DNA of 64,000 nt, taken from the NCBI GenBank assembly GCA_015491865.1, contig WFVD01000029.1, positions 11,444-75,443 on the forward strand, written 5' to 3'. Source of the DNA: Gammaproteobacteria bacterium (GTDB lineage: Bacteria > Pseudomonadota > Gammaproteobacteria > SZUA-140). Position numbers and translations under genes: made by a program. The notes under the pieces are model-generated. The model was not told the DNA's origin, searched no databases, and was given only the letters and a program-made list of their open reading frames with translations. Within the stretch, counting starts at the first letter, position 1. The number at the start of each line of letters is the position of its first letter. Shown here in pieces: positions 1 to 64,000 of the stretch.

Positions 1-389
1 ACCACCAGCGCAATACCTGCGACGATGATCACCATCCACCCTTCAATAATCTGCGGCTCATAAATCCGCCATAACGCCTCGTAAATCAGGTAAAGACCGA
101 CTATCACCAGTGTCACAAGATTAATGAGTGCGGCGATCACTTCTGCCCGTTTGTAACCAAACGTTTTAAAGTGGTCTGCGGGCTGCCTGCCGATCTTGCG
201 CGCAACCAGAGCGATCAACAATGATGCCGCATCACTAAAGTTATGCAGCGCATCGGCAATCAGAGCCAGACTGCCGGAGACAATGCCGCCGATTATCTGC
301 GCCAGTGTCAGCAACATATTGATGGTGATGGCGACAAAGAGCCGCCGATCACCCATCGTCTCTACCTCATGGTGGTGTTCATGTCCCAT
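1..389 (-). CDS. czcD: Cation diffusion facilitator (CDF) family divalent-metal efflux protein, CzcD-like. The N-terminal part lies in the window and the gene continues past coordinate 1.
   Basis: Reverse-strand translation from the ATG at 389 gives MGHEHHHEVETMGDRRLFVAITINMLLTLAQIIGGIVSGSLALIADALHNFSDAASLLIAL...EPQIIEGWMVIIVAGIALVV. This carries the His-rich N-terminus and the TM2 'SLALLADAxH..D' signature of CDF transporters. It lies directly downstream of czcCBA. It is absent from the ORF track because it runs off the window edge. Confidence 0.7.
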   Translation of the reverse strand, partial: MGHEHHHEVETMGDRRLFVAITINMLLTLAQIIGGIVSGSLALIADALHNFSDAASLLIALVARKIGRQPADHFKTFGYKRAEVIAALINLVTLVIVGLYLIYEALWRIYEPQIIEGWMVIIVAGIALV

Positions 390-436
390 TGCTCTACTAC
401 TTACTCCACCTGATTATGGCGCGAGGAAAAAACGGA

Positions 437-1339
437 TTACCAGCGTAGCGCCATCTTCATACCGAAAGTTGTTGTGCCAATGTAGTTGGTTTGTGTCGCC
501 CTGTCGAACCGGGTATCACTAACCCTCTCTGTTTCAAATTGAGGGCCGATCATTGGGCGCAACGTTACCTCGCTCTCTTTACCAAACCAGCCTTCAACTG
601 TCCTGTTCATTGCCCCCATCGGGTCTGTCATCACCATTATAAATGTGTCGGTGCCACTCCTTTCGCTCAGCGGTTTTTTCTCAATACCGGCGCGTACATC
701 CATAAAGTATTTACCGACAAAATAGCCCGCAACCGGCGTTACGATCAGATCCTGTATCGAAGGGTTCTCAAAAAAGGCCTCAGCTCCAAACTCATACAAT
801 GACGACAGGGTTACTGCATACAGAAACGAACCCTTCGGCCCAAAACCGCGCTCCTGAGCACGTACATAGTAGACACCACCCCAGTAGGGATGCAGAATGT
901 AGTTAATCCACAATTGATCTTTATCCCAGACAATCTTACTGACCTTATCTTTATATTGCTGAAAACTGAAGTCTTCCTTGGTCTGATCTGACCAGCCGGA
1001 GATGCTTTCAGGTGCAATCCACAGTGCGCCGATGATGGAAAACTGATAGGCCAGAAAATAGGCCGTATCTTTTTTCAGCCCATCCAGGTCGGGACCTTCT
1101 GAAGCCTCAGCTGGCAACGACGCTTCTGTAAGCGACAAAGTCAGGCCCGATGAATTTCCGCCGCTACTCGCCCCCGCACTGCTCGCCAATAAGTCCAGCT
1201 TGTAGGCTTGTTCAAAATCAAACTGCGATATCGGCGGGGACAGCCTGGGGTTCTCCCCAACCTCTCCCCAGGCAACAACAGGTGCCAATAAAAGCCCAGC
1301 TACGACACCCAGCACATTAGCTGTCAAACACTTACTCAT
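437..1339 (-). CDS. Hypothetical exported protein, possibly an outer-membrane beta-barrel, co-transcribed with czcA. It has a signal peptide, a Ser/Gly/Ala-rich linker and a C-terminal aromatic residue.
   Basis: A 300-aa ORF. Its ATG at 1339 sits 2 nt after the czcA stop codon (1342-1344). The N-terminus MMSKCLTANVLGVVAGLLLAPVVAWGE is signal-peptide-like. It contains the low-complexity stretch ASSAGASSGGNSSGLTLSLTEAS. The C-terminus ...TTFGMKMALRW ends in Trp, an OMP-like signature. I cannot assign a family from sequence alone. Confidence 0.45.
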   Translation of the reverse strand: MSKCLTANVLGVVAGLLLAPVVAWGEVGENPRLSPPISQFDFEQAYKLDLLASSAGASSGGNSSGLTLSLTEASLPAEASEGPDLDGLKKDTAYFLAYQFSIIGALWIAPESISGWSDQTKEDFSFQQYKDKVSKIVWDKDQLWINYILHPYWGGVYYVRAQERGFGPKGSFLYAVTLSSLYEFGAEAFFENPSIQDLIVTPVAGYFVGKYFMDVRAGIEKKPLSERSGTDTFIMVMTDPMGAMNRTVEGWFGKESEVTLRPMIGPQFETERVSDTRFDRATQTNYIGTTTFGMKMALRW

Positions 1340-1341
1340 CA

Positions 1342-4300
1342 CTACTTACCCTCATTTACTGATTTTGAAAAGAAACGGTACAACGCCGGGATGACAAACA
1401 GGGTTAAAAAGGTGGCTGTTAACAGCCCCCCTACAATCACTGTCGCCAGCGGTTTTTGAATTTCGGCACCAACGCCGGTGGATAGCAGCATCGGGATTAA
1501 GCCCAGCGCAGAGGTGATCGCCGTCATCAATACTGGACGCAGGCGCGAACTTGCGCCGTCGAACACCGCATCGGGAACAGAGAGACCACCCGCAACCCGC
1601 TGGTTAATGCTCTCCACCATCACCACCCCATTGAGTACAGCGACACCAAACAGGGTGATAAAGCCGATAGAACTCGGCACCGAAAGATACTGGCCAGAAA
1701 AATAGAGCGCAAACACACCCCCAATAACCGCCAGCGGCACATTGAGCAGAATCAACATCGCCTGCCCCATGGAGTTAAAGGCAAAATAGAGCAGCAGGGC
1801 GATCAGCGCAATGGAGATCGGCACCACTGTGCTGAGCCGTTTTTGTGCCCGCTGCTGGTTTTCAAACTGACCGCCGATATCGACCGAATAGCCGGTCGGC
1901 AGATCCACCTGCTGCTCAATGGCGAGGCGGATATCGGCCACTACGTTGCCCATGTCGCGCCCCTGCACATTGGACTGAATCACCACGCGGCGCTGCACAT
2001 CATCCCGACGCACCTGCGGTGGGCCCGATTCTATATTGATCTGCGCCACATCACCCAGGCGCACCCAGGCACCGGTGGGGGATTGCAGACGCAGATCGGC
2101 AATGGCATCGGGATTGGTGCGGAACGGTTCGGCCAGACGCACGTAGATGTCATAACGTTCGTTGCCATTGATGATCTGCCCGGCCGCCCGGCCGCCGAGT
2201 CCATCACTCACCACGGCCATCACATCGCCCACGGCCAGGCCAAAACGGGAAAGCTGATCCCGATCAGGCCTGACGATCAACTGCGCCTCACCGGCGATCT
2301 GCTCCATGGCCACATCCTGAGCACCGTCCACACTCTGCACCGCCTTCTCAATCTCTTTGCCTTTCTCTTCCAGCACTGCCAGATCCGGCCCAAACAGCTT
2401 AATCGCCAGCTGCGCCCGTACCCCGGAGAGCAGCTCATCAACACGGGTGGCGATGGGTTGCGAAAAGTTCAGCAGCAGCCCTGGGTGCTGCTCCAGTTTT
2501 AACGCCATCAGGTTTTGCAGGGTCTGGCGATCCGGTGCGCTGCTCCACTGATTCACCGGCTTGAGGCCAATGTAGATTTCAATATTATTGACCGGTTCCG
2601 GATCACCCCCAATCTCAGGGCGGCCCACACGGCTCAGCGCGTAATTGACTTCCGGGAACTCCAGTAACATCGCCTCCAGCTTGGGGGCAACCTCCAGTGC
2701 AGTCTCCAGGCTGGACGAAGGAGCGAGCGTAACACGCAGGTTAATCGTCCCCTCCTCCAGCTCCGGCACAAACTCCGTGCCAATTTGCGGCACCAGCGCC
2801 AACGCAGAAATCAGCAGTAACACCGCACCCGAGACGACAAATTTACCGTGCTGCAGCGCCCAGCCCAGCGCATGACGATAGAGTTTATCTAACGGCCTGA
2901 GCACAAAACTTTCGCGCTGCCGTATGCCGTGACGAAAGAGATAGGTGGCCAGCGCCGGCACAATAATCAGCGCCACAAACAGCGCTGCGATAATCGCCAG
3001 CATGATACTGATCGCCATCGGCTGAAAGAGCTTCGCCTCAACCCCTTCAAAACTAAACAGTGGCATAAAGACCACCAGAATGATGGCGGTCGCGAAAAAG
3101 ACCGGTCGCGCCACCTCTCTGCCCGCCTGTTGCAGGCGCAGTGCAATACCTTCGCCACGGTCGCGGCGTACATCATGTGGATCACGGTCATCGCTGCCAA
3201 CCCGCGCCTGCACCTCTTTATCATGCTCGGCATCGGGATGGGAGAGATGTTTAAACATATTGTCCACCATCACCACCGAGCCATCCACCAGCATGCCAAT
3301 CGCCACGGCAATACCGCCCAGCGACATCAAGTTGGCAGAGAGCCCCAGCCACGCCATCACCATCAGGGCGATACCGATGGAGATAGGGATGGAGATCAGC
3401 ACCAACAACGTGGCACTCAGGTTCATCAAAAAAAGCGCCAACACCACCACAATAAAGACAAAGGCGAGCAGCAGCGCGTTGACCACGGTGGTAACCGCCT
3501 GTGAGATGAGGTCGGACTGGTCATAAAAGACCTCAAACCGCACCCCGTCAGGCAGCGCCTGCTGAATCAGCTTCGCCTGCTGGTTGATACCGTCGATAGT
3601 GCTTTTGGTATTGGCCCCCATCCGTTTTAACACAATGCCGGCCACCACCTCACCCAACGGTTCGGCCTGACCCTGCGCGTTGCGCCGCGTCATGCTCACC
3701 GCACCCTGGCGTATCTCACTGCCGAGGGAGACTTCCGCTACCTGCGACACGGTGACCACGGTGCCATCAACCGTTTTTAACGGAATCTGGCGCAGCTCCG
3801 CCAACCCCTTCTGGTCGTGGCTCAACCAGCCGACACCACGTATCACCAGCTGCTCCTGGCCACGATCCATATACCAGCCACCCGCATTGGAGTTGTTGTT
3901 CTCCAGCGCATCGATCACATCCTGCTGCCTCAGGCCATACGCCAGCAGGCGCGATGGATTCAAATTGACCTGGTATTGACGAACATGGCCACCAAAAGAG
4001 AGTACATCAGTCACTCCATCCACCGGCATCAGCAGTAGCTTGACCACCCAGTCGTTAAGACTTCGCAGGGTCATCGCATCCAGAGTGGAGTCGGCATCGG
4101 TCACCAGCATGTACTGATAGACCTGCCCCAGACCCGAGGTGTTGGGACCAATCTCTGGCGTGCCCACCCCTTCAGGAATCAGCTCTTTTGCAGATTGCAG
4201 ACGCTCAAACACCAGCTGGCGAGCAAAGTAGATATCTGTCCCCTCTTTAAATACCACGGTGATACCCGAGAGACCGGTCTTGGAGATAGAGCGCACCTGC

Positions 4301-4539
4301 TCCACATCAGGCAGCGCGTACATCACCGCCTCAATAGGAAAGGTGATCAGTTTTTCAACCTCTTCAGAGGCGAGTCCCGGCGCTTCGGTATTAATAGAGA
4401 CCTGCACATTGGTCACATCGGGAAAGGCATCGAGATTGAGTTTAGGAATGATAACGGAGGCCGACGCCGCCAGCGCCAGCAGGCCGATGACCACCAGTAA
4501 ACGGTTGGTGACAGACCAGTCGATTAATTTATTTAACAC
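1342..4539 (-). CDS. czcA: Heavy-metal efflux RND transporter, inner-membrane pump (CzcA/CusA family, HME-RND).
   Basis: A 1065-aa ORF with the 12-TM RND architecture and two large periplasmic loops. It is full-length similar to the CzcA/CusA family (N-terminus MLNKLIDWSVTNRLLVVIGLLALAA...). It is flanked by a membrane-fusion gene and an outer-membrane-factor gene. Confidence 0.9.
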   Translation of the reverse strand: MLNKLIDWSVTNRLLVVIGLLALAASASVIIPKLNLDAFPDVTNVQVSINTEAPGLASEEVEKLITFPIEAVMYALPDVEQVRSISKTGLSGITVVFKEGTDIYFARQLVFERLQSAKELIPEGVGTPEIGPNTSGLGQVYQYMLVTDADSTLDAMTLRSLNDWVVKLLLMPVDGVTDVLSFGGHVRQYQVNLNPSRLLAYGLRQQDVIDALENNNSNAGGWYMDRGQEQLVIRGVGWLSHDQKGLAELRQIPLKTVDGTVVTVSQVAEVSLGSEIRQGAVSMTRRNAQGQAEPLGEVVAGIVLKRMGANTKSTIDGINQQAKLIQQALPDGVRFEVFYDQSDLISQAVTTVVNALLLAFVFIVVVLALFLMNLSATLLVLISIPISIGIALMVMAWLGLSANLMSLGGIAVAIGMLVDGSVVMVDNMFKHLSHPDAEHDKEVQARVGSDDRDPHDVRRDRGEGIALRLQQAGREVARPVFFATAIILVVFMPLFSFEGVEAKLFQPMAISIMLAIIAALFVALIIVPALATYLFRHGIRQRESFVLRPLDKLYRHALGWALQHGKFVVSGAVLLLISALALVPQIGTEFVPELEEGTINLRVTLAPSSSLETALEVAPKLEAMLLEFPEVNYALSRVGRPEIGGDPEPVNNIEIYIGLKPVNQWSSAPDRQTLQNLMALKLEQHPGLLLNFSQPIATRVDELLSGVRAQLAIKLFGPDLAVLEEKGKEIEKAVQSVDGAQDVAMEQIAGEAQLIVRPDRDQLSRFGLAVGDVMAVVSDGLGGRAAGQIINGNERYDIYVRLAEPFRTNPDAIADLRLQSPTGAWVRLGDVAQINIESGPPQVRRDDVQRRVVIQSNVQGRDMGNVVADIRLAIEQQVDLPTGYSVDIGGQFENQQRAQKRLSTVVPISIALIALLLYFAFNSMGQAMLILLNVPLAVIGGVFALYFSGQYLSVPSSIGFITLFGVAVLNGVVMVESINQRVAGGLSVPDAVFDGASSRLRPVLMTAITSALGLIPMLLSTGVGAEIQKPLATVIVGGLLTATFLTLFVIPALYRFFSKSVNEGK

Positions 4540-4554
4540 AGTCTTTCTCCCGGT

Positions 4555-5841
4555 TTAATGGTTATGCGGATCAAACCCGCCTTTCGCCATTTCAGACTGC
4601 ACAAAAAAAGCGCCCTTACCGACAATGGTCGTGCCTTCGGCAACGCCTTCGATCAGCATACGGTCACCCACGGTCTCCAGCACTTTAATCTCTTTCGGTT
4701 CAAAGCGGTCAGGCGCGCTCTGCACAAACAGCTGCCAGTCACCGTCGGGGCTGCGCAACACGGCCTCAACAGGCACAACAATACCGTCACGTTTATGGCT
4801 TCCTTCGATCACGGCGGTCACAAACTGGCCGGGGTGGAGTGCGTCATCGCGATTTGCCACTTCAATGTGGACAGCCAGGGTGCGCGTCGTCTCATCGAGG
4901 GTGTGACGCGCCTGCGTCACTTTTCCGCTCAGCCACTGATTGCCGACCTGAATACGCGCAGGTGACCCCAGTTCGATACGGGCAGCATCTTCCGGCGTCA
5001 GGCGCGCTTCGACCCACAGCAGAGACTCATCGCTAATCGTCATCAACACATAACCTGGTTCAATCAGTTCACCAACAACAAAGCCGTCACTGATGATGGT
5101 GCCATCCTGGAATGAGAGCAGATGAAATTCACCCGTAGCACGAGTCGCATCACCTGTCTCGATCAGGGAGTTGATCTGTTTTCTGGTCATGCCGTAGGCG
5201 CTAACTCTGGCATAGGCCTGTTGATAAGCGATCTGCGCGGCAACAAAACGTTTTTCGGAAACCACTTTACGACCCAGTTTTTTAACCCGTCGCAGTTCGA
5301 CATTGGCCTCCATCAGGGCACCTTGCGCCTCCGCCATCTCGACACTGGAGAGCGTCACCAGGCGCTCACCTTTTTTAACATGGTCACCAAGGCGCGCATG
5401 ACGCGCCATCACCTGCGCCGGGGTTCGCGGGGTCACGATGGTGGTGCGATAGGCGTTGAGCATCGCCTCGCCGGGTGCCTTAATTGCATCGCCCAGTGAC
5501 TGGCGCCTGACAACCATTGTCTCTATCCCTGCAATGCGACGCTGCTCAGTGCTCAATTCAGCATCACTGGCCGCTTCACCATGGCCATGGCCGTCGTCTT
5601 CCCCACCGTGACCACCATGATCACCATGCCCCTGCTCTTCATGCCCATCATCTTCGTGGTCATGCCCCTCTTTTTCATGTTGATGGCCTTCATCATCATG
5701 GTCATGTTTTTCTGTCGCTATCTCGATGCCTGAGAAATCATCCATACCATCCTCTTCACCATGGTGATGCCCTTTTTCAGCTAACAGAAGAGTGGGGGTA
5801 GAAAGGCTCAATAACATTAATAAAACAAGTCTGTTTTTCAT
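4555..5841 (-). CDS. czcB: RND efflux periplasmic adaptor (membrane fusion protein, CzcB/CusB-like) with a His/Asp/Glu-rich N-terminal extension.
   Basis: A 428-aa ORF with a signal/anchor sequence followed by a ~70-aa H/D/E-rich stretch (HHHGEEDGMDD...HDHDDEGHQHEKEGHDHEDDGHEEQGHGDHGGHGGEDDGHGHGE). The biotinyl/lipoyl-like and beta-barrel MFP core follows. A 15-nt gap separates it from czcA. Confidence 0.85.
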   Translation of the reverse strand: MKNRLVLLMLLSLSTPTLLLAEKGHHHGEEDGMDDFSGIEIATEKHDHDDEGHQHEKEGHDHEDDGHEEQGHGDHGGHGGEDDGHGHGEAASDAELSTEQRRIAGIETMVVRRQSLGDAIKAPGEAMLNAYRTTIVTPRTPAQVMARHARLGDHVKKGERLVTLSSVEMAEAQGALMEANVELRRVKKLGRKVVSEKRFVAAQIAYQQAYARVSAYGMTRKQINSLIETGDATRATGEFHLLSFQDGTIISDGFVVGELIEPGYVLMTISDESLLWVEARLTPEDAARIELGSPARIQVGNQWLSGKVTQARHTLDETTRTLAVHIEVANRDDALHPGQFVTAVIEGSHKRDGIVVPVEAVLRSPDGDWQLFVQSAPDRFEPKEIKVLETVGDRMLIEGVAEGTTIVGKGAFFVQSEMAKGGFDPHNH

Positions 5842-5845
5842 TTTT

Positions 5846-7180
5846 TTACTCTCCAGAATTCTTTGGCTGTGCGATGCTGGTCGGTGCTAGACCTAGCCAG
5901 TCGTCAACCTGACCAGAAGCATCCAGCCAGCCGATTGCCGCCTGCCAGACCTCACCTTTCAGGGTTGTGGCTGCCGTCTGGGTATCGATGTTCTGTTTGG
6001 CCTGAATCAAAAAGTCGGTTGCGGTCAATTCACCCGCCTGCCACATCTGCTCCAGCAGTTTCATCTGTTCTCGATGCGCCTGTTGACCCGTGGCCACCCA
6101 GGCTCGCCACGCACTGGCGGTACTGTTAAAGCGCCCCAGGCTTCCTTCAAGTCGGGCGCTGGCGCGGCGGTATGCATCGCGGTAAATCAGCTCCTCAGCA
6201 GTGGCCTCGTGAGAGGCGACCAACACTTCAGCCTTAAAGTTATTGCGTACAAATAGTGGGATTTCAAAGCTCAGTCCGAGCAGCGAGTCAGAGCCGTCAC
6301 GACCGGCACGAAGCCCGATAGTGGGATCTGCGCGACTTTCACGTTTAATGAGGTCGATCCGTGCTTTCGCCGCCTCCATACGGCTGCGTAACACCGTAAG
6401 CGCAGGCAAGGAGTGGAGCAGTGTGGTATCCACCCGCGCCGGTGGAGATGCCAGCTCACCTGGTAGCTGCGGCCACTGCGCCAGCTCTGAACCGGCAACA
6501 AACCCGGTAACAGCCTGTAGTGCCGCTTCGGCCTGAGCCAGCTCACTCTCACTCGCCGCCTGCTGCATCAGGGCCTCACTATAGGTAACCTGGGCCAGGG
6601 TTCCTTCCAGCGCACCCATATCCCCCGCCGCCTGGCGCTGCTTCACTGCATCGATAAACCCTTTCATTAACTGGCTACGACGCTGTGCCAGCGCCAGCAT
6701 CTCCTGCGCAGTGGCGTACTGTGTCAATGCGTTCAGGGTTTCGACTGCAATACGCTGCCGGGTCTCTTGCAATTCGGCACTGACGGCCAGCACCTCCTGG
6801 TCAGCAATACGGCTCTGAGCCTCACGCTTGTCATTCCAGTCCAGCGTTTGATTAAAACCGATTGAGGTTGTGTTGACACCCGTTCGCTCAGCATCGATGA
6901 CCAGATCAGGGTTGTAGATGGGCCGCCCCGCACCATCAGCTCGCGCCATAGCGGCTTCAACAACAGCATCTGCCCCCTGCATCGCCGGGCTCTCTGCCCA
7001 GACCTGCTGAATAAAAGCTCGCAACGCTGGATCAACCTTGAGCTGACCATTAGCGCTAATCGATAGCGACGTTTGATTCAATTCGGGGGCGACTGCTTTA
7101 TAGTCAGCCGCAGCTGCAATCCATCCAGGAAACAACAGGCAGGCGAACAGGCCCGTCAATAGATATCTTTTAGAAAACAT
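5846..7180 (-). CDS. czcC: Outer-membrane efflux protein (TolC/CzcC family outer membrane factor).
   Basis: A 444-aa ORF with a signal peptide, an OEP-type duplicated helical/beta architecture, and coiled-coil-rich Ala/Gln/Leu repeats. It lies 4 nt upstream of czcB on the same strand. Confidence 0.8.
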   Translation of the reverse strand: MFSKRYLLTGLFACLLFPGWIAAAADYKAVAPELNQTSLSISANGQLKVDPALRAFIQQVWAESPAMQGADAVVEAAMARADGAGRPIYNPDLVIDAERTGVNTTSIGFNQTLDWNDKREAQSRIADQEVLAVSAELQETRQRIAVETLNALTQYATAQEMLALAQRRSQLMKGFIDAVKQRQAAGDMGALEGTLAQVTYSEALMQQAASESELAQAEAALQAVTGFVAGSELAQWPQLPGELASPPARVDTTLLHSLPALTVLRSRMEAAKARIDLIKRESRADPTIGLRAGRDGSDSLLGLSFEIPLFVRNNFKAEVLVASHEATAEELIYRDAYRRASARLEGSLGRFNSTASAWRAWVATGQQAHREQMKLLEQMWQAGELTATDFLIQAKQNIDTQTAATTLKGEVWQAAIGWLDASGQVDDWLGLAPTSIAQPKNSGE

Positions 7181-7262
7181 TAGCTCAATCCTTCAAATAC
7201 TGAAGAGGGAAATAGCGCGCATAAAACTGCGCAGCATGCAGAAAAAACAGCAGTAGAAAAAT

Positions 7263-7583
7263 TTAAATGATGGGGGGTCTTAGGAGTGGAGCAATATAGC
7301 GCAGCGCTAACACAGGGGATAGCGCCACAAAGCCTTCATGACCGCTGGCCATGAATGGTGAGGATTGATTGAAGATAAGCCCTATCAGATGAGCGGCACT
7401 ATGACAGCAGTGGTCATCCTGATGCACTACACCGTTATCGGGCTGCTCACTGCTGACCTCAATTAACAGATCAATCGCAGCCGAATTATGCCCTGCTATC
7501 GCCTCTGGATGGTTATCCAGGGCAAAGGCTAGTCCTGAACTCAGGTTGGCTAACAGCAGCAGACAGATCAGTAGTTTCTTCAT
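7263..7583 (-). CDS. Small secreted His/Cys-containing protein, CzcI-like putative periplasmic metal-binding/regulatory protein.
   Basis: A 106-aa ORF. The N-terminus MKKLLICLLLLANLSSGLAFA is a signal peptide. The mature part contains HPEAIAGH and DDHCCHSAAH motifs. It occupies the czcI position immediately upstream of czcC on the same strand, as in czcNICBAD-type operons. The assignment rests on position and motifs only. Confidence 0.4.
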   Translation of the reverse strand: MKKLLICLLLLANLSSGLAFALDNHPEAIAGHNSAAIDLLIEVSSEQPDNGVVHQDDHCCHSAAHLIGLIFNQSSPFMASGHEGFVALSPVLALRYIAPLLRPPII

Positions 7584-7687
7584 GGTGGGCGCTAATTTAG
7601 GTGAATCGTTGTCATCCTGTCAACAGAAAAATAGCAACATCAGATGCTATGCAGGCTTTATCGGCAGACCGCCTGTTCACATTAAAC

Positions 7688-7710
7688 TACTGTGTAGCAC
7701 TGCACAGTAG
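7688..7710. promoter_or_regulatory. Near-perfect 23-bp palindrome (CTACTGTGTAgcacTGCACAGTAG) in the czcI / polyamine-operon divergent intergenic region. Candidate operator.
   Basis: CTACTGTG (7688-7695) and its reverse complement CACAGTAG (7703-7710) flank a 7-nt centre. The site is ~105 bp upstream of czcI and ~185 bp upstream of the carboxyspermidine dehydrogenase gene. Confidence 0.3.
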
Positions 7711-7745
7711 CGCCTCCCACACTGATTTCGGATGAATGCATGTGA

Positions 7746-7846
7746 GCGATAAAATCGCAACCGCACACCCGATTTGTCACTCATTAAACAGCCCCGATTC
7801 ACAATAAAAACAGATGACATGATGTCGTGCTAGCGACTAAAATCGC
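7746..7846. promoter_or_regulatory. Two copies of a short dyad, GCGAT-AAA-ATCGC at 7746-7758 and GCGAcTAAAATCGC at 7833-7846, about 87 bp apart upstream of the polyamine operon.
   Basis: Read directly from the sequence. Both copies are inverted repeats built on GCGA...TCGC. Confidence 0.25.
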
Positions 7847-7894
7847 CCCTAAGCCGCTCTCAGGCTGTTTTCATATTATTTGCAGGGTTTCAAA

Positions 7895-9103
7895 ATGAGC
7901 AGAGTCTTAATCATTGGCGCTGGTGGTGTTGGGCGCGTCGTCACTCACAAATGCGCGCAGCTGCCCACTGTTTTCAGTGATATCTGGCTCGCCAGCCGTA
8001 CCGTCTCGAAATGTGAACAGATTGCGAACGAGATCGGTGGTGGGCGTATCAAAACCACACAGGTCGATGCCGACAATGTGGCTGAACTGGTCGCATTGAT
8101 TCGCAGGGTCGAACCCAGGATGATCATCAATGTGGCCCTTCCCTACCAGGACCTCACCATTATGGATGCCTGTCTGGCGTGTGGCATTGACTACCTCGAC
8201 ACCGCTAATTATGAACCAGAAGATGAGGCTAAATTCGAATACCGATGGCAGTGGGACTATCAGGAGCGCTTCAGGAAGGCGGGCATCACCGCCCTGCTCG
8301 GCTCCGGTTTTGATCCCGGCGTGACCAATGTCTTCACTGCCTATGCACTCAAACATCACTTTGACCAGATCGATACAATTGATATCCTGGACTGCAATGC
8401 GGGAGACCATGGCTACCCGTTTGCCACCAATTTCAACCCTGAGATCAACATCCGAGAGGTGACCGCCAACGGCCGTTACTATGAGAATGGGCAATGGCTA
8501 GAGACCCAGCCAATGAGCGTTTCACGCCTGTTTAATTTTCCGGAGATCGGCCCACGCAAGATGTTTCTACTCTACCATGAGGAGATGGAGTCGCTCGCCA
8601 GGCACATCCCCGGGGTAAAACGGATGCGTTTCTGGATGACCTTTGGTGACAGCTATCTGAAACACCTTGAGGTGTTCCAGAATATCGGCCTCGATAGCAT
8701 CGAACCGGTCGAGTTCCAGGGACAACAGATTGTACCATTACAGTTTCTTAAGGCGCTGCTACCCGATCCTGCAACACTTGGCCCACGCACTAAAGGGAAA
8801 ACCAACATCGGCTGTATCATCAAAGGGTCAAAAGGGGGGGAATCGCTATCTCGCTACCTTTATAACGTCAGTGATCATGAAAGCTGCTACAGAGAGACCC
8901 ATGCACAGGGGGTTTCATACACCACGGGGGTCCCCGCAATGATCGGTGCCAAGATGATGCTGGAAGGAAAGTGGAAAAAGCCAGGCGTCTGGAATATGGA
9001 GCAGTTTGATCCCGACCCATTTATGGATGACCTGAATAGATATGGCCTGCCGTGGCACGATATAACGTGCGATATCGATATCGATACGCTTCCACACGAA
9101 TAA
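7895..9103 (+). CDS. Carboxynorspermidine/carboxyspermidine dehydrogenase (saccharopine-dehydrogenase family).
   Basis: MSRVLIIGAGGVGRVVTHKCAQ... has a Rossmann GxGxxG motif and full-length collinearity with Vibrio CANSDH (...GFDPGVTNVF..IDTIDILDCNAGDHG..FATNFNPEIN...MEQFDPDPF). The ORF track begins at a TTG at 7880. The ATG at 7895 (MSRVL) is more plausible. Confidence 0.85.
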   Translation: MSRVLIIGAGGVGRVVTHKCAQLPTVFSDIWLASRTVSKCEQIANEIGGGRIKTTQVDADNVAELVALIRRVEPRMIINVALPYQDLTIMDACLACGIDYLDTANYEPEDEAKFEYRWQWDYQERFRKAGITALLGSGFDPGVTNVFTAYALKHHFDQIDTIDILDCNAGDHGYPFATNFNPEINIREVTANGRYYENGQWLETQPMSVSRLFNFPEIGPRKMFLLYHEEMESLARHIPGVKRMRFWMTFGDSYLKHLEVFQNIGLDSIEPVEFQGQQIVPLQFLKALLPDPATLGPRTKGKTNIGCIIKGSKGGESLSRYLYNVSDHESCYRETHAQGVSYTTGVPAMIGAKMMLEGKWKKPGVWNMEQFDPDPFMDDLNRYGLPWHDITCDIDIDTLPHE

Positions 9104-9124
9104 ATCAGAGACCTCACTTAAGCG

Positions 9125-10252
9125 ATGGCAGACCAACGTCAACCACCCTCGCCCTGCTATCTACTGGAGGAGAGAAATCTCAGGGATAACCTTGAGCTGA
9201 TCGATCGCGTACAACGTGAAACAGGCTGCACCATACTCCTTGCACTAAAAGGGTTTGCGATGTGGTCCACCTTTCCACTCATACGCCACTATCTCCCCGG
9301 CTGCGCTGCGAGTTCGTATAACGAAGCGCGCCTTGCACAACAACACTTCGGCGGGCATCTTCATCTTTATGCGCCCGCCTATAGCGATGCTGAATTTCCT
9401 GAACTGGTTAAACTTGCCGACCGTATCTCGTTTAACTCGCTCAGCCAGTGGTACCGTTTTTCAGATCAAACAGCTGACGTTTCATGTGGTCTACGTCTGA
9501 ACCCTGCTATTAATGAAGTTGAAACCGCTCTCTACAATCCATGCGATGAGCAGTCTCGCCTCGGCATACCCGCCGCAGCGCTCAGCGCAGGCCTCCCTAT
9601 CGGTATTGAGGGGATACATCTGCATGCGCTCTGTGAATGTGATGCTGATGCAACCGGGCGACTGATTGAGGCGGTTGAACACCGTTTTGGGCACCTGCTT
9701 AAGAAACTGAAGTGGATTAATCTGGGCGGTGGTCATCTGATGACACGACAGGGCTATGATGTGGCCCGGCTGATCGATCTCTTAAAAGCTTTCCGCGAAC
9801 GCCACCCCTCATTAGAGGTGGTGCTGGAACCGGGCTCGGCCATCGCCTGGGATTGTGGCACCCTGGTCTGCACGGTGCTCGATGTGATCGAGCGTGGTGG
9901 CGTTCAGATTGCGCTGCTGGACATCTCCGCCACCGCCCATATGCCCGATGTGCTTGAGATGCCTTACCGAGCCACACTACGCGGTGCAGCACTCCCCACA
10001 GAAAAACCGTTTACCTATCGACTCGGGGGGATGAGCTGCCTCGCAGGTGATGTGATTGGCGACTACTCATTTGATCAACCATTAAAGATCGGCGACCGCC
10101 TGATCTTTGAAGATATGCTGCACTACACCATGGTAAAGAGTACCCTGTTCAATGGGGTTAACCACCCTGCCATTGCCGTTCAGCATGAAGATGGCGAAAT
10201 AGAAGTAGTGCGCGATTTCGACTACCACGATTATGAGAGACGCCTTTCATAG
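9125..10252 (+). CDS. nspC: Carboxynorspermidine/carboxyspermidine decarboxylase (PLP-dependent, NspC).
   Basis: 375 aa, collinear with NspC (PYYLLEE..L..N.....R....G..ILLALK.F..W..F.....YL.G...SS..E..L....FGG..H.Y....S...F...). It starts 22 nt downstream of the dehydrogenase stop. Confidence 0.85.
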   Translation: MADQRQPPSPCYLLEERNLRDNLELIDRVQRETGCTILLALKGFAMWSTFPLIRHYLPGCAASSYNEARLAQQHFGGHLHLYAPAYSDAEFPELVKLADRISFNSLSQWYRFSDQTADVSCGLRLNPAINEVETALYNPCDEQSRLGIPAAALSAGLPIGIEGIHLHALCECDADATGRLIEAVEHRFGHLLKKLKWINLGGGHLMTRQGYDVARLIDLLKAFRERHPSLEVVLEPGSAIAWDCGTLVCTVLDVIERGGVQIALLDISATAHMPDVLEMPYRATLRGAALPTEKPFTYRLGGMSCLAGDVIGDYSFDQPLKIGDRLIFEDMLHYTMVKSTLFNGVNHPAIAVQHEDGEIEVVRDFDYHDYERRLS

Positions 10253-10265
10253 CGATACCGCGCGT

Positions 10266-12176
10266 TTAGCCCGGGCTAAACGGAACCGTCGGTGTATCCT
10301 CTTCCAGATAGGTATACCCTTTTAACCCCTCCTGATAAAAGCGTAAAAAAGTGTTCGCCTCACGAGCGTTGATACGCCCTTCACTACGCGCCTCCTGCAC
10401 CTGGCGCCGCATCCGGTCAACCAGGACGGTTTCATGAAACTGCACATAGTTCAGCACATCGGCAACCGTCTCACCCTCGACCACCTGTTCAAGCTCATAC
10501 TGATCACCATCCATACGAATATGCACCGCATGGGTATCGCCAAAAAGATTATGCAGGTCTCCGAGGATCTCCTGATAAGCCCCGGTTAAAAATATCCCGA
10601 GCAGGTAACGCTCTCCTGGATTTTCAGCATGCAGCGGTAATGTCTTAGCATGGCCGTTTTCTAACGGAAAATTAAGCAATGTTCCATCTGAATCACAGGT
10701 CACATCCACCAGTATCGCATCCTGCGTGGGCTTTTCATCGAGCCGATGAACCGGCATCACCGGGAAAACCTGTTTAATAGCCCACGCATCTGGCAGCGAC
10801 TGAAATACCGAAAAATTACAGAAGTAACGGTCCGCCGCCTGAGTTCTTAATTCCGGCATCAACTGTTCAATCTCATTCTCATCCAGTCGCTGCATAAGAG
10901 CATTAACCAGATGCCAGTAGATATCTTCCATCAAAGCGCGATCAGAGAGCGTGGCGTGACCGAGACTAAACAGCTTATTCATATCCTCACGCAATGAGAT
11001 GGCGATATGCATCGCTTCGCGTGGCGACATCTCATCCAGCTCATTCAGCGTCTCCCATATCTGACGAAGTTGAGAGGGGGTGCCATCAGCGGGTGGCTGC
11101 AGAGGCTGGTCACTCATACGTTTCGTAATACCCAGCACATCTACAATCAATACGGCGTGATGTGCCACCAGAGCACGTCCCGATTCCGAGATAATATCAG
11201 GATGTTCCAGCCCCTCGTCATTACAGGCCTGCTGCATCGTCCAGACAATCTCATTGGCGTATTCCTGCAGGCTATAGTTAACTGAGGCGATGTTACCGTC
11301 GTAGTTCACCCCCAGTCCGCCGCCGACATCGATAAACGCTATCGGGGCACCAAGGCGACGCGCCTCCACAAAGTATCGCGCCGCCTCCTGCATGGCGTCC
11401 TTAATACTGCTGATCTCCGGTACCTGACTGCCGATATGAAAATGGAGCAGGTTCAGCGATGATAGCTGCCCCGCCTCTTTTAGTTTGTTGATTGCATCCA
11501 GCAACTCCGAAGGCGACAGACCAAACTTCGACAGATCACCGCCCGAACTATCCCACTTCCCTTTACTGCTGGCGGCAAGCCGGCAGCGTAGCCCAATCAA
11601 CGGTTTCACCTGCAGCCGCTGCGCAGTGTTTAATATCAGCTCAAGCTCATTCGGTTTTTCAATCACGATGAAGATGCGCTTGCCCATCTTTAAACCCATC
11701 AACGCCAGCTCGATAAACTCCTGGTCCTTATAACCGTTACAGATGATTAACCCTTCAACATCCTCCAGCATCGCCAGCGTCGCGTGCAGCTCCGGCTTGG
11801 AACCCGCCTCCAGCCCCCAGTTAAAGGCAGCACCATACTCGATGATCTCTTCAACCACCTGTCGCTGCTGGTTCACTTTTATTGGATAGACACCGTAATA
11901 TTTGCCCTGATAGGCCGCCTCCTCGCGCGCGATGCTAAAGCGCTTATGAATCTGCTCCATGCGTTTTTTTAGCAGGTCAGAGAAACGGAGGAGCAGTGGT
12001 GGGTGGAGATTCTGCAGCGCCAGTTCATCACAGAGCTTCTTGAGATCAATACGATTACCGTTTGCGACTGCCTCAACATTGCCGACATCATTAACATGAA
12101 AAAACCCACCGCCCCAGCCCGCTACCTGATAGAGTTGCGCGGCATCACTCACGCACCACTTTTGATCACTCATCAT
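10266..12176 (-). CDS. speA: Biosynthetic arginine decarboxylase (PLP-dependent).
   Basis: The ~637-aa protein contains WxxxDAAQLYQVAGWGGGFFHVNDVGNVEAV and the HFHIGSQ PLP/K motif, and is full-length SpeA-like. The ORF track extends to 12227. I place the start at the MMSDQKW methionine (12176), which removes overlap with speB. Confidence 0.85.
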   Translation of the reverse strand: MMSDQKWCVSDAAQLYQVAGWGGGFFHVNDVGNVEAVANGNRIDLKKLCDELALQNLHPPLLLRFSDLLKKRMEQIHKRFSIAREEAAYQGKYYGVYPIKVNQQRQVVEEIIEYGAAFNWGLEAGSKPELHATLAMLEDVEGLIICNGYKDQEFIELALMGLKMGKRIFIVIEKPNELELILNTAQRLQVKPLIGLRCRLAASSKGKWDSSGGDLSKFGLSPSELLDAINKLKEAGQLSSLNLLHFHIGSQVPEISSIKDAMQEAARYFVEARRLGAPIAFIDVGGGLGVNYDGNIASVNYSLQEYANEIVWTMQQACNDEGLEHPDIISESGRALVAHHAVLIVDVLGITKRMSDQPLQPPADGTPSQLRQIWETLNELDEMSPREAMHIAISLREDMNKLFSLGHATLSDRALMEDIYWHLVNALMQRLDENEIEQLMPELRTQAADRYFCNFSVFQSLPDAWAIKQVFPVMPVHRLDEKPTQDAILVDVTCDSDGTLLNFPLENGHAKTLPLHAENPGERYLLGIFLTGAYQEILGDLHNLFGDTHAVHIRMDGDQYELEQVVEGETVADVLNYVQFHETVLVDRMRRQVQEARSEGRINAREANTFLRFYQEGLKGYTYLEEDTPTVPFSPG

Positions 12177-13107
12177 CAACCCCTGCTTGCGACCCATCCC
12201 TTGGGCGCTGAGCGTAACCGTTAGCACTGCCCCAGTATGAGATACATTTCAGCACCAGTTTGGCAGCCATCATTTCAGAAACCTGGCTGGGCTCAGGTGC
12301 AAGCTCTACAATGTCGATGTTGCGTAGATCCACCGCACGGTTATCGGTGAGGGTCTGCAGCAGATCAAGCCCCTGATGCCACGACAGCCCTCCCGGTTGC
12401 GGTGTTCCCACACCGCCAACCAGTGCCGGGTCATAACCATCCATATCGATACTCAACCAGACCGGGCCACTGAGCGCTGCCAGCTGATCAAGTAGCGCCT
12501 GCCACACTGCCGGCTGCTGCAGGGGGCGATCAAACCAGGCGGTGATGCCGTCGTCTGCCGCAATCATCGCCGCTTCATCAGCATGTAGTGAGCGGATACC
12601 GATCTGTATCAGTTGATAACCCCGCTCTCTGATACGGTACATCGGGCAGGCGTGGTTATAGATCGAACCGTGATAACGGGGGCGAAGATCTGCATGGGCA
12701 TCAATATGCACCACCGTGCCCCCTTCTGGCATGCGTGCAAATAGCATCTCTGGCGTAATGGAATGCTCTCCTCCCAGTGCGATCAACAGCGCCTCTTCGG
12801 GTAGCTGGGCAACCCTCTCCGCGAGACGGCGATGATATGCCGCCAGCGGCTCCTCCGCTACATCTTCGACCGCAGGCAGCACTGCGAGCCTAAGGTGCAG
12901 TAGTGGACTCCAGCCCATATCCTCTTCATAAAACTCCAGCTGCTCACTCGCGGCTAATATCGCCGCGGGGCCATTGGCGGTACCTGACTTATAGGTCACA
13001 GTCTGTTCATGCGGTACCGGAAGAATCAGCACATCAGCGTCGGCAGTAGCACCATTGGGCAGTGAGAGGAATTGCATCGTTCTTTTCATAGGGGCGAATT
13101 TTGCCAC
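12166..13107 (-). CDS. speB: Agmatinase (ureohydrolase / arginase family).
   Basis: Carries the GGEHSITP, IDAHADLR and SIDMDGYDPA metal-binding motifs of the arginase/agmatinase family. It lies immediately upstream of, and is co-oriented with, speA. Confidence 0.75.
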   Translation of the reverse strand: MAKFAPMKRTMQFLSLPNGATADADVLILPVPHEQTVTYKSGTANGPAAILAASEQLEFYEEDMGWSPLLHLRLAVLPAVEDVAEEPLAAYHRRLAERVAQLPEEALLIALGGEHSITPEMLFARMPEGGTVVHIDAHADLRPRYHGSIYNHACPMYRIRERGYQLIQIGIRSLHADEAAMIAADDGITAWFDRPLQQPAVWQALLDQLAALSGPVWLSIDMDGYDPALVGGVGTPQPGGLSWHQGLDLLQTLTDNRAVDLRNIDIVELAPEPSQVSEMMAAKLVLKCISYWGSANGYAQRPRDGSQAGVDDE

Positions 13108-13196
13108 TATTTCGCTGTTTTAGCACTATTCAACAGGCCCCTTTCCCCTTCCTTTCAGGGCCATCCAATGCACAATGATCCACAGCAGTTAGCGCA

Positions 13197-13976
13197 CTAT
13201 TTGACGGGTAACGTTGAGAGATAGGCGAGCAGGTCGATCTGATCCTGTAGCGTTACCACACCCAGCATCGCAGGCATATTGAGCCGCGGCCGCCCCTCTG
13301 GATCATATTTATTGGTATAAAATTTACCGGGGTGACCAAAGCGAATTTTGTGCATGGTTTTCCAGGGATTATGCTGCACAACCCCGCCCAGATAGCGTTT
13401 TTCTCCATTTACGCGAGAGAGGTTGCGTGTTTTACCATCACTGCCGTGACAGAGTGAGCACTGCTCCAGATAGGTCAACCGCCCTTTACGCGCATCGCCT
13501 GAAATCTTTTTTGTGATGGGATGAATAAAACGGCGCATATCAATCTGCCCCAACACCACAAAGGCCGCTACCGCCTCTAGCTGTCTGGCTGGCAGAAACT
13601 GATCAAACAGGTGGTTATCGTTCTTTAGCGTATCAAGCACCGCTGGTATCGATGTTCTGCGAGCAGCAAAAATCCCCTGTGTACCGGTGTAGTGCTCACC
13701 AACGCCGTAGCTTCCCGCAGCACCACGATAGTCCCAGCCGTGACACTCTTTACAGCGCCAGGTAGCAGCCCCTCGCTGTTTACCTTTGTAGTCGTTATAA
13801 CCGGGATGCGTTTTGCTCGGTGCTGAGACCCCTAGCTCCGCTGCCCAGTTATCATAAAGTCGCCCACCTTCACCAATCTCATAGCTATCATACAGCTCGC
13901 TTTCTGCCATTAACACGTGGCTAAACAGCAGCGAAACAAGCAGCCATTTCAGTGGGGATCTCTTTACCCATCGCAT
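13197..13976 (-). CDS. Periplasmic diheme c-type cytochrome.
   Basis: Signal peptide (MRWVKRSPLKWLLVSLLFSHVLMAE) plus two CXXCH haem-binding motifs (CKECHG and CSLCHG), in 259 aa. Confidence 0.7.
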   Translation of the reverse strand: MRWVKRSPLKWLLVSLLFSHVLMAESELYDSYEIGEGGRLYDNWAAELGVSAPSKTHPGYNDYKGKQRGAATWRCKECHGWDYRGAAGSYGVGEHYTGTQGIFAARRTSIPAVLDTLKNDNHLFDQFLPARQLEAVAAFVVLGQIDMRRFIHPITKKISGDARKGRLTYLEQCSLCHGSDGKTRNLSRVNGEKRYLGGVVQHNPWKTMHKIRFGHPGKFYTNKYDPEGRPRLNMPAMLGVVTLQDQIDLLAYLSTLPVK

Positions 13977-14199
13977 AAGAAGACTCCATTAACGCTCTAT
14001 CCCTTAGCATATCGACCGGGAGAGTGAGTTTTATGAGTCACGACCACCGGGAGCCTGTCGTACCTTTCACACATGGGGGCGCATCATCAGCAACAAGGCG
14101 GCAGAGCGCCTCCGTTTTTACGGCAAGCGGGTCAATAATGACGGCCTGCTGGAGATGATGGGTGAAAATGAGGCCAGTGGGCACCTCCCTCTTTGCGGC

Positions 14200-15504
14200 C
14201 TACCGAACCCCTCTTCCTGGAGGGCGACTCACAGCCCTCTTATGAGAGGGCTTAGCAGCTCGGCCTGCTCTTTTTTTGCTACCCGGCTTTTCAGCTGCAT
14301 ACTGTTTCGGTTTTTTGGCTTTCTTGGGTCTCTTTGGGCCACCGGCACGCGGTTGGGTGATGGGGACTACCTGCCGAGGCACAAACCCCACCTCCTGCTC
14401 ACGAGTGATCTGCTGCTGAATCACCGTCTCGATTGCGGCTAGCTGCTTGGCATCATCGGCAGCCACCAGTGAAATCGCCTCACCCTGTAGGCCTGCGCGC
14501 CCGGTGCGGCCGATACGGTGGACATAATCAGTCGCCACTTTAGGCAGATCAAAATTAACCACATACGGCAGCTGCACGATATCCAGGCCGCGAGCCGCAA
14601 CATCAGTCGCGACCAGAATGCGTACATCTCCCGCCTTGAATGTTGCCAATGCCCGGGTGCGCGCACCCTGGCTTTTATCACCATGAATCGAAATCGCGGT
14701 AATGCCATCTTCCTCAAGTTGCCTGACCAGGCGGTCGGCACCGCGTTTCGTCAGGGTAAAAACCAGCGCCTGCTTCCAGCCACCTCGGCGAATCAAATGA
14801 CTTAAAAGCGCCGACTTGCGAGCCTTGTCGACTTCAAAAACGGACTGCTTGACAGAGCTGGCAGCTGCATTGCGCGGGCTGACTTCGATTTGAACAGGGT
14901 TGTGCAGAAGCGCGCCCGCAAGGCGGCGAATATCGGGTGAGAAGGTCGCTGAGAAGAGGAGGTTCTGTCGCTGTTGCGGTAACAGCGAGATGATTTTAGT
15001 GACCTCATCGGTAAAGCCCAGATCAAGCATGCGGTCGGCCTCATCCAGCACCAGCGTTTCGACTGTCGATAAGTGGATCGCACGCTGATGATAAAGGTCC
15101 AGCAGACGCCCCGGGGTTGCCACCAGCAGATCAACCCCGCCACGTAGCCTTTTCATCTGTGGATTGATCTTCACCCCACCGAAAACCACCGTCGAACGCA
15201 GTGAGAGATGGCGGCTATAGCGCGCGACAAACGCCCCCACCTGCGCAGCAAGCTCACGTGTCGGGGTTAAAATCAACGCCCGTACCCTGTTGGCTCTGGC
15301 CTGTTCACCTTCAGCCAGGCTCTGCAGTAGTGGCAGTGAAAAGGCCGCTGTTTTACCGCTGCCGGTCTCTGCAGCAGCCATCACGTCACGACGCGACAGT
15401 ATCACAGGAATCGCCTTTTTCTGTACTGACGTCGGCTTATCGTACCCCTCAGCTTCAACGGCACGCAACAGGCGGTCGGTAAGACCCAGTTCAGAAAAGC
15501 TCAT
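14200..15504 (-). CDS. rhlE: ATP-dependent DEAD-box RNA helicase (RhlE-like) with a basic C-terminal tail.
   Basis: Contains the Q-motif, AxTGSGKT (motif I), DEAD (motif II), SAT and HRIGRTGR, plus an Arg/Lys-rich C-terminus. The start is taken at MSFSELG; the ORF track begins 4 codons earlier. Confidence 0.85.
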
Positions 15505-15629
15505 CGGCAGCAACACTCAATAGCGGGCTTTATACAACCACCCATAGAAATAGAGTGGGTGATTATACGTGATTTACAGCGCAGTTTAGCGCACCGTTTT
15601 CATCTCTCCCGGTTGACGACCGATGTGAT

Positions 15630-16754
15630 CTAATCCCAGCTCAAGCCGCCACCGGTCTGATACTCCGTCACCCGTGTCTCAAAGAAATTTTTCTCTTTAC
15701 GGATGTTGGACTGCTCATCCAGCCACGGCAATGCACATTCGGCGCCGGGGAATGGTTCCTCAAAATCGAGCTGACGGGCGCGACGGTTGGCGATAAAACG
15801 GAACTGTTCAATGTGCTGCTCTGCATCGTAGCCGAGCATCGGCTCGCGCAGAATATAATTCGCATAGCGGCTCTCTGCGGCCTCTGCCTCATCCCACATC
15901 TCGCGTAGTGCCGTAGGATCTGGCCGGATATTCTCTTCCTGCATTAGCTGTTTTACGGTACGGATGCCAAAGCCACAATGCATCACCTCATCTCGCATGA
16001 TGTACTGCAGCTGTTCTGCCGTTCCCTTCATCAGGCCGCGGCGCTGCAATGCAAAGATCGGACTAAAGCCGTTAAAGAACCAACACCCCTCAAATACCGC
16101 TGCAAAAAAGAGATATGACATCAGAAAGTCATGTAGATCATCTCGATTCGTCAGGTCGATATCCGGGCGCAGCACCGAGTTAAGGCGTCGATTCGCGATC
16201 TTGATCTTCGAGTGGATCTCGGGCACGACTCGATAACGATTATAGATCTCACCCTGTTCAATACCGATGGTTTCAATGCAATGTTGATAGGTCCAGGTGT
16301 GTAGCGCCTCTTCATAGACCTGACGCGCCTGGTAGATCTGCAACTCAGGGGCGCTCATCTTCTCCATCACCGCCAGGCCGACATTTCGCATCGCCAGAAT
16401 ATCGGAGGTGGTTAAATAGGCCAGCACGTTCTCATACACATGACGCTCATTATCGTTAAGCTTATTGTGATAATCCTGTACATCCTGAGTCATATTGATA
16501 TCAAGTGGTGTCCAGTGGTTTTTATTGGCATTAAGAAAATATTTCCACGCCCACGGATACTTGAATGGTGCCAGCTGATTGATATCCGCCACACCATTCA
16601 CCACCCGTTTATCCTCTGCCCGCACCGGTGGAAGGTGATGTGACTCTGTCTGCTCAAGTTCATCAATGATGCGCTGTACTGCCGGCTCAACAACGGCCTC
16701 ATCAGAGATCTTCGCCACACTGGCGCTACTTAATGGGTTATCCCAGTTCAACAT
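15630..16754 (-). CDS. nrdB: Class Ia ribonucleotide reductase small (beta) subunit.
   Basis: Ferritin-like diiron/tyrosyl-radical protein collinear with NrdB (..EEALHTWTYQH.., C-terminal ..EYQTGGGLSWD). The ORF track start (16823) overlaps the nrdA 3' end. I use the internal Met near 16754, so the exact start is uncertain. Confidence 0.85.
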   Translation of the reverse strand: MLNWDNPLSSASVAKISDEAVVEPAVQRIIDELEQTESHHLPPVRAEDKRVVNGVADINQLAPFKYPWAWKYFLNANKNHWTPLDINMTQDVQDYHNKLNDNERHVYENVLAYLTTSDILAMRNVGLAVMEKMSAPELQIYQARQVYEEALHTWTYQHCIETIGIEQGEIYNRYRVVPEIHSKIKIANRRLNSVLRPDIDLTNRDDLHDFLMSYLFFAAVFEGCWFFNGFSPIFALQRRGLMKGTAEQLQYIMRDEVMHCGFGIRTVKQLMQEENIRPDPTALREMWDEAEAAESRYANYILREPMLGYDAEQHIEQFRFIANRRARQLDFEEPFPGAECALPWLDEQSNIRKEKNFFETRVTEYQTGGGLSWD

Positions 16755-16767
16755 GAGTGGCTCCTTA

Positions 16768-19578
16768 TTATTGACACGCTTCGCAGTCGGGGTCATCAAT
16801 TGAGCAGAGTTTTGGCGCATCACTGCTCACCGCATGTGCGCTACTTTTCTCCACATGTGTCGCACCCAGTGTGCGCAGATAATAGGTCGTCTTAAGACCA
16901 CGTACCCAGGCGAGCTTATAAAGGCTGTCGAGCGCCTTGCCATCGGGTTCAGAGAGATAAAGATTGAGTGACTGCGCCTGATCAAGCCACTTCTGGCGAC
17001 GGCTTGCCGCCTCAATCAACCAGCGGGAGTCGATCTCAAAGGCGGTGGCATATTTCTGTTTTAACTGCTCCGGGATGCGCTCAATCGGCTGTACAGAGCC
17101 GTCGAAATATTTGAGGTCATTGACCATCACCTCGTCCCACAGTCCCAGCGCTTTCAGGTCGGCAACCAGATGCGTATTCACCACTGTAAATTCACCAGAG
17201 AGGTTCGATTTCACAAACAGATTCTGGTAAGTCGGTTCGATTGATTGCGACACACCACAAATGTTTGAAATGGTTGCCGTCGGCGCGATCGCCATGCAGT
17301 TCGAGTTACGCATACCGACCTGCTTAACGCGCTGGCGCAGGGACTCCCAATCCAGTGAGGCTGTTTCATCCACATCGACAAAACGACCCCGCTCCTGCTT
17401 AAGTCGCTGTAGCGAATCATACGGCAACACACCCTGGCTCCAGAGCGACCCTTCAAAGCTGGCATAACGGCCGCGTTCCTCTGCCAGGTTGGTGGAGGCG
17501 GAAATGGCGTGATATGAGATCAGTTCCATCGAGCGGTCGGCAAAATCAACCGCCTCCGACGAGGCGTATGGCAGGTTCAGTTTATACAGTGCCTCCTGAA
17601 AACCCATCACCCCCAACCCCACCGGACGATGGCGTAGATTTGAATTACGCGCCTGCGGTACCGCGTAATAGTTGTATTCGATCACGTTATCGAGCATCCG
17701 CATCGCGGTATTGATGGTGCGTTCAAGGCGCTCTCTATCAATACCGTTGTCTGACACATGTGCCGCCAGGTTCACCGAGCCAAGATTACAGACGGCGATC
17801 TCTTTTTCTGATGTGTGCAAGGTGATCTCAGTACAGAGATTGGAGCTATGCACCACCCCGACATGCTGGTTGGTGTAACGAATATTGCAGGGATCCTTAA
17901 AGGTGATCCAGGGGTGGCCTGTTTCAAACAGCTGGCCGAGCATCTTGCGCCATAATGTCACGGCTGAAACACGTTTGAATATGTGCAGTTCACCACGCTC
18001 GGCGGCCGCCTCATACGCCTCATATTTTTCACGGAAGGCGCTGCCCGTAAGTTCATGCAGTTCGGGGGTCTCATCGGGTGAGAAGAGTGTCCATTCACCC
18101 TCATCAGCGACCCGTTCCATAAACAGATCCGGCACCCAGTTGGCGCTATTCATATCGTGGGTGCGGCGGCGTTCATCACCGGTATTTTTACGCAGCTCTA
18201 AAAACTCTTCGATATCGATGTGCCAGGTCTCAAGATAGGCGCACACCGCCCCCTTTCGCTTGCCGCCCTGATTAACGGCCACTGCGGTATCGTTGGCCAC
18301 TTTAAGAAACGGCACCACCCCCTGTGACTCGCCATTGGTCCCTTTTATTTTAGCGCCAAGGCCGCGTACCGGTGTCCAGTCATTACCCAGACCACCGGCA
18401 AATTTTGATAGCAGTGCGTTATCCTTGATCGCGTTATAGATCCCCTCCAGTTCATCCGGCACGGTACTTAAGTAACATGATGAAAGCTGTGGGCGCAGTG
18501 TGCCTGAGTTAAAGAGGGTCGGGGTTGAGCTCATAAAATCAAACGATGACAACAGCTCATAAAACTCTATCGCACGCGCCTCACGGTCGATTTCATTAAT
18601 CGCCAGCCCCATGGCCACACGCATAAAAAAGGCCTGTGGCAGCTCCAGCCGCTGGTTATCGCTATGAATGAAGTAGCGGTCATAGAGCGTCTGCAACCCG
18701 AGGTAGGTAAATTTAAGGTCACGCTCGGGCTTGATCGCCTGCCCCAGTCGCGCCAGGTCAAAACGTGTTAGCTCTGTGTCGAGTAGTTCAATCTCTGCAG
18801 CCTTGCGAATGTAGTCCGTAAAATAGTCGGCGTAGCGCGCTGTCATCTCCGCCTGGTCAATATGCGGCTGTGGTTCACTACTCAAAAACGACACCACCTC
18901 CTGGCGCAGACTGTCTAGCAGCAGCCGCGCCGAAACATGGGCGTAGTCTGGCTCCTTATCAATCAGGGTGCGCGCACTCATCACCAGTACGGTCGCAATA
19001 TCTTTTTCTGCAATGCCGTCATATATGTTGCGCAACGCCTCTTTCAGAATCAGCGCGCTGTCGACCCCCGACAGCCCTGCACACGCCTCATGGATGATCG
19101 CCCTGACCGAGGACTCCTGCAGCACCTGGCGACTACCATCCCCCATCGTGATATGAATACGCGCTTCATCACTGCTCGTCTGCGCATCCGTCTCGCTTTC
19201 CATCTGCCGGCGACGGTTATGCTCTTCGCGATAAAGCACATAGGCGCGCGCGACTTTGTGATGACCGTTACGCATCAATGCCAGTTCTACCTGATCCTGG
19301 ATATCTTCGATATGGATCGCACCGCCGCCGCTCAAACGGCGGAACAGCGCATCAATCACCTGCGAGGTCAACTGTTCCGCTATCTCGCGTACGCGGTGCG
19401 AGTCACTCGCTTGACCACCTTCTACGGCGAGGAACGCCCTGGTCACAGCCACCTGAATCTTGGAAGGGTCAAAACGGGTCAGCTTGCCATTTCGGCGAAT
19501 CACCTGGTGCTGGGAATATTCGTTGGTATCAGGAGTGACAGCTAAGGGCGCGTTAGTCTGCATGATAATCCTCATCAT
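16768..19578 (-). CDS. nrdA: Class Ia ribonucleotide reductase large (alpha) subunit with two N-terminal ATP-cone domains.
   Basis: 936 aa. The first ATP-cone is VIRRNGKLTRFDPSKIQVAVTRAF...VARAYVLYREEH. A second E. coli-type cone is IHITMGDGSRQVLQESSVRAIIHEACAGL...DYAHVSARLLL. The catalytic core carries SNLCTEI and a C-terminal CxxC..Y tail. A GAGGA Shine-Dalgarno precedes the third in-frame ATG (19563, MQTNAPL), which may be the true start. Confidence 0.9.
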   Translation of the reverse strand: MMRIIMQTNAPLAVTPDTNEYSQHQVIRRNGKLTRFDPSKIQVAVTRAFLAVEGGQASDSHRVREIAEQLTSQVIDALFRRLSGGGAIHIEDIQDQVELALMRNGHHKVARAYVLYREEHNRRRQMESETDAQTSSDEARIHITMGDGSRQVLQESSVRAIIHEACAGLSGVDSALILKEALRNIYDGIAEKDIATVLVMSARTLIDKEPDYAHVSARLLLDSLRQEVVSFLSSEPQPHIDQAEMTARYADYFTDYIRKAAEIELLDTELTRFDLARLGQAIKPERDLKFTYLGLQTLYDRYFIHSDNQRLELPQAFFMRVAMGLAINEIDREARAIEFYELLSSFDFMSSTPTLFNSGTLRPQLSSCYLSTVPDELEGIYNAIKDNALLSKFAGGLGNDWTPVRGLGAKIKGTNGESQGVVPFLKVANDTAVAVNQGGKRKGAVCAYLETWHIDIEEFLELRKNTGDERRRTHDMNSANWVPDLFMERVADEGEWTLFSPDETPELHELTGSAFREKYEAYEAAAERGELHIFKRVSAVTLWRKMLGQLFETGHPWITFKDPCNIRYTNQHVGVVHSSNLCTEITLHTSEKEIAVCNLGSVNLAAHVSDNGIDRERLERTINTAMRMLDNVIEYNYYAVPQARNSNLRHRPVGLGVMGFQEALYKLNLPYASSEAVDFADRSMELISYHAISASTNLAEERGRYASFEGSLWSQGVLPYDSLQRLKQERGRFVDVDETASLDWESLRQRVKQVGMRNSNCMAIAPTATISNICGVSQSIEPTYQNLFVKSNLSGEFTVVNTHLVADLKALGLWDEVMVNDLKYFDGSVQPIERIPEQLKQKYATAFEIDSRWLIEAASRRQKWLDQAQSLNLYLSEPDGKALDSLYKLAWVRGLKTTYYLRTLGATHVEKSSAHAVSSDAPKLCSIDDPDCEACQ

Positions 19579-19683
19579 TAAATCGAATGGTCAGGCAAGG
19601 CGCAGATAAAACAGGAGAGAAGGCGCAGCGGCAGCAGAAAGCAGCCACAATCGCACTCAACCTGTGACCTTAACGCGAGGCCC

Positions 19684-19900
19684 GGTTAAAATCCGTATGC
19701 AAGTTTGCGAGACGGATGACCATTCCGGCAGGTATTCGGACTTAGGGGCATGGCCGGTTTCAGTTAATCTCGGCCGATTCAGGCTACGGCAGACTACTCT
19801 TCAGGCAGCGCCTGAGCAGTGCTCTTGTAGCGTTTGCGCCCCAATACCGCTGCGCGACAGTCCCGGACTCTCACCGGGTTCCCTGATATAAGAATCACAA
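19684..19900 (-). promoter_or_regulatory. Cobalamin (AdoCbl) riboswitch in the nrdA 5' leader, with an intrinsic-terminator expression platform.
   Basis: The minus-strand RNA reads ..AGGGAACCCGGUGAGAGUCCGGGACUGUCGCGCAGCGGUAUUG.. . This matches the conserved B12-element core GGGAAnncGGUGnnAnUCCgg.gCnG..CCGC..C.GUa. Downstream lies ..AAGUCCGAAUACCUGCCGG.., matching the B12-box rAGYCMGgAgaCCkGCc. After that comes the hairpin AUCCGU-(15 nt)-ACGGAU followed by UUUUAA (plus coordinates ~19684-19717), which looks like a terminator. The element lies between metR (stop 19980) and the nrdA start (19578) and is oriented toward nrdA. Confidence 0.65.
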
Positions 19901-19979
19901 TATCTAGTGCTCTTACCGGAATCGAATTACAAGATAGAGGATTACCCCGGAAAATACAAGCCATAAAACCAGATATTGA

Positions 19980-20876
19980 TCAGCCGTCACCCATCACCTT
20001 TTTACCGAGCGCAATAAAGCCCTGAATAAACGCCGCATCGGCCTCATTGCGCCTGACCGCAGCATGAAGTGTGCCGTGCATACCCGTTTTTCCCAACGGG
20101 CGTGTCGTAAAACGGTTATGGCGCATCGATTCGCGCAGCACCCAGTCCGGCAGCACCGCGACGCCTTTTAGCGTGGTGACCAGCAGCAGAATGATCGCTG
20201 TCAGTTCAGCCTGACGCAATCTGGCAGGCTCGACCCCGGCCGGTTGCAGAAAACGGGAAAAGACATCCAGACGTTTGCGCTCAACGGGGTAGGTCACCAG
20301 CGTCTGCTCTGCAAGATCGGCCGGCACAATATACGCTTTCGCGGTCAAAGGGTGGTCGTGCGCAAGCGCCAGCAGCCCTTCATAATCAAATAGTGGCTCA
20401 AAATGGAGGTTCTGATGCGGCTGAGGATCGGAGCTGATCACCAGATCCACTTCACCTTTCTGCAATGCAGCGATCGGTTCAAAGTTGAGCCCCAGCCGGA
20501 TATCGATCTCCACCTCTGGCCACGCCTGGCGATACTGGTCCAGCACCGGTATCAGCCATTCGAAGCAGGCGTGGCACTCGATGGCAATATAGAGCCGGCC
20601 ACGCTCCCCCTGCGCATAGCTTCGCAGCTGACGATCGATCGTATCCACCTCCGGCAGCACCTGTTGTGCCAGCGCCAACAGCTTTAAACCGACCGGCGTT
20701 AGCGTCAGCGGTTTTGTACTGCGCAGGTAGAGCGGTGTCTGATAGTAATTTTCCAGTGATTTGATCTGGTGTGACAGCGCGGACTGAGTCAGATGCAGCT
20801 GCTCTGCTGCGCGCGCCAGACTCCCCTCCTGTTCGATCGCCTGCAGGCTTCGCAGATGGCGCAACTCAAGCAACAT
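19980..20876 (-). CDS. metR: LysR-family transcriptional activator of methionine biosynthesis.
   Basis: The N-terminal HTH MLELRHLRSLQAIEQEGSLARAAEQLHLTQSALSHQIKSLE is closely similar to MetR. It is divergently arranged with metE. The start is taken at MLELRHL; the ORF track begins 5 codons earlier. Confidence 0.8.
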   Translation of the reverse strand: MLLELRHLRSLQAIEQEGSLARAAEQLHLTQSALSHQIKSLENYYQTPLYLRSTKPLTLTPVGLKLLALAQQVLPEVDTIDRQLRSYAQGERGRLYIAIECHACFEWLIPVLDQYRQAWPEVEIDIRLGLNFEPIAALQKGEVDLVISSDPQPHQNLHFEPLFDYEGLLALAHDHPLTAKAYIVPADLAEQTLVTYPVERKRLDVFSRFLQPAGVEPARLRQAELTAIILLLVTTLKGVAVLPDWVLRESMRHNRFTTRPLGKTGMHGTLHAAVRRNEADAAFIQGFIALGKKVMGDG

Positions 20877-20908
20877 ACAAATACCTCTCATGTTAGTTAT
20901 GAAAAATA

Positions 20909-20921
20909 TGAAGTTTACTCA
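20909..20921. promoter_or_regulatory. Candidate MetR recognition site (TGAAgtttaCTCA, compared with TGAA-N5-TTCA) in the metR-metE intergenic region.
   Basis: Read from the sequence. An adjacent TGAAaaataTGAA lies at 20900-20912. The intergenic region is only 86 bp. Confidence 0.3.
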
Positions 20922-20977
20922 TTCCTGTTTCCAATTCACACTCCATTCAACAACAAATCAACCTTCAGGAGAAAATC

Positions 20978-23275
20978 ATGACCACAACCCATAACCTCGG
21001 CTTCCCCCGAATCGGCGCAAAACGCGAACTCAAAAGGGCACTCGAGGACTACTGGAAAGGTGAGATTGAACAGCCCGAACTCCTCGCCGTCGGCCGTGAA
21101 CTGCGTCAACGCCACTGGCAACAGCAGGCAGATGCGGGCATCGAGTGGCTCCCTGTCGGAGACTTTTCCTGGTATGACCAGGTGCTGGATCTCTCCACCC
21201 TGCTTGGCGTGGTGCCTGAGCGCTTTAACCACGACACAACAGAGGTGGCACTCGACACCTACTTTCGCATGGCGCGTGGCCGTGCCCCCAGCGGTGAACC
21301 GACCACTGCGTGCGAGATGACAAAATGGTTTGATACCAACTACCACTACCAGGTGCCCGAACTGATCGCTCAACAGCAATTTACAATCAGCAGCAGCAAG
21401 CTCTTCGATGAAGTTGCTGAGGCTGTTTCGCTGGGCCATAAAACCAAGCCTGTGCTGCTTGGCCCTCTCAGCTATCTCTGGCTCGGGAAAACAAAGGGGG
21501 GAGATTTTAATAAACTCGATCTGCTTGAGAAGCTGCTACCAGCCTATGGTGAGATCCTCAACCGCCTCAAATCGCAGGGAGTTGAGTGGGTGCAGATCGA
21601 TGAACCGATCCTCGCATTAACCCTGCCACTCGAATGGCAACAGGCGTTCGAATCAGTTTATACACGTCTTCCGATCAAAGGCGTTAAAACCATGCTGGCG
21701 GTCTACTTTGGCCCACTCAAAGAGAACCTGAAACTGGCCTGCGGTCTGCCGACCGATGCGCTCCACATCGATGCGGTGCGCGGTGCCGATGAGATCGACA
21801 CCGTGCTCTCGTGGCTGCCGGTCTACAAAACATTATCGCTTGGCATTATCGACGGTCGTAATATCTGGCGCAGTGACCTTGATGCACTGCTGGAACGGTT
21901 GCGCCCACTGCAACAGCGCCTCGGTGAGCGCCTCTGGTTAGCCCCCTCCTGTTCTCTGCTGCATGTGCCAGTAGACCTGGAGCAGGAAGAGAAACTCGAT
22001 AGCGACATTCGTAGCTGGCTCGCCTTTGCACAGCAGAAACTGGCTGAACTGAACACCCTTAAGCACGCGCTCGCAGGCGATGATGAAGCTGCAGAGCAGG
22101 CGCTGCATGAGTCACGTCAGGCGGCCGCGTCTCGCCGCAGCTCCACCCGCATTCATCAACCCGATGTAAAGCAGCGCTGTGCAGCGGTGACCACGTCGAT
22201 GGCCGAAAGGGAGAGCCCTTTTAAACATAGAATAGAGCAACAGCAGGCACGCCTAAAACTTCCCCTACTCCCCACCACCACCATCGGCTCATTCCCACAG
22301 ACGGCAGCGATCCGCCAGACAAGGCGGCAGTACCGGACGGGCGAGCTCTCTGAGACTGAATACCAGACCCTGATGCGTAGAGAGATCGACAATGTGATCG
22401 AAAAGCAGGAAGCGATCGGCATCGATGTGCTGGTGCATGGTGAGCCAGAACGTAACGATATGGTGGAGTATTTTGGAGAGCAGTTAGATGGCTTTGTCTT
22501 TAGCCAGTTTGGCTGGGTACAGTCTTACGGCTCTCGCTGTGTGAAGCCACCGATCATCTTTGGCGACGTGAGCCGCCCACAGCCGATAACCGTCGCATGG
22601 AGCCGTTATGCGCAATCAAAAACAGAGAAGCCGATGAAGGGGATGTTAACCGGTCCTGTTACCATCCTTAATTGGTCTTTTGTGCGCGATGACCAACCAC
22701 GTGCGACCACCTGCCTGCAGATTGCACTAGCACTGCGCGACGAGGTTTGTGATCTCGAACAGGCCGGCATCGCCATCATTCAGATCGATGAAGCGGCGCT
22801 ACGCGAGGGGCTACCGTTACGCACAGAGGAGTGGCAGAGCTATCTGGACTGGGCAGTCAACGCCTTCAGGGTCACAGCAGGAGGGGTGAGAGACGAAACA
22901 CAAATTCACACCCATATGTGTTATTCAGAATTCAACGACATCATGCCCGCCATCGCCGCCATGGATGCCGATGTGATCACGATTGAAACATCACGCTCAG
23001 ACATGGAACTCCTCGAGGCCTTTGAAGAGTTCTCATACCCTAATGACATTGGCCCCGGTGTTTATGATATCCATTCACCCAACGTACCGGCAGTCGAAAG
23101 CATAACATCGCTCATGAATAAAGCGCTGCTCCATATTCCTGTCGAGCGGCTCTGGGTCAACCCGGACTGCGGACTCAAAACCCGGGGCTGGCCAGAAGTC
23201 AACACCGCGCTGGTCAATATGGTATCTGCCGCCCTGTTTCTACGCAGCCGTTTTAAGCGTAGCCGGGCCTCGTAA
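20978..23275 (+). CDS. metE: Cobalamin-independent methionine synthase (5-methyltetrahydropteroyltriglutamate-homocysteine methyltransferase).
   Basis: 765 aa. [28 protein letters not shown]... and the duplicated (beta/alpha)8 architecture are typical of MetE. Confidence 0.9.
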
Positions 23276-23295
23276 CGAGGCTGCCAGTTGATGAA

Positions 23296-23317
23296 GCGAT
23301 AGCTTCTCTGCTATCGC
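23296..23317 (+). terminator. Perfect 8-bp stem hairpin (GCGATAGC-ttctct-GCTATCGC) 20 nt after the metE stop. Possible weak terminator or RNA stability element; no U-tract.
   Basis: Read from the sequence. It is followed by CAATCAAG rather than a U-run, so an intrinsic terminator call is tentative. Confidence 0.3.
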
Positions 23318-23477
23318 CAATCAAGCCCTCTGCCGACCCAAACGCCGATCACTCGAACAGAAACCCAGGTGTAACGCTGCAAGTGATTGAGGCTTTGGTC
23401 GGCATGATTTACGATGAGGAGAGATCAAAAAATAATGTGTCACTATTGAGCGGTTTTACAACAAAAAGCAGGGAAAG

Positions 23478-24662
23478 ATGCCACCAAACTCACCTTCTGA
23501 TGATACTAGCTGTAATGTCATAACCGATAGCTCATTTAAAATCCGCCTTATCCCCGCTATGAGTACCCCTCTTGCTTCAATTTTTGGTAGCGGCTTTCTT
23601 GTGGTTGTCCCGATTTTAGCGAGTGCGGTGGGGCCTTACGCATTACCTGCAATGGTTATTGTCGCGTTTGTCGCCTTTCTGGTAGGCAGTATCGTCAGGC
23701 ATAACATCCACTGCGCCGAACATGCATTAGCCAAAGGCGCCAGGCCTATTACACGCTATGCTGAGCAACTCTCCGCACTTGCGCTGGTGGCCGCTTATGT
23801 AGTTTCAGTCTGTCTCTATGTTCACATACTCTCTTCATTTGTGCTGGCTAGCTTTGACCTTGACAGCGCATTTAATAAAAGCCTGCTAACAACCATTATT
23901 ATTGGCACCATCACGGTGATCGGCCTGTCTGGTGGACTCAGGCCGCTAGAAAAACTTGAAAGCTGGGCACTCTATATAACCATTGCACTGCTTGCTCTGT
24001 TACTTGTGATGTTTGCTGTTTATGACATCAACCAGTACCTCACACTTGGCCAGCTCATGCTGCCCGAGATGCCCGACCGCAGCACTTGGGAGATTGTTAC
24101 CATTGTCGCAGGCACGCTTATTGTTGTTCAGGGGTTTGAAACCACGCGCTATTTAGGAGAAAATTTTGATGCTGCAACCCGCATTCAGGCGTCACGCTGG
24201 GCACAATACTTTTCACTCGCTGTTTATATTTTATTTGTTGCACTAGCCCAGCCCATCGTACCGGTATTGAATGGCGTTTATGGCGACAACAGCCTGATCA
24301 CGCTGGCCGCCACCGCATCACTGCTGCTACCCATCCCTTTAATTATTGCTGCGGGAATGTCCCAGTTTTCCGCTGCCGTAGCAGATACAGTGGCGGCAGC
24401 AGCCAACCTGAGAGAGACAAGCAGACAGCGGATAGATACACGCTGGGGTTATCTGCTTGTCGGGGGGAGCGCTATGCTGCTGGCATGGTCCGGCTCCACA
24501 TTCGAAATCATTGCACTCGCATCACGCGCGTTTGCATTCTATTATTTACTGCAATGCATTGTGGCTTTTTCTGTTTGCCGAAACGTAAAAGAGCGCGCGC
24601 TATTTATCTTTATTGGCGCTATTTTGACCTTTGTTCTGATTTTTGCGGTGCCTGCAGGCTAG
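23478..24662 (+). CDS. Polytopic inner-membrane protein, distantly APC-superfamily permease-like. Uncharacterised.
   Basis: 394 aa with roughly 10-11 predicted hydrophobic helices. The N-terminal GSGFLVVVPILASAVGPYALP resembles the APC consensus G(S/A)G(I/F)F..P......GP. No closer family match was recognised. The true start may be the internal MSTPLAS (23559). Confidence 0.4.
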   Translation: MPPNSPSDDTSCNVITDSSFKIRLIPAMSTPLASIFGSGFLVVVPILASAVGPYALPAMVIVAFVAFLVGSIVRHNIHCAEHALAKGARPITRYAEQLSALALVAAYVVSVCLYVHILSSFVLASFDLDSAFNKSLLTTIIIGTITVIGLSGGLRPLEKLESWALYITIALLALLLVMFAVYDINQYLTLGQLMLPEMPDRSTWEIVTIVAGTLIVVQGFETTRYLGENFDAATRIQASRWAQYFSLAVYILFVALAQPIVPVLNGVYGDNSLITLAATASLLLPIPLIIAAGMSQFSAAVADTVAAAANLRETSRQRIDTRWGYLLVGGSAMLLAWSGSTFEIIALASRAFAFYYLLQCIVAFSVCRNVKERALFIFIGAILTFVLIFAVPAG

Positions 24663-24669
24663 CAACCTG

Positions 24670-25083
24670 CTAATCCACTACCTTTCCGCGCAGCGCTTTG
24701 ATCCTGCTTCGCCGCGTTTTGCTATCGAGCCGACGCCTCTGCGAGGCTTTTGTTGGTTTCGTTGCCCGCCTTCGTTTTTTCACAACTGAAGCAGCTCTAA
24801 TCATCACCTGCAGCCGCGCCAGGGCCTCTTCGCGGTTTTTCTCCTGTGTACGATATTGCTGCGCCTTGATGACGATCACACCCTCTTTAGCGATACGTCG
24901 ATCCTTTAAACCCAACAGACGTTCTTTATAGAACGCCGGTAGTGACGAGGCGTTGATATCAAAACGCAGATGAATCGCCGACGATGTTTTATTCACATTC
25001 TGTCCACCCGCACCCTGTGCACGGATCGCGCTGAACTCGATCTCATCTAAAGGAATCGAGATATGACTAGATATGATCAACAT
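24670..25083 (-). CDS. arfB: Alternative ribosome-rescue factor B / peptidyl-tRNA hydrolase (YaeJ).
   Basis: Contains the GGQ motif ([22 protein letters not shown]) and a basic C-terminal tail ([25 protein letters not shown]). At ~138 aa it is collinear with E. coli ArfB when started at MLIISSHI. Confidence 0.8.
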
Positions 25084-25134
25084 AATTGAACACGCTCTCA
25101 CCCGGTGAGAATCTGCAGCTGCGAACAGTGACTT

Positions 25135-26847
25135 TTAAACCAGTGACGCAACCCTCTTAGCCGCCGTTACTGGGATCTCAGCTAAACGATTCTGTGCTAA
25201 CACGGCACGATTCAACGCAGAGATGACCGCCTTTAACGACGCGCTCACTGTATCATAATCGAGTGCTGCACCACTAATACGCTGACCCGCCAGTTCAATC
25301 TGCACATAGGCGATCGCCTCAGCGTTGGTCCCCTCTTCAATGGCGTGTTCACTATAGTCGATAATAGCCAGCGGCTGATCGCTATAGAGATGCCACGCAT
25401 CAAGAAATGCAGAGATCACCCCTTCTCCAGCACCACATATCACCTTTTCAACACCATCGATTTTAAGTTGCGCCTCCAACATGTCGCACGAACCGTTGTT
25501 ATCGATCTGATACCCCTCGAGGGTGACCGGGGCACGCACTTTGACAAAGTGCTCGCAAAAGATACGGTAAATGCGCTCACTATCCACTACTCCTCCTTGT
25601 GCTTCACTCACCTCCTGCACCAGCAGTGCAAGCTCACCCTGTAACCAACGCGGCAGATTCAGGCCGTAGTCACGCTCCATCACAAAGGCGACACCCCCTT
25701 TACCTGACTGACTGTTGACCCTGATGATCGCCTGATAATCACGCCCCAGATCTTCCGGATCAATGGGCAGATAGGCGACCTGCCAGGGCGCTTCCACCTG
25801 CTGCTGCTTCAGACATTTACGGATTGCATCCTGATGGCTACCAGAGAAAGCGGTATAGACCAGCGCTCCCACCCACGGATGGCGCGGATTAAGCGGAATC
25901 TGCGTGCATTCAGTGACAATACGAATCATCTCATCTGGATCTGATAGATCTAACTCTGGATCTATCCCTTGACTATAGAGGTTCATCGCCATGGTGATGA
26001 TATCCATATTACCGGTGCGTTCACCATTACCCAACAAGGTGCCCTCAACACGGTCAGCCCCAGCCATCAGGCCCAGTTCAGCGGCGGCCACTGCACAGCC
26101 ACGGTCGTTATGGGTGTGTAGTGAGACTGTAATGCTATCGCGTCGGCAAATGTGGGTGCAGAAATATTCCACCTGATCGGCAAAGAGGTTGGGCGTGCTC
26201 GACTCCACTGTCGCAGGCAGATTGATGATGCACTTCTGTTGCGGTGTCGGCTGCCACACATCGACCACGGCGTTGCAGATCTCCACCGCATAATCCATCT
26301 CCGTGCTGCTAAAGCTTTCAGGTGAATATTGAAACTGCCACTGGCTCTCCGGGTAGTGCGCCGCCTCTCGCTTCACCCACTCAGCTCCCTGCACTGCAAT
26401 GCGGGTGATACCGTCACGATCCAGACCAAACACCTGCTCGCGCTGAACAGCCGAGGTTGAGTTATAGAGATGGACAATCGCCCGCTTGACACCACGTAAC
26501 GCCTCAAACGTTTTGATGATCAACGCCTCGCGTGCCGGCACCAACACCTGCACCTGTACGTCAGCTGGAATCTGCCCCTCTTCAATCAACCAGCGAGTGA
26601 ACTCATAATCGGCCTGACTCGCGGCTGGAAAACCGATCTCGATCTGTTTAAAACCGAGCTTCAACAGCTCTGCCCACAGCATACGCTTCTGTGCCACACT
26701 CATCGGTTCAACCAGCGCCTGATTGCCATCTCGCAGATCAACACTCGCCCAGATGGGGGCCTTTTCAATGCGACAAGATGGCCAGTGCCGATCAATGATC
26801 GGTACTGGCGGGGCTGGACGGTATTTACGGTGATCAAAGCGCTTCAC
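25135..26847 (-). CDS. leuA: 2-isopropylmalate synthase, long (LeuA type-2, ~570 aa) form.
   Basis: Contains the DRE_TIM metallolyase core (..LRDGNQA.., HTHNDRG) and a C-terminal LeuA dimerisation/regulatory domain. GTG start at 26847. The leucine regulator lrp lies divergently upstream. Confidence 0.85.
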   Translation of the reverse strand: MKRFDHRKYRPAPPVPIIDRHWPSCRIEKAPIWASVDLRDGNQALVEPMSVAQKRMLWAELLKLGFKQIEIGFPAASQADYEFTRWLIEEGQIPADVQVQVLVPAREALIIKTFEALRGVKRAIVHLYNSTSAVQREQVFGLDRDGITRIAVQGAEWVKREAAHYPESQWQFQYSPESFSSTEMDYAVEICNAVVDVWQPTPQQKCIINLPATVESSTPNLFADQVEYFCTHICRRDSITVSLHTHNDRGCAVAAAELGLMAGADRVEGTLLGNGERTGNMDIITMAMNLYSQGIDPELDLSDPDEMIRIVTECTQIPLNPRHPWVGALVYTAFSGSHQDAIRKCLKQQQVEAPWQVAYLPIDPEDLGRDYQAIIRVNSQSGKGGVAFVMERDYGLNLPRWLQGELALLVQEVSEAQGGVVDSERIYRIFCEHFVKVRAPVTLEGYQIDNNGSCDMLEAQLKIDGVEKVICGAGEGVISAFLDAWHLYSDQPLAIIDYSEHAIEEGTNAEAIAYVQIELAGQRISGAALDYDTVSASLKAVISALNRAVLAQNRLAEIPVTAAKRVASLV

Positions 26848-27059
26848 GATTCACTCCTGTTGCCTGCGGCAGTTATCACACCTTTCGGCTGTATGCAGAG
26901 AAGGCGGCTACAAAACTAGTCACAGAAGAATAATAGACCAATATAAGAGGATATTTATTGCGCTTATTGCTGTTAATATAAAATAATTAGCAATTAAACT
27001 TCAATATAGCGCCATTATGTGCAATATTATTCGTCAACACCTAGACTTGGAGAAGCGCA

Positions 27060-27530
27060 GTGCCCCTGGACCGCTACGACCAACAGATTTTAAGAATCCT
27101 GCAACAGGAGGGGCAGATCAGTAATCAGGCGCTCTCTGAACGTATCGGGCTCTCACCTTCCCCCTGCCTGAGACGCGTAAAGGCGCTGGAAGAGAGCGGC
27201 ATTATCGAAGGCTACCACGCCGTGCTGAATGCGAGGCAACTAGGGCTAACCCTCACCGCGCTGATTCACATATCGATGGATAAACACACGCCGGAGCGTT
27301 TTGCCAATTTTGAAAAACAGATCAGCAGGCTGGATGAGGTGCTGGAGTGTCTGTTAATCACAGGGCAATCTGCCGACTACCAGCTCAAAGTGATCGTAAA
27401 AGATATGGACGCCTTCCAGATGTTACTACTCAACAAAATCACTCGCATCAAGGGGGTCAGCGGTGTTCACTCAAGCTTTATACTGCGGAGTGTTGTAGCG
27501 CATGCCGCCCTGCCTATTGGGGATATTTAG
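27060..27530 (+). CDS. lrp: Lrp/AsnC-family transcriptional regulator (leucine-responsive regulatory protein-like).
   Basis: The 156-aa protein has an N-terminal HTH (DRYDQQILRILQQEGQISNQALSERIGLSPSPCLRRVKALEESGII) and a C-terminal RAM domain. GTG start. It is divergent from leuA across an AT-rich 212-bp region. Confidence 0.8.
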   Translation: MPLDRYDQQILRILQQEGQISNQALSERIGLSPSPCLRRVKALEESGIIEGYHAVLNARQLGLTLTALIHISMDKHTPERFANFEKQISRLDEVLECLLITGQSADYQLKVIVKDMDAFQMLLLNKITRIKGVSGVHSSFILRSVVAHAALPIGDI

Positions 27531-27532
27531 TG

Positions 27533-28441
27533 ATGAGCAACACGATGAGATCGTTAAACGAACAGTTCGGGATTGATAACGCGCTTATTTTCGAAACAGA
27601 GGAAAATGGTGAGACCGTTGCCCTGATTAATAACTGCCATGCAAGCGCGGCTATCGCGCTGCAAGGTGCCCAGCTGATCTCATGGAAACCTAACGAACAT
27701 AAACCGGTCATCTGGCTCTCCTCTGGTGCCACACCATCGACAGAAAAACCGATGCGTGGCGGCGTGCCGATCTGCTGGCCGTGGTTTGGTGCCCACCCCT
27801 CACACCCAGAGTTTCCCGCCCACGGTTTCGCCCGCATTAGCCATTGGCATCTCATCCACAGCGCAGCGCTCACCGACGGTTCAACAGCAATCACACTGGA
27901 ACTCTCGTCCGATCAAATTCCGACGCATCTATGGCCCCAGCCAGTATCTCTTCAGTGCCGGATCACTGTTGGTCAAACATTAACGATGGAATTGATCACT
28001 CACAATAATGGTGATAGTGAGATCACAATTAGCGAAGCACTCCACACCTATTTTTCTGTTAGTGATATACGCAGCATCACGGTCGAAGGGCTCGATGGCT
28101 GCCACTATCTGGACAAGGTGAATAACATGCAGAGAAAGCAGCAGAAAGGTGATGTGGTATTCAACAGCGAGGTGGACCAAATCTACGTTGATACTAGCGC
28201 AGACTGCACCATCAAAGACCCCCTGTATGCACGCCAGATTCACATTAAAAAAGAGGGGAGCCGCTCAACCGTTATCTGGAACCCCTGGCTTGAAAAGTCG
28301 ATTCAGATGAGCGACATGGATGATCACGATTACCTCAACATGGTCTGCATTGAGAGTGCCAATGCGGCCCATAACACCATCGTTATTCCAGCGGGAGGCA
28401 CGCACCGCCTCATGACTAGCTACCGTATCGAGTCTCTCTGA
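27533..28441 (+). CDS. yeaD: Glucose-6-phosphate 1-epimerase (aldose-1-epimerase-like, YeaD family).
   Basis: The 302-aa protein from the ATG at 27533 (MSNTMRSLNEQFGIDNALIFET...) carries GGVPICWPWFG and HGFAR motifs of the YeaD family. The ORF track version (27347..) is an in-frame upstream extension overlapping lrp and is rejected. Confidence 0.75.
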   Translation: MSNTMRSLNEQFGIDNALIFETEENGETVALINNCHASAAIALQGAQLISWKPNEHKPVIWLSSGATPSTEKPMRGGVPICWPWFGAHPSHPEFPAHGFARISHWHLIHSAALTDGSTAITLELSSDQIPTHLWPQPVSLQCRITVGQTLTMELITHNNGDSEITISEALHTYFSVSDIRSITVEGLDGCHYLDKVNNMQRKQQKGDVVFNSEVDQIYVDTSADCTIKDPLYARQIHIKKEGSRSTVIWNPWLEKSIQMSDMDDHDYLNMVCIESANAAHNTIVIPAGGTHRLMTSYRIESL

Positions 28442-28472
28442 TTAATGCCTCACAAGCAGAGAGGATTGAGCA

Positions 28473-30014
28473 TTAGCGGCCTCCGGTAACGCCGGAATAC
28501 CTTACCCCTGACAATAGATGCATTTCATGATGCCAGGTTGCAAGATCCTCTCTATTGAACCGGCTCAGTGCGTCGTGTCCACAGGCCCTGGCCATCACCT
28601 GCATAAGCGCTACAGATGCCGTAAAAAAGTTATTCAATTGCACCGCTGACTGAGTAATATCCAGTTTTTTGCGTAACGCCTCGTCCTGGGTTGCGATACC
28701 GGCAGGACAGTTGTCTGTATTGCAGATCCTTGCGGCAACACAGCCAATTGCCTGCATTGCACTATTTGAGATAGCAATACCATCCGCGCCCAGCGCCATC
28801 GCCTTCACAAAATCAATAGGGAGACGAAGACCGCCGGTAATGATCAATGTGACACGACCACTGGCATCTTGCTCATCAAGATAACGACGTGCGCGTGCAA
28901 GCGCCGGGATGGTAGGAACGCTGATATGGTCTCTAAATATTTCTGGTGCCGCACCTGTACCACCGCCGCGCCCATCCAGGATGATGTAATCAGCGCCGGC
29001 ATCCAGAGCAAACTGAATATCTCTCTCTATATGATTTGCACTAAGTTTAAAACCGACTGGGATGCCACCGGTAATCTCCCTGACACGTTCTGAAAACTTT
29101 TTATAATCCTGTACTGTAGAAAGCGCTTTGAACGTCGGCGGAGAGATAGCGGGCTCTCCTTCAGGCACCCCCCTGACGGCTGACACCTTCCCCCTATTTT
29201 TATTCCCGGGTAAATGACCGCCCGTCCCCGTTTTCGCACCTTGCCCACCCTTAAAGTGAAAAGCCTGGACATTCTGGAGCAGCGCCTCACGGTAACCAAA
29301 CCCTGCACTGGCCAGCTCATAGAGATAGCGTGAGTTTTCCGCCTGCTCTTCAGGTAGCATACCCCCCTCACCAGAACAGATGCCGGTGCCAGCGCGCTCA
29401 GCCCCTCGGGCCAGAGCGATCTTTGCCTCTTCAGAGAGTGCACCAAAACTCATATCAGATACAAATAACGGGATCTTTAATGTAAGCGGCTTCTTCGCTT
29501 CAGGCCCGATCACAAGCTCAGTAACGACACGATCACTTTCCATTAAGGGCTTCGTCGCCATCTGTGCGACCATAAGCTGTAGATCATCCCAACGCGGCAA
29601 TAGATCACGAGGCACCCCCATCGAGACCATAGGCCCATGCTGCCCTGTCTTCGTCAACCCCTCTCTGGCAAGCTGATGAACATATTCAAGAGTCGGCTCT
29701 TCCTTTGTCGCAATCGCAACCGGCACTTCTGAACTCTGCGGCCCTCTACCCTCTTTACCGATCTGGTCATCAGTAAAATTTTGATGCGCTCCGTCACAAT
29801 AAGGCAAATTAGCACTATGCTTGCAGGTACATAGAAAAACATCACCCTCTTTTTCGGCAATCATCACCTTTGGAGTAAAGGTAGTTCCAGCGTGCGAACC
29901 ATCACAAAATGGCTGACTTTTAGATCGGCCACAAGTGCAGAAATGATATTCATCACCCTTTGATAGCGTCACTTTTACAGGTTTAATTCCTGCAATAACA
30001 GGGTTGCTCATCAC
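28473..30014 (-). CDS. Fusion protein: two N-terminal CDGSH-type [2Fe-2S] domains plus a glutamate-synthase-like FMN-binding (GltS) domain.
   Basis: The N-terminus contains two C-x-C-x2-S-x4-P-x-CDG(S/A)H motifs (CTCGRSKSQPFCDGSH and CTCKHSANLPYCDGAH). The C-terminal ~430 aa is collinear with the GltB FMN domain (DMSFGALS, GEGG, DGRGGGTGAAP, CNTDNCPAGIATQ). It lies 58 bp downstream of rubrerythrin on the same strand. Confidence 0.7.
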   Translation of the reverse strand: MMSNPVIAGIKPVKVTLSKGDEYHFCTCGRSKSQPFCDGSHAGTTFTPKVMIAEKEGDVFLCTCKHSANLPYCDGAHQNFTDDQIGKEGRGPQSSEVPVAIATKEEPTLEYVHQLAREGLTKTGQHGPMVSMGVPRDLLPRWDDLQLMVAQMATKPLMESDRVVTELVIGPEAKKPLTLKIPLFVSDMSFGALSEEAKIALARGAERAGTGICSGEGGMLPEEQAENSRYLYELASAGFGYREALLQNVQAFHFKGGQGAKTGTGGHLPGNKNRGKVSAVRGVPEGEPAISPPTFKALSTVQDYKKFSERVREITGGIPVGFKLSANHIERDIQFALDAGADYIILDGRGGGTGAAPEIFRDHISVPTIPALARARRYLDEQDASGRVTLIITGGLRLPIDFVKAMALGADGIAISNSAMQAIGCVAARICNTDNCPAGIATQDEALRKKLDITQSAVQLNNFFTASVALMQVMARACGHDALSRFNREDLATWHHEMHLLSGVRYSGVTGGR

Positions 30015-30072
30015 CTACATCCTTATATTACGTCAAACCACAACAACGCCCTGCATCTCTGCTGGCTATTAA

Positions 30073-30651
30073 CTACCAGTTTTCCCCCAGCAGTTCAAAG
30101 TATGCCTGCGGATGAAGGCATGCTGGACAGACCGCTGGCGCCTCATCAGCTTCATGCAGATAACCACAATTTTTACAGCGCCAGACAACCTTGCCGTTTC
30201 TTTTAAATACCTGCCCAGCTTCCAGGTTCCTTGCCAGATCCTGGTAGCGCTTGCCATGCTGCTTTTCTGCGATAGAGATGGCGTCGAATGCAGAGGCAAT
30301 CTCGTCAAACCCCTCTTCACGGGCAATCCTGGCAAACGCTGGATACATCTCTTCCCACTCATGCGCTTCACCTGCCGCAGCAGCCTTAAGGTTTTCCAGC
30401 GTGCTGCCAATGCTTCCCGCCGGGAATGACTCCGTTATCTCGACTTCACCACCCTCTAGAAATTTGAAGAATCTTTTTGCGTGCTCTTTCTCCTGACTGG
30501 CTGTCTCTTCAAAGATTTCAGCTATCTGTACCAGCCCCTCTTTTTTCGCCTGACCGGCAAAATAGGTATACCTGTTTCTTGCCTGTGATTCGCCTGCGAA
30601 AGAGATTAAAAGGTTTTTTTCCGTCTGAGTACCTTTGATACTTTTAGTCAT
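30073..30651 (-). CDS. rbr: Rubrerythrin (ferritin-like diiron domain plus C-terminal rubredoxin-like Cys4 domain).
   Basis: The 192-aa protein has E..EH diiron ligands (EGESQARNRY.., EKEHAKRF.., E.QH) and a C-terminal CKNCG...CPAC motif. Confidence 0.85.
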   Translation of the reverse strand: MTKSIKGTQTEKNLLISFAGESQARNRYTYFAGQAKKEGLVQIAEIFEETASQEKEHAKRFFKFLEGGEVEITESFPAGSIGSTLENLKAAAAGEAHEWEEMYPAFARIAREEGFDEIASAFDAISIAEKQHGKRYQDLARNLEAGQVFKRNGKVVWRCKNCGYLHEADEAPAVCPACLHPQAYFELLGENW

Positions 30652-30705
30652 TTATTCCTCCATGTAGTCAACATCAAAACCTGACACGATTATCCACTGC
30701 TATCA

Positions 30706-30717
30706 AATAGCGCTATT
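30706..30717. promoter_or_regulatory. Perfect 12-bp palindrome AATAGCGCTATT, 55-66 nt upstream of the rubrerythrin start codon. Candidate operator for a redox or metal-sensing repressor.
   Basis: Read from the sequence; it is the only perfect palindrome of 12 bp or more in this intergenic region. Confidence 0.3.
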
Positions 30718-30824
30718 AGCGGAGTTTATTTTTAGAGAGTAGGCATCACCCATGACCTCCACCCATTACCTGAAGGAGTGGTGCTCTCACATTCATGAAA
30801 GATCCATTCTCTACTATTCATCGC

Positions 30825-32207
30825 TCAACCACTCAACCCAAGTTCATCACGAGTTGCAATTTGGCGTACTTTCCGCACAGCGACAAAGACGACCCCCAGT
30901 ACAATTGGGATCGCAACGCCGGTGGCGATCTCAACATTAATGGGAAAGCCGCTGGATTTAAGTGCTTTTAGCGCATAAGCGGTAATACTTAGCAGGTAGT
31001 AACTCAGCACCACGACTGAAAGCCCTTCTACTGTCTCCTGCATCCGCAGCTGTAGCTTGGCACGCTTATCCATCGAGGCCAGCAGATCACGGGTCTGCCC
31101 CTCCATGGTAATGTCTACCCGCGTACGCAGGAGTGCCGATGCGCGCGCCACACGGGTTGAGAGTAATTCAAGGTTGCAGTTAACCGATTCACAGGTAGCC
31201 ATTGCCGGCGACAGCCGCTGCTCCATAAATTCATGAAACATCTGCAACCCCTGGATGCGCTGTTCACGCAGCTCCGAAATCCGCATCTTCACAATGTTGT
31301 AATAGGCGGAAGAGGCGTTGAAGCGCTGGTTAGTCTGAGCAGAAATCCGTTCGATCTCTGCGGCTAGATGTGTCAAATCGTCCAGTAGTTTCTGTTCATT
31401 GTCATGACTTTGAAAACCGCAGTTATTATTGGTTAGCTCGGCAAGCTGGCGATCAAAACGCGCCAGCTCAGGAAGATACTGTCGAGCAGTCGAGACAGGC
31501 ATCAACGCCAGCATCCGATAGGTTTCTATCTCCAGCAGGCGCTGCACCAGTCGCCCCGCCTGCCTTCTGCGCAGATCAACATCGTGAATTAAGATGCGCG
31601 CAAAGCCGTCGACATGTATCTTGTTATCTGTCCAGACAATCGCACTGCCCGCCACCACCTTTGCCCCGATAACCGTATTGGAGGCGAAGAGCGCAGAGAG
31701 CTCTTCAAGCGTTCGTTGCGGCCTTGATTTATGCTCAATCGCCAGGTGGGTTGCGGCAATAACCTCTCCCGGCAGGCTCGCTAGCCACTCCTGGGGAACA
31801 TATTTGATCGCCGTCTCTGCAAATGGCACCTCAAACGGCATTTTAATAAAAAAGGTGTACATCGAGAACTCGGTATGGCGCTCCCACTTCAGACGGAACG
31901 ATCCAAATTGCGCACTGAAGTGACGCGCATCCGCTGACGGCAGATTAACGCCATAACGCTCACACAGCTGTGTGATCAGGCGTAGTTCATCAACCACTAC
32001 ATCGCTGGCAGAAAGCAGCGCCAACTGCGACACATGCATCGGTGCCTTCAGTAATTCATGCGGTCTGGCGTGGAGCTCATTGTGAAGCTTGATACGTCGA
32101 GAATACTCCGATACACCCAGTACCGAGCTTCGCAGCGGCTCAAGATCATTTAATGTGGATGACGACCCGGAAACTTCTTCACTCATCTCTGCCAATAACT
32201 CCATCAT
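30825..32207 (-). CDS. Hypothetical membrane-anchored protein: a large cytoplasmic coiled-coil-rich N-domain plus two C-terminal TM helices (DUF3422-like).
   Basis: 460 aa. The C-terminus contains LSVVVLSYYLLSITAYALKAL and ATGVAIPIVLGVVFVAV hydrophobic helices. The N-domain has no recognisable catalytic motif. The family assignment comes from recall of overall architecture and is not verified. Confidence 0.4.
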   Translation of the reverse strand: MMELLAEMSEEVSGSSSTLNDLEPLRSSVLGVSEYSRRIKLHNELHARPHELLKAPMHVSQLALLSASDVVVDELRLITQLCERYGVNLPSADARHFSAQFGSFRLKWERHTEFSMYTFFIKMPFEVPFAETAIKYVPQEWLASLPGEVIAATHLAIEHKSRPQRTLEELSALFASNTVIGAKVVAGSAIVWTDNKIHVDGFARILIHDVDLRRRQAGRLVQRLLEIETYRMLALMPVSTARQYLPELARFDRQLAELTNNNCGFQSHDNEQKLLDDLTHLAAEIERISAQTNQRFNASSAYYNIVKMRISELREQRIQGLQMFHEFMEQRLSPAMATCESVNCNLELLSTRVARASALLRTRVDITMEGQTRDLLASMDKRAKLQLRMQETVEGLSVVVLSYYLLSITAYALKALKSSGFPINVEIATGVAIPIVLGVVFVAVRKVRQIATRDELGLSG

Positions 32208-32327
32208 AGATACGTTAATTCTATTGATAAGCTAACATATCGATCAGCAGTAAAATAGAGCGAAAACATGATGTTTTTGTGACACCAGAACGTGCCTGGA
32301 AAAGAGCTGAGAAGCGCTCAGGCGCTA

Positions 32328-32816
32328 TCAAAGGTAATGCCAGTCGCTAAACATGGCGGCCTGCCCCCTGTGGTGCCCATCGTTGTCGGTAAGGTTCCAC
32401 ACGCAAGCCTGTTCGATACAAAAACGACGCCCGCCCTGTGCGATTCGAACCCCGGAATAGTTTTCAATGTAGCCCTTCGCCTTCACTTCATTAAGCAGTT
32501 GCATACGCTCAACCCGGCTCGGCTGCTCTGCAGAATAGCGAGACTGCAAGTTCGTTATCTCGTCCCACGTCATATTAAACAGTTTCATAGCCGTTTTATT
32601 GGCGTAGTTAAAGCGAGGTTCAGCTTCAGTGCCATGCGAAATTAAGGCAAAAGGGGCGTTGAATAGCGACTGCGCGAAAGCACTATCAGCAGCTAAATCG
32701 AGCCCTTGGTGGCGTAGCATTCCCACCCCTATCTGCTTTCCTGTCAGCTGATAATAGCTTCGCACCACCATTGCGATATGTTCACAATAAAACTGATTCT
32801 CTTCCGCTGGCCCCAT
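32328..32816 (-). CDS. MEKHLA/PAS-like small sensory domain protein.
   Basis: The 162-aa soluble protein contains ...LFNAPFALISHGTEAEPRFNYANKTAMKLFNMTWDEI... I recall this as resembling the bacterial MEKHLA (PAS-like) family. Moderate confidence. Confidence 0.4.
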   Translation of the reverse strand: MGPAEENQFYCEHIAMVVRSYYQLTGKQIGVGMLRHQGLDLAADSAFAQSLFNAPFALISHGTEAEPRFNYANKTAMKLFNMTWDEITNLQSRYSAEQPSRVERMQLLNEVKAKGYIENYSGVRIAQGGRRFCIEQACVWNLTDNDGHHRGQAAMFSDWHYL

Positions 32817-33043
32817 ATCCCCCTCACAAAAATAATTCCAATATTAAAATAATAACAATCGGTTACAAGCTAAACTTAAACTTATAATCACTAAGCAGAA
32901 GATATCTGGCATTTGTTATTTTTCAAGCAGGGTTTTTCTCATACAATGGATTGCAGGCAACAGAGACCGAGATTGCATTTACAAGACTTAAAACATACCA
33001 GCCCCAGGCAAAAGAGCTCAATTAACCCCACTGACTACTGGCC

Positions 33044-33970
33044 GTGACCCTAACACAGATAACATTACTGATGGTGCTATGCGGCATCGCACTACTTATC
33101 TCGGCGCTTAAGCCGATTAGAAATATTTTCGCCTGCAAAAACCAGGCGGGGCATGGCTGGCGCACCCTCTACCGCTTTATATTCCTGCTGGCTGGTGGCT
33201 ATCTGCTCTTCGGCTATCATCTTGTAACAGGCGAAGCAACCTTTAACGAGCTAGTAGCAGCAGCGGCCTTGCTCGGCAGCGGCTGTTTTATCTTTATGGT
33301 GAGCCATCTTAGCCTGAAGGGCATTCGTAACCTGAATGATGCTGTTCAGGTTGAGCGTTACCGCGCGCTGCACGATCCGCTGACATCACTCCCCAATAGA
33401 ATTCTCTTTTATGAACGTATTGATCATGCGCTCAGTTTTGCAAAGCGGGAGAAAAAAGAGATCGCCATCATGATTATCGACCTCAATGAGTTCAAAGAGG
33501 TTAACGATACCCTTGGTCACCAGGCGGGTGACACCCTACTTCTACAGGCATCACAGCGATTAAAAAGCCTGCTACGAGAATCGGATACACTGGCCCGTTT
33601 TGGCGGTGATGAGTTCGCGATTATTCTCCCTCAAACCGAAAAAATGCAGGCCTACATGTTAGCCGAACGCCTGACAAGCGCCATTCTCGAACCATTTACC
33701 ATTGAGAGAAAGTCGTTGACGATCGGCATGAGTGTCGGAATTTCCATGTACCCACACCATGGAAGTGATAGCAATACATTAATCAAGCATGCAGATATTG
33801 CGATGTATAGCGCTAAAAGATATCAAAAATCATTTTTACTCTTCAAGGAGGAGATGCAAGAGGAGCCAGGCGTTAATCTCAACCTGAACCTCAATCTGGA
33901 TCTTGTACATGCAGCCTCAGTACAGGGGCAGCACCGAACTGCCGAAAATGAAAAGCGAGTGCTTAACTAA
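33044..33970 (+). CDS. Membrane-anchored diguanylate cyclase (GGDEF domain).
   Basis: Two to three N-terminal TM helices, then a GGDEF domain with an intact RFGGDEF active site and an RxxD-like I-site context. GTG start. The C-terminus has an (NL)n low-complexity tail. Confidence 0.8.
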   Translation: MTLTQITLLMVLCGIALLISALKPIRNIFACKNQAGHGWRTLYRFIFLLAGGYLLFGYHLVTGEATFNELVAAAALLGSGCFIFMVSHLSLKGIRNLNDAVQVERYRALHDPLTSLPNRILFYERIDHALSFAKREKKEIAIMIIDLNEFKEVNDTLGHQAGDTLLLQASQRLKSLLRESDTLARFGGDEFAIILPQTEKMQAYMLAERLTSAILEPFTIERKSLTIGMSVGISMYPHHGSDSNTLIKHADIAMYSAKRYQKSFLLFKEEMQEEPGVNLNLNLNLDLVHAASVQGQHRTAENEKRVLN

Positions 33971-33977
33971 ATCGCCA

Positions 33978-34850
33978 TTAACAGGGTTTATCGCCCCTCT
34001 CTTCTGATGGCACCTCGAACATTGCCGGGCTCTCAAATGAAACTGCGCCCAGCTTTCCAGCCCGCAGCTCTTTTAATAAAATCTCTGAAGCTTTATGTAG
34101 ATCGACCACCCCACCCGGGCGCAGGCAGCCGCGCTTTCGCCCAATCGCCTCCAGTAACACCATCGCGCTTGCAGGCAGTTCTGTCAATTTGTAGCGCGCC
34201 ATCAACGCCTGTGGGTATTGCTGCAGTAGAAACTCACCGGCGTAGAGGGCAATATCCTCAAAGGTGATCGCCGCATTTTTAATCGCCCCCGTCACCGCCA
34301 GGCGGTAACCGCTATTTTCATCTTCCATTCGTGGCCAGAGGATGCCTGGTGTGTCTGAGAGTACAATCCCATTACCCAGACTTATCCGCTGCTGCTGTTT
34401 TGTCACCGCCGGCTCATCCCCTACCCTGGCAATCGATCGCCCGGCCAGTGCGTTAATCAATGTCGATTTACCGACATTCGGAATCCCCATAATCATGGTT
34501 CGTATCGGCTCACCTCGCTGCGCTCTGAGCGGTACCATTTCACGGCACAACCCCACTATCTTACGCGCCTCGTCTATGTGTGTGGTCGTCATGGGCACTG
34601 CCCTGATTCCCTCCTGCCGAGAAAAATAGCTCAGCCACTCGGCTGTCACGGCAGGCTCGGCCAGATCCGATTTATTCAATATTTTGAGACAGGGACGAGA
34701 CCCACGTAGCGTTTTCACCACCGGGTTTTCACTACTAAAGGGAATGCGTGCATCCATCACCTCAATCACCAGATCAACCTGAGGCATCACCTCCTTGATC
34801 TGCTTCTGGGCCTTGTGCATATGCCCGGGATACCAGATTACTGCCATCAT
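33978..34850 (-). CDS. rbgA: Ribosome biogenesis GTPase A (YlqF/RbgA family, circularly permuted GTPase).
   Basis: Motifs in permuted order: ILNKSDL (G4), then GIPNVGKST (G1), then DTPG (G3). The N-terminus MAVIWYPGHMHKA matches YlqF. Confidence 0.8.
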   Translation of the reverse strand: MMAVIWYPGHMHKAQKQIKEVMPQVDLVIEVMDARIPFSSENPVVKTLRGSRPCLKILNKSDLAEPAVTAEWLSYFSRQEGIRAVPMTTTHIDEARKIVGLCREMVPLRAQRGEPIRTMIMGIPNVGKSTLINALAGRSIARVGDEPAVTKQQQRISLGNGIVLSDTPGILWPRMEDENSGYRLAVTGAIKNAAITFEDIALYAGEFLLQQYPQALMARYKLTELPASAMVLLEAIGRKRGCLRPGGVVDLHKASEILLKELRAGKLGAVSFESPAMFEVPSEERGDKPC

Positions 34851-34994
34851 TTACCCCAATAAAAAAAGGGCCCCACCATAGCTTGCCCAGACAAAAAATA
34901 CGAATTTAGTTAGACACTACCCGCCCCCAATGAAAAATGCTGAAGCTGCTCAGCGCTTCACTAAATTATCCTTCTGCACATAGAAGAGAGATTA

Positions 34995-35420
34995 TCAGTA
35001 CCCTCCAACAATGTAGTCGATCGCAATCTGCAACACTTTCCGCCACGACACCTCCAGCTGATCATTAAACTCAGGGTCATGTTCGGAAACGGCCTGAACC
35101 AGGCTATCTACCCATAATGTGTATAAATGGGGTTCGATGTTCAGCCCACTGCGACTATGCGACTCTCTGATCCTTCCCACCGCATTTTTTGCAATCTTGT
35201 TTTCCTGTGGAAATAGAATCACCATATTGACAGACATTGCCAGCAGCTCCTGCTGCTTTTCCAGATCTGTATTCACAAACTTACGCGCGATTTCAGGGCT
35301 GCTCGCCAGAAATATCTCATAAAACCGCCCAAGGAAATCACGTTTTGCTATCGATCGCCCATAACTGAGCCGAACCCTTGAAATATCCTCTTTCATTCCC
35401 AATTCCCCGTCCTTAGCCAT
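34995..35420 (-). CDS. Single-domain globin (bacterial haemoglobin / sensor-globin-like).
   Basis: FYEIFLASSPEIARKF...RIRESHSRSGLNIEPHLYTLWVDSLVQAV matches the globin fold signature (FYxxFFxxxPExxxxF ... HxxxGVxxEHYxxVGxxLLxxL). The start is uncertain; I take MAKDGEL, and the ORF track begins at 35453. Confidence 0.6.
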   Translation of the reverse strand: MAKDGELGMKEDISRVRLSYGRSIAKRDFLGRFYEIFLASSPEIARKFVNTDLEKQQELLAMSVNMVILFPQENKIAKNAVGRIRESHSRSGLNIEPHLYTLWVDSLVQAVSEHDPEFNDQLEVSWRKVLQIAIDYIVGGY

Positions 35421-35858
35421 CAGCGGCTGAAAGCACACCTCACGACTCACCAAAAATACAGGCTACTCCTCGATAGAGAAAAAAGATTAAAGACACATCT
35501 TTCCATCTAAAAACCAAGAAAGATTGAACACAAGCACTACATGACGCATCAAAAAAATACGGACTCTTGCAAACCATCTTTATTGCCGAAATTCACTGCC
35601 TATTACCAGAACCCTCGCCTTTCCGGGCTAACGCTAGCCAGCAGGAACGGCGATGCAAATAAGCAACCACCTATATCCTACTAAAGCTGCGGCGGGATTA
35701 TATGTACTAATGTCACAAATAAAAACAATGTAGTTTCATCAACTATTATCCACCGCACCTCACCCTGATCACAGTGACTGACAACAAAAGATTCCCTCAT
35801 TAGAATATATCAAACTAAATAATAATATTAATAGAAGCGCTTTATATGGAAAGAGGCA

Positions 35859-37883
35859 TTAACTACCCGGCAGACCAAGCCCTGAGTTCTGAATCTGGTG
35901 GATTTGATCTCGCAGTTTTGCAGCCATCTCAAAATCGAGGTCTCGTGCGTGCTGATACATCGCTTTTTCGAGCTGTGAAATCTTTTTAGCCAGTTTCTCA
36001 GGCGACAGTGCTGCGTAATCAGCCACCTCCTCTGCAACGTTAGCAGCCTCTCTGGCGCGCTTCTGGCCCGTCGCCACTCCGACTTCCATCACGTCGGCAA
36101 TCGCCTTCTCTATCCCTTTGGGGGTGATGCCGTGCTGTTTGTTATGTGCAAGCTGCCTGCGACGCCGCCGCTCAGTCTCATCCAGCGCACGCCTCATGGA
36201 GCCGGTAATCTTGTCTGCATAGAGGATCGCACGACCGCTGAGGTTTCGCGCAGCGCGGCCAATGGTCTGGATCAGGGAGCGATCTGAACGAAGGAAACCC
36301 TCCTTATCGGCATCTAAAATGGCAACCAAAGAAACCTCTGGTATATCAAGGCCTTCTCGAAGCAAGTTAATGCCAACTAGTACATCAAACTCACCCAATC
36401 GCAGGTCGCGCAGGATCTCCATACGCTCCACCGTGTCGATATCGGAGTGGAGATATCGCACACAGATGCCATGCTCCTCCAGGTATTCGGTCAGGTTTTC
36501 AGACATCCGCTTAGTCAGGGTAGTCACCAGTACCCGCTCCTCCTTATCAACACGCTTACGGATTTCAGAGAGCAGATCATCCACCTGGGTGGTCGCTGGC
36601 CGCACCTCGACCTCGGGATCAACCAGACCGGTCGGTCGCACCACCTGCTCAACCACCGCCCCACTGTGCTCTTTTTCATACGGCCCCGGTGTCGCCGAAA
36701 CATAGATCGTCTGCGGGGCGATACGCTCAAACTCCTCAAAGCACATTGGACGGTTATCGAGCGCCGACGGCAGACGAAAACCGTACTCCACCAGTGTCAT
36801 CTTACGTGACCGATCCCCTTTGTACATGCCACCAATTTGAGGGATCGTCACATGACTCTCATCGATCACCAGCAGCGCATTATCGGGCAGATAGTCAAAT
36901 AGCGTCGGCGGTGCGTCACCCGGCTCTCGCCCAGAGAGGTAGCGCGAGTAATTTTCAATCCCGGAGCAGTATCCCAGCTCCTTGATCATCTCCAGATCAA
37001 AGAGGGTGCGCTGCTCAAGACGCTGCGCCTCTACCAGCTTGTTGGCCTTATGCAACTGCGCCAGACGCTCCCGCAGCTCGTGACGAATCTTCTCCATCGC
37101 ATCCACCAGCGTCTCCTCAGGGGTTACATAGTGGCTCTTGGGGTAGATTGTCAGACGCGGCACACGGCGCAGCACCTCACCAGTAAGCGGGTCAAAATAG
37201 CTGAGTGATTCGACTTCATCATCGAAAAGCTCAATCCGCACCGCTTCAAAATCCGATTCAGCGGGAAAGATATCGATCACATCGCCGCGTACACGGTAAG
37301 TGGCGCGGTGCAGTTCAATATCGTTGCGTGTATATTGCAGCTCAGCGAGGCGGCGTAAAATATCGCGCTGATCTATCACCTCCCCCTTTGAGAGGTGCAG
37401 CACCATACTGAGATAGGCGCGCGGATCACCCAGACCATAGATCGATGAGACCGAAGCGACGATCACTGCATCGGGTCGCTCCAGTAGTGATTTAGTCGCC
37501 GACAGGCGCATCTGCTCGATATGCTCATTGATCGAGGCGTCCTTCTCGATAAACATATCAGACGATGGCACATAGGCCTCTGGCTGATAGTAGTCATAGT
37601 AGGAGACAAAATATTCGACCGCATTATTGGGGAAAAACTCTTTCATCTCGCCATAGAGCTGTGCGGCCAGTGTCTTGTTGGGTGCCATGATAATCGTTGG
37701 GCGCTGCACCTGCTGAATCACATTGGCGATCGTAAAGGTCTTGCCCGAACCGGTCACACCCAGCAACGTCTGCGATGCAAGCCCATCGGCCAGCCCTTCA
37801 ACCAGCTGTCGAATGGCGTTGGGTTGATCTCCGGCAGGCTTAAAACGGGATGATACTGAAAATCTTTGGCTTCTTTCACTCAT
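35859..37883 (-). CDS. uvrB: Excinuclease ABC subunit B.
   Basis: 674 aa with helicase motifs ([12 protein letters not shown]), a beta-hairpin and a C-terminal UvrC-interaction coiled coil. Collinear with UvrB. Confidence 0.9.
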
Positions 37884-37950
37884 TAGGGATTCTGCAAACT
37901 GACTTTCTCAAGTATATTACAGACTGCCGATAGAGGTTTAACAATTTTGC

Positions 37951-39147
37951 GTGAAAGGATTATATAAAGTGGAACTATCAGCCCGAGTACAGCGAGTCAA
38001 ACCCTCCCCGACATTAGCGATCACCGCACGCGCCGCCCAGCTAAAGGCAGAAGGCAAAAACATTATCGGTTTCGGAGCCGGTGAACCCGACTTTGATACC
38101 CCCGACCATATCAAGGCCGCCGCGATTGGGGCGATTAACGCCGGCTTTACCAAATACACCGCGGTGAATGGCACTCTGGAACTGAGAAAGGCTGTCGCTG
38201 CCAAGTTTTTGCGCGACAACCAGCTCGAGTACAGCCCGGATCAAATCCTCGTTTCCGTGGGCGGCAAACAGAGCTTCTACAATCTGGCGCAAGCGCTACT
38301 AAACCCTGGCGATGAGGTGATCATCCCCGCCCCTTACTGGGTCTCCTATCCAGACATGGTGCTGCTGGCTGGTGGCGCGCCGATCATTGTCGGGAGCGAC
38401 CTGGCGCAAGGCTTTAAAATTACGCCAGCACAACTGGAAGCAGCGATCACCCCCAGAACCCGGTTGATGGTGATCAACAGCCCCTCCAATCCAACCGGCG
38501 CGGCCTATAGCCGTGCCGAACTGGCAGCGCTTGGTGAGGTACTGCGCAAGCACCCACGGGTGGTCGTGGCGAGTGATGATATCTACGAACATATCGGCTG
38601 GTCGGATGGGCCTTTTCACAACATCCTCACCGTCAACCCCGATCTCTATGAGCGCACGATCGTCCTAAATGGTGTCTCCAAGGCCTACTCAATGACTGGC
38701 TGGCGGATCGGCTATGCAGGCGGGCCGCTCGCACTGATCAATGCGATGAAAAAGATTCAGTCGCAGAGCACCTCCAATCCCACCTCGATCTCACAGGTTG
38801 CCGCGCAAGCTGCACTCGAAGGTGATCAATCATTCATCACACAGATGAATGTCCAGTTTAAAAAGCGGCATGATTTCGTGGTCGATGCCCTCAACCAGAT
38901 CGACGGTATTGAATGCCTCGCCTCTGACGGCGCTTTTTACGCATTTCCCAAAATGGAAGCGGCCTATTCAAAACTGGATGGCATCGACAACGATGTGGAC
39001 TTTGGTGAGTACCTGATCAATGAGGCAGGTGTTGCACTCGTTCCCGGCTCGGCGTTTGGCGCGCCCGGTTATATGCGCCTCTCATTTGCCACCAGCATGG
39101 AAAACCTTAAAGAAGGGCTGACCCGTATCGAGAATGCACTAAAATAG
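37951..39147 (+). CDS. Aspartate / aromatic amino-acid aminotransferase (PLP fold type I, class Ib).
   Basis: ..LSARVQRVKPSPTLAITARAAQLKAEGKNIIGFGAGEPDFDTP.., with an NPTG...SKAYSMTGWRIGY PLP-lysine region. The start may be the GTG at 37969 (MELSARVQ), which is preceded by AGGA. Confidence 0.85.
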   Translation: MKGLYKVELSARVQRVKPSPTLAITARAAQLKAEGKNIIGFGAGEPDFDTPDHIKAAAIGAINAGFTKYTAVNGTLELRKAVAAKFLRDNQLEYSPDQILVSVGGKQSFYNLAQALLNPGDEVIIPAPYWVSYPDMVLLAGGAPIIVGSDLAQGFKITPAQLEAAITPRTRLMVINSPSNPTGAAYSRAELAALGEVLRKHPRVVVASDDIYEHIGWSDGPFHNILTVNPDLYERTIVLNGVSKAYSMTGWRIGYAGGPLALINAMKKIQSQSTSNPTSISQVAAQAALEGDQSFITQMNVQFKKRHDFVVDALNQIDGIECLASDGAFYAFPKMEAAYSKLDGIDNDVDFGEYLINEAGVALVPGSAFGAPGYMRLSFATSMENLKEGLTRIENALK

Positions 39148-39235
39148 CCCCTTCATCGCACTGAGCAGAGTCCCCCGCTCTATACGATGAAGATAACTCT
39201 GAATCAGATCCGTTTTTCACAACTGCAAGGATGCA

Positions 39236-39805
39236 ATGGTGATAACAGAGAGACACTGCCCGCGCCTGCGCAAGCGGCCACCCTGCGAGAACGGCTTCAC
39301 GCTGATAGAGTTAATGCTCGTGCTGGCGATCATCGCGATCACATTCCGCTTCACTCTCCCCACCTTCCAGGAGATCATCGCGGACACCCGTATGACGACC
39401 CAGCTAAACACGCTGGTTACCAGTTTCAACCTCGCCCGCAGTGAAGCTGTCAAACGAAAAAAGAATGTTGTGCTATGCCCCAATGATAGCGGTCGCTGCG
39501 CCAGACTGCCTCACTGGCATAACGGCTGGTTAATGTTTGTTGATGATAATTATGACCGCGAGCTGGATGATAAAGAAGAGATCATCTATATCGAGGCCGC
39601 CAGAGAAAATATCGAGATCATCTCCAGCCGTTATCGACGCAGAGTGGTCTTTAATGCGATGGGAACCGCTGCCGGCAGTAATGCAAGCTATGTTTTCTGC
39701 GATCAGCGGGGCCCCTCAAAGGCGCGGGCGGTGATTCTCTCAAATGGAGGGCGGGCACGTACCGCAGCGCTGAGGTCGGATGGGAAGGCGTGGAAATGCA
39801 GCTAA
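39236..39805 (+). CDS. Type IV pilus minor pilin / pseudopilin (FimT/GspH family) with a prepilin-type N-terminal methylation motif.
   Basis: G|FTLIELMLVLAIIAI is a class III signal (cleavage/methylation) motif, followed by a ~150-aa FimT-like domain. It is an orphan gene; no other pil/gsp genes are adjacent. Confidence 0.65.
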   Translation: MVITERHCPRLRKRPPCENGFTLIELMLVLAIIAITFRFTLPTFQEIIADTRMTTQLNTLVTSFNLARSEAVKRKKNVVLCPNDSGRCARLPHWHNGWLMFVDDNYDRELDDKEEIIYIEAARENIEIISSRYRRRVVFNAMGTAAGSNASYVFCDQRGPSKARAVILSNGGRARTAALRSDGKAWKCS

Positions 39806-39839
39806 CTCGCTGACGCGACAAAAATGGGCGAACAATGTA

Positions 39840-41060
39840 CTAGTCCGACCGGCCGACCTCATCAGCCCAGGCAATCGCTTCACAATAGAGTCCGGGAACA
39901 CGCGCCTCATCGATCCCTAACAGCTCGACCATTTCAGAGACCTGCTGCCACTCCGCCTGCTGATAGGCGATGATCAGCTTCAGTATGTTTGCAGCCGGAG
40001 TGCCGCCATCGATCAACGCCTCCTTCACCTCATCAGAAATATTGATTTCATCCAGGATCTCTTCAATCGGACGATCAACCAGCGCATCGACAACCGACAA
40101 CATGCCGATAAAAAACAGATCTAGCTCCTTGCCTTTCATCGAGACATCCGCAGCGATCAACTCACAAAATGAGGCCCGTACCAGTGAGGTCGTTAGCAGT
40201 TCCGGCGGCTTATCCTCTGCAATACTGGAAAATGCAGCAAGAGCAGCCCATTTTCTGAGTGGGCGCTCACCCAGCATCACTAGCGCCTGCCTGATCGATT
40301 CAACCTTCTTGCGCCAGCCGAAGGAGACCGAATTAATATAGCGTAGTAACTTATATGACAGCGCTATATCATGTTTAATGATTCTTTCCATACTGGAAAA
40401 ATCAAGATCAGGCTGGTTGAGCTCCTGTAGAAAGCGGAGATAATTGAGCTTAAACCCCGGTATATCCTTGCGCGAAACCACCTCTGGTTTACAAAAGAAA
40501 TAGCCCTGGAAATAGGAAAAACCAAGCGCTAATGCCTCCTGATACTCGGCATGGCTCTCAACCTTCTCTGCCAGCATCAAAAATGGCTTATCTGCAAAGC
40601 GCTGACACAGCGCAGTACGCTCTTCCTTTGATGAGACAATAAAATCGATCTTCACAATATCTGCCAGTGCCAGCAGTGGTTCAAATCTCGCCTCATAGAC
40701 AAAATCATCCAGCACGACTCGGTAACCATCCTTTTTCAGCTTCTGACAGGCTGCAATCACCGCTTCATCTGGTTCAACGGTCTCCAGCACCTCAACCGCC
40801 ACCTGCTCTCTGGGGATTACCGTTATCCACTCATTCAGTAACACGGTACGCGTCAGGTTGATGAACGCGGTCTTACCGCCAGTCAGGCTATCGAGTCCAA
40901 AACCAAACATGCTGTCATTAATGACGGCAGAGGATGCTTCATCGCCATTGTGATGATTAAAATAGTTATCCAGACTGGAGCGATAAAGCAATTCGTAGGC
41001 GTAGACCTGCCCACTACGGTCAAAGATTGGCTGCCGCGCTACATAAATTTCTCCAGACAC
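39840..41060 (-). CDS. EAL-like domain + HDOD domain signalling protein; the EAL loop-6 motif is non-canonical.
   Basis: The N-terminal ~250 aa are EAL-like (QPIFDRSGQVYAYELLYR, EVLE, KIDF), but DDFVYEARF replaces the canonical DDFGTGYSS. The C-terminal ~150 aa are HDOD-like. Confidence 0.65.
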   Translation of the reverse strand: MSGEIYVARQPIFDRSGQVYAYELLYRSSLDNYFNHHNGDEASSAVINDSMFGFGLDSLTGGKTAFINLTRTVLLNEWITVIPREQVAVEVLETVEPDEAVIAACQKLKKDGYRVVLDDFVYEARFEPLLALADIVKIDFIVSSKEERTALCQRFADKPFLMLAEKVESHAEYQEALALGFSYFQGYFFCKPEVVSRKDIPGFKLNYLRFLQELNQPDLDFSSMERIIKHDIALSYKLLRYINSVSFGWRKKVESIRQALVMLGERPLRKWAALAAFSSIAEDKPPELLTTSLVRASFCELIAADVSMKGKELDLFFIGMLSVVDALVDRPIEEILDEINISDEVKEALIDGGTPAANILKLIIAYQQAEWQQVSEMVELLGIDEARVPGLYCEAIAWADEVGRSD

Positions 41061-41240
41061 ACCCCGTCCTATTGAGCACCAGATGCTCAGTCAGTAGCAA
41101 AAGATAGTTATCTATCGACCGGCACCATCTATTCGTGAGCCAATATACTTGCCGTCGCATTTAGTTTTTGCAACTAAACAGGAACGATTACTGGGAAAGC
41201 AGAAATTCCAGAGATTAAACAGTGGCACGACCCATCAGAA

Positions 41241-41714
41241 CTAAGCAGGCGCGCAAACTTCAACGTAGAATTCGCCGGCCTCGATGGTGAATGGTAATAT
41301 CAATGTCACCCCTTCTACGCTGTGTTGAATCGAATGCCCCTCACCCACCACAACCGACGGCAATGTGAGGTTAAAATCGTACCCGGCCTCCTGCAGATTG
41401 GCCTTGGCGCCACCCGCGACCATGTTGGCCATTTCACCCACCAGATCTTTAATAATGTCATCCACTTCTTTTAATTCCATGTGCATCATGCGACTGCCGA
41501 TATCGAGAATTGCCGCCTGAGTAAATGTCACCGCGACAGAGACCCGGGTATCACTGCTCGCAAGGTCGATGAAACCGCTGATGACACCACGTGATAGATT
41601 ATCTGGCTTAACCTCCGGTTTGCCCGGCTGAGCCTCAATCTGTGCCATCGTCTGCAGAATATTAACCACCGCGCTGAGTACAGGATTGATAAACTTTGCA
41701 TCCATATATGCCAC
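41241..41714 (-). CDS. cheX: Chemotaxis protein CheX-like (CheC/CheX/FliY family CheY-P phosphatase).
   Basis: The 157-aa protein shows CheX-family similarity (..ISGFIDL..VAVTF........MANMVAGG.K..L...G....L..P.V..G.). Confidence 0.6.
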   Translation of the reverse strand: MAYMDAKFINPVLSAVVNILQTMAQIEAQPGKPEVKPDNLSRGVISGFIDLASSDTRVSVAVTFTQAAILDIGSRMMHMELKEVDDIIKDLVGEMANMVAGGAKANLQEAGYDFNLTLPSVVVGEGHSIQHSVEGVTLILPFTIEAGEFYVEVCAPA

Positions 41715-41953
41715 CCATTCCTATTGCCATCAACATTATCCGACACATCACGGCCTGTTAATCGCCACTGGCAAGCGCATCGTTACGTCGGAACATCACC
41801 GTGATCCTGCAGGATCAACGTCAAAGCTACAATGACTATCGGCAACTAACAAAAGATCGCCAGCGCATGCCGCTTCAAAAGCGCCTCAGATTGTATTAAA
41901 ACAGATGTTCGATCAAGTTAATTTATATCAATAGTATTGCATCCAAGGAGTCA

Positions 41954-43714
41954 TCAGCCTGACGACTCCCTGCAGGACTCAATATATTCAACCACCAGCT
42001 GTAGCGTTCGCTCTCCTCTGTATTCATTTACATCGAGGCGATAGGCGGCGCGTAGCCGGTCACTCGCCACCTCGCCGTGATTAAATGCGATCGCATCGAT
42101 CATGTTACGGCTGCCTACCGGTTGCAACACCAGCTTCAAATGCTTTTCACCCACAATGCGCTGCTGCACTACATCAAAGAGACCATCAAAGAGCGGCTCT
42201 GGAAATGCCTGTCCCCAGGGGCCTGCGGCGCGCACTGCTTCAGCAAGTTCTAATGAAAACTCGTCGCCTTTGAGCTCACCATCACTCTGAATCACATCCT
42301 GCAAAATATCCTTATTAACACAACGCCGTAGTGCCTCATTAAAGGCGACTTCAAACGCATCAAGGTCTGTCGCCTTTATCGTCATACCTGCTGCCATTGC
42401 GTGACCACCAAACTTGCTCAACAATGCGGGGTGACGCGCCGCAATCGTATCGAGCAGGTCGCGCATATGCACCCCTTTAATTGAACGCGCTGAACCTTTA
42501 ATCTCTGCATCATCACTTTCAAGATCACCACCCGCCAGAGCAAAGGCAACCACCGGTCGGTGGTAACGCTCTTTGACCCGTGAAGCCACAATCCCAATCA
42601 CCCCCTGGTGCCAGCTTTTATCAAACAGACACAGCCCTACTGAGGCTTCTGTATCTTCGATATCCAGTTTGATATTGGTTAGGCATTCAAGCGCCTGCGT
42701 CTGCATCTCGCCCTCTATTTCTCGTCGCTCCCGGTTAAGTTCATCCAGACGTTCTGCCAGCAGCATCGCAGCAGCGGGATCATCCGCCAGAAGACATTCA
42801 ATACCGGGGGACATATCTTCGAGGCGACCCGCCGCATTTAGACGCGGCCCGATTGAAAAACCGAGATCCGATGCAACCAGGTTAGCAGGATGGCGTTTAG
42901 CCACATGCAGTAACGCACCGATTCCTGCACAGCAGGCACCGCGGCGGATTCGCGACAGCCCCTGCGATACGAGAATACGGTTATTGTGGTCAAGCGGCAC
43001 CACATCCGCCACGGTACCAAGTGCCACTATATCTAGCAGCGTTGCAAGATTGGGTTCATCAATCCCCGTCATCTTAAACCAGCCAGAGGTGCGAAGGTGT
43101 GCGCGCAGCGCCAGCATCACATAAAAGATCACGCCGACGCCTGCGAGGTTTTTACCAGGAAATTGATCACCTGGCTGGTTAGGATTGACGATAGCGTCTG
43201 CGTGCGGTAGTTCTGCACCTGGCAGATGGTGATCCGTCACCAGTACCTTTATGCCTGCCGCTTTTGCCGCCTTCACTCCATCAATGCTTGAGATGCCGTT
43301 ATCGACCGTCACAATCAAGTCTGGCGACTGCCGCCCTGCCAGCGCAACAATCTCTGGTGTGAGGCCATACCCATATTCAAAACGGTTAGGGACGAGGTAA
43401 CCCACCTTCTCCGCCCCCATCAAACGCAGCGCACGCATCGCCACTACGCAGCTGGTTGCACCATCGGCATCAAAATCGGCCACAATCAAGATACGCTGTT
43501 GTGCTACAAGCGCCTGCGCTAATAGATGAACCGCCTCATCAATGCCGCTCAGGGTTACAAACGGGTGCAGTTTTGCAAGTGAGTAATCCAGTGCATGGTG
43601 GCTGAGCACACCCCGAGCAGCGTATATCCGCTGTAAAATCGGCGGTAACTTCGCATCAAAATCGCTTGCATCGAGCGAGACATCTCGACGAATGATCTGT
43701 TTACTCGCTTTCAT
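41954..43714 (-). CDS. recJ: Single-stranded-DNA-specific 5'-3' exonuclease RecJ.
   Basis: Full-length collinear with E. coli RecJ (DHH motifs DFDADGATS, VTVDNG, DHH; DHHA1; C-terminal OB fold). ATG at 43714; the TTG at 43717 used by the ORF track is unlikely. Confidence 0.9.
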   Translation of the reverse strand: MKASKQIIRRDVSLDASDFDAKLPPILQRIYAARGVLSHHALDYSLAKLHPFVTLSGIDEAVHLLAQALVAQQRILIVADFDADGATSCVVAMRALRLMGAEKVGYLVPNRFEYGYGLTPEIVALAGRQSPDLIVTVDNGISSIDGVKAAKAAGIKVLVTDHHLPGAELPHADAIVNPNQPGDQFPGKNLAGVGVIFYVMLALRAHLRTSGWFKMTGIDEPNLATLLDIVALGTVADVVPLDHNNRILVSQGLSRIRRGACCAGIGALLHVAKRHPANLVASDLGFSIGPRLNAAGRLEDMSPGIECLLADDPAAAMLLAERLDELNRERREIEGEMQTQALECLTNIKLDIEDTEASVGLCLFDKSWHQGVIGIVASRVKERYHRPVVAFALAGGDLESDDAEIKGSARSIKGVHMRDLLDTIAARHPALLSKFGGHAMAAGMTIKATDLDAFEVAFNEALRRCVNKDILQDVIQSDGELKGDEFSLELAEAVRAAGPWGQAFPEPLFDGLFDVVQQRIVGEKHLKLVLQPVGSRNMIDAIAFNHGEVASDRLRAAYRLDVNEYRGERTLQLVVEYIESCRESSG

Positions 43715-43718
43715 CAAC

Positions 43719-43744
43719 GGAAAAACCCACTAAAAATTAGCGGG
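43719..43744 (-). terminator. Rho-independent terminator downstream of flgL: stem CCCGCUA / UAGUGGG, loop AUUUUU, then UUUUU.
   Basis: The minus-strand RNA reads ..ACCCGCUAAUUUUUAGUGGGUUUUUCC. The 7-bp stem includes one G:U pair and is followed by a 5-U tract. It ends only ~6 nt before the recJ ATG. Confidence 0.5.
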
Positions 43745-43834
43745 TGATTATATCGCTCCATCCACTGATTCTACAAACCTTTAACGCTGCTAAAAGTGGG
43801 TTATGCTATATAAACTAGCGATAACAGAAAACCA

Positions 43835-45400
43835 CTATAGATAGTTAAACAGCGACAACCCCTGAATACGCATATAGGACTGCTGCGCCGCTTCAAGTGC
43901 AACTTGCTGTTGATTAAGGCGTGTTATCGCTTCGGTATAGTCGAGATCCTGTAAATCTGAGATCGTTTCCTTGATTCGCAGTAAGTAACCTTCATTGAGG
44001 CTTTCCTGAGCATCAACGGCATTAAGGCGGGAGCCAATTTGTGCCCGCGCTGCGCGGAAATTATCCATCGCACGGTCAACATCGGAGAAAAATCGGTTAA
44101 TATCATTATTAAGCCGGGCTTGATCAGCAGGTGAACCAGTGCCGCCGTTTTCCAGTGCAACCACAAGGTTTCGAACCGTGGTAAAGACATCCTGGTTCAG
44201 GCTTGGGCTAATAGTGAAGCGGTCTCCCACATTCGGAGTGCCGATCACGTTGGTCTGAATGCCATTAAATGCGATGGAGCCACCACTGGTATAGTTACCC
44301 GATGCTTCACTGTTTCCCGTGCTATCTTCCACCAGATAGAAATCAGCAGCACTATTTAACGTCGAGGTAGCACTCGGCATAGTCGTGCCATTTAACGTTG
44401 CGCCAAAATAACCAGTCATACTATCCAGATCACCATCCGAAGCACCGCCCATGGTCTCAGTGATGGTGATAGGTGTCGCATCTGGTGAGGTGTTTGCGAG
44501 GTAGAGACTCCCCCCATCCACATACGCTCTGACCCCAGTTGCAGCGCTAGCATTATTTATTTCAGCCGCCAGTCCTGCCAATGTATTGACCGGAGAGGCA
44601 TCCGCTTCATCAGTGGTATAAACCGTGCTCCCGTTGATCTCCAGGGTATAATCAAGATTATCAGCAGTGGCTAGATTATCGCTAAACGTTGCTGTTCCTG
44701 TCGCACTGGTGGCTACAAAGAAAGTGATATTGTAACTATCGCCATCAATTAATGAGGGGTTGGTAACACTTCCAGGGTCTATCACGCCGCTGCCCGTGTT
44801 TGACTGATTATCAAAAGTTGTAAAGGTACCATTCCCGTTGCGGATTTCGCGAAAGGTCGAGGTTCCAGAGTCCGTCACCGCAATTTGGCGATTGTTCCCT
44901 ATTTGAATCAGGCGCTGTCCATCATCCCCATTGTAGGTATAAGGACCTGTTTCGGTTGCAGAAAAAGGCTGTGTATTTCCCTGATAACCAGCAAAAAGAT
45001 ACTCCCCCCCGGCATCCTGTGAATTGGCAAGCCCTAACAGTTCGTTCAGACGCTCTTTTACTTCAATTGCCAGTGTCGTGAGATCTTGATTAGTAATGGT
45101 GGGGTTGTTAGCCTGGACAGCTAATTCGCGTACGCGGTCAAGTGCGTTGGTCACACCTGAGATCACCTCTTCTTCTAGTTCAAGACGAGAACGGGAAAAA
45201 TTAATATTCTTCTGAAATTGCTCGGTCACTTTTAGCGTCTGATCAAGACCAACAATCCGCGCTGATGCCGTCGGGTCATCAGCAGGCGTCATAAGACGCT
45301 TACCAGTGGCGAGTTGCTGCTGTGTATTAAGCATCTGTGACTGCTGCTCCAGCATTCGATTCAGACCGCTTAACTGAATTTGCCCGGTTGATATACGCAT
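43835..45400 (-). CDS. flgL: Flagellar hook-associated protein 3 (hook-filament junction), enlarged by a ~150-200 aa variable insert.
   Basis: Flagellin-like N-terminal helix (MRISTGQIQLSGLNRMLEQQSQ...) and C-terminal helix (..LSLFNYL), in 521 aa. It is the last gene of the flgB-L operon. The central insert is shared with FlgK. Confidence 0.8.
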   Translation of the reverse strand: MRISTGQIQLSGLNRMLEQQSQMLNTQQQLATGKRLMTPADDPTASARIVGLDQTLKVTEQFQKNINFSRSRLELEEEVISGVTNALDRVRELAVQANNPTITNQDLTTLAIEVKERLNELLGLANSQDAGGEYLFAGYQGNTQPFSATETGPYTYNGDDGQRLIQIGNNRQIAVTDSGTSTFREIRNGNGTFTTFDNQSNTGSGVIDPGSVTNPSLIDGDSYNITFFVATSATGTATFSDNLATADNLDYTLEINGSTVYTTDEADASPVNTLAGLAAEINNASAATGVRAYVDGGSLYLANTSPDATPITITETMGGASDGDLDSMTGYFGATLNGTTMPSATSTLNSAADFYLVEDSTGNSEASGNYTSGGSIAFNGIQTNVIGTPNVGDRFTISPSLNQDVFTTVRNLVVALENGGTGSPADQARLNNDINRFFSDVDRAMDNFRAARAQIGSRLNAVDAQESLNEGYLLRIKETISDLQDLDYTEAITRLNQQQVALEAAQQSYMRIQGLSLFNYL

Positions 45401-45402
45401 TA

Positions 45403-47709
45403 CTACCTACCCATGGTGTTAATCAGGGTCTGGAACAGGCTATCCGCTGTGGAAATGATCTGTGCGGCTGCCTGGTAAGCCTGCTGAAACTTCATCATGT
45501 TTGCAGCCTCCTCATCCAGGTTAACTCCGGATATAGACGCCCGTTCTTCCAGGTTCTGTTGCAAAATACTATTGAATGCGCTACTGCTTACATCGGCCTG
45601 ACGCGTCTGAGAGGCGACATCGGCGACTAAACGCCCATAGATATCATCGTAGCTAGCACTACCATTATCGAGCAGCAGGCTTGTCTGTAGTGCCGCTAGC
45701 TGCAATGCGTTGCGGTTATCACTAACACCGCTGGTATTATTCTCTATGGTAAAGCGATCACCGCTATTGACCGCGCCAGAAACAGATGCGGCAATTCCAT
45801 TAAATGTTATCGCAGCACCTGAAGTATAAGTGCCACTGGTTTCTGTATTGTTACCACTATTGATAACAATGTAACTGTCAGCCGCGCCCCCGTAAGTAAA
45901 CGAATTGCTTGGAGCGGCACCAGTTAATGCGCTGCCAAAATACCCGGTCACTGCATCCGCACCATCCAGCGGTGTTGCACCGCTATCTAGCAGCTCCTCT
46001 GTCACTGTAAACGGCATAGCACTTGCGGGGTCCTGCGCCATAAAAAGCGTGCCGCTTACATTATCAACATATGCCCTTACGCCGGTTGTAGCAGTGCTGA
46101 GATTGATTTGTGCTGCCAGCGCATCCTGATTTGCCAGTAGCGGATCACCTTCATTCTGGGTATAGACAGCAGTCCCGTTGATCATCAGGCGGTATTGAAG
46201 TGCATTAGCAGTGGTAGCGTCATCATTGATAGCACCTATCGCGACGGCATCTGCATCCCCTCCTGTTGCATCAGCCATCACCACTGAATAGCTATCAGGC
46301 ACATAAGCGACGGCATCTGTTACGCTACCCGCATCAATCGAACCCTCACCAGTGTTACTTAATTCATTTGAAGTGCGCACTGGCACTGCCATCGCCAGAC
46401 TCTGCGGTGACGAAACAGCCACATCGACATTGCGTGCAGCATTACGTACCGGCCTGATTAAGAAACTCTCACCATCTGCAATGGAGCCTGAGTTAAGGCT
46501 CAGAGTTAGTCCGTCAACGGTTTCGCTTGCACCAGGAAAGGTGGAGAGCGCCAGAGTGGTGTTGTCATCAAGGTTTGTGAGTGTGTAATTTGCACCATTT
46601 CTTTCTAATCGATAGTTGCTTCCTGTTAACTGACCGACATCCGAAACACTCACACCAATTTGGAATGCAGTACTCGCATTTGTCGAATTTGCCAACACCT
46701 GCGGTCCTGTCCCGCCAAGCGAATCAAAAAAGTCATTGCCGACAACTCCGTTTAGATCGGCTCCCAGGCGGTATTGGGTGTTAAATGTTTCAACCAGCCC
46801 CATCGCGATGAAGCCAAGGCCATCCTGCGCTGAGTCAAGCAGCTGCGTTCTAAAACCCAGCATCCCACCCAATGAACCTCCCGTAAGCTGACTTGAAAGC
46901 TCTACTGCACCCGACCCTGCAGGAAAACCTACTTCAGTCTGCTCGGGGTCAAACGAATTGTTCATCGTCAGAAGATCTCGCGAATCAAAACCAGTCACCA
47001 CGGCCTGGCCATTACCGATAAAGACGTTAACAGCGCCATTATCCAGCTCGACTGTTGAAACAGAGACATATTCAGAGAGCTCTAATATCAGCTGATCACG
47101 CTTATCAAGCAGGTCGTTCGGTGAATTTCCATTGCCCGCAGAAAGTGCGCTCGATATCTCCCGGTTCACACCAGCTACTGCGGCGGTCAGGCTGTTAACG
47201 GCTCTAATTTCTGTCTGAATCGTCTGGTTAATGTCACTCCGGATATCAGACAACCCCTGATCAAAACTCTGAAAACGTGCGGCTAACGTCTCGCTTTCAC
47301 TTAGCAATACCTGCCTTGCCGGAATAGAGGCAGGATCATCAGCGACGGTTTGTACGGCATTAAAAAAACTCTGAATACTCGGCATCAAGCCAAAATCTGC
47401 ATCTGCAAGCAGATTATTGACACGACTCGCCTGGGCGTAAAACTCACCATATTGTGCACTTGAAGCGGTACTGGAACGCAGTTGTGATGTGACAAAACTA
47501 TCAAAGGCGCGTTCAATCGAGGATATCTGAACCCCGGTACCAACAAAGCCATACCCAGCCGCATCGGGTGTGCGAGACGACAGTTCAACTCGTTGACGGC
47601 TATACCCTTCAGTATTGACGTTATTGATATTGTTAGAGATCGTTGCCAGCGCCCGCTGAGATGACAATAGACCTGAGATTCCAGATGAAAGCACGCCGCC
47701 GCCAGCCAT
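45403..47709 (-). CDS. flgK: Flagellar hook-associated protein 1 (hook-filament junction), enlarged to 768 aa.
   Basis: The N-terminal rod/hook motif (ISGLLSSQRALATISNNINNVNTEGYSRQRV) and the C-terminal FlgK helix (..ISGVNLDEEAANMMKFQQAYQAAAQII..) are conserved. A long central variable region includes a module homologous to one in FlgL. Confidence 0.85.
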   Translation of the reverse strand: MAGGGVLSSGISGLLSSQRALATISNNINNVNTEGYSRQRVELSSRTPDAAGYGFVGTGVQISSIERAFDSFVTSQLRSSTASSAQYGEFYAQASRVNNLLADADFGLMPSIQSFFNAVQTVADDPASIPARQVLLSESETLAARFQSFDQGLSDIRSDINQTIQTEIRAVNSLTAAVAGVNREISSALSAGNGNSPNDLLDKRDQLILELSEYVSVSTVELDNGAVNVFIGNGQAVVTGFDSRDLLTMNNSFDPEQTEVGFPAGSGAVELSSQLTGGSLGGMLGFRTQLLDSAQDGLGFIAMGLVETFNTQYRLGADLNGVVGNDFFDSLGGTGPQVLANSTNASTAFQIGVSVSDVGQLTGSNYRLERNGANYTLTNLDDNTTLALSTFPGASETVDGLTLSLNSGSIADGESFLIRPVRNAARNVDVAVSSPQSLAMAVPVRTSNELSNTGEGSIDAGSVTDAVAYVPDSYSVVMADATGGDADAVAIGAINDDATTANALQYRLMINGTAVYTQNEGDPLLANQDALAAQINLSTATTGVRAYVDNVSGTLFMAQDPASAMPFTVTEELLDSGATPLDGADAVTGYFGSALTGAAPSNSFTYGGAADSYIVINSGNNTETSGTYTSGAAITFNGIAASVSGAVNSGDRFTIENNTSGVSDNRNALQLAALQTSLLLDNGSASYDDIYGRLVADVASQTRQADVSSSAFNSILQQNLEERASISGVNLDEEAANMMKFQQAYQAAAQIISTADSLFQTLINTMGR

Positions 47710-47788
47710 CTCAAACCACCCGGCTAACGCATGCTAATTCGAGATAAGAGTTAAATTTTAATATGGGTCTATACATGTTCAATCCTTC

Positions 47789-48724
47789 CTATATTAGCGG
47801 CGGATAACCTGAATCCTGAATTGCCTCCGGCCTCTTCTGAACCACCTCATAGCTCATTATCCTGTTGATTTTGTAAGCATATTCTGGATCTGTTGCATAC
47901 CCGGCCTGCTGTAGCCCTGCCACATATTGCTCGGGTATTGCTGCCACCGAAAGTGCATTTTCATAACGCGGATTAGAGAGAATAAAATTTGCGTAATCGT
48001 CAAAACTATCAGCATATGAGTCATAGGCGCGGAACACCTGAATCTCTTTTCTGGCAATACCGTTTTCATACTCGATGGTCGGCACCGCAATCCGCTCACC
48101 CTGCCAGCGTGTATCCGCCTTAATCCCAAAAAGGTTGTAACTGTTATCTCCATTGGGGGCTTGAATAATCGCTCTGCCCCAACCCGTTTCAAGCGCCGAC
48201 TGTGAAATAAGCACCTCAGCCGAAACCCCTAATCTGGCAGCAGCCCTCTCTGCTTCAGGCCACATTGTTTCAACAAACTCACGAGGAGAGGTGATACGTT
48301 CCGCACGAAATTCAATATTCTGAACGGGTGAACTGGCTACGAAGGCATTGCTGCTGAGCATACGCGCAGGTAATGGGTTGAGGTTTATTTCACCATCGCC
48401 ATTGGCTACTGGCTCACTATTCCCACCACCCAGCTGTCGAATCAACATCTCTTTTAAACCAATACCGCGCCCTTCCGACATCGACAGTGCAATCTGTTTA
48501 TCAAACATTTCACGATACATTTTGCTTTGATCATTATCGAACAGGCCACCATCAGTCGAAATTGTCGCATCACGCATACTCTTTAACATCATCTGAGTAA
48601 AAATCGACTCAAACTGGCGTGCAACCTGCTCAATCGACTCCTCCGATGTGTCACTACGCACATCCGCTTTTAGCTGTGATAAGCCATGAAAATCGGTATA
48701 AACAGATGAGGCCGTTGGGTTCAT
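47789..48724 (-). CDS. flgJ: Flagellar rod assembly protein / peptidoglycan hydrolase FlgJ.
   Basis: N-terminal rod-binding domain (..ARQFESIFTQMMLKSMRD..) plus a C-terminal glucosaminidase domain (..AALETGWGR..YNLFGIK..YA.D..Y). Confidence 0.8.
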   Translation of the reverse strand: MNPTASSVYTDFHGLSQLKADVRSDTSEESIEQVARQFESIFTQMMLKSMRDATISTDGGLFDNDQSKMYREMFDKQIALSMSEGRGIGLKEMLIRQLGGGNSEPVANGDGEINLNPLPARMLSSNAFVASSPVQNIEFRAERITSPREFVETMWPEAERAAARLGVSAEVLISQSALETGWGRAIIQAPNGDNSYNLFGIKADTRWQGERIAVPTIEYENGIARKEIQVFRAYDSYADSFDDYANFILSNPRYENALSVAAIPEQYVAGLQQAGYATDPEYAYKINRIMSYEVVQKRPEAIQDSGYPPLI

Positions 48725-48746
48725 TTGCTAGCTTCCTGTTAGGCTA

Positions 48747-49859
48747 TTAAATGACAATCAACTCAGCACGCAGTGCGCCCGCTTCTTTGAGTGCTTCCAG
48801 TATTGCAATCAGATCCCCTGGTGCTGCGCCAACCTGGTTAACTGCCTGAACTATTTCATTAAGAGAAACCCCGGGGTTAAACATAAACATGCGATTTGTC
48901 TCCTGACTAATTTCAATATCAGAAGCGGGTACAACCACTGTTGACCCTCCTGAAAGCGGCCCGGTCGGCTGGCTGACCGCAGGCTGTTCAACAATCGTTA
49001 CCGTCAGGCTACCGTGTGCCACCGCGGCTGAAGTGACACGCACATGGCGTCCGATCACGACTGTACCGGTTCGAGAGTTGACAATAATCCGAGCCGAGGC
49101 CTCACCTGGTTCCAGCGTAATGTTTTCTATAATAGAGACAAACATCACCCGTTGCGCATGAGACCTTGGCGCATTCACTTTAATAGAGGAGGCGTCAATT
49201 GGGTACGCAGTGCCCATACCGATCGTACTATTAATCGCCTCTGCCACACGTTTTGCTGTGGTGAAATCGGGGCCATGAAGATTGAGGACGATACTCTCCT
49301 CTTCTCCAAAAGGGGTTGGTGCTGCGCGCTCGACCGTTGCACCACCTGGGATACGGCCAACACTTGGGATATTGACAGTAATTTTGGAGCCATCACTACC
49401 GGCTGCACCAAAACCACCGACGACTAAATTACCCTGAGCAATCGCATAAATGGCGCCATCGGCACCTTTTAGGGGTGCCATTAACAGGCTACCTCCACGC
49501 AGGCTCTTTGCATTACCCAGAGATGAGACAGTCACATCAAGCATCTGCCCAGGTTTTGCAAAGGGTGGTAGCTTCGTGTGTAGTGAAACAGCTGCAACAT
49601 TTTTCAACTGCGGATTTATACCTGGCGGTAACGTAATACCGAACTGGGCTAACATGCTCATCATGCTTTGAATTGTAAATGGTGTCTGGCTTGTCTGATC
49701 GCCTGTCCCGTCCAGCCCCACAACCAGGCCGTATCCAACTAGCTGATTAGATCGTACTCCTGCAACTGATGATATATCTTTGATTCTCTCTGCCTGCGCG
49801 ATATTTGCCGTAAACATGCTGGCAAACAGAATTGAGATCATTAGCCACTTGGTTTTCAT
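48747..49859 (-). CDS. flgI: Flagellar P-ring protein.
   Basis: [54 protein letters not shown]... is typical FlgI with a signal peptide. The ORF track start (49916) overlaps flgH; the internal ATG at 49859 is used. Confidence 0.9.
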
Positions 49860-49903
49860 TACACTGAGTCCTTTTAGTAGTCCTGTGTATGTGAGTGAGT
49901 TAA

Positions 49904-50611
49904 TCAGAAAGGCCACCAGACACTATTAAAAAACTTACCTAACCAGCCCATGTCATTTGAACTGGCGACCACGCCACTTCCACTATATGCAATCACTGCA
50001 TTGGCCACCTGTGTAGATGAAACACTGTTATTTGAGGCGATATCTACTGGTCGAACAATCCCTTTGATTCGAATATACTCATCGCCCTGGTTGATACTGA
50101 TACTCTTCTCGCCTTCAATCCGGAGATAACCATTTGGCAGTACTTCGGTGACCATCGCTGTAACACTACCGGTTAGATTATTACTCTGGGAACTATCCCC
50201 CTCACCCGTAAAGCTTTTGCTTGACTGAAGTGATGAGGCTAGCGACATAGGGCGATTACTTAATAAGCTACTGTTGATAACGGCTGGAAGCCCTAATACT
50301 GTCGGATTGGTAACATCAACGGTGTTATCTTTTGAAGTTGTAGTGCTGGCTGATTTTGTTGCATTGGTCTGCTCCGAGAGCAAAATCGTAATGATGTCAC
50401 CTACGTGGCGCGCCTTATTATCTTCATAAAGCGCTATTCCGCGAGAAGGTTGATAAATTGCACCATTATCAATTCGCTCAGGAGTTGACATTGCAAAGAT
50501 CTCCTCCGCGGTGGCGATTTTCTCTTTTGGTGAAATTGCACAGCCTGTCATCAATAAAATAACAACGCTGCCTATAAGAAATTTTCGCTTTTCAACACCC
50601 AATCTAATCAC
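49904..50611 (-). CDS. flgH: Flagellar L-ring lipoprotein.
   Basis: Lipobox LLMTGC and a FlgH-family core, in 235 aa. Confidence 0.85.
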
Positions 50612-50641
50612 CTTTTCTTTTAAACCACTGACTGTTCAGAA

Positions 50642-51430
50642 TCAAAGGTTATTGTTAATAAACTGCAACATGCGATCAGATGCAGAGATCGCCTTCGAGT
50701 TCATCTCATAGGCACGTTGTGCTTCAATCATGCCCACCAGCTCTTCGACCACATTGACATTAGATGTCTCTAATGTCCCTTGAGATAATGTTCCGATACC
50801 CGTTATTCCTGGTGTACCTGTCTGCGGCGAGCCACTGGCTGCAGATTCCAGCAACAGGTTTTGTCCCATCGGCTGTAGCCCGGTGGGGTTAATAAAATCT
50901 GCTAACTGAATATTGCCTACATTGGTTGGCGTTGAGTCCCCTTGCTGAGTCACACTAACGGTACCATCTGCGCCGATACTAATACTCAGCGAGTTTTCAG
51001 GAATGGTGATGGCAGGCTGCAAAGTATTGCCGCTTGCGGTGACAATTTGCCCCTGTGAATCTAGCTGAAAGGAGCCATCCCGTGTGTACGCCTGCGTTCC
51101 ATCGGGCAATTGAATCTGAAAAAAACCACGCCCCTGAATGCTGATATCGAGTGGACTCTTGGTTTCGATACTATTACCCTGGGTAAAGAGTTTCTCTGTT
51201 GCAACTGTTCGCACACCTGTACCCAGCATCAGACCGGTGGGTAGTTTCGCATCCTGCGATGACTGAGCCCCCACCTGGCGTACATTCTGATAGAGCAGAT
51301 CTTCAAAAACAGCTCGACCACGCTTGAAACCGGTTGTATTGACGTTAGCGAGGTTGTTCGAAATAACAGACATGCGTGTCTGTTGTGCATCGAGTCCTGT
51401 TTTTGCAATCCAGAGTGCTTGACTTGTCAT
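50642..51430 (-). CDS. flgG: Flagellar distal rod protein.
   Basis: The 262-aa protein has an N-terminal [37 protein letters not shown] and a C-terminal ..[25 protein letters not shown].., both typical of FlgG. Confidence 0.9.
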
Positions 51431-51472
51431 ACCATCATCCTCTTTAATTTCTGCTTAAATCGTTACTGCTTA

Positions 51473-52216
51473 CTAACTTGCACGCAATAACTGTGCCGAA
51501 GCCTTATCATTCTCTTCGGCGCTCTTCATCATTTTCACACCCATCTCAAACTGTCTTGATAGTGCGATCATGCTCACCATCGATTCGATCGCATTCACGT
51601 TGCTTCCTTCTAAAACACCAGATGAGAGTGTGACAGATGCATCGGCAACACTGATCGAGCCATCTTTCAGGCTCATCACACCATCATTGCCTTTCTGCAT
51701 AGTGGCAGGATCGGGATTAACCATTTTGAGACGATCGACCACAACCAGTGTCGCAGCTGTCTGCCCGACTGGACGTGCTGAAACGGTACCATCTGAGGCG
51801 ATTTCAATTTTCTCTGCAGGTGGAATAATCACCGGCAAGCCACTATTACCCAGCACTGGCTGACCACGGTCGGTCTCTAATTGACCAAATGAGGTAATGC
51901 GAAAATTTCCGGCCCGAGTGAACCCTTCACTACCATCGTTTCGTTGAATGGCAAACCAGCCATCACCATTAATAGCCACATCAAGCTCTCGCCCTGTCGT
52001 AATCGTCGGCCCGGCACCGAGATTGACACCGTTGTCACGCGCCACACTGTAGACGCGACTCGCTAAACCTGCCCCTTCGACCGGTACACTCTGAAAGGCA
52101 GCCAGGTCAGCGCGAAAACTGGTGGTATTGGCGTTAGCCAGGTTGTTCGCATTAACCGCCTGCGCCTTCATAGCATGGCTGGCACCAGACATTGCAAGAT
52201 ATAGCATGCGATCCAT
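51473..52216 (-). CDS. flgF: Flagellar proximal rod protein.
   Basis: 247 aa, carrying the rod-family N- and C-terminal motifs. It sits between flgE and flgG. Confidence 0.85.
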   Translation of the reverse strand: MDRMLYLAMSGASHAMKAQAVNANNLANANTTSFRADLAAFQSVPVEGAGLASRVYSVARDNGVNLGAGPTITTGRELDVAINGDGWFAIQRNDGSEGFTRAGNFRITSFGQLETDRGQPVLGNSGLPVIIPPAEKIEIASDGTVSARPVGQTAATLVVVDRLKMVNPDPATMQKGNDGVMSLKDGSISVADASVTLSSGVLEGSNVNAIESMVSMIALSRQFEMGVKMMKSAEENDKASAQLLRAS

Positions 52217-52245
52217 GTTAGCCCTCCTGAGTGTTCAACAGCGCG

Positions 52246-53871
52246 CTAGCGAATATTGATGATTGACTGCGTGATGGTGTCGGCAGTTGAGATCACCTGT
52301 GCATTCGCCTGAAAATTACGCTGTGCGGTGATCATGCCAACAAGCTGTTCTGTCAGGTCAACATTAGAACCTTCCAGCGCACCTGACTGAATCAGCCCCA
52401 GGCCGGATGAACCCGGTTGAGAGATAACCCCCTGACCCGATTCAAATGACTCAGCCCAGGTCGTGTCGCCTAATTGGCGAAGCCCCTGCGGATTGGTGAA
52501 ATTGGCCAGCTGAACCTGACCCAGTATGCGCGTTTGACCATTGGTAAAGCGGGAAAGCACGATCCCCGTATCACTGATATCGATGCCACTCAACTGTCCA
52601 GTGGCATAGCCATCCTGCGTTAATGATGCGACGCTAAAAGCGCTGCCAAACTGGGTGACACTGGAAACATCGACATCCATCACCACCTGTGCCGCGCCAC
52701 CACCTGGATCAAAGGTCAACGTCGGCAACGTTCCGGTGGGCACTGTTAACTGGCCATTGGTATTGAACTGCATCTGCTGCCCTGATGTGCCGGCACCATC
52801 GACCCGGATACCGTCAGAAAAGGTAAACACCTCCCATTCGTTTGCCTGATTTGTTTTTCTGAAATAGGTAGTCAACAGGTGAGCTGTTCCCTGGGAGTCA
52901 AAAATGGTCATTGAGGTGGAGTTGTTATAGGTCGAGGCATCTGTTTCATTGAAGGCGACCTGAGCCGAGCCGTTATTCACCGTTGGTGCAGTCGCTGCCG
53001 ATGAATCGCCATCAGCAGCAGCAGCAGCCAAAGTGATCCCCGCTACGCTGGTTGATACAACCACTGGGTCTTGCGCACCCGTTGCTGTTTCCGGAACCCA
53101 GTTAAAGCTCAGAGAACTGGGCGACGCACTGGCGCCGCTGGTGTCGATGGTTGAAGAGGCTGGAAATGTGTTGCCAGAGACATTATCGCGTAAGATGACG
53201 CTCCACACGTTTGCCGCAGTACGGGTATATTCAAGTTGAACTGACCGCTCAACACCGTAGTTATCGCGCATATTAAATGCCGTACCAACCACGGTAGAGG
53301 AAATCGCGGCATCCTCATCAAGGATGGTGCTGTTCGGTACAGTTAAGCTGGAGCTTGGTGTCGCACCAGGTACTGCAAGTGATGAATTTAGGTTCAGCGC
53401 CATCTCTGCACCTGTAGTCGCCTGGGGGCTAATATTCGAAAAATCCAGCTGCAAAGAACCTGTGGTGTTAGTGAGATTGCCATTACTGTCAGCAATATCT
53501 CCCTGCAGTACCTGCCCCTGGCTGTTGGAAACAAAACCGTTACGATCGACGCCAAAGGCTCCTGCGCGTGAATAGACGCGTACACCATTATCATCCAGCA
53601 CAAACATCCCCTGCCCGCTCACTGCGAGATCCAGGTTATTATCGGTAAAACCAATATTCCCCTGTGAGAACTGCTGTGACACAGAAGAGATCTTGACACC
53701 ACTGCCAATCGCATTGGCTGCCGCACCCAGACCTGACGAGGCAAAAATATCAGCAAACTCGACCCGTGACTTCTTAAAACCTGTAGTGCTGGCATTGGCC
53801 ACATTATTCCCAATGACTCGCAGCTCTGCCGATGCTGCGTTGAGTCCACTTAATGCTGTACGAAATGGCAT
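52246..53871 (-). CDS. flgE: Flagellar hook protein (long variant, 541 aa).
   Basis: N-terminal MPFRTALSGLNAASAELRVIGNNVANASTTGFKKSR and the C-terminal ..GSNVDLTEQLVGMITAQRNFQANAQVI.. are conserved. The central D2-like domain is expanded. Confidence 0.85.
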   Translation of the reverse strand: MPFRTALSGLNAASAELRVIGNNVANASTTGFKKSRVEFADIFASSGLGAAANAIGSGVKISSVSQQFSQGNIGFTDNNLDLAVSGQGMFVLDDNGVRVYSRAGAFGVDRNGFVSNSQGQVLQGDIADSNGNLTNTTGSLQLDFSNISPQATTGAEMALNLNSSLAVPGATPSSSLTVPNSTILDEDAAISSTVVGTAFNMRDNYGVERSVQLEYTRTAANVWSVILRDNVSGNTFPASSTIDTSGASASPSSLSFNWVPETATGAQDPVVVSTSVAGITLAAAAADGDSSAATAPTVNNGSAQVAFNETDASTYNNSTSMTIFDSQGTAHLLTTYFRKTNQANEWEVFTFSDGIRVDGAGTSGQQMQFNTNGQLTVPTGTLPTLTFDPGGGAAQVVMDVDVSSVTQFGSAFSVASLTQDGYATGQLSGIDISDTGIVLSRFTNGQTRILGQVQLANFTNPQGLRQLGDTTWAESFESGQGVISQPGSSGLGLIQSGALEGSNVDLTEQLVGMITAQRNFQANAQVISTADTITQSIINIR

Positions 53872-53896
53872 ATTACTTCTCCTTACTGATATTAAA

Positions 53897-54562
53897 TTAC
53901 ATGACCTGCTTGATACTGGCTATTGGCACCGAACGATCACTCGCTAGATCTAATGTCACGCCACCACTACCTAACGTAACGCTTTCAACCTTTTCAGCCA
54001 GCAAAGTCCCCAGCTGAATACTTTCACCACCAGTTAATGCAATCGCCTCAATGGTGTAATCACCTGCACTTAACCGTTCGCCCATATTATCCAGCCCATC
54101 CCATGAAAAATTTACCGATCCTGAGTTTTGCGCGCCCATATTCATCGATCTCACGACTGCGCCACTCGCATCCAGAATGTTAATTGTTAATCCGCTGGTG
54201 GCATCCTCGACACCCACTTTCCCAGTTACCGGATCACTGCCGTTAAAGACAGCCTCGCCAGAAGGAATCATCACCGTCCGTCCAACCATGGTTGACGCCT
54301 GCAGTGCCTGATTAGATTGCAAAGCAGTCGCTACCTGTGAAAATGAGCTCTGAAGATCCTGAATACCCGCAACACTGCTGAATTGTGCAATTTGAGAGAA
54401 AAACTCACCATCAGTCATCGGCTTCATCGGATCCTGATTGTTCACTTGCGCGGTCATCAGCTTCAGGAACTCTTCCTGTCCAATTTCATCCCCCCCTTTC
54501 GCCTGTGGTCGTTGGGAAATATTTAGATTATCCAGTACACTTTGTTCGATTGAAGCGGCCAT
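53897..54562 (-). CDS. flgD: Flagellar hook capping / assembly protein.
   Basis: The 221-aa protein has the N-terminal ...QEEFLKLMTAQVNNQDPMKPM.. FlgD motif and a C-terminal Ig-like domain. Confidence 0.8.
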   Translation of the reverse strand: MAASIEQSVLDNLNISQRPQAKGGDEIGQEEFLKLMTAQVNNQDPMKPMTDGEFFSQIAQFSSVAGIQDLQSSFSQVATALQSNQALQASTMVGRTVMIPSGEAVFNGSDPVTGKVGVEDATSGLTINILDASGAVVRSMNMGAQNSGSVNFSWDGLDNMGERLSAGDYTIEAIALTGGESIQLGTLLAEKVESVTLGSGGVTLDLASDRSVPIASIKQVM

Positions 54563-54591
54563 ATTAGATCTCCAGAATCACACTAAAAGGG

Positions 54592-54999
54592 TTATTGACC
54601 AAGTCTCAGGGTGCTGATCAACATCTGCTTTGAGGTGTTCATCACTTCCACATTATTCTGATACGAACGCGAAGCTGAAATCATATTCGCCATCTCTTCC
54701 ATCGTATTCACGTTTGAGCGATAGATATAACCCTCCTTATCAGCAAGCGGATTAGCGGGGGAATACTGCCTCATCACGGGCGCATCACTCTGCACCACAC
54801 CCGTCACCGCAACGCCTTTAACCTCGCCAGTCACATTATTCATCACTGTCTCAAATACAGTCTGACGTGAGCGATAGGCACCCGCTTCCGTACTACTTAC
54901 ACTCTCTGCATTGGCAAGATTACTTGCGGTGGTGTTCAGCCTGACAGATTGCGCATTCATTGCAGAACTGGAAATATTAAAGACACTCATTAATGACAT
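54592..54999 (-). CDS. flgC: Flagellar basal-body rod protein.
   Basis: The 135-aa protein has MSLMSVFNISSSAMNAQSVRLNTTASNLANAESV.. and a C-terminal ..YVYRSNVNTMEEMANMISASRSYQNNVEVM.. typical of FlgC. Confidence 0.9.
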   Translation of the reverse strand: MSLMSVFNISSSAMNAQSVRLNTTASNLANAESVSSTEAGAYRSRQTVFETVMNNVTGEVKGVAVTGVVQSDAPVMRQYSPANPLADKEGYIYRSNVNTMEEMANMISASRSYQNNVEVMNTSKQMLISTLRLGQ

Positions 55000-55001
55000 A
55001 A

Positions 55002-55403
55002 CTATTCTCCCTTAATCGCCATCTTCAGCCCTTTGATACTGCCGTTCAAAAAGTTGAATGATGCCTGGTATTCCACTGCATTTTTTGCGAATGCGGCTTG
55101 CTCCAGTTGAGCATTAACCGTGTTGCCATCCAGTGAAGGTTGAGTAGGCGTACGATAGAGTAATGGTGCCGTAGTGGCGGATGAGCCTGAGGCTTCCATG
55201 TGGCCCTGTTGTGTTCGATTGAGCGTAGTACCGTTTCCCGCCTGCATTACCTGTTTCATTGCTGACTGAAAATCGATATCTTTTGCCTTATAGTTCGGCG
55301 TATCAACATTGGCGATATTGGCAGCTAACTGAGCAGTACGCTGTGCACGTAACTTTAGTGCCGCTGCATGAACCCCTAATGCATTATCTAGATTAAATCC
55401 CAC
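55002..55403 (-). CDS. flgB: Flagellar basal-body rod protein.
   Basis: The 133-aa protein contains ..LKLRAQRTAQLAANIANVDTPNYKAKDIDF... GTG start at 55403, preceded by AGGAG. Confidence 0.85.
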   Translation of the reverse strand: MGFNLDNALGVHAAALKLRAQRTAQLAANIANVDTPNYKAKDIDFQSAMKQVMQAGNGTTLNRTQQGHMEASGSSATTAPLLYRTPTQPSLDGNTVNAQLEQAAFAKNAVEYQASFNFLNGSIKGLKMAIKGE

Positions 55404-55440
55404 TGCCCTGCTCCTGTCTGGTGACTGCTCACAAGATACA

Positions 55441-55458
55441 AAGCAATGACCATGCCAG
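55441..55458 (-). promoter_or_regulatory. Candidate sigma54 (RpoN) -24/-12 promoter for flgBCDEFGHIJKL.
   Basis: The minus strand reads cTGGCATggtcaTTGCTt, compared with the consensus TGGCAC-N5-TTGCW. GG and GC are correctly spaced, ~28 nt upstream of the flgB start. Confidence 0.55.
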
Positions 55459-55577
55459 AGTTATTTAATAAAATAAATTCAGCTAGTTAGGGGTATTAAT
55501 AATATTTTGAGAATAACAGAAAGGGCAAGATATTCCGCCCGGTGGCAATCTTTGTTGCCTGAGATAAATGACGGGAA

Positions 55578-56420
55578 CTACTCTTTTAGTTGATATACCA
55601 GCCCATTTTTCAGCCTTACAACATCAAAACTGTCGGAGTAATCGGCCATCGACTCAGCACCTCCGAGTATCAGGAAACCGCCGGGGCTCAATACACCGGC
55701 AATACGGCTGAGAATATCCCTTTTAATTTCGGCAGAAAAATAGATCAGTACGTTACGGCAAAAGACCACATCAAATTTTCCTAAGGTGGCGTAACTGCCC
55801 AGTAGATTAAATTCACGAAAATCGATTCGGCTTTTAATCTCTTGCTTGATCGCCCATAGTTCGCCGTCAGATTCGAAATAACGACTCAGGCGCGCCGTAG
55901 AGAGGCCGCGGTCAAGCGCGATCTGGTGAAACAGCCCTTTTTTCGCCTCATTCAGCACCGTCTGAGAGATATCAGTTGCGATAATCTTTACCGGCCTCAG
56001 CGAGCGACTGATAGTATTCAAATACTCATCGACGACGATACTGATCGAGTATGGCTCCTGTCCCGATGAGGATGCAGCCGACCAGATGCGCAAGGCGCGG
56101 TTAGCTGCCTCGGCCTGCGGCAAGAGCTGTTGAGACAAAAACTCGTACGGATAGGCGTCACGAAACCATGAGGTTTCGTTAGTTGTCATTGCATCAACAA
56201 CAGCTACATAAAGTGTAGAACCGGGGGAGCCCTTTAGTCGCTCAACCAGCTCAGTGAGTGAACAGATACCGTGCTCATCCATTAAACTACTAAGGCGGCT
56301 ATTCACCAGGTACTGCTTGTTATCCCCTAGAATAATGCCACAGGCAGAACTCAGGAACTGGCCGAAGGCGTCATACCCCGGCTTGTCACCGACACACTCT
56401 GATCTAGTCACAGCTGACAT
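55578..56420 (-). CDS. cheR: Chemotaxis protein methyltransferase.
   Basis: 280 aa, with an N-terminal CheR helical domain plus a SAM-dependent MTase domain (..TNETSWFRD.., ..VFCRNVLIYF..). Confidence 0.85.
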   Translation of the reverse strand: MSAVTRSECVGDKPGYDAFGQFLSSACGIILGDNKQYLVNSRLSSLMDEHGICSLTELVERLKGSPGSTLYVAVVDAMTTNETSWFRDAYPYEFLSQQLLPQAEAANRALRIWSAASSSGQEPYSISIVVDEYLNTISRSLRPVKIIATDISQTVLNEAKKGLFHQIALDRGLSTARLSRYFESDGELWAIKQEIKSRIDFREFNLLGSYATLGKFDVVFCRNVLIYFSAEIKRDILSRIAGVLSPGGFLILGGAESMADYSDSFDVVRLKNGLVYQLKE

Positions 56421-56481
56421 GCTTACTCTTCCTTGTATAAAACTGTCGCGCTACACATATCAAAGACCGGCTTACTTCGTG

Positions 56482-57432
56482 CTATGCAGCAACACCCTTT
56501 TCCTCAGAAAAGCGCTTTATCTGCCCAAGCACCGCGGCACCCAAAATATCAGGATCATATTTTGAGATGAACTCATCGGCACCGACCTTTTTAACCATTG
56601 CGGTATTGAAAACACCACTCAATGATGTGTGCAACACAATATACTGAGAAGCCAGCCGTGGATCTTTTCTAATCTCTGTCGTTAAGGTATAGCCATCCAT
56701 CTCTGGCATTTCAACATCAGAAATAATCATCATTAAGTCATTCTCAAGTTTTTCTGGTTCATTCTCAGCCAGTTGCTGAAGTATATCCAACCCCTCTCGT
56801 CCATTCTTTGCCATGACAGAGGCGACACCCAGCTGCTCGAGCGTACGCTGGATCTGTTTTCTTGCCACAACAGAGTCATCAACAACCAGAACAAATTTTT
56901 CAGAGAGATCGAAACCTCCCCCTTCATCAATTTTATCCTGAGACATATCCATGCGAGTGCCAATTACATCTGCCAGCACTTTCTCAACATCGATAATCTC
57001 AACAAACTCTTCATCTACTGTTGTAATGGCCGTCAGGTAGCAAGCGGAACCCATCCCTTTGGGTGGTGGCTTGATCTCTTCCCAGTTCATATTGACGATA
57101 CGATCCATGCCGCTTACCAAAAAACCCTGTGTTACTCGATTATATTCAGCCACAACCAGGAAACACTCAGCCTCATCTGGCAGGGGGCGCTTACCAATGG
57201 CCATAGCGAGGTCAATCACGGAAATCGTTCTGCCGCGAATATTAACAATTCCTCTTACAACAGGGTTTGAATTGGGTAGTTTAGTCAATGCCGGGCAGTG
57301 AATAACCTCTTGAACCTTAAATACATTAATCCCATAACGCTGTTTGCCACCCAGGCGAAACATCAAAATCTCCAAACGGTTATATCCTGCCAACTGGGTA
57401 CGCTGGTTCACATCATCTAGCAGACTACTCAT
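56482..57432 (-). CDS. cheV: Chemotaxis coupling protein CheV (CheW-like domain + receiver domain).
   Basis: N-terminal CheW-like domain (..EILMFRLGGKQRYGINVFKVQEV..) plus a C-terminal REC domain (..LVVDDS...DVEMPEMDG..). Confidence 0.8.
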   Translation of the reverse strand: MSSLLDDVNQRTQLAGYNRLEILMFRLGGKQRYGINVFKVQEVIHCPALTKLPNSNPVVRGIVNIRGRTISVIDLAMAIGKRPLPDEAECFLVVAEYNRVTQGFLVSGMDRIVNMNWEEIKPPPKGMGSACYLTAITTVDEEFVEIIDVEKVLADVIGTRMDMSQDKIDEGGGFDLSEKFVLVVDDSVVARKQIQRTLEQLGVASVMAKNGREGLDILQQLAENEPEKLENDLMMIISDVEMPEMDGYTLTTEIRKDPRLASQYIVLHTSLSGVFNTAMVKKVGADEFISKYDPDILGAAVLGQIKRFSEEKGVAA

Positions 57433-57514
57433 GGTTCACTCCATTACATATCAATCATAAAAGGCTATCGTCATTCCACGCTTTATCATTAACGGTCGAA
57501 CAAGATAGAAAACC

Positions 57515-57530
57515 TGGCGCGACGATTGCA
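57515..57530 (+). promoter_or_regulatory. Candidate sigma54 -24/-12 promoter upstream of flgA.
   Basis: cTGGCGCgacgaTTGCAt matches TGGCAC-N5-TTGCA with one mismatch. It ends ~48 nt upstream of the flgA start. Confidence 0.55.
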
Positions 57531-57577
57531 TATAACCAAACAACAGACAACTCACCTGACCCATAGCAGGAAACAGA

Positions 57578-58303
57578 ATGAAGATGAAAAATAGCCACAT
57601 GCTCAGCTCAGTACTATTTGCCTGCGCTATGATGTCATTTAGCACATTCTCTTTTTCTGAGGATTATCAATCACATGACTCAATTAAAAAGAGCGCGGAA
57701 CAATATCTCACAAATATATTAGAGAACAATCTCCAAGGATCAATGACAGTTAAAGTGACCACAGGGCGACTCGACTCACGCCTGAGATTGCGGCAATGTG
57801 AGCTCCCGCTGGAACCATTTTTGCCGAGCGGTTCAAATTTAAGTGGCAACACCTCCATCGGGGTGCGCTGTGAAGGGAGGAAACCCTGGTCCTTATATGT
57901 ATCAGCAAAAATTAGTAAATATGCAGATGTATTCGTCAGCACCCGCTTTTTAGCGCGTGGCATTGAATTAACAGAGCGTGATTTCACCCTGAAAAGACAC
58001 GATATAAGCAATCAATCGCATGGCTACATCACTGATATTAAAGAAATCAAAGGAAAGATATTACGCCGTCCGCTACGTCATAACACGGTGATCCCACCCA
58101 ACGCACTGAATGAGGCGATGCTGGTAAAACGAGGTGATCGCGTGACGATTCTGGCTCAGAATAGTGGTGTGAAGGTCCACATGAAAGGAAAAGCACTAAA
58201 AAATGGCGCGGCTGGAGAGTTGATTCGTGTTCAGAATCTTAGCTCCAAGCGGATTATTGAAGGACGGGTCCTGTCAGCCGGTGTCGTAGCCGTTCGACTA
58301 TAA
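57578..58303 (+). CDS. flgA: Flagellar P-ring formation chaperone.
   Basis: Signal peptide plus a FlgA/SAF C-terminal domain (..VKRGDRVTILAQNSGVKVHMKGKALKNGAAGELIRVQNLSSKRIIEGRV). It is divergent from cheV/flgB, as in Vibrio/Pseudomonas. Confidence 0.7.
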   Translation: MKMKNSHMLSSVLFACAMMSFSTFSFSEDYQSHDSIKKSAEQYLTNILENNLQGSMTVKVTTGRLDSRLRLRQCELPLEPFLPSGSNLSGNTSIGVRCEGRKPWSLYVSAKISKYADVFVSTRFLARGIELTERDFTLKRHDISNQSHGYITDIKEIKGKILRRPLRHNTVIPPNALNEAMLVKRGDRVTILAQNSGVKVHMKGKALKNGAAGELIRVQNLSSKRIIEGRVLSAGVVAVRL

Positions 58304-58326
58304 ATGGCCATCAATAACTGGCGTGT

Positions 58327-58353
58327 CAAAGGCACCCCACTGAAGGTCGATAT
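58327..58353 (+). promoter_or_regulatory. Possible sigma28 (FliA) promoter for flgMN, located in the flgA 3' end / intergenic region.
   Basis: CAAAGGCA-N11-GTCGATAT, compared with TAAAGTTT-N11-GCCGATAA. The -35 matches 4/8 and the -10 matches 6/8, with exact spacing. A GAGG Shine-Dalgarno follows before the flgM ATG. Confidence 0.35.
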
Positions 58354-58376
58354 TTGTACTATGAGGTTTTAAAGTT

Positions 58377-58697
58377 ATGCCGATCGAAATAATTAATCTA
58401 CCAACCACACAACAGTCAGGAAATGCTAGCGCACGCCCATCTACTGCGGCGGTAAATGCGGCAAACAGAAATTCTGATCAACCGCAAAAAGAGGATGCCA
58501 GCCCCCCCATAACAGATACCGCTACATTTACCGAAACGGCAACACAACTACAGGAAATAGAGAGTAAAATCGCTAATATACCTGTAGTCGATCTCGAACG
58601 TGTTGAGGCGTTAAGGTCTCGTATTGATGAAAGCAACTATAAAATAGATGTCAATAAACTTGCCGATAGTATCCTGCGCTTTGAAAGCCAGCTCTAG
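58377..58697 (+). CDS. flgM: Anti-sigma-28 factor.
   Basis: The 106-aa protein has a C-terminal ..VDLERVEALRSRIDESNYKIDVNKLADSILRFE matching the FlgM sigma28-binding helices. Confidence 0.7.
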   Translation: MPIEIINLPTTQQSGNASARPSTAAVNAANRNSDQPQKEDASPPITDTATFTETATQLQEIESKIANIPVVDLERVEALRSRIDESNYKIDVNKLADSILRFESQL

Positions 58698-58721
58698 TCC
58701 ATATTAAGGGGTCAATTAATA

Positions 58722-59168
58722 ATGCAGCACACTACACAAGCTCAGAAAACAGGCCTGATTCAGGAGGAAATTAGCGCTGCCCAGGGACTTCTAGCAATAC
58801 TCCACGATGAGTTTGAAGCGCTTTCACACACCATCACACCTGATGAAATAGCCCGCTTTACTACGCAAAAGGAGCAGCGGGTCTCTGAAATGGAGAGAGC
58901 TACAAAGGCAAGGATTTCAGCAATCCCCGCAACTGACCCACTCCTCTCAACCGAACCGCTAAAGTCGCTGTGGGAGACATTGCGAAAAGTTGCACTCGAA
59001 TGTCAACAACAAAACCAGATTAACGGCAGAATCATCACAAGTTCAAAGCGCCACATAGAGCAAGCAGCTGCAATTCTCCACGGTAAACCTCCATCTTCAG
59101 AATTACATTATGGTAGTACAGGTGAAACGGTTGTCGAAACAGCCAGGCACACTATTGCAAAAGCGTAG
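58722..59168 (+). CDS. flgN: Flagellar export chaperone for FlgK/FlgL (FlgN family).
   Basis: A 148-aa helical protein immediately after flgM. The call rests on position and size; sequence similarity is weak. Confidence 0.5.
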   Translation: MQHTTQAQKTGLIQEEISAAQGLLAILHDEFEALSHTITPDEIARFTTQKEQRVSEMERATKARISAIPATDPLLSTEPLKSLWETLRKVALECQQQNQINGRIITSSKRHIEQAAAILHGKPPSSELHYGSTGETVVETARHTIAKA

Positions 59169-59233
59169 CTGTCGCTAAATGCTAGCGAGAACCCAGAAAA
59201 AAGGGGCATTGTAATCTACGTGATTACACCACG

Positions 59234-59962
59234 ATGAAGAATAGGAAACCAACTGAAGAACCACCAGAGGTTATTACAGACCCTGGGCGTATATATAAGA
59301 TCATTCACCATGTCTATCAGCAACGAGCGCTGTTAACCGCCCTGTTTCCTGAGCAGGCCTACAAAGGAAACTGCATCATTGTAGGGGTCAACAGAGGAGA
59401 CAAAGAGCTACTCATTAACAAGCTCTCCCCTGAGCTGGCTCACACTCGCTTTATTAAAGAACGCAGCATCGTCTTTATCTCATTGCTTGATGGTGTTGAA
59501 ATCGCTTTTAGGGCCAAATTAAAGTCGCTTATCAATGAAAACAGGGACAGCTATTATCTAGTTAAACTCCCAGAAAGGCTCAGCTATCATCAGAAAAGGG
59601 GCGCATATCGTGCTGATGTGAAATACCATGACCCTATACCGGTCTCCATCTCACTAGATGATGGCAGCCAGCTCAACGGGCTAATTGACGATATATCAAA
59701 CGGTGGATTATCGATATCCTTCGAACGTCATATACCGCTCTCGTTGCAGATCGACAATACACTCGCTTCGTGCAGTTTTACAATCCCTGAAAAGCAGAAC
59801 ATAGCCTGTGAATTGAATATTCGGTTTATACAGCACATCCATGAAAAAACAGCACCCAGGATTGGCGCAAAATTCAGAAAACTCTCCAAAGAGGATCATC
59901 AAAAGATAATGCAGTTTGTGATGAGACTTGAGCGGCTGAAAAGAAGACAACTATTTCAGTAA
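59234..59962 (+). CDS. ycgR: YcgR-like flagellar brake protein (PilZN + PilZ c-di-GMP-binding domains).
   Basis: The 242-aa protein has the PilZ motifs RGAYR (RxxxR) and DISNGG (D/NxSxxG). It is embedded in the flagellar locus. Confidence 0.65.
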   Translation: MKNRKPTEEPPEVITDPGRIYKIIHHVYQQRALLTALFPEQAYKGNCIIVGVNRGDKELLINKLSPELAHTRFIKERSIVFISLLDGVEIAFRAKLKSLINENRDSYYLVKLPERLSYHQKRGAYRADVKYHDPIPVSISLDDGSQLNGLIDDISNGGLSISFERHIPLSLQIDNTLASCSFTIPEKQNIACELNIRFIQHIHEKTAPRIGAKFRKLSKEDHQKIMQFVMRLERLKRRQLFQ

Positions 59963-60038
59963 ATAATCCATATCATTTGCTCTCTCTTTCATCATTAAAA
60001 TAACAAGTAATTGTATCTTCCCTCAGTAAAACAACACT

Positions 60039-60065
60039 TAAAGGTAACGTTCCAGTTGCCGAACA
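60039..60065 (+). promoter_or_regulatory. Candidate sigma28 (FliA) promoter for the STAS-cheY-cheA-cheW operon.
   Basis: TAAAGGTA-N11-GCCGAACA, compared with TAAAGTTT-N11-GCCGATAA. Both elements match 6/8 with exact 11-nt spacing, ~150 nt upstream of the STAS gene. Confidence 0.5.
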
Positions 60066-60213
60066 GTATGACGCAAACTGACGTCATAGACGATTGTTCA
60101 GAGCAGTGAATTTCATGGGCCAGACATTCATTAAAGTTTTAGATTTCACAGACGATATCTGGACTGAAGTAGCAACAGATTGTTGCCTCAGCTACACCAG
60201 GGACGATAAATAA

Positions 60214-60540
60214 ATGTCGAATAACACTGAAGAAAACAGATCTGAAAACAATAATAACAGCGTTGACTGTGGGGACCTTCTTGATATCTCGATGGTTAAT
60301 GAAATCAACCAGAAACTAAAAGATTCACTCAGATCAGATAACAACATCTCCATCAATGTATCTAATATCCAGCGCATTGACACAGCCGGCGCACAGATGC
60401 TATGCGCATTTTATCAGGATGCGAAATCAAAAAACATACAGTGCACATGGGATAACCCATCCGATGTATTTGTGAAATCAATAGTCCAGCTTGGTCTTGA
60501 TGGCCACCTTGATATATCACCTGCTAGCTCAGCGAAATAG
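60214..60540 (+). CDS. STAS-domain protein (anti-sigma-factor-antagonist-like) with an Asn-rich N-terminus. First gene of the che operon.
   Basis: 108 aa. After a low-complexity MSNNTEENRSENNNNS stretch, ..LLDISMVNEINQKLKDSL.....ISINVSNIQRIDTAGAQML.. fits the SpoIIAA/STAS fold pattern. Confidence 0.5.
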   Translation: MSNNTEENRSENNNNSVDCGDLLDISMVNEINQKLKDSLRSDNNISINVSNIQRIDTAGAQMLCAFYQDAKSKNIQCTWDNPSDVFVKSIVQLGLDGHLDISPASSAK

Positions 60541-60584
60541 ATATAACTTATTTAAGACAGAAATAGCGTGGAGGAGAGAAAAGT

Positions 60585-60947
60585 ATGGCAAGTATTCTAG
60601 CAGTTGACGATTCGGCATCAATGCGGCAGATGGTGTCTTTTGCGCTAAAAAATGCAGGGCATAATGTAGTTGAAGCAGTCGATGGTGTTGATGGCCTGAA
60701 GGCAGCAAAAGCAAATAAGGTTAATCTTGTGATTACCGATGTGAACATGCCAAATATGGATGGCATAGCTTTGATCAAGGAGTTAAGGAACCTGCCCGAT
60801 TATAAATTCACCCCTATTCTCATGTTGACAACTGAATCTGCTCCTCACAAGAAACAGGAAGGTAAAGAGGCAGGGGCAACCGGATGGATTGTAAAACCAT
60901 TTGACCCTGACCAGTTACTGGCCACTATAAATAAGGTGTTAGGGTAA
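60585..60947 (+). CDS. cheY: Chemotaxis response regulator.
   Basis: A 120-aa single REC domain with D12/D13, D57 (..LVITDVNMPNMDG..), T and K residues, and strong CheY similarity. Confidence 0.9.
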   Translation: MASILAVDDSASMRQMVSFALKNAGHNVVEAVDGVDGLKAAKANKVNLVITDVNMPNMDGIALIKELRNLPDYKFTPILMLTTESAPHKKQEGKEAGATGWIVKPFDPDQLLATINKVLG

Positions 60948-60953
60948 CTCAAA

Positions 60954-63026
60954 ATGGCAATCGATATTACACAGTTCCATGAGACTTTTTTCGAAGAGAG
61001 CTTCGAAGGTCTTGATATCATGGAATCGGGGTTATTAAACCTCGATATTGGTGCAGCAGATAATGACACAGTCAACTCTATTTTCCGTGCAGCCCACTCA
61101 ATCAAAGGTGGCAGTGCGACATTTGGCTTTAGCGAAGTGGCAGAGTTTACGCATGGAATGGAGACACTGCTTGATGAAATGCGAGATGGCTCACGAGATG
61201 TTACTCAGGAATCGGTCGATACCTTACTACAGTCTGTGGACTGTTTGCGGGAAATGCTTGGTGCTTCAAGAGATAAAACACCAATTGATCTAGGGCGGGC
61301 AGAAGTACTCAAGAAAGATCTTGAAAAGATTCTGTCAAGCAACAACAGTATAAAATCACCATCTGAGAATAACGATAGTAACAGTACTACTCCTGCTAGT
61401 GAACCATCAGGAGGTAGTGGATGGGAGATAAAATTTAAACCCTACCACGACATGTTAAGAACAGGAAACGACCCTGTTAGAATGTTCCGAGAGCTTGCAG
61501 AGCTAGGCGAACTAAGTGTTGAAGTGGATATTTCACAGCTCCCGGCCCTTGAAGATCTTGACCCTGAAGAGTCCTATTTATCCTGGAAACTCACACTGAA
61601 AGCTGATGTAGAAAAAGAGAAGGTAAAAGAGATATTTGAGTGGGTTGAAGATGAGTGTGATATCGAGCTCAATGAGTTATCAGCTGCAACAGATAAAACT
61701 GATAACCCAGCCAATGTGATAGCAGCCGCTACTACCGCTTCCCCACAAGCCACTGATAAACCTAAGAAATTAGCAACCCCTAAAAAACCAGCTACTAGCA
61801 CTGATAGCGCCTCAATTCGCGTCAGCATTGATAAGGTTGATGCATTGATCAATATGGTTGGTGAATTAGTGATTACACAGTCAATGATTGGTCAGCTTGA
61901 CTGTGATTTAGATGAATTTGACAACAATCGCATGGAAAAACTACGCGACGGCCTCACATTACTTGAACGTAATACAAGAGAGCTTCAGGAGAGTGTCATG
62001 CGTATACGCATGCTGCCTATCAGCTTTGCGTTCAACCGTTTCCCAAGAATGGTTCACGACCTCTGCCAGAAACTAAACAAAAAGATTGAGCTGAGAACGA
62101 CGGGAGAACAGACTGAGCTAGATAAAACGGTGATGGAGAAGATAGGCGACCCACTCGTCCATCTAGTTCGGAATTCAATAGACCACGGAATCGAGATGCC
62201 AGAAGACAGGGTGTCTGCAAACAAGCCGGAAACAGGTATCATCGAACTTAATGCCTTTCATAAGGGTGGAAATATAATTATAGAGATTAAGGATGATGGC
62301 GCAGGTTTTAATAAAGAACGGATTAAAGCGAAGGCGGTTGAAAGAGGGTTAATTTCGAGTGATGAACAGCTTTCCGATGAAAAAATATACGACCTGTTAT
62401 TTCAGCCCGGATTTTCTACAGCAGAGCAACTTAGCGATATCTCTGGCAGAGGTGTCGGCATGGATGTTGTTAGAAGAAACATTAGAGAACTAGGAGGCAA
62501 TATCGATGTCTCCTCTGAGGTAGGAAAAGGAACAACGTTTACAATAAGACTTCCATTAACCCTGGCAATACTCGATGGCCAGCTGGTTTGCGTTGGCAGT
62601 GAAATATATATTACACCCCTTGTATCAATCGTCGAATCACTACAAATTAAGAAAGAGTTTGTTAATAATATTGCGGGGCAGACTGAACTTTATAAAGTCC
62701 GCGATGATTATATTCCAATCGTAAGAATGCATAATATTTTCGGGATTGATGCTGAACAGAAAGACCTTGAAGGTGGTCTCCTCGTGATAGTTGAAGGTGA
62801 TGGAAAAAAAGCGGGCCTGCTTGTAGACGATCTTCTAGGGCAACAGCAAGTTGTTATTAAAAGTTTAGAAACCAATTATAAACGTGTCGATGGCGTTTCA
62901 GGAGCAACAATTCTTGGAGACGGTACTGTCGCATTAATCCTGGATGTTGATGGTTTGATAGAGCTATCACGTAATCCACCAACATCGGGCAACACTTCAA
63001 CGAGCCAGGTTAGAGAAGTTGCGTAA
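60954..63026 (+). CDS. cheA: Chemotaxis histidine kinase.
   Basis: P1 HPt (..AAHSIKGGSATFGF..), a low-complexity linker, then P3/P4 kinase domains (..HLVRNSIDHGIE.., DDGAGF, GRGVGMDVV) and a P5 CheW-like domain. Confidence 0.9.
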   Translation: MAIDITQFHETFFEESFEGLDIMESGLLNLDIGAADNDTVNSIFRAAHSIKGGSATFGFSEVAEFTHGMETLLDEMRDGSRDVTQESVDTLLQSVDCLREMLGASRDKTPIDLGRAEVLKKDLEKILSSNNSIKSPSENNDSNSTTPASEPSGGSGWEIKFKPYHDMLRTGNDPVRMFRELAELGELSVEVDISQLPALEDLDPEESYLSWKLTLKADVEKEKVKEIFEWVEDECDIELNELSAATDKTDNPANVIAAATTASPQATDKPKKLATPKKPATSTDSASIRVSIDKVDALINMVGELVITQSMIGQLDCDLDEFDNNRMEKLRDGLTLLERNTRELQESVMRIRMLPISFAFNRFPRMVHDLCQKLNKKIELRTTGEQTELDKTVMEKIGDPLVHLVRNSIDHGIEMPEDRVSANKPETGIIELNAFHKGGNIIIEIKDDGAGFNKERIKAKAVERGLISSDEQLSDEKIYDLLFQPGFSTAEQLSDISGRGVGMDVVRRNIRELGGNIDVSSEVGKGTTFTIRLPLTLAILDGQLVCVGSEIYITPLVSIVESLQIKKEFVNNIAGQTELYKVRDDYIPIVRMHNIFGIDAEQKDLEGGLLVIVEGDGKKAGLLVDDLLGQQQVVIKSLETNYKRVDGVSGATILGDGTVALILDVDGLIELSRNPPTSGNTSTSQVREVA

Positions 63027-63036
63027 GGAGATAAGT

Positions 63037-63549
63037 ATGAGTGTAGCACAACAAATTGACTCAAATACATCAGTAGATGTTATGACAGACACCGATCAGT
63101 ACCTCACATTTATACTAGCCGGTGAAGAGTATGGCGTTGATATTCTTCGTGTACAGGAGATTAAAGGGTGGGATAACGTCACCCCTATTCCCAACACTCC
63201 TGACTACATAAAAGGGGTAATAAACCTGAGAGGAACCATTGTTCCGATCGTTGACCTTAGGCATAAATTCTCTCTTGATACCATACCCTATGGTGCGACC
63301 ACAGTCGTTATTGTACTTAAAGTTTCAGGTGATGACGGTAACCGAACCATGGGAATCGTTGTTGATGCGGTATCAGATGTCTATAACGTTGCTGCTGAGG
63401 AGATGAAACCGCCGCCAGACTTTGGAACTATTAGCATTGACTATGTTAAAGGGCTTGCAACTGTTGAGGATAAAATGGTCATTGTGCTTGAGATTGATAA
63501 ACTACTGAATAGTGGCGTTCTTGATAAGAGCGAATCCTTTTTACAGTAA
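63037..63549 (+). CDS. cheW: Chemotaxis coupling protein.
   Basis: ~170 aa from the ATG at 63037 (MSVAQQIDS..). The CheW domain includes ..QYLTFILAGEEYGVDILRVQEI.. and it is preceded by AGGAG. The ORF track start (63019) overlaps the cheA stop. Confidence 0.85.
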   Translation: MSVAQQIDSNTSVDVMTDTDQYLTFILAGEEYGVDILRVQEIKGWDNVTPIPNTPDYIKGVINLRGTIVPIVDLRHKFSLDTIPYGATTVVIVLKVSGDDGNRTMGIVVDAVSDVYNVAAEEMKPPPDFGTISIDYVKGLATVEDKMVIVLEIDKLLNSGVLDKSESFLQ

Positions 63550-63829
63550 TAGACACACGTATCAGGACTTAGCAGTGAAGAACATCAAGAGCAGAAGTGA
63601 TAAAAAAACCCGTTTTCAGACAGGTAATTATAGAAATATCGCAAATATCCATAGCGATAAAAAAATGTTTCAGCAGCAGACAAAACCAGGTAGTGAGTAC
63701 AGGGACATACTGGAACAGACACTTTCTGACATGGCATGGTACGGCTAAATTAGCCAAGGAGATAGTAATATGCCAATAAATAAGACTAAAAATTCGGCTC
63801 GACCAACAGTAATCAGGTGGTGGTGAAAT

Positions 63830-64000
63830 AATGAACTCACTTCAACTAAGATCTGACAAACCGGTCGATGTAGATATAGAGCTAATTGAAGCGAGTTTCT
63901 TAACACTCGCGCCTTATACTGATCAGTTAGCAAAAAACTTTTATCAAGAGCTATTTATTAGATATCCAGATATCAGGCTGCTATTTAAGGACACCAGGAT
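63830..64000 (+). CDS. N-terminus of a globin-domain protein, probably a globin-coupled chemotaxis transducer (HemAT-like). It continues beyond the window.
   Basis: MNSLQLRSDKPVDVDIELIEASFLTLAPYTDQLAKNFYQELFIRYPDIRLLFKDTR contains the globin A/B-helix motif FYxxLFxxYPxxxxLF. Its position after cheW fits a receptor gene. Only 57 aa are visible. Confidence 0.4.

What the first reader, a model, noticed from the sequence alone, without database searches (positions are those of the whole stretch)
437..1342. Unassigned exported/beta-barrel-like gene translationally coupled to czcA inside the czc operon
A 300-aa ORF starts 2 nt after the czcA stop. It has a signal peptide, a Ser/Gly-rich linker and an OMP-like C-terminal ...MALRW. 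In classical czcNICBADRS operons nothing sits between czcA and czcD. I could not place this gene in any family from sequence. It could be an accessory porin or metal-binding outer-membrane component of the efflux system.
Basis: seen in the sequence. Interest (0 to 1): 0.5.

Follow-up and report, generated by a model that had tools for sequence, protein, structure and literature searches.

The report
Lipid-enzyme-like gene inside metal-efflux operon
The unassigned gene between czcA and czcD is not a porin but an exported member of the uncharacterised DUF3943 ("YfiM-Griddle", Lipocone) family of predicted lipid-head-group enzymes, and one small clade of that family sits after a heavy-metal efflux pump gene in uncultured gammaproteobacteria, which hints at a link between metal efflux and outer-membrane lipid chemistry.

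Summary
The ORF is real. It lies on the minus strand at 437..1339 and encodes 300 aa. Its ATG is 2 nt after the czcA stop, and czcD starts 47 nt after its own stop.

It can be placed in a family: Pfam DUF3943, E=1.5e-29. A 2025 comparative-genomics paper calls this family YfiM-Griddle and places it in the Lipocone superfamily of predicted lipid-head-group phosphoesterases/transferases.

AlphaFold gives a confident helical core (pLDDT >90) followed by one C-terminal beta-hairpin. It is not a beta-barrel. The family's polar residues H150, E183, E187, E191 and D197 are present. The mature protein has one His and no Cys, so a metal-binding role is not supported.

All 13 informative loci of the closest clade place the gene directly after czcA. 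dN/dS is 0.07-0.11. More distant DUF3943 genes are not czc-linked and often follow a DUF3187 outer-membrane barrel gene. Sister czc operons have czcA followed directly by czcD. The gene is therefore a clade-specific insertion.

Best reading: an outer-membrane-anchored lipid-head-group enzyme co-expressed with metal efflux. The biochemical function is untested. This is a new variant of a known kind, of moderate interest.

The parts
437..1339 (-). CDS of the 300-aa DUF3943 / YfiM-Griddle protein (stop TAA 437..439; alternative GTG start at 1342)
   Evidence: ORF list and sequence. Pfam PF13084 E=1.5e-29. 391 homologs. dN/dS 0.07-0.11.
1265..1339 (-). Signal peptide, residues 1-25, predicted SPase I cleavage after AWG; no lipobox
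   Evidence: It is the only segment with a 19-residue Kyte-Doolittle mean above 1.6 (value 2.17). The A-x-G at -3/-1 is read directly from the sequence.
1091..1264 (-). Low-complexity Ser/Ala/Gly/Leu-rich linker, residues 26-83, specific to the czc-linked clade (semi-conserved LSLSLTEAS-like motif)
   Evidence: pLDDT <50. Composition. The alignment shows that only the closest ~27 homologs share it.
674..1090 (-). Four-helix Lipocone core, residues 84-222: H1 85-108, H2 143-163, H3 167-189, H4 195-220. Candidate active-site residues are H150 (890..892), E183 (791..793), E187 (779..781), E191 (767..769) and D197 (749..751).
   Evidence: AF2 pLDDT 85-98. These residues are invariant in 70 and in 265 aligned family members. 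The His(H2)/Glu(H3)/Asp(H4) pattern is the one described for the superfamily.
584..655 (-). C-terminal two-helix hairpin, residues 229-252, with an MTDP turn (the family's 'hhsP' motif)
   Evidence: AF2 helices 229-238 and 240-252. D239 and P240 are conserved in 254 of 265 sequences. The feature is described for the Griddle family.
440..571 (-). C-terminal amphipathic beta-hairpin, residues 257-300, ending in the OMP-type beta-signal FGMKMALRW
   Evidence: AF2 strands 257-269 and 285-299, pLDDT 60-75. C-terminal profile of 120 homologs. An 'extended beta-hairpin (f)' is listed as fused to YfiM-Griddle in the paper's supplement.
1342..4539 (-). czcA-like HME-RND transporter gene, immediately upstream in the same operon
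   Evidence: Pfam ACR_tran E=8e-272. TIGR00914 CusA/CzcA, 1014 bits, cutoff 701.
4555..5841 (-). czcB-like periplasmic adaptor with a His/Asp/Glu-rich N-terminal extension
   Evidence: Pfam HlyD_D23. TIGR01730 passes its cutoff. BSH_CzcB is recorded in the ortholog.
5846..7180 (-). czcC-like outer-membrane factor (OEP/TolC family)
   Evidence: Pfam OEP E=4e-24.
7263..7583 (-). 106-aa exported small ORF with an HQDDHCCHSAAH motif; first gene of the operon in all relatives
   Evidence: ORF list. Cluster c9 is conserved in L001, L002, L004, L005, L007 and L009 and in L081 and L082. No Pfam or NCBIfam hit.
7594..7623 (-). Promoter-like site TTGACA-18-TAAATT upstream of the small ORF; candidate operon promoter
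   Evidence: Consensus scan, 10/12 matches. This is a pattern match only.
1..389 (-). 5' part of the czcD-like CDF transporter gene (runs off the window); its ATG is 47 nt after the DUF3943 stop, with no terminator-like site between
   Evidence: Translation. TIGR01297 CDF, 128 bits, cutoff 82. Intergenic sequence. Terminator scan.

Best explanation
The gene encodes a Sec-exported member of the DUF3943 / YfiM-Griddle family of the Lipocone superfamily.

Shown: family membership; a confident four-helix cone fold followed by a two-helix hairpin and a C-terminal beta-hairpin; presence of the family's invariant polar residues (His150 on H2, Glu183/Glu187 on H3, Glu191 at the end of H3, Asp197 on H4); helices too weakly hydrophobic to be inner-membrane TM segments; a conserved OMP-type C-terminal beta-signal; and conserved same-strand placement directly after czcA in one monophyletic clade, under purifying selection.

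Inferred: after export, the beta-hairpin anchors the protein in the outer membrane. This would need pairing with a beta-barrel partner or with other copies, because two strands cannot stand alone in a membrane. The amphipathic cone would then sit at the periplasmic face of the outer membrane. There it would cleave or exchange phosphate-linked head groups of envelope lipids (phospholipid, lipid A or polyprenyl-phosphate-linked). This is the chemistry proposed for the superfamily from its two characterised members, PTDSS1/2 and TelC.

The gene appears to be transcribed with the small ORF, czcC, czcB, czcA and czcD from one promoter. Its product would therefore be made whenever the Zn/Co/Cd-type efflux system is made. 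The most likely physiological role is remodelling of anionic, cation-binding lipid head groups of the outer membrane under metal stress. The logic resembles PmrAB/ColRS-controlled LPS modifications that raise Fe/Zn/Al tolerance. It is an accessory, not a core pump part, because sister czc operons lack it.
For: Family: Pfam PF13084 at 102.4 bits against a cutoff of 27. The family is named YfiM-Griddle (DUF3943) and predicted to act in the outer membrane on lipid head groups.

Fold: the AF2 model has residues 79-255 helical at pLDDT 85-98, then strands 257-269 and 285-299.

Catalytic-type residues: H150, E183, E187, E191 and D197 are invariant in 70 sequences and in 264-265 of 265 sequences.

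Export and outer-membrane targeting: the signal peptide is the only TM-grade hydrophobic segment. The best mature window scores 1.25, against 3.1 for CzcA TM helices. The C-terminal pattern [WFY]-G-h-x-h-x-h-x-W is conserved.

Operon: 2-nt and 47-nt gaps, no terminator-like site at either junction, and a promoter-like site upstream of the first ORF.

Conservation of linkage: czcA lies directly upstream in 13 of 13 informative loci, namely the window, L001, L002, L004-L007, L009, L010, L081, L082, and L084, L085. czcD lies downstream in 10 of 15 loci.

One clade: the czc-linked proteins form a single branch of the NJ tree.

Selection: dN/dS is 0.07-0.11, like czcB and czcC.

Rationale from the literature: LPS head-group modification contributes to Zn/Fe tolerance under ColRS/PmrAB.
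Against: No DUF3943 protein has been characterised biochemically. The only experimental mention found is unexplained binding of H. pylori HP0803 to GTP- and dihydroneopterin-triphosphate-coated particles.

The hairpin has only moderate confidence (pLDDT 60-75).

The linkage to czc is confined to one clade, so shared ancestry alone could explain the synteny. Only 2 of 80 metagenomic CzcA relatives carry the gene, and closely related operons run czcA directly into czcD. The pump therefore does not need it.

Unlike most family members, this one has no OMP-barrel gene directly adjacent. There is no expression data and no metal phenotype.
Confidence: 0.45

Rival explanations
1. Hitch-hiking neighbour. 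The gene is an ordinary outer-membrane lipid-homeostasis DUF3943 gene that landed once between czcA and czcD in one lineage. It has been inherited with the operon since then, and its function has nothing to do with metals.
For: The family as a whole is linked to OMP barrels and lipid or protein trafficking genes, not to efflux. The czc-linked proteins are one clade. Only 2 of 80 CzcA relatives have the gene, and sister operons run czcA directly into a CDF gene: L089, L118, L128, L131, L132, L136.
Against: The gene is retained in 13 of 13 informative loci while the protein diverged to 56% identity. It is always on the same strand directly after czcA, with tight coupling in the window (2 nt) and no terminator-like site. 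dN/dS is as low as for czcB and czcC. It stays with czcA even where czcD is absent downstream (L006, L009, L010, L084).
Confidence: 0.3
2. Non-catalytic structural accessory. The beta-hairpin and helical domain dock onto CzcC, or onto the MetA-like barrel encoded after czcD in relatives, to stabilise, gate or position the outer-membrane exit of the pump. No lipid chemistry is involved.
For: The gene sits between pump genes. It has an OMP-type beta-signal on a two-strand hairpin that must pair with other strands. The clade has its own N-terminal linker with a semi-conserved motif that could be a docking peptide. A Phenol_MetA_deg-like barrel lies two to three genes downstream in L002, L003, L005, L011 and L082.
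Against: The invariant His/Glu/Glu/Glu/Asp set and about 20 further invariant core positions are exactly those of the whole family, irrespective of partner. That pattern is expected for an enzyme rather than a clade-specific docking module. The downstream barrel is absent in L006, L009, L010 and L084.
Confidence: 0.12
3. One reading: an accessory porin or beta-barrel, or a metal-binding outer-membrane component. In its only surviving form, many copies would each contribute their hairpin to an oligomeric barrel.
For: Signal peptide plus a conserved OMP-like C-terminal strand pattern. Two long amphipathic strands per chain. An oligomeric barrel cannot be excluded with a monomer model.
Against: 60% of the protein is a confident helical domain, and there are only two strands. 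The mature chain has 1 His and 0 Cys. The Pfam family is not a barrel family. In other members a separate barrel gene (DUF3187) sits next to it.
Confidence: 0.05
4. An inner-membrane Lipocone. The N-terminal hydrophobic segment is an uncleaved anchor, or the four helices insert in the inner membrane, and the enzyme acts on the periplasmic leaflet of the inner membrane next to CzcA and CzcD.
For: The superfamily is thought to have begun as integral membrane proteins, and the YfiM clade straddles the membrane-propensity boundary. Both flanking genes encode inner-membrane transporters.
Against: The best mature 19-residue hydropathy window is 1.25, below the usual 1.6 threshold, against 3.1 for CzcA helices. 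An A-W-G cleavage motif is present. The conserved C-terminal beta-signal has no role in the inner membrane.
Confidence: 0.08

Closest known systems
YfiM-Griddle family (Pfam DUF3943, PF13084) of the Lipocone superfamily (Burroughs, Nicastro & Aravind 2025, eLife RP108061 / bioRxiv 10.1101/2025.01.14.632903)
   Same: Strong HMM match. Four-helix cone with a long H1-H2 linker. Invariant His (H2), Glu (H3) and Asp (H4). Two-helix hairpin with an hhsP (MTDP) turn. Fused extended beta-hairpin. Signal peptide. Gram-negative host. Predicted outer-membrane location.
   Different: Operon partner. [quoted passage not shown] They contain no RND, TolC, CDF or czc terms. This clade has no directly adjacent barrel gene and carries its own Ser/Ala/Gly-rich N-terminal linker.
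DUF3187-barrel-linked DUF3943 genes of other Gammaproteobacteria (e.g. L012/L013, sister branch in the tree)
   Same: 44-51% identical over the core. Same C-terminal hairpin and terminal Trp. Same invariant residues.
   Different: They are preceded by a DUF3187 outer-membrane barrel gene (14 loci), not by czcA. They lack the clade-specific N-terminal region.
PTDSS1/2 and TelC (the two biochemically characterised Lipocone enzymes)
   Same: Per the paper, the same predicted active-site layout and chemistry on phosphate-linked lipid head groups: head-group exchange, or cleavage of lipid II.
   Different: Very remote. No detectable sequence or structure match here. PTDSS1/2 is in the eukaryotic ER membrane and TelC is a secreted toxin. 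The substrates are unrelated to metal stress.
Metal-responsive envelope lipid modification (PmrAB/ColRS-controlled ArnT, EptA, CptA)
   Same: Functional logic only: changing phosphate head groups of envelope lipids to lower cation binding and raise Fe/Zn/Al tolerance.
   Different: Those enzymes are inner-membrane proteins of unrelated folds. They are regulated in trans by two-component systems and are not encoded inside an efflux operon.
CzcN of the Cupriavidus metallidurans pMOL30 czc cluster
   Same: An accessory membrane enzyme-like protein (annotated as isoprenylcysteine carboxyl methyltransferase family) of unknown role, encoded within a czc cluster.
   Different: Unrelated family. It lies upstream of czcI-czcCBA, not between czcA and czcD, and it is an inner-membrane protein.
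Outer-membrane lipid A-modifying enzymes PagP, PagL and LpxR (from general knowledge)
   Same: Enzymes resident in the outer membrane that remodel lipids in situ.
   Different: They are beta-barrel enzymes. This protein is helical with a single hairpin.

Membership tests
Pfam DUF3943 / YfiM-Griddle | Match to the PF13084 HMM above the gathering score | tested here: met
   102.4 bits against a cutoff of 27, E=1.5e-29. Residues 136-241 cover profile positions 2-108 of 108. All 120 listed homologs carry precomputed PF13084.
Pfam DUF3943 / YfiM-Griddle | Four-helix Lipocone core with a long H1-H2 linker | tested here: met
   AF2 helices 85-108, 143-163, 167-189 and 195-220 at pLDDT 85-98. The 109-142 linker contains short helices. 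I could not inspect 3D packing because no coordinates were returned.
Pfam DUF3943 / YfiM-Griddle | Conserved polar active-site positions: His on H2, Glu on H3, Asp on H4, and an acidic residue at the end of H3 | tested here: met
   H150, E183/E187, D197 and E191 are present. They are invariant in 70 sequences and in 264-265 of 265. Mapping them to the paper's positions is my inference from helix boundaries.
Pfam DUF3943 / YfiM-Griddle | C-terminal two-helix hairpin with an hhsP turn | tested here: met
   Helices 229-238 and 240-252 with the turn M-T-D-P (237-240). D239 and P240 are conserved in 254 of 265 sequences.
Pfam DUF3943 / YfiM-Griddle | Fusion or operonic linkage to an OMP beta-barrel ('nearly obligate' per the paper) | tested here: inconclusive
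   No barrel gene is adjacent, and no DUF3187 or MetA-like gene occurs anywhere in the 64-kb window. The window ends inside czcD. In relatives a Phenol_MetA_deg-like barrel lies 2-3 genes downstream in 5 loci and is absent in 4. CzcC, a TolC-type barrel, is in the operon.
Lipocone superfamily (relationship to PTDSS1/2, TelC, VanZ, Wnt/SAA) | Detectable structural or profile similarity to characterised members | tested here: inconclusive
Outer-membrane beta-barrel protein / porin | At least 8 antiparallel transmembrane beta-strands forming a closed barrel | tested here: not met
   Only two strands are predicted. Residues 79-255 are confidently helical.
Outer-membrane beta-barrel protein / porin | Signal peptide plus a C-terminal beta-signal (terminal aromatic; hydrophobic at positions 3, 5, 7 and 9 from the end) | tested here: met
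   Sequence ...F-G-M-K-M-A-L-R-W.
Canonical Czc components (CzcN/I/C/B/A/D/R/S/E) or periplasmic metal chaperones | Homology to a known Czc protein family, or a His/Cys/Met metal-site motif | tested here: not met
   DUF3943 is the only Pfam hit, and NCBIfam gives none. The mature protein has 1 His, 0 Cys and 8 Met with no clustered motif.

The most novel reading that the evidence does not exclude
A helical, outer-membrane-anchored lipid-head-group enzyme has been recruited as a dedicated fourth partner of an HME-RND (CzcCBA-type) metal efflux system. It would edit the phosphate head groups of outer-membrane lipids around the pump exit, possibly docked to CzcC through its beta-hairpin, so that exported Zn/Co/Cd is not recaptured by the envelope. 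If true, this would give the first physiological handle on the DUF3943/Griddle family. It would also show a direct genetic coupling between metal efflux and outer-membrane lipid chemistry.
Probability: 0.2. Interest if true: 0.65.

Novelty: new variant of a known kind. Interest (0 to 1): 0.4.

Why it matters
DUF3943 is a sizeable family: 2,453 clusters at 50% identity match the profile. It has no experimentally known function, and only computational predictions exist. A clade that is hard-wired into a metal-efflux operon offers a concrete and cheap experiment: compare czcCBA with and without the gene, and measure metal tolerance, the lipidome and lipid A. That experiment could reveal both the family's chemistry and an unrecognised envelope-remodelling layer of metal resistance. 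For annotation, the practical result is smaller. The gene should be labelled 'DUF3943 / YfiM-Griddle (Lipocone) family protein', not porin, OMP or metal-binding protein.

Tried and rejected
- NCBIfam scan of the protein: no family.
- AFDB50 fold search: the library was unavailable.
- Second DUF3943 copy, or a DUF3187/MetA-like barrel partner, elsewhere in the window: none.
- Test of whether the MetA-like barrel found after czcD in relatives is the same family as the DUF3187 barrels that precede other DUF3943 genes. Only a weak shared motif (GxGD...LPTG) was found: hhalign probability 60% over 38 columns, blastp E about 0.006. This is not enough to call it a relocated cognate partner.
- Plasmid collection (tblastn): 4 distant hits, none covering 80% of the query, so there is no sign of a plasmid-borne version of this clade.
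- The Lipocone paper and its 37 supplementary files were searched for efflux, RND, AcrB, TolC, CDF, Czc, HlyD and OEP. None was found in the sense of a domain association.
- Beta-barrel/porin and metal-binding readings: rejected on structure and composition.
- Inner-membrane 4-TM reading: disfavoured by hydropathy.
- No multimer or complex prediction, and no inspection of coordinates, was possible with the tools. The role of the hairpin therefore remains inferred.
Full report
**Observation**

The ORF exists as described, but on the minus strand at 437..1339. The upstream RND gene (1342..4539, -) ends in TAG. The junction reads GAGGGTAAG-TAG-TG-ATG, so the ATG lies 2 nt after the stop, behind a Shine-Dalgarno-like GAGGG. 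A GTG that overlaps the stop by 1 nt is the alternative start. The product is 300 aa.

- Residues 1-25 (MSKCLTANVLGVVAGLLLAPVVAWG) form the only segment with transmembrane-grade hydropathy. They end in an A-x-G cleavage motif, and there is no lipobox.
- Residues 26-83 are a Ser/Ala/Gly/Leu-rich low-complexity stretch.
- The protein ends in ...TTTFGMKMALRW.
- Forty-seven nucleotides after its TAA stop, the CDF (czcD-like) gene begins and runs off the window.
The RND protein passes the CusA/CzcA NCBIfam model (1014 bits, cutoff 701). The adaptor and OEP genes precede it. The downstream fragment passes the CDF model.

**What it is**

NCBIfam has no model for it.

A search of the 5.8-billion-protein collection gave 391 homologs, all carrying PF13084. 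Several are named 'DUF3943 domain-containing protein' by NCBI. A profile search of 1.84 billion cluster representatives found 2,453 clusters at E<=0.001.

Only three papers in the full-text library mention DUF3943, of which two distinct works were listed.

- One is the 2025 Lipocone paper of Burroughs, Nicastro and Aravind. It renames the family YfiM-Griddle and places it in a superfamily of four-helix 'cone' domains. These are predicted to remove or swap phosphate-linked lipid head groups, and the characterised members are PTDSS1/2 and TelC. The paper predicts that Griddle proteins work in the outer membrane. It describes them as nearly always fused or operonically linked to OMP beta-barrels.
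- The other notes only that H. pylori HP0803, a DUF3943 protein, bound triphosphate-ligand-coated particles for unexplained reasons.

No member has a demonstrated function.

**Structure**

An AlphaFold2 model was built on a 70-sequence alignment (A1). Mean pLDDT is 75.5, and 144 residues are above 90.

- Residues 1-78 are disordered.
- Residues 79-255 are confidently helical, with helices 85-108, 143-163, 167-189, 195-220, 229-238 and 240-252.
- Two long beta-strands follow, at 257-269 and 285-299, with pLDDT 60-75.

This matches the published description of the Griddle family: a four-helix core with a long H1-H2 linker, a C-terminal two-helix hairpin with an hhsP turn (here M-T-D-P), and a fused 'extended beta-hairpin'. 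It is not a beta-barrel.

**Conserved residues**

In A1, and in a 265-sequence alignment that includes the diverse cluster representatives, these positions are invariant: D139, N146, Y152, G154, S179, E183, E187, E191 and D197. H150 is present in 264 of 265.

By helix position these include the His(H2)/Glu(H3)/Asp(H4) set plus the acidic residue at the end of H3. The paper proposes this set as the ancestral Lipocone active site. The window protein keeps all of them, so it is predicted to be catalytically competent.

The mature chain has one His (H150), no Cys and no clustered metal-ligand motif. This argues against a metal-binding role.

**Localisation signals**

Outside the signal peptide, the most hydrophobic 19-residue window scores 1.25. 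CzcA's TM helices score 3.1. The helices are therefore amphipathic and do not look like inner-membrane anchors.

The C-terminal strand follows the classical OMP pattern. Among 120 homologs, 104 end in W and 8 in F. Positions -2, -4 and -6 are aliphatic, -8 is aromatic, and -7 is Gly in 108.

A two-strand hairpin cannot sit alone in a membrane. It must pair with a barrel partner or with other copies. Which of these applies is unknown.

**Genomic context**

A scan of one genome per GTDB species returned 228 relatives, of which the best 80 loci were kept. tblastn with the window's Czc proteins split these loci sharply.

- The eleven closest loci (56-96% identity, sharing the N-terminal region) are all in czc operons.
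- All 69 more distant loci (<=52% identity) are not.

Adding two contigs found by exact protein look-up (L081, L082) and two found from the CzcA side (L084, L085), czcA lies directly upstream in 13 of 13 loci where upstream sequence exists. The typical order is: small 105-aa ORF, czcC, czcB, czcA, DUF3943, czcD.

- czcD follows in 10 of 15 loci.
- In five loci a Phenol_MetA_deg-like OMP barrel and a DUF4198 gene come next.
- The czcA-to-gene spacer is 2 nt here and in L001, but about 95-300 nt in other members.

In an NJ tree of the core domain, the czc-linked proteins form one clade. It lies next to proteins that follow a DUF3187 outer-membrane barrel gene.

Among the non-czc loci, 14 have a DUF3187 barrel immediately upstream. 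Thirteen, from Thiodiazotropha and tubeworm symbionts, have a HAMP-cyclase and a TPR gene upstream.

From the CzcA side, only the two most similar metagenomic relatives with enough downstream sequence (93% and 91% identity), out of 80 in all, carry the gene. Several sister operons at about 70-88% identity run czcA straight into a CDF gene: L089, L118, L128, L131, L132 and L136.

The gene is therefore a clade-specific insertion into an ancestral czcCBA-czcD operon. It is an accessory, not a core pump component.

Against two close orthologs its dN/dS is 0.07 and 0.11. czcA gives 0.03-0.05, and czcB and czcC give 0.06-0.10.

A promoter-like site (TTGACA-18-TAAATT) lies upstream of the small first ORF. 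No terminator-like site lies at either junction of the gene. These are pattern matches only.

**Mechanism**

I commit to the following, and mark what is inferred.

- Shown: family, fold, intact conserved polar set, export signal, OMP-type C-terminus, conserved operon position, purifying selection.
- Inferred, step 1: the protein reaches the outer membrane, and its hairpin anchors it there. The helical domain precedes the hairpin, and OMP termini are periplasmic. The cone would therefore face the periplasmic side, at the inner leaflet.
- Inferred, step 2: it cleaves or exchanges phosphate-linked lipid head groups, as proposed for the superfamily.
- Inferred, step 3: because it is co-expressed with a Zn/Co/Cd-type efflux system, its role is to remodel cation-binding anionic head groups of the envelope under metal stress.

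Step 3 follows the logic documented for PmrAB/ColRS-controlled LPS modifications, which contribute to Fe/Zn/Al tolerance.

An accessory enzyme-like membrane protein of unknown role inside a czc cluster has a loose precedent in CzcN, which is annotated as an isoprenylcysteine carboxyl methyltransferase family protein.

My confidence by claim:

| Claim | Confidence |
|---|---|
| Family identity | about 0.95 |
| Outer-membrane location | about 0.6 |
| Lipid head-group catalysis | about 0.5 |
| Metal-related role | about 0.35 |

**Rivals**

- Hitch-hiking is the strongest rival. The linkage is confined to one clade, and the pump works without the gene in sister operons. Long retention, tight spacing and strong constraint argue for a selected association.
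- A purely structural docking role is possible. It does not explain why the clade keeps every family-wide invariant polar residue.
- The porin or metal-binding reading fails on structure and composition. Only an oligomeric-barrel version survives, at low probability.
- An inner-membrane location is disfavoured by hydropathy and by the beta-signal.

**Novelty and verdict**

The gene is a clear member of a known, computationally described but experimentally uncharacterised family. Public MAG annotations already label its orthologs as DUF3943 proteins.

What appears unreported is the czc-embedded clade. The Lipocone paper and its supplements were searched for efflux, RND, TolC, CDF, Czc, AcrB, HlyD and OEP. 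None of these appears as an associated domain. No other paper in the library links DUF3943 to metal resistance.

I rate this a new variant of a known kind, with moderate interest (0.4). It also gives a testable entry point into the function of a large DUF. All functional statements remain inference.

Noticed in passing
window 7263..7583 (-): A 106-aa ORF with a signal peptide and an HQDDHCCHSAAH motif. It is the first gene of the operon, just downstream of a promoter-like TTGACA-18-TAAATT at 7623..7594. It is conserved upstream of czcC in L001, L002, L004, L005, L007, L009, L081 and L082, but has no Pfam or NCBIfam hit. It may be a CzcI-like periplasmic metal-binding or regulatory protein.
   Followed up: partly
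window 4555..5841 (-), residues ~24-90 of the CzcB-like adaptor: An unusually long His/Asp/Glu/Gly-rich N-terminal extension (EKGHHHGEEDG...HDHDDEGHQHEKEGHDHEDDGHEEQGHGDHGGHGGEDDGHGHGE). This is probably a periplasmic metal-binding tail.
   Followed up: no
L082 12960..20900; also L002, L003, L005, L011 downstream of czcD: In relatives, czcD is followed by a Phenol_MetA_deg-like outer-membrane barrel, a DUF4198 (CbiK/NikK-like periplasmic) gene, an Aq_1264_TM gene and a second czcCBA-type operon. Together these form a larger metal-homeostasis island. The window ends before this region.
   Followed up: partly
L038, L041, L052, L055, L060, L061, L066, L068, L070, L071, L073, L078, L080 (about 3 kb upstream of the DUF3943 match): In Thiodiazotropha, Sedimenticolaceae and tubeworm-symbiont genomes, DUF3943 is preceded by a conserved HAMP-adenylate/guanylate cyclase gene and a TPR protein gene. 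No OMP barrel gene was seen among the clustered neighbours within four genes. I did not see this context for the family in the passages of the Lipocone paper that I read.
   Followed up: no
L008 1400..5450: A second DUF3943 locus in MAG M_MetaBat.104. Here DUF3943 is followed by a czcA-like gene (62-67% identity) that is broken into pieces around a 370-aa ORF, possibly an insertion element.
   Followed up: no
window 7880..12227: Next to the czc operon lie polyamine-biosynthesis-type genes: saccharopine-dehydrogenase-like (7880..9103 +), Orn/DAP/Arg decarboxylase family (9125..10252 +) and arginine decarboxylase (10266..12227 -). They are syntenic with the 93%-identical contig L081.
   Followed up: no
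L086 (metagenome contig Ga0256839_1001524), 4756..5798: This CzcA C-terminus is 91% identical to the window's, yet the 1 kb of sequence downstream shows no DUF3943 gene. This may be a recent loss or a different junction within the otherwise DUF3943-bearing CzcA clade.
   Followed up: no

Follow-up and report, generated by a model that had tools for sequence, protein, structure and literature searches.

Does B12 govern expression of the B12-independent class Ia RNR encoded at this locus and, if so, at which step? An earlier note on this DNA had proposed a cobalamin riboswitch with an intrinsic terminator ahead of nrdA, and every sequence feature that it named was found at its given position in the window (the whole 64-kb stretch of DNA that was analysed). 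With respect to mechanism, our results correct the assumed intrinsic terminator to what appears to be a kissing-loop-coupled platform of translational or Rho type. They also bring in elements that had been missed, namely the kissing-loop hairpin, a long platform of translational type and a pair of candidate NrdR boxes.

The nrdAB locus

The genes and start-site elements that frame the leader are the following.

15630-19563, minus strand: nrdA-nrdB operon, the regulated unit (gene calls with Pfam families and NCBIfam matches)
16768-19563, minus strand: nrdA, long class Ia alpha subunit (NF005544, 1675 bits)
15630-16754, minus strand: nrdB (NF005550, 339 bits)
19573-19569, minus strand: Shine-Dalgarno (SD) GAGGA (GAGG and ATGCA conserved in the homologue alignment)
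19563-19561, minus strand: nrdA start codon AUG (gene call in GCA_027059735.1)
19578-19562, minus strand: small hairpin AUGAUGA/UUAUCAU, seen in folds, covering the first two AUG bases
19980-20876/20891, minus strand: gene for a metR-like LysR regulator (best NCBIfam match MetR, NF011950)
20978-23275, plus strand: metE (NF003556, 1186 bits, over the cut-off)

The start of nrdA is likely the AUG at 19563 rather than the ATG at 19578, on the basis of a 931-aa gene call in GCA_027059735.1, the GAGGA Shine-Dalgarno and the conserved ATGCAGACTAACGC. With respect to the ATP cone of NrdA, the first cone alone was directly observed, at residues 21-133 of the protein (ATP-cone matches). The gap of about 400 bp between nrdA and the metR stop (19980) had been described as non-coding, and positions 19579-19979 indeed hold no minus-strand ORF of at least 60 aa. 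On the far side of this gap, the MetR-like protein scores 277.7 bits against NF011950, under the 382-bit cut-off. The earlier description of metE as riboswitch-free is also borne out, as the 86-bp gap between metR and metE yielded no cobalamin-riboswitch (RF00174) match even at E<=10. This gap contains one MetR-box-like site (20909-20921, one mismatch).

A cobalamin aptamer directly upstream of nrdA

A cmscan search of the whole window placed a match to the cobalamin riboswitch family RF00174 (clan CL00101) at 19935-19710 on the minus strand, directly 5' of nrdA as the earlier note had predicted. The match covers model positions 1-189 of 189 with a score of 61.4 bits (E 9e-13) against a curated gathering threshold of 31.5 bits, and it is the sole Rfam match over gathering score in the window. 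The component parts of the aptamer, including the core and the B12 box that had already been pointed out, lie as follows.

19710-19935, minus strand: cobalamin riboswitch aptamer with P6 peripheral extension (RF00174 and covariation)
19916-19922, minus strand: P1 5' strand AUUCCGG, pairing with 19728-19722 (CCGGAAU)
19884-19845, minus strand: B12-element core AGGGAACCCGGUGAGAGUCCGGGACUGUCGCGCAGCGGUA (direct reading; invariant or near-invariant in 13 homologues)
19743-19727, minus strand: B12 box AAGUCCGAAUACCUGCC (direct reading; runs into the P1 3' strand)

Support for the aptamer comes from its conserved GGGAA...GGUG...CC core, which surrounds the ligand-binding junction, and from an alignment of 13 homologous full-length leaders, which served as the covariation set. 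Within this set 15 of the 17 B12-box positions are invariant, with the other two differing in at most two sequences, and 96.4% of cells in the aptamer structure are paired. The alignment contains 19 compensatory pairs, compared with 7.8 +/- 1.9 in shuffles (0 of 500 as high) and 2-8 in slid-alignment controls. Changes on both sides of the helix are seen at four pairs of helix 1 (P1) and at 12 pairs of the P6 extension (helices 7-11, alignment columns 101-196). The P6 extension, which is missing in the sister leader L093 and in loci L037 and L040, is the feature that marks Class I (AdoCbl-selective) cobalamin riboswitches. A P6-extended aptamer is the architecture associated with adenosylcobalamin, which would be the probable ligand here. 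Compensatory change in the helices, set against an invariant B12 box, L5/L13 pair and ligand-contacting core, indicates that the structure is under purifying selection. Taken together, these observations make it almost certain that the element in the nrdAB leader is a genuine cobalamin riboswitch.

The kissing loop and the expression platform

Between the aptamer and the nrdA Shine-Dalgarno, as well as within L5, we identified the following elements.

19853-19856, minus strand: L5 kissing-loop bases CGCG, inside CUGUCGCGCAG (invariant in 13 leaders)
19691-19717, minus strand: linker hairpin AUCCGU..ACGGAU between P1 and P13, formerly read as the terminator
19658-19688, minus strand: P13 hairpin UAACCGGGCCU-CGCGUUA-AGGUCACAGGUUG (11-bp helix)
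19574-19657, minus strand: P13-to-SD spacer (length and base composition conserved)
19623-19611, minus strand: pyrimidine tract CCUUCUCUCCUGU in the spacer, pairing in folds with a purine stretch just after P13
19595-19593 and 19589-19586, minus strand: weak anti-SD elements CCU and CAUU in the spacer

An L5-L13 kissing loop is generic for the cobalamin riboswitch class (PMC9600662). In this leader it is present as complementarity between L13 CGCG (19677-19674) and L5 CGCG (19856-19853), both invariant in the 13 leaders. The hairpin that presents L13 is the most conserved element of the expression platform: the P13 helix is 97.2% paired across the 13 leaders, with six pairs invariant and one compensatory, and its stem covaries in more distant loci (GAGUCU/AGGCUC in L040, AGCCU/AGGCU in L069 and GCCU/AGGC in L048). 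The kissing-loop pairs themselves are constant within the close clade and hence give no covariation signal there. Gamma and zeta lineages have this atypical CGCG in place of the usual C-rich L5, together with a CGCG L13, which would give a non-canonical, self-complementary kissing loop; in L063 and L072 L5 contains CCCCC or CCCC and the candidate L13 loops are G-rich. L5 and L13 covary across the family, a CGCG L5 being matched by CGCG and a C-rich L5 by G-rich candidate L13 loops.

In terms of termination, the hairpin and UUUUAA that the earlier note had taken for an intrinsic terminator are present at 19717-19691 (direct reading), and it is the terminator role that fails. An intrinsic terminator is defined here as a stable G+C-rich stem followed directly by a U-tract of at least 5 U, a form that this hairpin does not have. 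The terminator pattern scan found no intrinsic terminator on the minus strand, and folding energies are low, at -11.8 kcal/mol (z -1.5) for the 49-nt segment and -8.6 kcal/mol for the linker alone. The hairpin is kept in 13/13 leaders with differing sequences (-6.5 to -16.9 kcal/mol), and in all 13 at most 3 U occur among the 8 nt after the stem, since the earliest U's are taken up in pairs with A's of the stem base and few are left beyond it. A terminator would also be expected to recur across homologous leaders and to follow the ligand-sensing elements, a combination that was not found; five of the 13 leaders (L003, L014, L090, L093 and L094) lack the U-run although they keep the hairpin. 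The candidate at 19717-19684 was rejected on these grounds (scan empty, weak fold, U-poor, not conserved). It could still be argued that B12 binding lets the hairpin and UUUUAA end transcription independently of Rho, given the run of 4-6 U behind the hairpin in the window sequence and in its nearest relatives, L002, L085-L089 and L092, and given that the title of Borovok 2006 (cited in PMC12528414) describes Streptomyces nrdABS as transcriptionally controlled. However, the invariant P13/L13 hairpin comes after the linker hairpin, and termination at the latter would therefore bypass the most conserved regulatory element, which would never be transcribed in the terminated RNAs. We consider Rho-independent termination very unlikely.

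The region downstream of P13 is more consistent with control at the level of translation. Specifically, the P13-to-SD spacer is 82 nt long in the window and 68-82 nt in homologues, and its C/G ratio is 1.15-2.29 in 13/13 leaders (1.26 in the window); in the aptamer, unlike the spacer, G exceeds C. Across the family, cognate SD and anti-SD sequences fit each other better than swapped pairs do (13 of 20000 permutations as good), although no family member pairs more weakly than the window itself (-4.2 kcal/mol, poorer than most swapped partners). A two-state thermodynamic model, in which the aptamer and P13 were either locked or free, gave a less accessible SD in 8/13 leaders and an unchanged one in 5/13, a change that is modest and inconsistent. 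When RNAduplex was used to look for sequences that could act as anti-SD or anti-anti-SD, partners did recur, with z-scores against shuffles that were mostly not significant. These data suggest a platform that acts by translational repression, with Rho possibly reinforcing it.

As a separate observation, the minimum-free-energy fold contains a long-range pairing of GAAUGGUC (19725-19718) with GACCAUUC (19592-19585), which is conserved in the closest relatives only.

Promoter elements and candidate NrdR boxes

The 5' end of the leader contains a putative promoter and two candidate NrdR boxes.

19954-19959, minus strand: putative -35 element TTGTAT (TTG at a fixed 17-nt spacing from the -10 in 13/13 leaders)
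19931-19936, minus strand: putative -10 element TATCTT (TATCTT in 12/13 leaders, TATGTT in L003)
19927-19942, minus strand: candidate NrdR box 1 ATCCTCTATCTTGTAA (5/6 critical positions)
19895-19910, minus strand: candidate NrdR box 2 GCACTAGATATTGTGA (6/6 critical positions)

The putative promoter matches the consensus poorly and was not called by the promoter scan; transcription is predicted to start near 19924. The -10 element overlaps NrdR box 1, and so its conservation may reflect either function. In PMC13584703, NrdR operators are described as two 16-bp, partly palindromic boxes 15-16 bp apart, with critical positions C4, A6, A8, T9, T11 and G13 in both boxes. The sites found here have this geometry, with box 1 starting 32 bp before box 2 and a linker of 16 bp. 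Box 1 has C4, A8, T9, T11 and G13, and its position 6 is C rather than A, a substitution for which weaker binding has been reported in the case of E. coli box 0 (PMC13584703). A similar box 1 occurs in riboswitch-free relatives (ACCCTCTATCTTGTGG in L047, for instance), most of which contain tandem NrdR boxes 5' of nrdA. The position of the two sites, at the putative promoter of an RNR operon, suits an NrdR operator. No nrdR gene was found in the 64-kb window.

In the transcript, box 2 makes up the apical portion of the P2 hairpin of the aptamer, with the NrdR-critical positions in and beside the P2 loop. A 6/6 box lies in the aptamer or at its 5' edge in 8/8 riboswitch-bearing relatives, spanning gamma-, alpha- and zetaproteobacteria and Acidobacteria, and in L003, L014, L048, L063 and L069 it is located at +23 to +31 from the aptamer start. 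One could hold that the palindrome is conserved for the RNA alone and that its likeness to an NrdR box is coincidental, as the hairpin that it forms is the one aligned as P2 by the Rfam model and box 1 is imperfect in the clade (position 4 is G in L003, L014 and L090). This is unlikely in our judgement, given that five of the six critical positions in box 2 are invariant and A8 is nearly so in the 13 leaders, including loop bases unconstrained by RNA structure. In addition, the riboswitch-free nrdA promoters of relatives share the tandem geometry of 31-32 bp, and the arrangement recurs in 8/8 riboswitch-bearing loci from four phyla or classes. We lean, by a narrow measure, towards a dual use in which a single palindrome would serve as NrdR box 2 in DNA and as apical P2 in RNA, together with use of a CGCG:CGCG kissing loop in the gamma and zeta lineages. 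A stretch of about 60 bp may in this way integrate dNTP status, through NrdR, with B12 status, through the riboswitch. No description of an embedded NrdR box or of a CGCG:CGCG kissing loop was found in the literature searchable here.

A two-layer model for nrdAB regulation

Building on these elements, we propose that the nrdAB leader of about 360 nt carries two stacked controls, one acting at the DNA level and one at the RNA level. At the DNA level, NrdR loaded with dATP and ATP would repress initiation, because the tandem boxes overlap the putative -10 element and the first transcribed hairpin. At the RNA level, the P6-extended cobalamin aptamer would sense B12, and bound ligand would stabilize the kissing loop between L5 (CGCG) and L13 (CGCG). 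The locked P13 would then refold the C-rich spacer such that the Shine-Dalgarno and start codon become occluded, and the untranslated, C-rich leader would probably be exposed to decay or to termination by Rho. In sum, B12 would switch off the B12-independent class Ia reductase. We place the probability of this whole two-layer mechanism, NrdR together with the kissing-loop-coupled riboswitch, at roughly 60%.

Among alternative accounts of the RNA level, Rho-dependent termination may be the primary event, with the ligand-bound fold exposing the C-rich spacer to Rho and no need for SD occlusion. Such a role is in keeping with the pyrimidine-rich spacer, with the weak SD occlusion in the window and with documented cases of riboswitch-controlled Rho termination (references cited in PMC11260477). 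It is harder to reconcile with the C/G ratio of just 1.26 in the window and with a spacer that is mostly paired with the post-P13 purine stretch in both modelled states, and the family-wide SD/anti-SD covariation speaks for a mechanism in which translation initiation has at least a share; on balance we regard Rho as a doubtful but credible primary effector. Far less probable is control coupled to an upstream ORF, in which an AAGG-N7-UUG/GUG element in the P13 3' strand would serve as ribosome-binding site and initiation codon for a leader ORF whose B12-controlled translation governs nrdA by coupling or through Rho. The element is invariant (GUG in three sequences), the frame in the window runs for 35 codons to a UAA overlapping the nrdA AUG, and M. 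tuberculosis ppe2 offers a precedent (PMC11260477). However, P13 pairing fully accounts for the invariant bases, and the ORF varies from 5 to 38 codons, its end falling anywhere between -69 and +22 as counted from the nrdA AUG. A frameshift separates the versions in the window and in L089, which are nearly identical relatives, and in two loci the ORF continues in frame into nrdA. Nor is this frame any freer of stops than the +2 frame (16 against 10). The leader ORF from the P13 UUG/GUG was rejected as a candidate, and we give this account hardly any weight.

A more general objection is that the riboswitch is a decaying or non-functional relic and that the leader acts via NrdR or mRNA stability alone. 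The 61 bits recorded here fall below the 89-132 bits of some relatives and L5 is non-canonical. Moreover, the candidate riboswitch in the P. aeruginosa nrdA 5' UTR gave no B12 response at the transcriptional level, and a role in mRNA stability has been proposed for that nrdAB 5' UTR (PMC12528414). The P. aeruginosa case makes clear that riboswitch prediction alone is not proof of function. Against decay stand a score of twice the gathering threshold over the full-length model and the compensatory changes in the helices, set beside the invariant core, B12 box and L5/L13 bases, across 13 relatives. We consider a relic highly improbable, and the two-layer model remains our preferred reading.

B12 supply and RNR class switching

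In genomes where a B12 element precedes a B12-independent RNR, NrdJ is also found (PMC545781, citing Rodionov 2003), and the earlier note accordingly predicted an nrdJ elsewhere in this genome. The element described here predicts B12-dependent switching between RNR classes in an uncultured, probably hydrothermal-vent, gammaproteobacterium. The window and about 10 kb of flanking sequence on each side yielded no nrdJ, btuB, cob or metH gene, and a second RNR catalytic domain was found in none of the homologous loci examined.

Comparison with known systems

B12 riboswitches on B12-independent RNRs have been known since 2003, and the present locus is best seen as a well-supported new example rather than a discovery. 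Its value lies in offering a clean gammaproteobacterial nrdAB case with covariation, in contrast to the P. aeruginosa candidate, and in the suggestion, from the candidate NrdR operator in the aptamer and the unusual CGCG kissing loop, that two regulatory layers can share one sequence.

NrdR control of S. coelicolor nrdABS was reportedly described by Grinberg et al. in 2006. Like the present leader with its candidate boxes, S. coelicolor nrdABS combines a cobalamin riboswitch in a class Ia RNR leader with promoter NrdR boxes and would follow the same logic, the B12-independent RNR being off when B12 is available for NrdJ. The earlier note's view of nrdAB as a known but uncommon riboswitch target is supported, and B12 riboswitch control of nrdABS has been experimentally established in Streptomyces (Borovok 2006, cited in PMC12528414). 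The present case differs in its host, an uncultured, probably vent-dwelling gammaproteobacterium, in its CGCG sequences in both L5 and L13 and in a platform that looks translational or Rho-type, as opposed to a demonstrated transcriptional switch. It may further differ in the placement of candidate NrdR box 2 inside aptamer P2.

The M. tuberculosis metE riboswitch is similar in having a P6-extended aptamer, an L5-L13 kissing loop and a B12-independent isozyme as its target (PMC11260477). Its kissing loop blocks a far-downstream anti-anti-TIR, and control is translational and augmented by Rho, which is the type of control that we propose for nrdAB. Unlike the present leader, it regulates metE rather than nrdAB, its L5 uses three cytidines and translated uORFs matter, whereas no conserved uORF was found here.

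E. coli btuB is the archetype of RF00174 and a gammaproteobacterial AdoCbl riboswitch, and it controls a B12 importer, unlike the element described here. Regulation by this element acts on translation initiation and requires the L5-L13 kissing loop of btuB (Lussier 2015, cited in PMC9600662). Compared with btuB, the nrdAB leader has a linker hairpin, a P13-SD spacer of about 80 nt and a candidate NrdR operator embedded in the aptamer. P. aeruginosa nrdAB, as described in PMC12528414, resembles the present operon in its long NrdA (NF005544-like), long leader and predicted cobalamin riboswitch, and it is regulated by NrdR, as we propose here. Its predicted cobalamin riboswitch is weak, with a partial B12 box, whereas the element described here passes the Rfam threshold twofold and is supported by covariation.

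A cobalamin riboswitch upstream of nrdA

The leader of nrdA carries a cobalamin riboswitch on the minus strand, as the earlier note had proposed from the sequence. Specifically, cmscan against Rfam 15 placed RF00174 (Cobalamin) at 19935-19710 (-) with 61.4 bits (threshold 31.5, E 9e-13, 189/189 model positions), the sole match at or above the gathering threshold in the 64-kb window, and the core and B12 box quoted in that note are in place.

Genes and leader elements of the locus
15630-16754, minus: ribonucleotide reductase (RNR) beta subunit, nrdB (NCBIfam)
16768-19578/19563, minus: nrdA, long class Ia RNR alpha subunit (NCBIfam NF005544, 1675 bits)
19579-19979: gap from the metR-like stop (19980) to the nrdA start, both flanking genes on the minus strand
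19658-19688, minus (read 19688-19658): P13 block, UAACCGGGCCU-CGCGUUA-AGGUCACAGGUUG
19691-19717, minus (read 19717-19691): linker hairpin AUCCGU...ACGGAU, then UUUUAA; the proposed terminator of the earlier note
19727-19743, minus (read 19743-19727): B12 box, read from the sequence
19845-19884, minus (read 19884-19845): riboswitch core, read from the sequence
19895-19910, minus (read 19910-19895): candidate NrdR box 2, GCACTAGATATTGTGA, 6/6 key positions, apical part of P2
19927-19942, minus (read 19942-19927): candidate NrdR box 1, ATCCTCTATCTTGTAA, 5/6 key positions, overlapping the inferred -10 element
19980-20891, minus: LysR-family regulator; best NCBIfam match MetR NF011950, 277.7 bits, under the 382-bit cut-off
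20978-23275, plus: MetE (NCBIfam)

The window's contig corresponds to JALSYR010000002.1 of GCA_027059735.1, an uncultured gammaproteobacterial MAG. The longest nrdA ORF begins at ATG 19578, but the start that is conserved and preceded by a good Shine-Dalgarno (SD) sequence is ATG 19563, which is also the start (931 aa) in the gene call of GCA_027059735.1 and agrees with GAGGA at 19573-19569 and with ATGCAGACTAACGC kept in homologues. The two ATGs upstream of 19563 pair with the real start codon in a small hairpin (19563-19578, -). Among species representatives, the closest NrdA relatives (78-80% identity) belong to a gammaproteobacterial MAG (isolate HyVt-441) and Sulfuriflexus; to judge by the isolate names, the MAGs are probably of hydrothermal vent origin. 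The neighbourhood is ordinary: directly downstream of nrdB lie a polyamine synthesis cluster (arginine decarboxylase, agmatinase, saccharopine-dehydrogenase-like and carboxynorspermidine-decarboxylase-like genes) and an RhlE-type DEAD-box helicase, together at 12166-13107 and 10266-12227 (-) and 7880-10252 (+), and large flagellar and chemotaxis clusters occupy 43-64 kb.

Homologous leaders were drawn from 80 loci with close NrdA relatives in species-representative genomes and from 10 metagenome contigs found by a match to the conserved block of the platform. In eight relatives, Rfam confirmed that nrdA is directly preceded by a cobalamin-clan riboswitch (RF00174 in seven, RF01482 (AdoCbl) in locus L037); these relatives comprise an acidobacterium besides gamma-, alpha- and zetaproteobacteria. 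Rfam found none in six close loci already blank in a regex pre-screen. With about 9 of the 80 NrdA relatives carrying a riboswitch, its distribution is patchy. Across 13 full-length leaders from the clade to which the window belongs, 96.4% of alignment cells are paired in the consensus structure, and 19 pairs are changed on both sides, versus 7.8 +/- 1.9 in column shuffles (0/500) and 2-8 in a slid control with shifted 3' partners. The core, B12 box and loop L5 are invariant or nearly so. Covariation around an invariant core bears the signature of a functional RNA rather than a relic.

With respect to aptamer architecture, a metagenome leader homologous to that of the window (L093:4482-4782 (+)) is without the whole P6 peripheral extension, and the relatives L037:318-470, which scores as RF01482, and L040:3679-3812 are likewise short. 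The nrdA switch therefore has both class-I-like and class-II-like forms, which may differ in corrinoid selectivity.

The linker hairpin and the L5-L13 contact

Of the earlier interpretation, the riboswitch is upheld by the RF00174 match and the covariation, whereas the intrinsic terminator assigned to the 19717-19691 hairpin is not supported. A terminator scan returned no site on the minus strand of the leader, and folding is weak (-11.8 kcal/mol, z -1.5, for a 49-nt segment; -8.6 kcal/mol for the linker by itself). The 8 nt past the stem hold at most three U in 13/13 leaders, because the first U's are taken up in pairing with A's of the stem base, and the U-run is missing from five leaders (L003, the Sulfuriflexus relative, together with L014, L090, L093 and L094). 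The strongest point is that the hairpin sits 5' of P13, the best-conserved element of the platform. It is kept at the linker position in all 13 leaders with differing sequences, and we read it as a structural linker; as speculation, it may be a pause hairpin.

Directly downstream, the nearly invariant P13 block folds (RNAalifold) into a helix of 11 bp capped by a 7-nt loop, 97.2% paired in the window's clade, and its stem co-varies in distant nrdA leaders (L014 GAUCU/AGGUC, L040 GAGUCU/AGGCUC, L069 AGCCU/AGGCU, L048 GCCU/AGGC). The CGCG of its loop L13 (19677-19674) complements the CGCG of aptamer loop L5 (19856-19853). Ordinarily L5 is C-rich with three conserved cytidines (PMC11260477), and the RF00174 consensus there is CCCCCG; (U/A)CGCG in L5 occurs together with CGCG in L13 in all gamma- and zetaproteobacterial nrdA leaders examined. 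In the alphaproteobacterial (L063) and acidobacterial (L072) leaders, L5 contains CCCCC or CCCC, and the hairpins that follow have loops which are G-rich on manual reading of the sequence. Within the close clade the L5/L13 pairs are invariable and so uninformative. From this family-level covariation together with literature in which the L5-L13 kissing loop signals ligand binding to the expression platform (PMC9600662, PMC11260477), we identify the predicted P13/L5 contact as that element; a CGCG:CGCG kissing loop may be a new detail.

Expression platform

The spacer from P13 to the SD is of conserved length (68-82 nt). In all 13 leaders it is rich in C and poor in G (C/G 1.15-2.29), in contrast to the aptamer, where G exceeds C. 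In every fold, the pyrimidine tract 19623-19611 pairs with ACAGGUUGAGUGCG, the purine stretch directly after P13. The SD and the bases on its 3' side pair with a GGYCC-type segment that closely precedes the SD, and both co-change (UGGUCC/GGACUA, UGGCCCUU/GAGGGUCG, GGCCUCCA/UGGAGGUC, UGGCCC/GGGCCA, AGUCCU/AGGACU). When partners were swapped among homologues, every SD segment bound its cognate upstream region more strongly than it bound the others (mean cognate energy -10.9 kcal/mol; as good in 13/20000 permutations). This pairing is weakest in the window and in the homologues L089 and L091 (-4.2 kcal/mol); in the window the start codon is covered instead by a small hairpin, AUGAUGA/UUAUCAU. In the modelled 'bound' state, SD accessibility falls in 8/13 leaders and is the same in the remainder.

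In M. tuberculosis metE, the kissing loop acts by blocking an anti-anti-TIR that lies far off, an effect strengthened by Rho (PMC11260477). The spacer, SD-pairing and accessibility results indicate that the leader architecture matches, by analogy, a translational OFF platform of this kind, with the exact relay from P13 to the SD in the window inferred. Rho would be a reasonable second layer because the spacer is C-rich.

An 8-nt perfect complementarity, GAAUGGUC (19725-19718) with GACCAUUC (19592-19585) on the minus strand, joins a segment just past P1 to one about 20 nt upstream of the SD, with the entire platform lying between the two in the minimum-free-energy fold. The closest relatives retain it with G-U changes and L091 with more changes, but it is not evident in L086, L093 or L094. 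A leader ORF (AAGG-N7-UUG/GUG in the P13 3' strand) was rejected: its length ranges from 5 to 38 codons, near-identical relatives differ in its frame, two loci have it fused to nrdA, and another frame is at least as open.

Candidate NrdR operator

All 13 leaders share TTG-17 nt-TATCTT at the aptamer 5' edge (TATGTT in L003) and the P2-hairpin palindrome. The NrdR operator consists of two 16-bp boxes with a 15-16-bp linker and key positions C4 A6 A8 T9 T11 G13 (PMC13584703); the candidate boxes of the window (19895-19942, -) are separated by 16 bp. Tandem boxes with 31-32 bp spacing also precede nrdA in most riboswitch-free relatives. A box with all six critical positions lies in the aptamer or at its 5' edge in 8/8 riboswitch relatives (L003, L014, L037, L040, L048, L063, L069, L072); in three it is at the 5' edge, and in the other five, as in the window (+25), its position relative to the aptamer start is +23 to +31. 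Within P2, five of the six critical positions are invariant across the 13 leaders and the sixth (A8) nearly so, loop bases included. Given the box match, the tandem spacing in relatives and the retained critical positions, the leader is very probably under NrdR repression in addition to B12 control. The same palindrome would act as DNA operator (box 2) and RNA helix (P2). No description of such an overlap was found in the literature searched, and an NrdR box doubling as an aptamer helix may be a new detail.

B12 supply, metE and comparison with known systems

No cobalamin riboswitch was matched in the gap between metR and metE, even at E<=10, which bears out the claim that metE lacks a riboswitch. 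The gap holds one MetR-box-like site; this arrangement is the usual one in gammaproteobacteria. The arrangement that the earlier note expected for metE, absent from the window, is seen in the acidobacterial MAG L072 (825-3452 (-), 3623-3810 (+)), where divergent metE and nrdA each have their own RF00174 riboswitch (100 and 119.5 bits). In Afifella pfennigii (L063), three cobalamin riboswitches within 10 kb (383-590, 3604-3803 and 8144-8357 (+)) precede an NrdD-like class III RNR (ORF 687-2726, beside nrdA), nrdA and a Rieske-type oxygenase-like ORF (8421-9716), the last an unusual riboswitch target.

No nrdJ, btuB, cob or metH gene was found in the window or about 10 kb past each end, and no second RNR catalytic domain in the DNA examined. 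About 2.5 kb past the low-coordinate end, in the sister assembly GCA_027078115.1 (L082:19713-21121), a DUF4198 (PF10670) protein adjoins a membrane protein; this family is linked to nickel or cobalt uptake, and the protein could thus have a bearing on corrinoid metabolism. According to PMC545781 (citing Rodionov 2003), genomes in which B12 elements precede B12-independent RNRs also have NrdJ. From the strong conservation of the switch we infer that the genome would have an alternative RNR as well as a supply of B12.

In terms of known systems, the combined B12 and NrdR control proposed for this leader resembles that known for Streptomyces nrdABS, and the leader is a well-supported example of a known form of regulation, the repression of a B12-independent RNR by B12.

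Follow-up and report, generated by a model that had tools for sequence, protein, structure and literature searches.

A two-layer accessory module shared by FlgK and FlgL, the neighbouring hook-associated proteins of a gammaproteobacterium

The D2 domain of FlgL (hook-associated protein 3, HAP3) is compact in the solved structures from Xanthomonas campestris (5ZIZ) and Legionella pneumophila (7C7Z), where it comprises ~85-90 residues, and its resemblance to the D2 domain of FlgK (hook-associated protein 1, HAP1) has already been published (PMC6155364). Accessory D2 and D3 domains of FlgK have been described in Burkholderia pseudomallei (4UT1), Salmonella (9GO6) and Shewanella (FlgK D3), the Salmonella protein being entirely devoid of a distal domain. 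Outer domains of the Flagellin_IN type are found in H. pylori FlaA (9YGU), 6B5B_F, Sphingomonas p5 (2ZBI/3K8V) and D2/D3 of P. aeruginosa FliC (8ERM), and the assembly of outer domains of flagellins by recombination of flagellar-gene domains is an established process, with outer-domain shuffling in Geovibrio thiophilus as the described case (PMC11532411). FliD (HAP2), whose D2-D3 domains have also been solved (5H5W, 5FHY, 5H5T), is a separate protein that serves another purpose, as the filament cap. The locus analysed here departs from these systems in that the shuffled domain occurs in both junction proteins instead of flagellin, nested inside another accessory domain. In FlgL, the hairpin that links strand 'DSYNITF' to strand 'FYLVE' accommodates ~120 residues with no equivalent in 5ZIZ or 7C7Z, while the corresponding nested domain of FlgK is missing from all solved FlgK structures.

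Both genes lie on the minus strand of the window, the 64-kb stretch of DNA that was analysed, at the end of an operon with the gene order flgD-E-F-G-H-I-J-K-L. The flgK gene (45403-47709) encodes 768 residues; flgL (43835-45400; 521 residues) follows directly at its 3' side, and after it come recJ, cheX and an EAL-HDOD gene. The flagellin gene of this organism lies outside the window. FlgL was identified by its Pfam termini, Flagellin_N at residues 3-140 and Flagellin_C at 441-521 (PF00669, 86.5 bits; PF00700, 28 bits), and FlgK by Flg_bb_rod, FlgK_D1, flgK_1st_1 and Flg_bbr_C domains, with matches to PF00460, PF22638 (248 bits) and PF06429. Using phmmer, the solved FlgL chain 5yti_A aligned to residues 1-232 and 367-521 of the window FlgL (E=3e-76), leaving residues ~233-366 without a counterpart. 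Similarly, Salmonella FlgK (9go6_A) aligned to residues 7-443 and 660-764 of the window FlgK (E=1e-93), and residues 444-659 are extra relative to it.

A shared module occupies FlgL residues 200-399 (44204-44803, minus strand), where it consists of a D2-type β-sandwich with a nested domain, and FlgK residues 451-655 (45745-46359, minus strand), where a distal D2-like β-sandwich carries the nested domain. BLASTP aligned FlgL 200-397 with FlgK 451-655 in a single strong HSP, with 97 of 207 positions identical (47%), 11 gaps and E=3e-39, and the homology of the two modules is confirmed. An earlier sequence-only reading of this DNA had noticed a collinear series of motifs in the two proteins; all of them recur in the alignment in the same order, namely GSV(T), DSY, Y.L.ING..VYT, TGVRAYVD, TGYFG..L.G, SG.YTSG..I.FNGI and GDRFTI. 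The span it gave, 44201-46212, truncates the FlgK copy. Since the DNA of the two copies is only 52% identical, with a longest exact run of 11 nt, the similarity resides at the protein level and does not reflect a recent repeat. A tblastn search with either module against the whole 64-kb window, FlgE and FlgD included, found no third copy. The two genes are adjacent and their products have a high content of Ser, Thr, Ala, Gly and Asn, which would fit an artefact, be it biased composition, a chimeric assembly or gene conversion in the very recent past; this explanation, to which we assign practically no probability, is already refuted by the comparison of module against module after SEG masking of low-complexity sequence (E=9e-44), by the nucleotide divergence and by the recurrence of this arrangement in nine or more further independent assemblies.

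The module is built in two layers. The outer layer, formed by its N- and C-terminal parts, is a D2-type β-sandwich of ~85 residues, superimposable on solved D2 domains of FlgL or FlgK. Enclosed within one hairpin loop of this sandwich is an α/β domain of ~120-130 residues with a Flagellin_IN motif, located at residues ~231-352 of FlgL (44345-44710, minus strand) and ~482-610 of FlgK (45880-46266, minus strand). In alignments with insert-less relatives, whose FlgK and FlgL measure 633-681 and 403-417 residues, respectively, compact domains were found at the same site (~85 residues in FlgK), and the nested domain of the window FlgK is missing from insert-less FlgK at this point. The position of insertion in the β-sandwich is identical in FlgK and FlgL, and the two inserts are 42% identical. 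With about 117 residues added to each protein over its insert-less relatives, the nested domain explains their unusual length, as had been proposed. The further proposal that the same surface domain was placed in both proteins needs to be modified: the module occupies the site of the surface-exposed accessory domains, but it is not one new domain, because the ~85-residue sandwich is already there in insert-less FlgL and FlgK. Only the nested domain is lineage-specific, the scaffold being widespread in proteobacterial FlgK and FlgL.

FlgK additionally contains a proximal D2 domain (residues 339-420; 46450-46695, minus strand), which scored 49.9 bits against flgK_1st_1 (PF21158, cutoff 24.2); this Pfam family matched two stretches of the protein. 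The FlgL module and whole FlgL reached 18.5 and 15.4 bits with the same profile, below the cutoff. In orthologues, the module HMM matched the segment equivalent to the proximal D2 weakly (iE 4e-4 to 8e-4). The proximal D2 of FlgK is an older repeat of the β-sandwich fold of the module.

The Flagellin_IN motif (PF07196, cutoff 22.7 bits) scored 24.6 bits in FlgL and 20.5 bits, just under the cutoff, at residues 529-555 of FlgK, and matched 16 of 30 family members at E<0.01. There is one such motif per module and not the series of repeats that had been envisaged. Two positions are invariant in the 30 sequences: the Asn of 'ING' (module N62, FlgL residue 256) and the Ile of '..EIN..'/'..QIN..' (module I87, FlgL residue 281). 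The nested domain extends beyond the 55-residue Pfam motif with a further conserved stretch at its C-terminal side (TE...D..TGYFG..L.G). Its relatives are the outer domains of flagellins and FliD; its best flagellin matches were 6b5b_F (40.9 bits) and a flagellin of the relative L029 (E=3.8e-7), and the insert profile gave no significant sequence match to FliD.

An exhaustive HMMER search of 1.84 billion (1.84e9) representative proteins defined the module family as a small one, with the full module in about 40 clusters and 33 matches at E<1e-30. The classified matches were all of FlgL type (about 24) or FlgK type (about 19), and the matches with a named source all came from uncultured Gammaproteobacteria. 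Each of the 150 matches listed fell at a FlgK- or FlgL-type position; among the 65 of them that were classified there was no flagellin or FliD. A word-indexed protein search returned only 2 matches for the FlgL module and 16, nearly all insert-less FlgL, for a 30-sequence module profile; the insert profile found none in this index, which is insensitive for the module family; it was the exhaustive search that brought the family to light. Genomes with the insert in both genes, in FlgK only (L032-L034), in FlgL only (L004, L005, L030) and in neither all exist. We therefore rejected an obligatory pairing of the inserts, and a partnership between the FlgK and FlgL inserts cannot be essential. In L030, a 141-residue ORF without similarity to the module lies between flgK and flgL.

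The FlgK and FlgL modules form separate lineages, and the copying from one adjacent gene to the other is an old event. A single tree bipartition sorted 44 of 48 modules by type, compared to a maximum of 37 with shuffled labels, and the nearest neighbour was of the same type for 46 of the 48. Within genomes, the two modules are 38-45% identical. Synonymous sites between them are saturated, and the same codon is used at 39 of 98 identical residues. Separate lineages together with saturated synonymous sites indicate an old copy and no recent gene conversion; recent conversion or concerted evolution was likewise rejected on the codon and nucleotide statistics and on identities within versus between genomes. 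Duplication or recombination between flgK and flgL, suggested from the sequence at the outset, is the best account of both copies, provided that it is taken as ancient. The nested domain, probably along with its scaffold, would have passed long ago from one of the adjacent, co-oriented genes to the other when their paralogous D2 segments recombined, after which the two types of copy would have been inherited separately and lost or gained independently. The scaffolds alone bear on this joint transfer and on its direction: those of insert-bearing FlgK are 36-37.5% identical to FlgL scaffolds and 30% to insert-less FlgK scaffolds, although this is weak evidence given that distal FlgK domains are fast-evolving in general, much more so than FlgL D2.

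The separate lineages, and the genomes that hold one insert without the other, would also be expected if FlgK and FlgL had each gained a nested domain independently from flagellin or FliD donors, and domains of the donor type are abundant in flagellar genes. Such parallel insertion would, however, have had to strike the same point of the β-sandwich in both proteins, it leaves the restriction of the matches to FlgK- and FlgL-type positions unaccounted for, and the inserts share 40-45% identity with each other, the best flagellin matches being far weaker; we regard it as rather improbable. A different question is what the domain does. We estimated dN/dS between the window and its closest relative at 0.08-0.14 in the modules and 0-0.03 elsewhere, and a value of about 0.1 shows that the module is a maintained, folded domain under purifying selection. 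The absence of diversifying selection argues against a ligand-binding or adhesive domain (for polysaccharide, a surface, or as a decoy for phage or predators) with no mechanical role, as does the presence of only 22 module copies per flagellum junction compared to thousands of flagellin copies. On the other side, of the 10 amino-acid differences that separate FlgL from that of the closest relative, 9 fall inside the module, and the insert profile weakly matches Sphingomonas flagellin p5 (2zbi/3k8v, E=2e-3), whose β-domain, containing one Flagellin_IN motif, has been described as alginate-binding (PMC9751261). We regard a binding or adhesive role of this kind as rather improbable.

Glycosylation of a Ser/Thr-rich surface by the flagellar O-glycosylation machinery appears highly improbable to us. 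The FlgL insert is indeed richer in Ser and Thr (27.9%) than whole FlgL (19%), and in several relatives genes suggestive of glycosylation lie directly after flgL: a giant TPR/GT41/methyltransferase/sulfotransferase protein in L025, NeuB in L032, a Polysacc_synt_2-type dehydratase in L033 and, on a JGI contig, a large protein of TPR repeats that is truncated where the contig ends. However, L032 and L033 have no insert in FlgL, and islands for flagellin glycosylation usually lie after flgL, flagellin being what they modify. In the window this site is taken by recJ, with cheX and the EAL-HDOD gene after it, and a search of the full 64 kb turned up no glycosylation genes. The early suggestion of a glycosylation or adhesion module finds no support in the window.

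The reading that we favour, and hold to be fairly probable, is that of a two-layer accessory module, copied long ago between flgK and flgL, that serves as a decoration of the hook-filament junction. Cryo-EM of the Salmonella junction places the D2 domains of FlgK and FlgL facing the exterior (PMC12221982), and in the Shewanella structure FlgL D2 and FlgK D3 alone take no part in inter-ring linkages (PMC12291594). By homology with these domains, the module probably lies on the outside of the junction, projecting radially from the two 11-subunit rings and away from the torque-transmitting core. There, it may thicken or stiffen the junction, or match it to a filament that has outer domains of its own. 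Reinforcement of the junction through D2 was proposed earlier (PMC6155364), an idea weakened by the lack of ring-to-ring contacts of the scaffold domains in Shewanella. It is also conceivable, if unlikely, that the IN-type domains of the FlgK and FlgL rings pack together and with IN-type outer domains of flagellin. If so, the result would be an unbroken, ordered collar or sheath on the outside, extending from the tip of the hook into the filament and tuning stiffness or supercoiling under load, much as the outer-domain lattices of flagellin have their counterpart here at the level of the junction.

The shared module is a real, old duplication between neighbouring genes and belongs to a commonplace type of domain shuffling among flagellar proteins, which leaves the current picture of flagellar architecture unchanged. 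It provides a clean and datable example that accessory-domain shuffling has reached both junction proteins as well as flagellin, with a domain of the flagellin/FliD type nested in a D2 β-sandwich and the two neighbouring paralogues both carrying the composite. The family is limited in size and clearly delimited, and its natural variants, with the insert in both proteins, in FlgK only, in FlgL only or in neither, constitute a comparative set on the role of peripheral domains at the junction.

On its minus strand, the window contains a standard flgDEFGHIJKL operon, whose final two genes, flgK (45403-47709, 768 aa) and flgL (43835-45400, 521 aa), are separated by a gap of 2 nt. Their identities are secure: the Pfam domains Flg_bb_rod, FlgK_D1, flgK_1st_1 and Flg_bbr_C are all found in FlgK, which is also similar to Salmonella FlgK (9go6_A, E=1e-93), and FlgL has both Flagellin_N and Flagellin_C and is similar to a solved FlgL (5yti_A, E=3e-76). 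Using BLASTP, we found that residues 200-397 of FlgL (~44204-44803, minus strand) and 451-655 of FlgK (~45745-46359, minus strand) align in a single strong collinear HSP, with 97/207 identical positions (47%, E=3e-39), which survives low-complexity masking (SEG, E=9e-44). The collinear homology proposed in the sequence-only reading is thus borne out, with every motif of its series inside the alignment; its span of 44201-46212 cut the FlgK copy short. No third copy of the module was found in the 64-kb window. The two copies share 52% DNA identity, a longest exact run of 11 nt and the same codon at 39/98 identical residues. The likeness is an old homology at the protein level, and both a recent repeat and an assembly artefact are ruled out.

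The solved FlgL covers residues 1-232 and 367-521 of the window protein, skipping the middle, and Salmonella FlgK covers residues 7-443 and 660-764 of the window FlgK. A reference-genome scan yielded 21 related loci, in most of which FlgK (633-681 aa) and FlgL (403-417 aa) are shorter and carry a compact ~85-aa domain exactly where the module sits, sharing its start motif (NTGSG.ID.GSV...D.Y.I) and end motif (Y.SG..I.FNG....G.P..GD.F.I). The window proteins exceed these insert-less relatives by ~117 aa each, and the surplus lies in the hairpin that joins strand 'DSY.I/V..' to strand '..Y.V.D'. An inserted module had been suggested as the cause of the unusual length; the extra residues do lie at the module site, but the module as a whole is not newly inserted, since the compact domain is already there in relatives.

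Structural comparison gave table values of 12.6 for FlgL D2 of Xanthomonas (5ziz, 35% identity), 11.9 for FlgL D2 of Legionella (7c7z), 10.0 for FlgK of B. pseudomallei (4ut1) and 8.9 for FlgK of Salmonella (9go6_A). The nested part, modelled by itself (pLDDT 92.3), has a predicted fold consisting of a β-β-α-β-β-β unit followed by a small β-meander, which best resembles the outer domain of H. pylori FlaA (26% identity, table value 6.7), FliD D2-D3 (5.5-5.8) and P. aeruginosa FliC D2/D3 (5.2). Its profile matched the flagellin chain 6b5b_F (E=1.8e-9), H. pylori FlaA (E=8.7e-5) and Sphingomonas flagellin p5 (E=2e-3). The Pfam family Flagellin_IN, with a cutoff of 22.7 bits, scored 24.6 bits in FlgL and 20.5 bits in FlgK; among family members, 16/30 match Flagellin_IN and 14/30 match flgK_1st_1. 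An IN motif, which had been suspected in the form of repeats, is thus present as one motif. Together, the alignments and the structural, profile and Pfam matches identify the module as a D2-type β-sandwich with a nested flagellin/FliD-type IN domain.

HMMER comparison of a profile built from the two window modules with 1.84 billion cluster representatives resulted in 210 matches at E<1e-3, 33 of them at E<1e-30; a word-indexed protein search was nearly insensitive to the family. Typed by their flanking regions, the best 65 of the 210 matches comprised ~24 FlgL-type proteins (mostly 510-534 aa, module at ~196-404) and ~19 FlgK-type proteins (mostly 753-775 aa, module at ~447-665), the remainder being insert-less FlgL or FlgK that match scaffold motifs only, and no other kind of protein was present among these 65. 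The named sources of module carriers are uncultured Gammaproteobacteria: the nearest relative, the Chromatiales MAG HyVt-459 (identity to the window protein 98% for FlgL, 96% for FlgK), Chromatiaceae SZUA-76 and FO_M_Gamma MAGs. A few proteins are more elaborate. Two FlgL proteins contain two tandem nested IN-type domains inside the D2 scaffold (P0003, L022:4873-6798, 641 aa; P0007, 663 aa), and a third (P0027, 645 aa) has one detected insert copy and an extra ~110 aa without a match to the insert. Further domains accompany the module in the FlgL-type P0033 (1343 aa) and in very long FlgK-type proteins of 896-1136 aa (P0017, 912; P0041, 1136; P0052, 909; L029:1307-3997, 896), the last of which also matches FlgE_D2.

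Among 48 modules in an NJ tree, a single bipartition assigns 44/48 correctly to the FlgK or FlgL type (bootstrap mean 44.3; label shuffle mean 29.3, maximum 37), and 46/48 have a nearest neighbour of their own type. Identity between the FlgK and FlgL copies inside one genome is 38-45%, not above that between copies of one type from related genomes. Since the two types sort apart and their within-genome identity is not raised, both findings point to a single old copying event between flgK and flgL, then independent descent without concerted evolution. That the insertion point is identical in the two proteins speaks for recombination between the neighbouring genes by way of their paralogous scaffold segments. 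Duplication or recombination, as the sequence-only reading had it, fits this shared point, with the event placed far back and the copies descending independently since. Insert-bearing FlgK scaffolds are 36-37.5% identical to FlgL scaffolds versus 30% to insert-less FlgK scaffolds, which also leans towards recombination and could mean that the whole module passed from FlgL to FlgK; the generally fast evolution of FlgK distal domains makes both the direction and the extent of the copy tentative. In the insert-less genome of L015, the distal domain of FlgK matches the FlgL D2 of that genome at 60% identity over scaffold columns, closer than it matches most other FlgK proteins; FlgK (4519-6465) residues 398-541 and FlgL (6469-7677) residues 137-282 align over 149 aa with 44% identity (E=1e-25), a sign that flgK and flgL may have exchanged D2 segments repeatedly. 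In the comparison with the closest relative, the modules show a dN/dS of 0.08-0.14 and the remaining sequence one of 0-0.03 (dS ~0.3 throughout), and 9/10 of the amino-acid differences in FlgL fall within the module. The module is maintained as a folded domain under looser constraint than the axial core, in keeping with a position at the surface.

Neighbouring-gene look-ups and the scanned loci revealed all combinations of insert presence. Both proteins carry it in the window, HyVt-459, three FO_M_Gamma MAGs, L022, L025, L027, L029 and one JGI contig, only FlgL in L004, L005 and L030, only FlgK in L032, L033 and L034, and neither in most relatives. Because single-gene carriers exist, a strict partnership of the two inserts is not required. 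The ~725-aa FlgK of L004 (3222-5396) and L005 (3219-5396) lacks an IN-type insert and, at the module site, has one more D2-like repeat in tandem; the neighbouring flgL encodes the full module. In L030, a 141-aa ORF without a Pfam match and unlike the module (3563-3988) lies between an insert-less flgK (648 aa) and an insert-bearing flgL (516 aa).

The genes 3' of flgL in the window are recJ, cheX and an EAL-HDOD gene, recJ occupying the position of glycosylation-type genes in some relatives. There, we found a protein of >1299 aa that combines TPR, GT41, methyltransferase and sulfotransferase domains directly 3' of flgL (L025:5716-9566 and L026), a large TPR-repeat protein truncated where its contig stops (JGI contig), NeuB (L032:6637-7533) and a Polysacc_synt_2-type dehydratase (L033:6673-8304). 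In the window, c-di-GMP signalling genes border the flagellar/chemotaxis cluster (GGDEF, EAL-HDOD and YcgR-like PilZ proteins at 33044-33970, 39840-41060 and 59234-59962), and chemotaxis genes also include CheX, CheR, CheV, CheA and CheW. FlgE (52246-53871, minus strand, 541 aa) matches Pfam on residues 3-127, 302-422 and 495-540; residues 128-301 (~170), without a match, may form another accessory hook domain. A 394-aa ORF at 23478-24662 (plus strand) matches no Pfam family at E<1e-5.

FlgK and FlgL D2 domains face outside in the Salmonella junction (PMC12221982), and in Shewanella FlgL D2 and FlgK D3 are the only domains without a part in ring-to-ring linkages (PMC12291594); a role of D2 in reinforcing the junction, by quasi-homotypic contacts, was put forward by Hong et al. 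(PMC6155364). The nested IN domains would add another outward layer on the two 11-subunit rings, a peripheral structural decoration that might thicken or stiffen the junction or match it to a filament with outer domains. In L029, a flagellin of >740 aa with three IN-type repeats is encoded close to flgL. The module could instead serve as a glycosylation platform, as the sequence-only reading had considered, given that 28% of the insert is Ser+Thr and that some relatives have glycosylation genes 3' of flgL; none of the genes following flgL in the window is of this kind, and the idea is improbable. Ligand binding by the nested domain, by analogy to the IN-containing β-domain of Sphingomonas flagellin p5 (PMC9751261), likewise seems unlikely, the support for both alternatives being circumstantial.

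Earlier work has described the resemblance of FlgL D2 to FlgK D2 (PMC6155364), the presence of Flagellin_IN motifs both in flagellins and in hook-associated proteins (PMC9751261) and the assembly of flagellar outer domains from recombined flagellar-gene domains, including nested duplications (PMC11532411). To these, the locus adds a specific composite that is rare: the outermost D2-type sandwich houses a nested IN-type domain, and in a group of uncultured Gammaproteobacteria both junction proteins carry it, as old paralogous copies.
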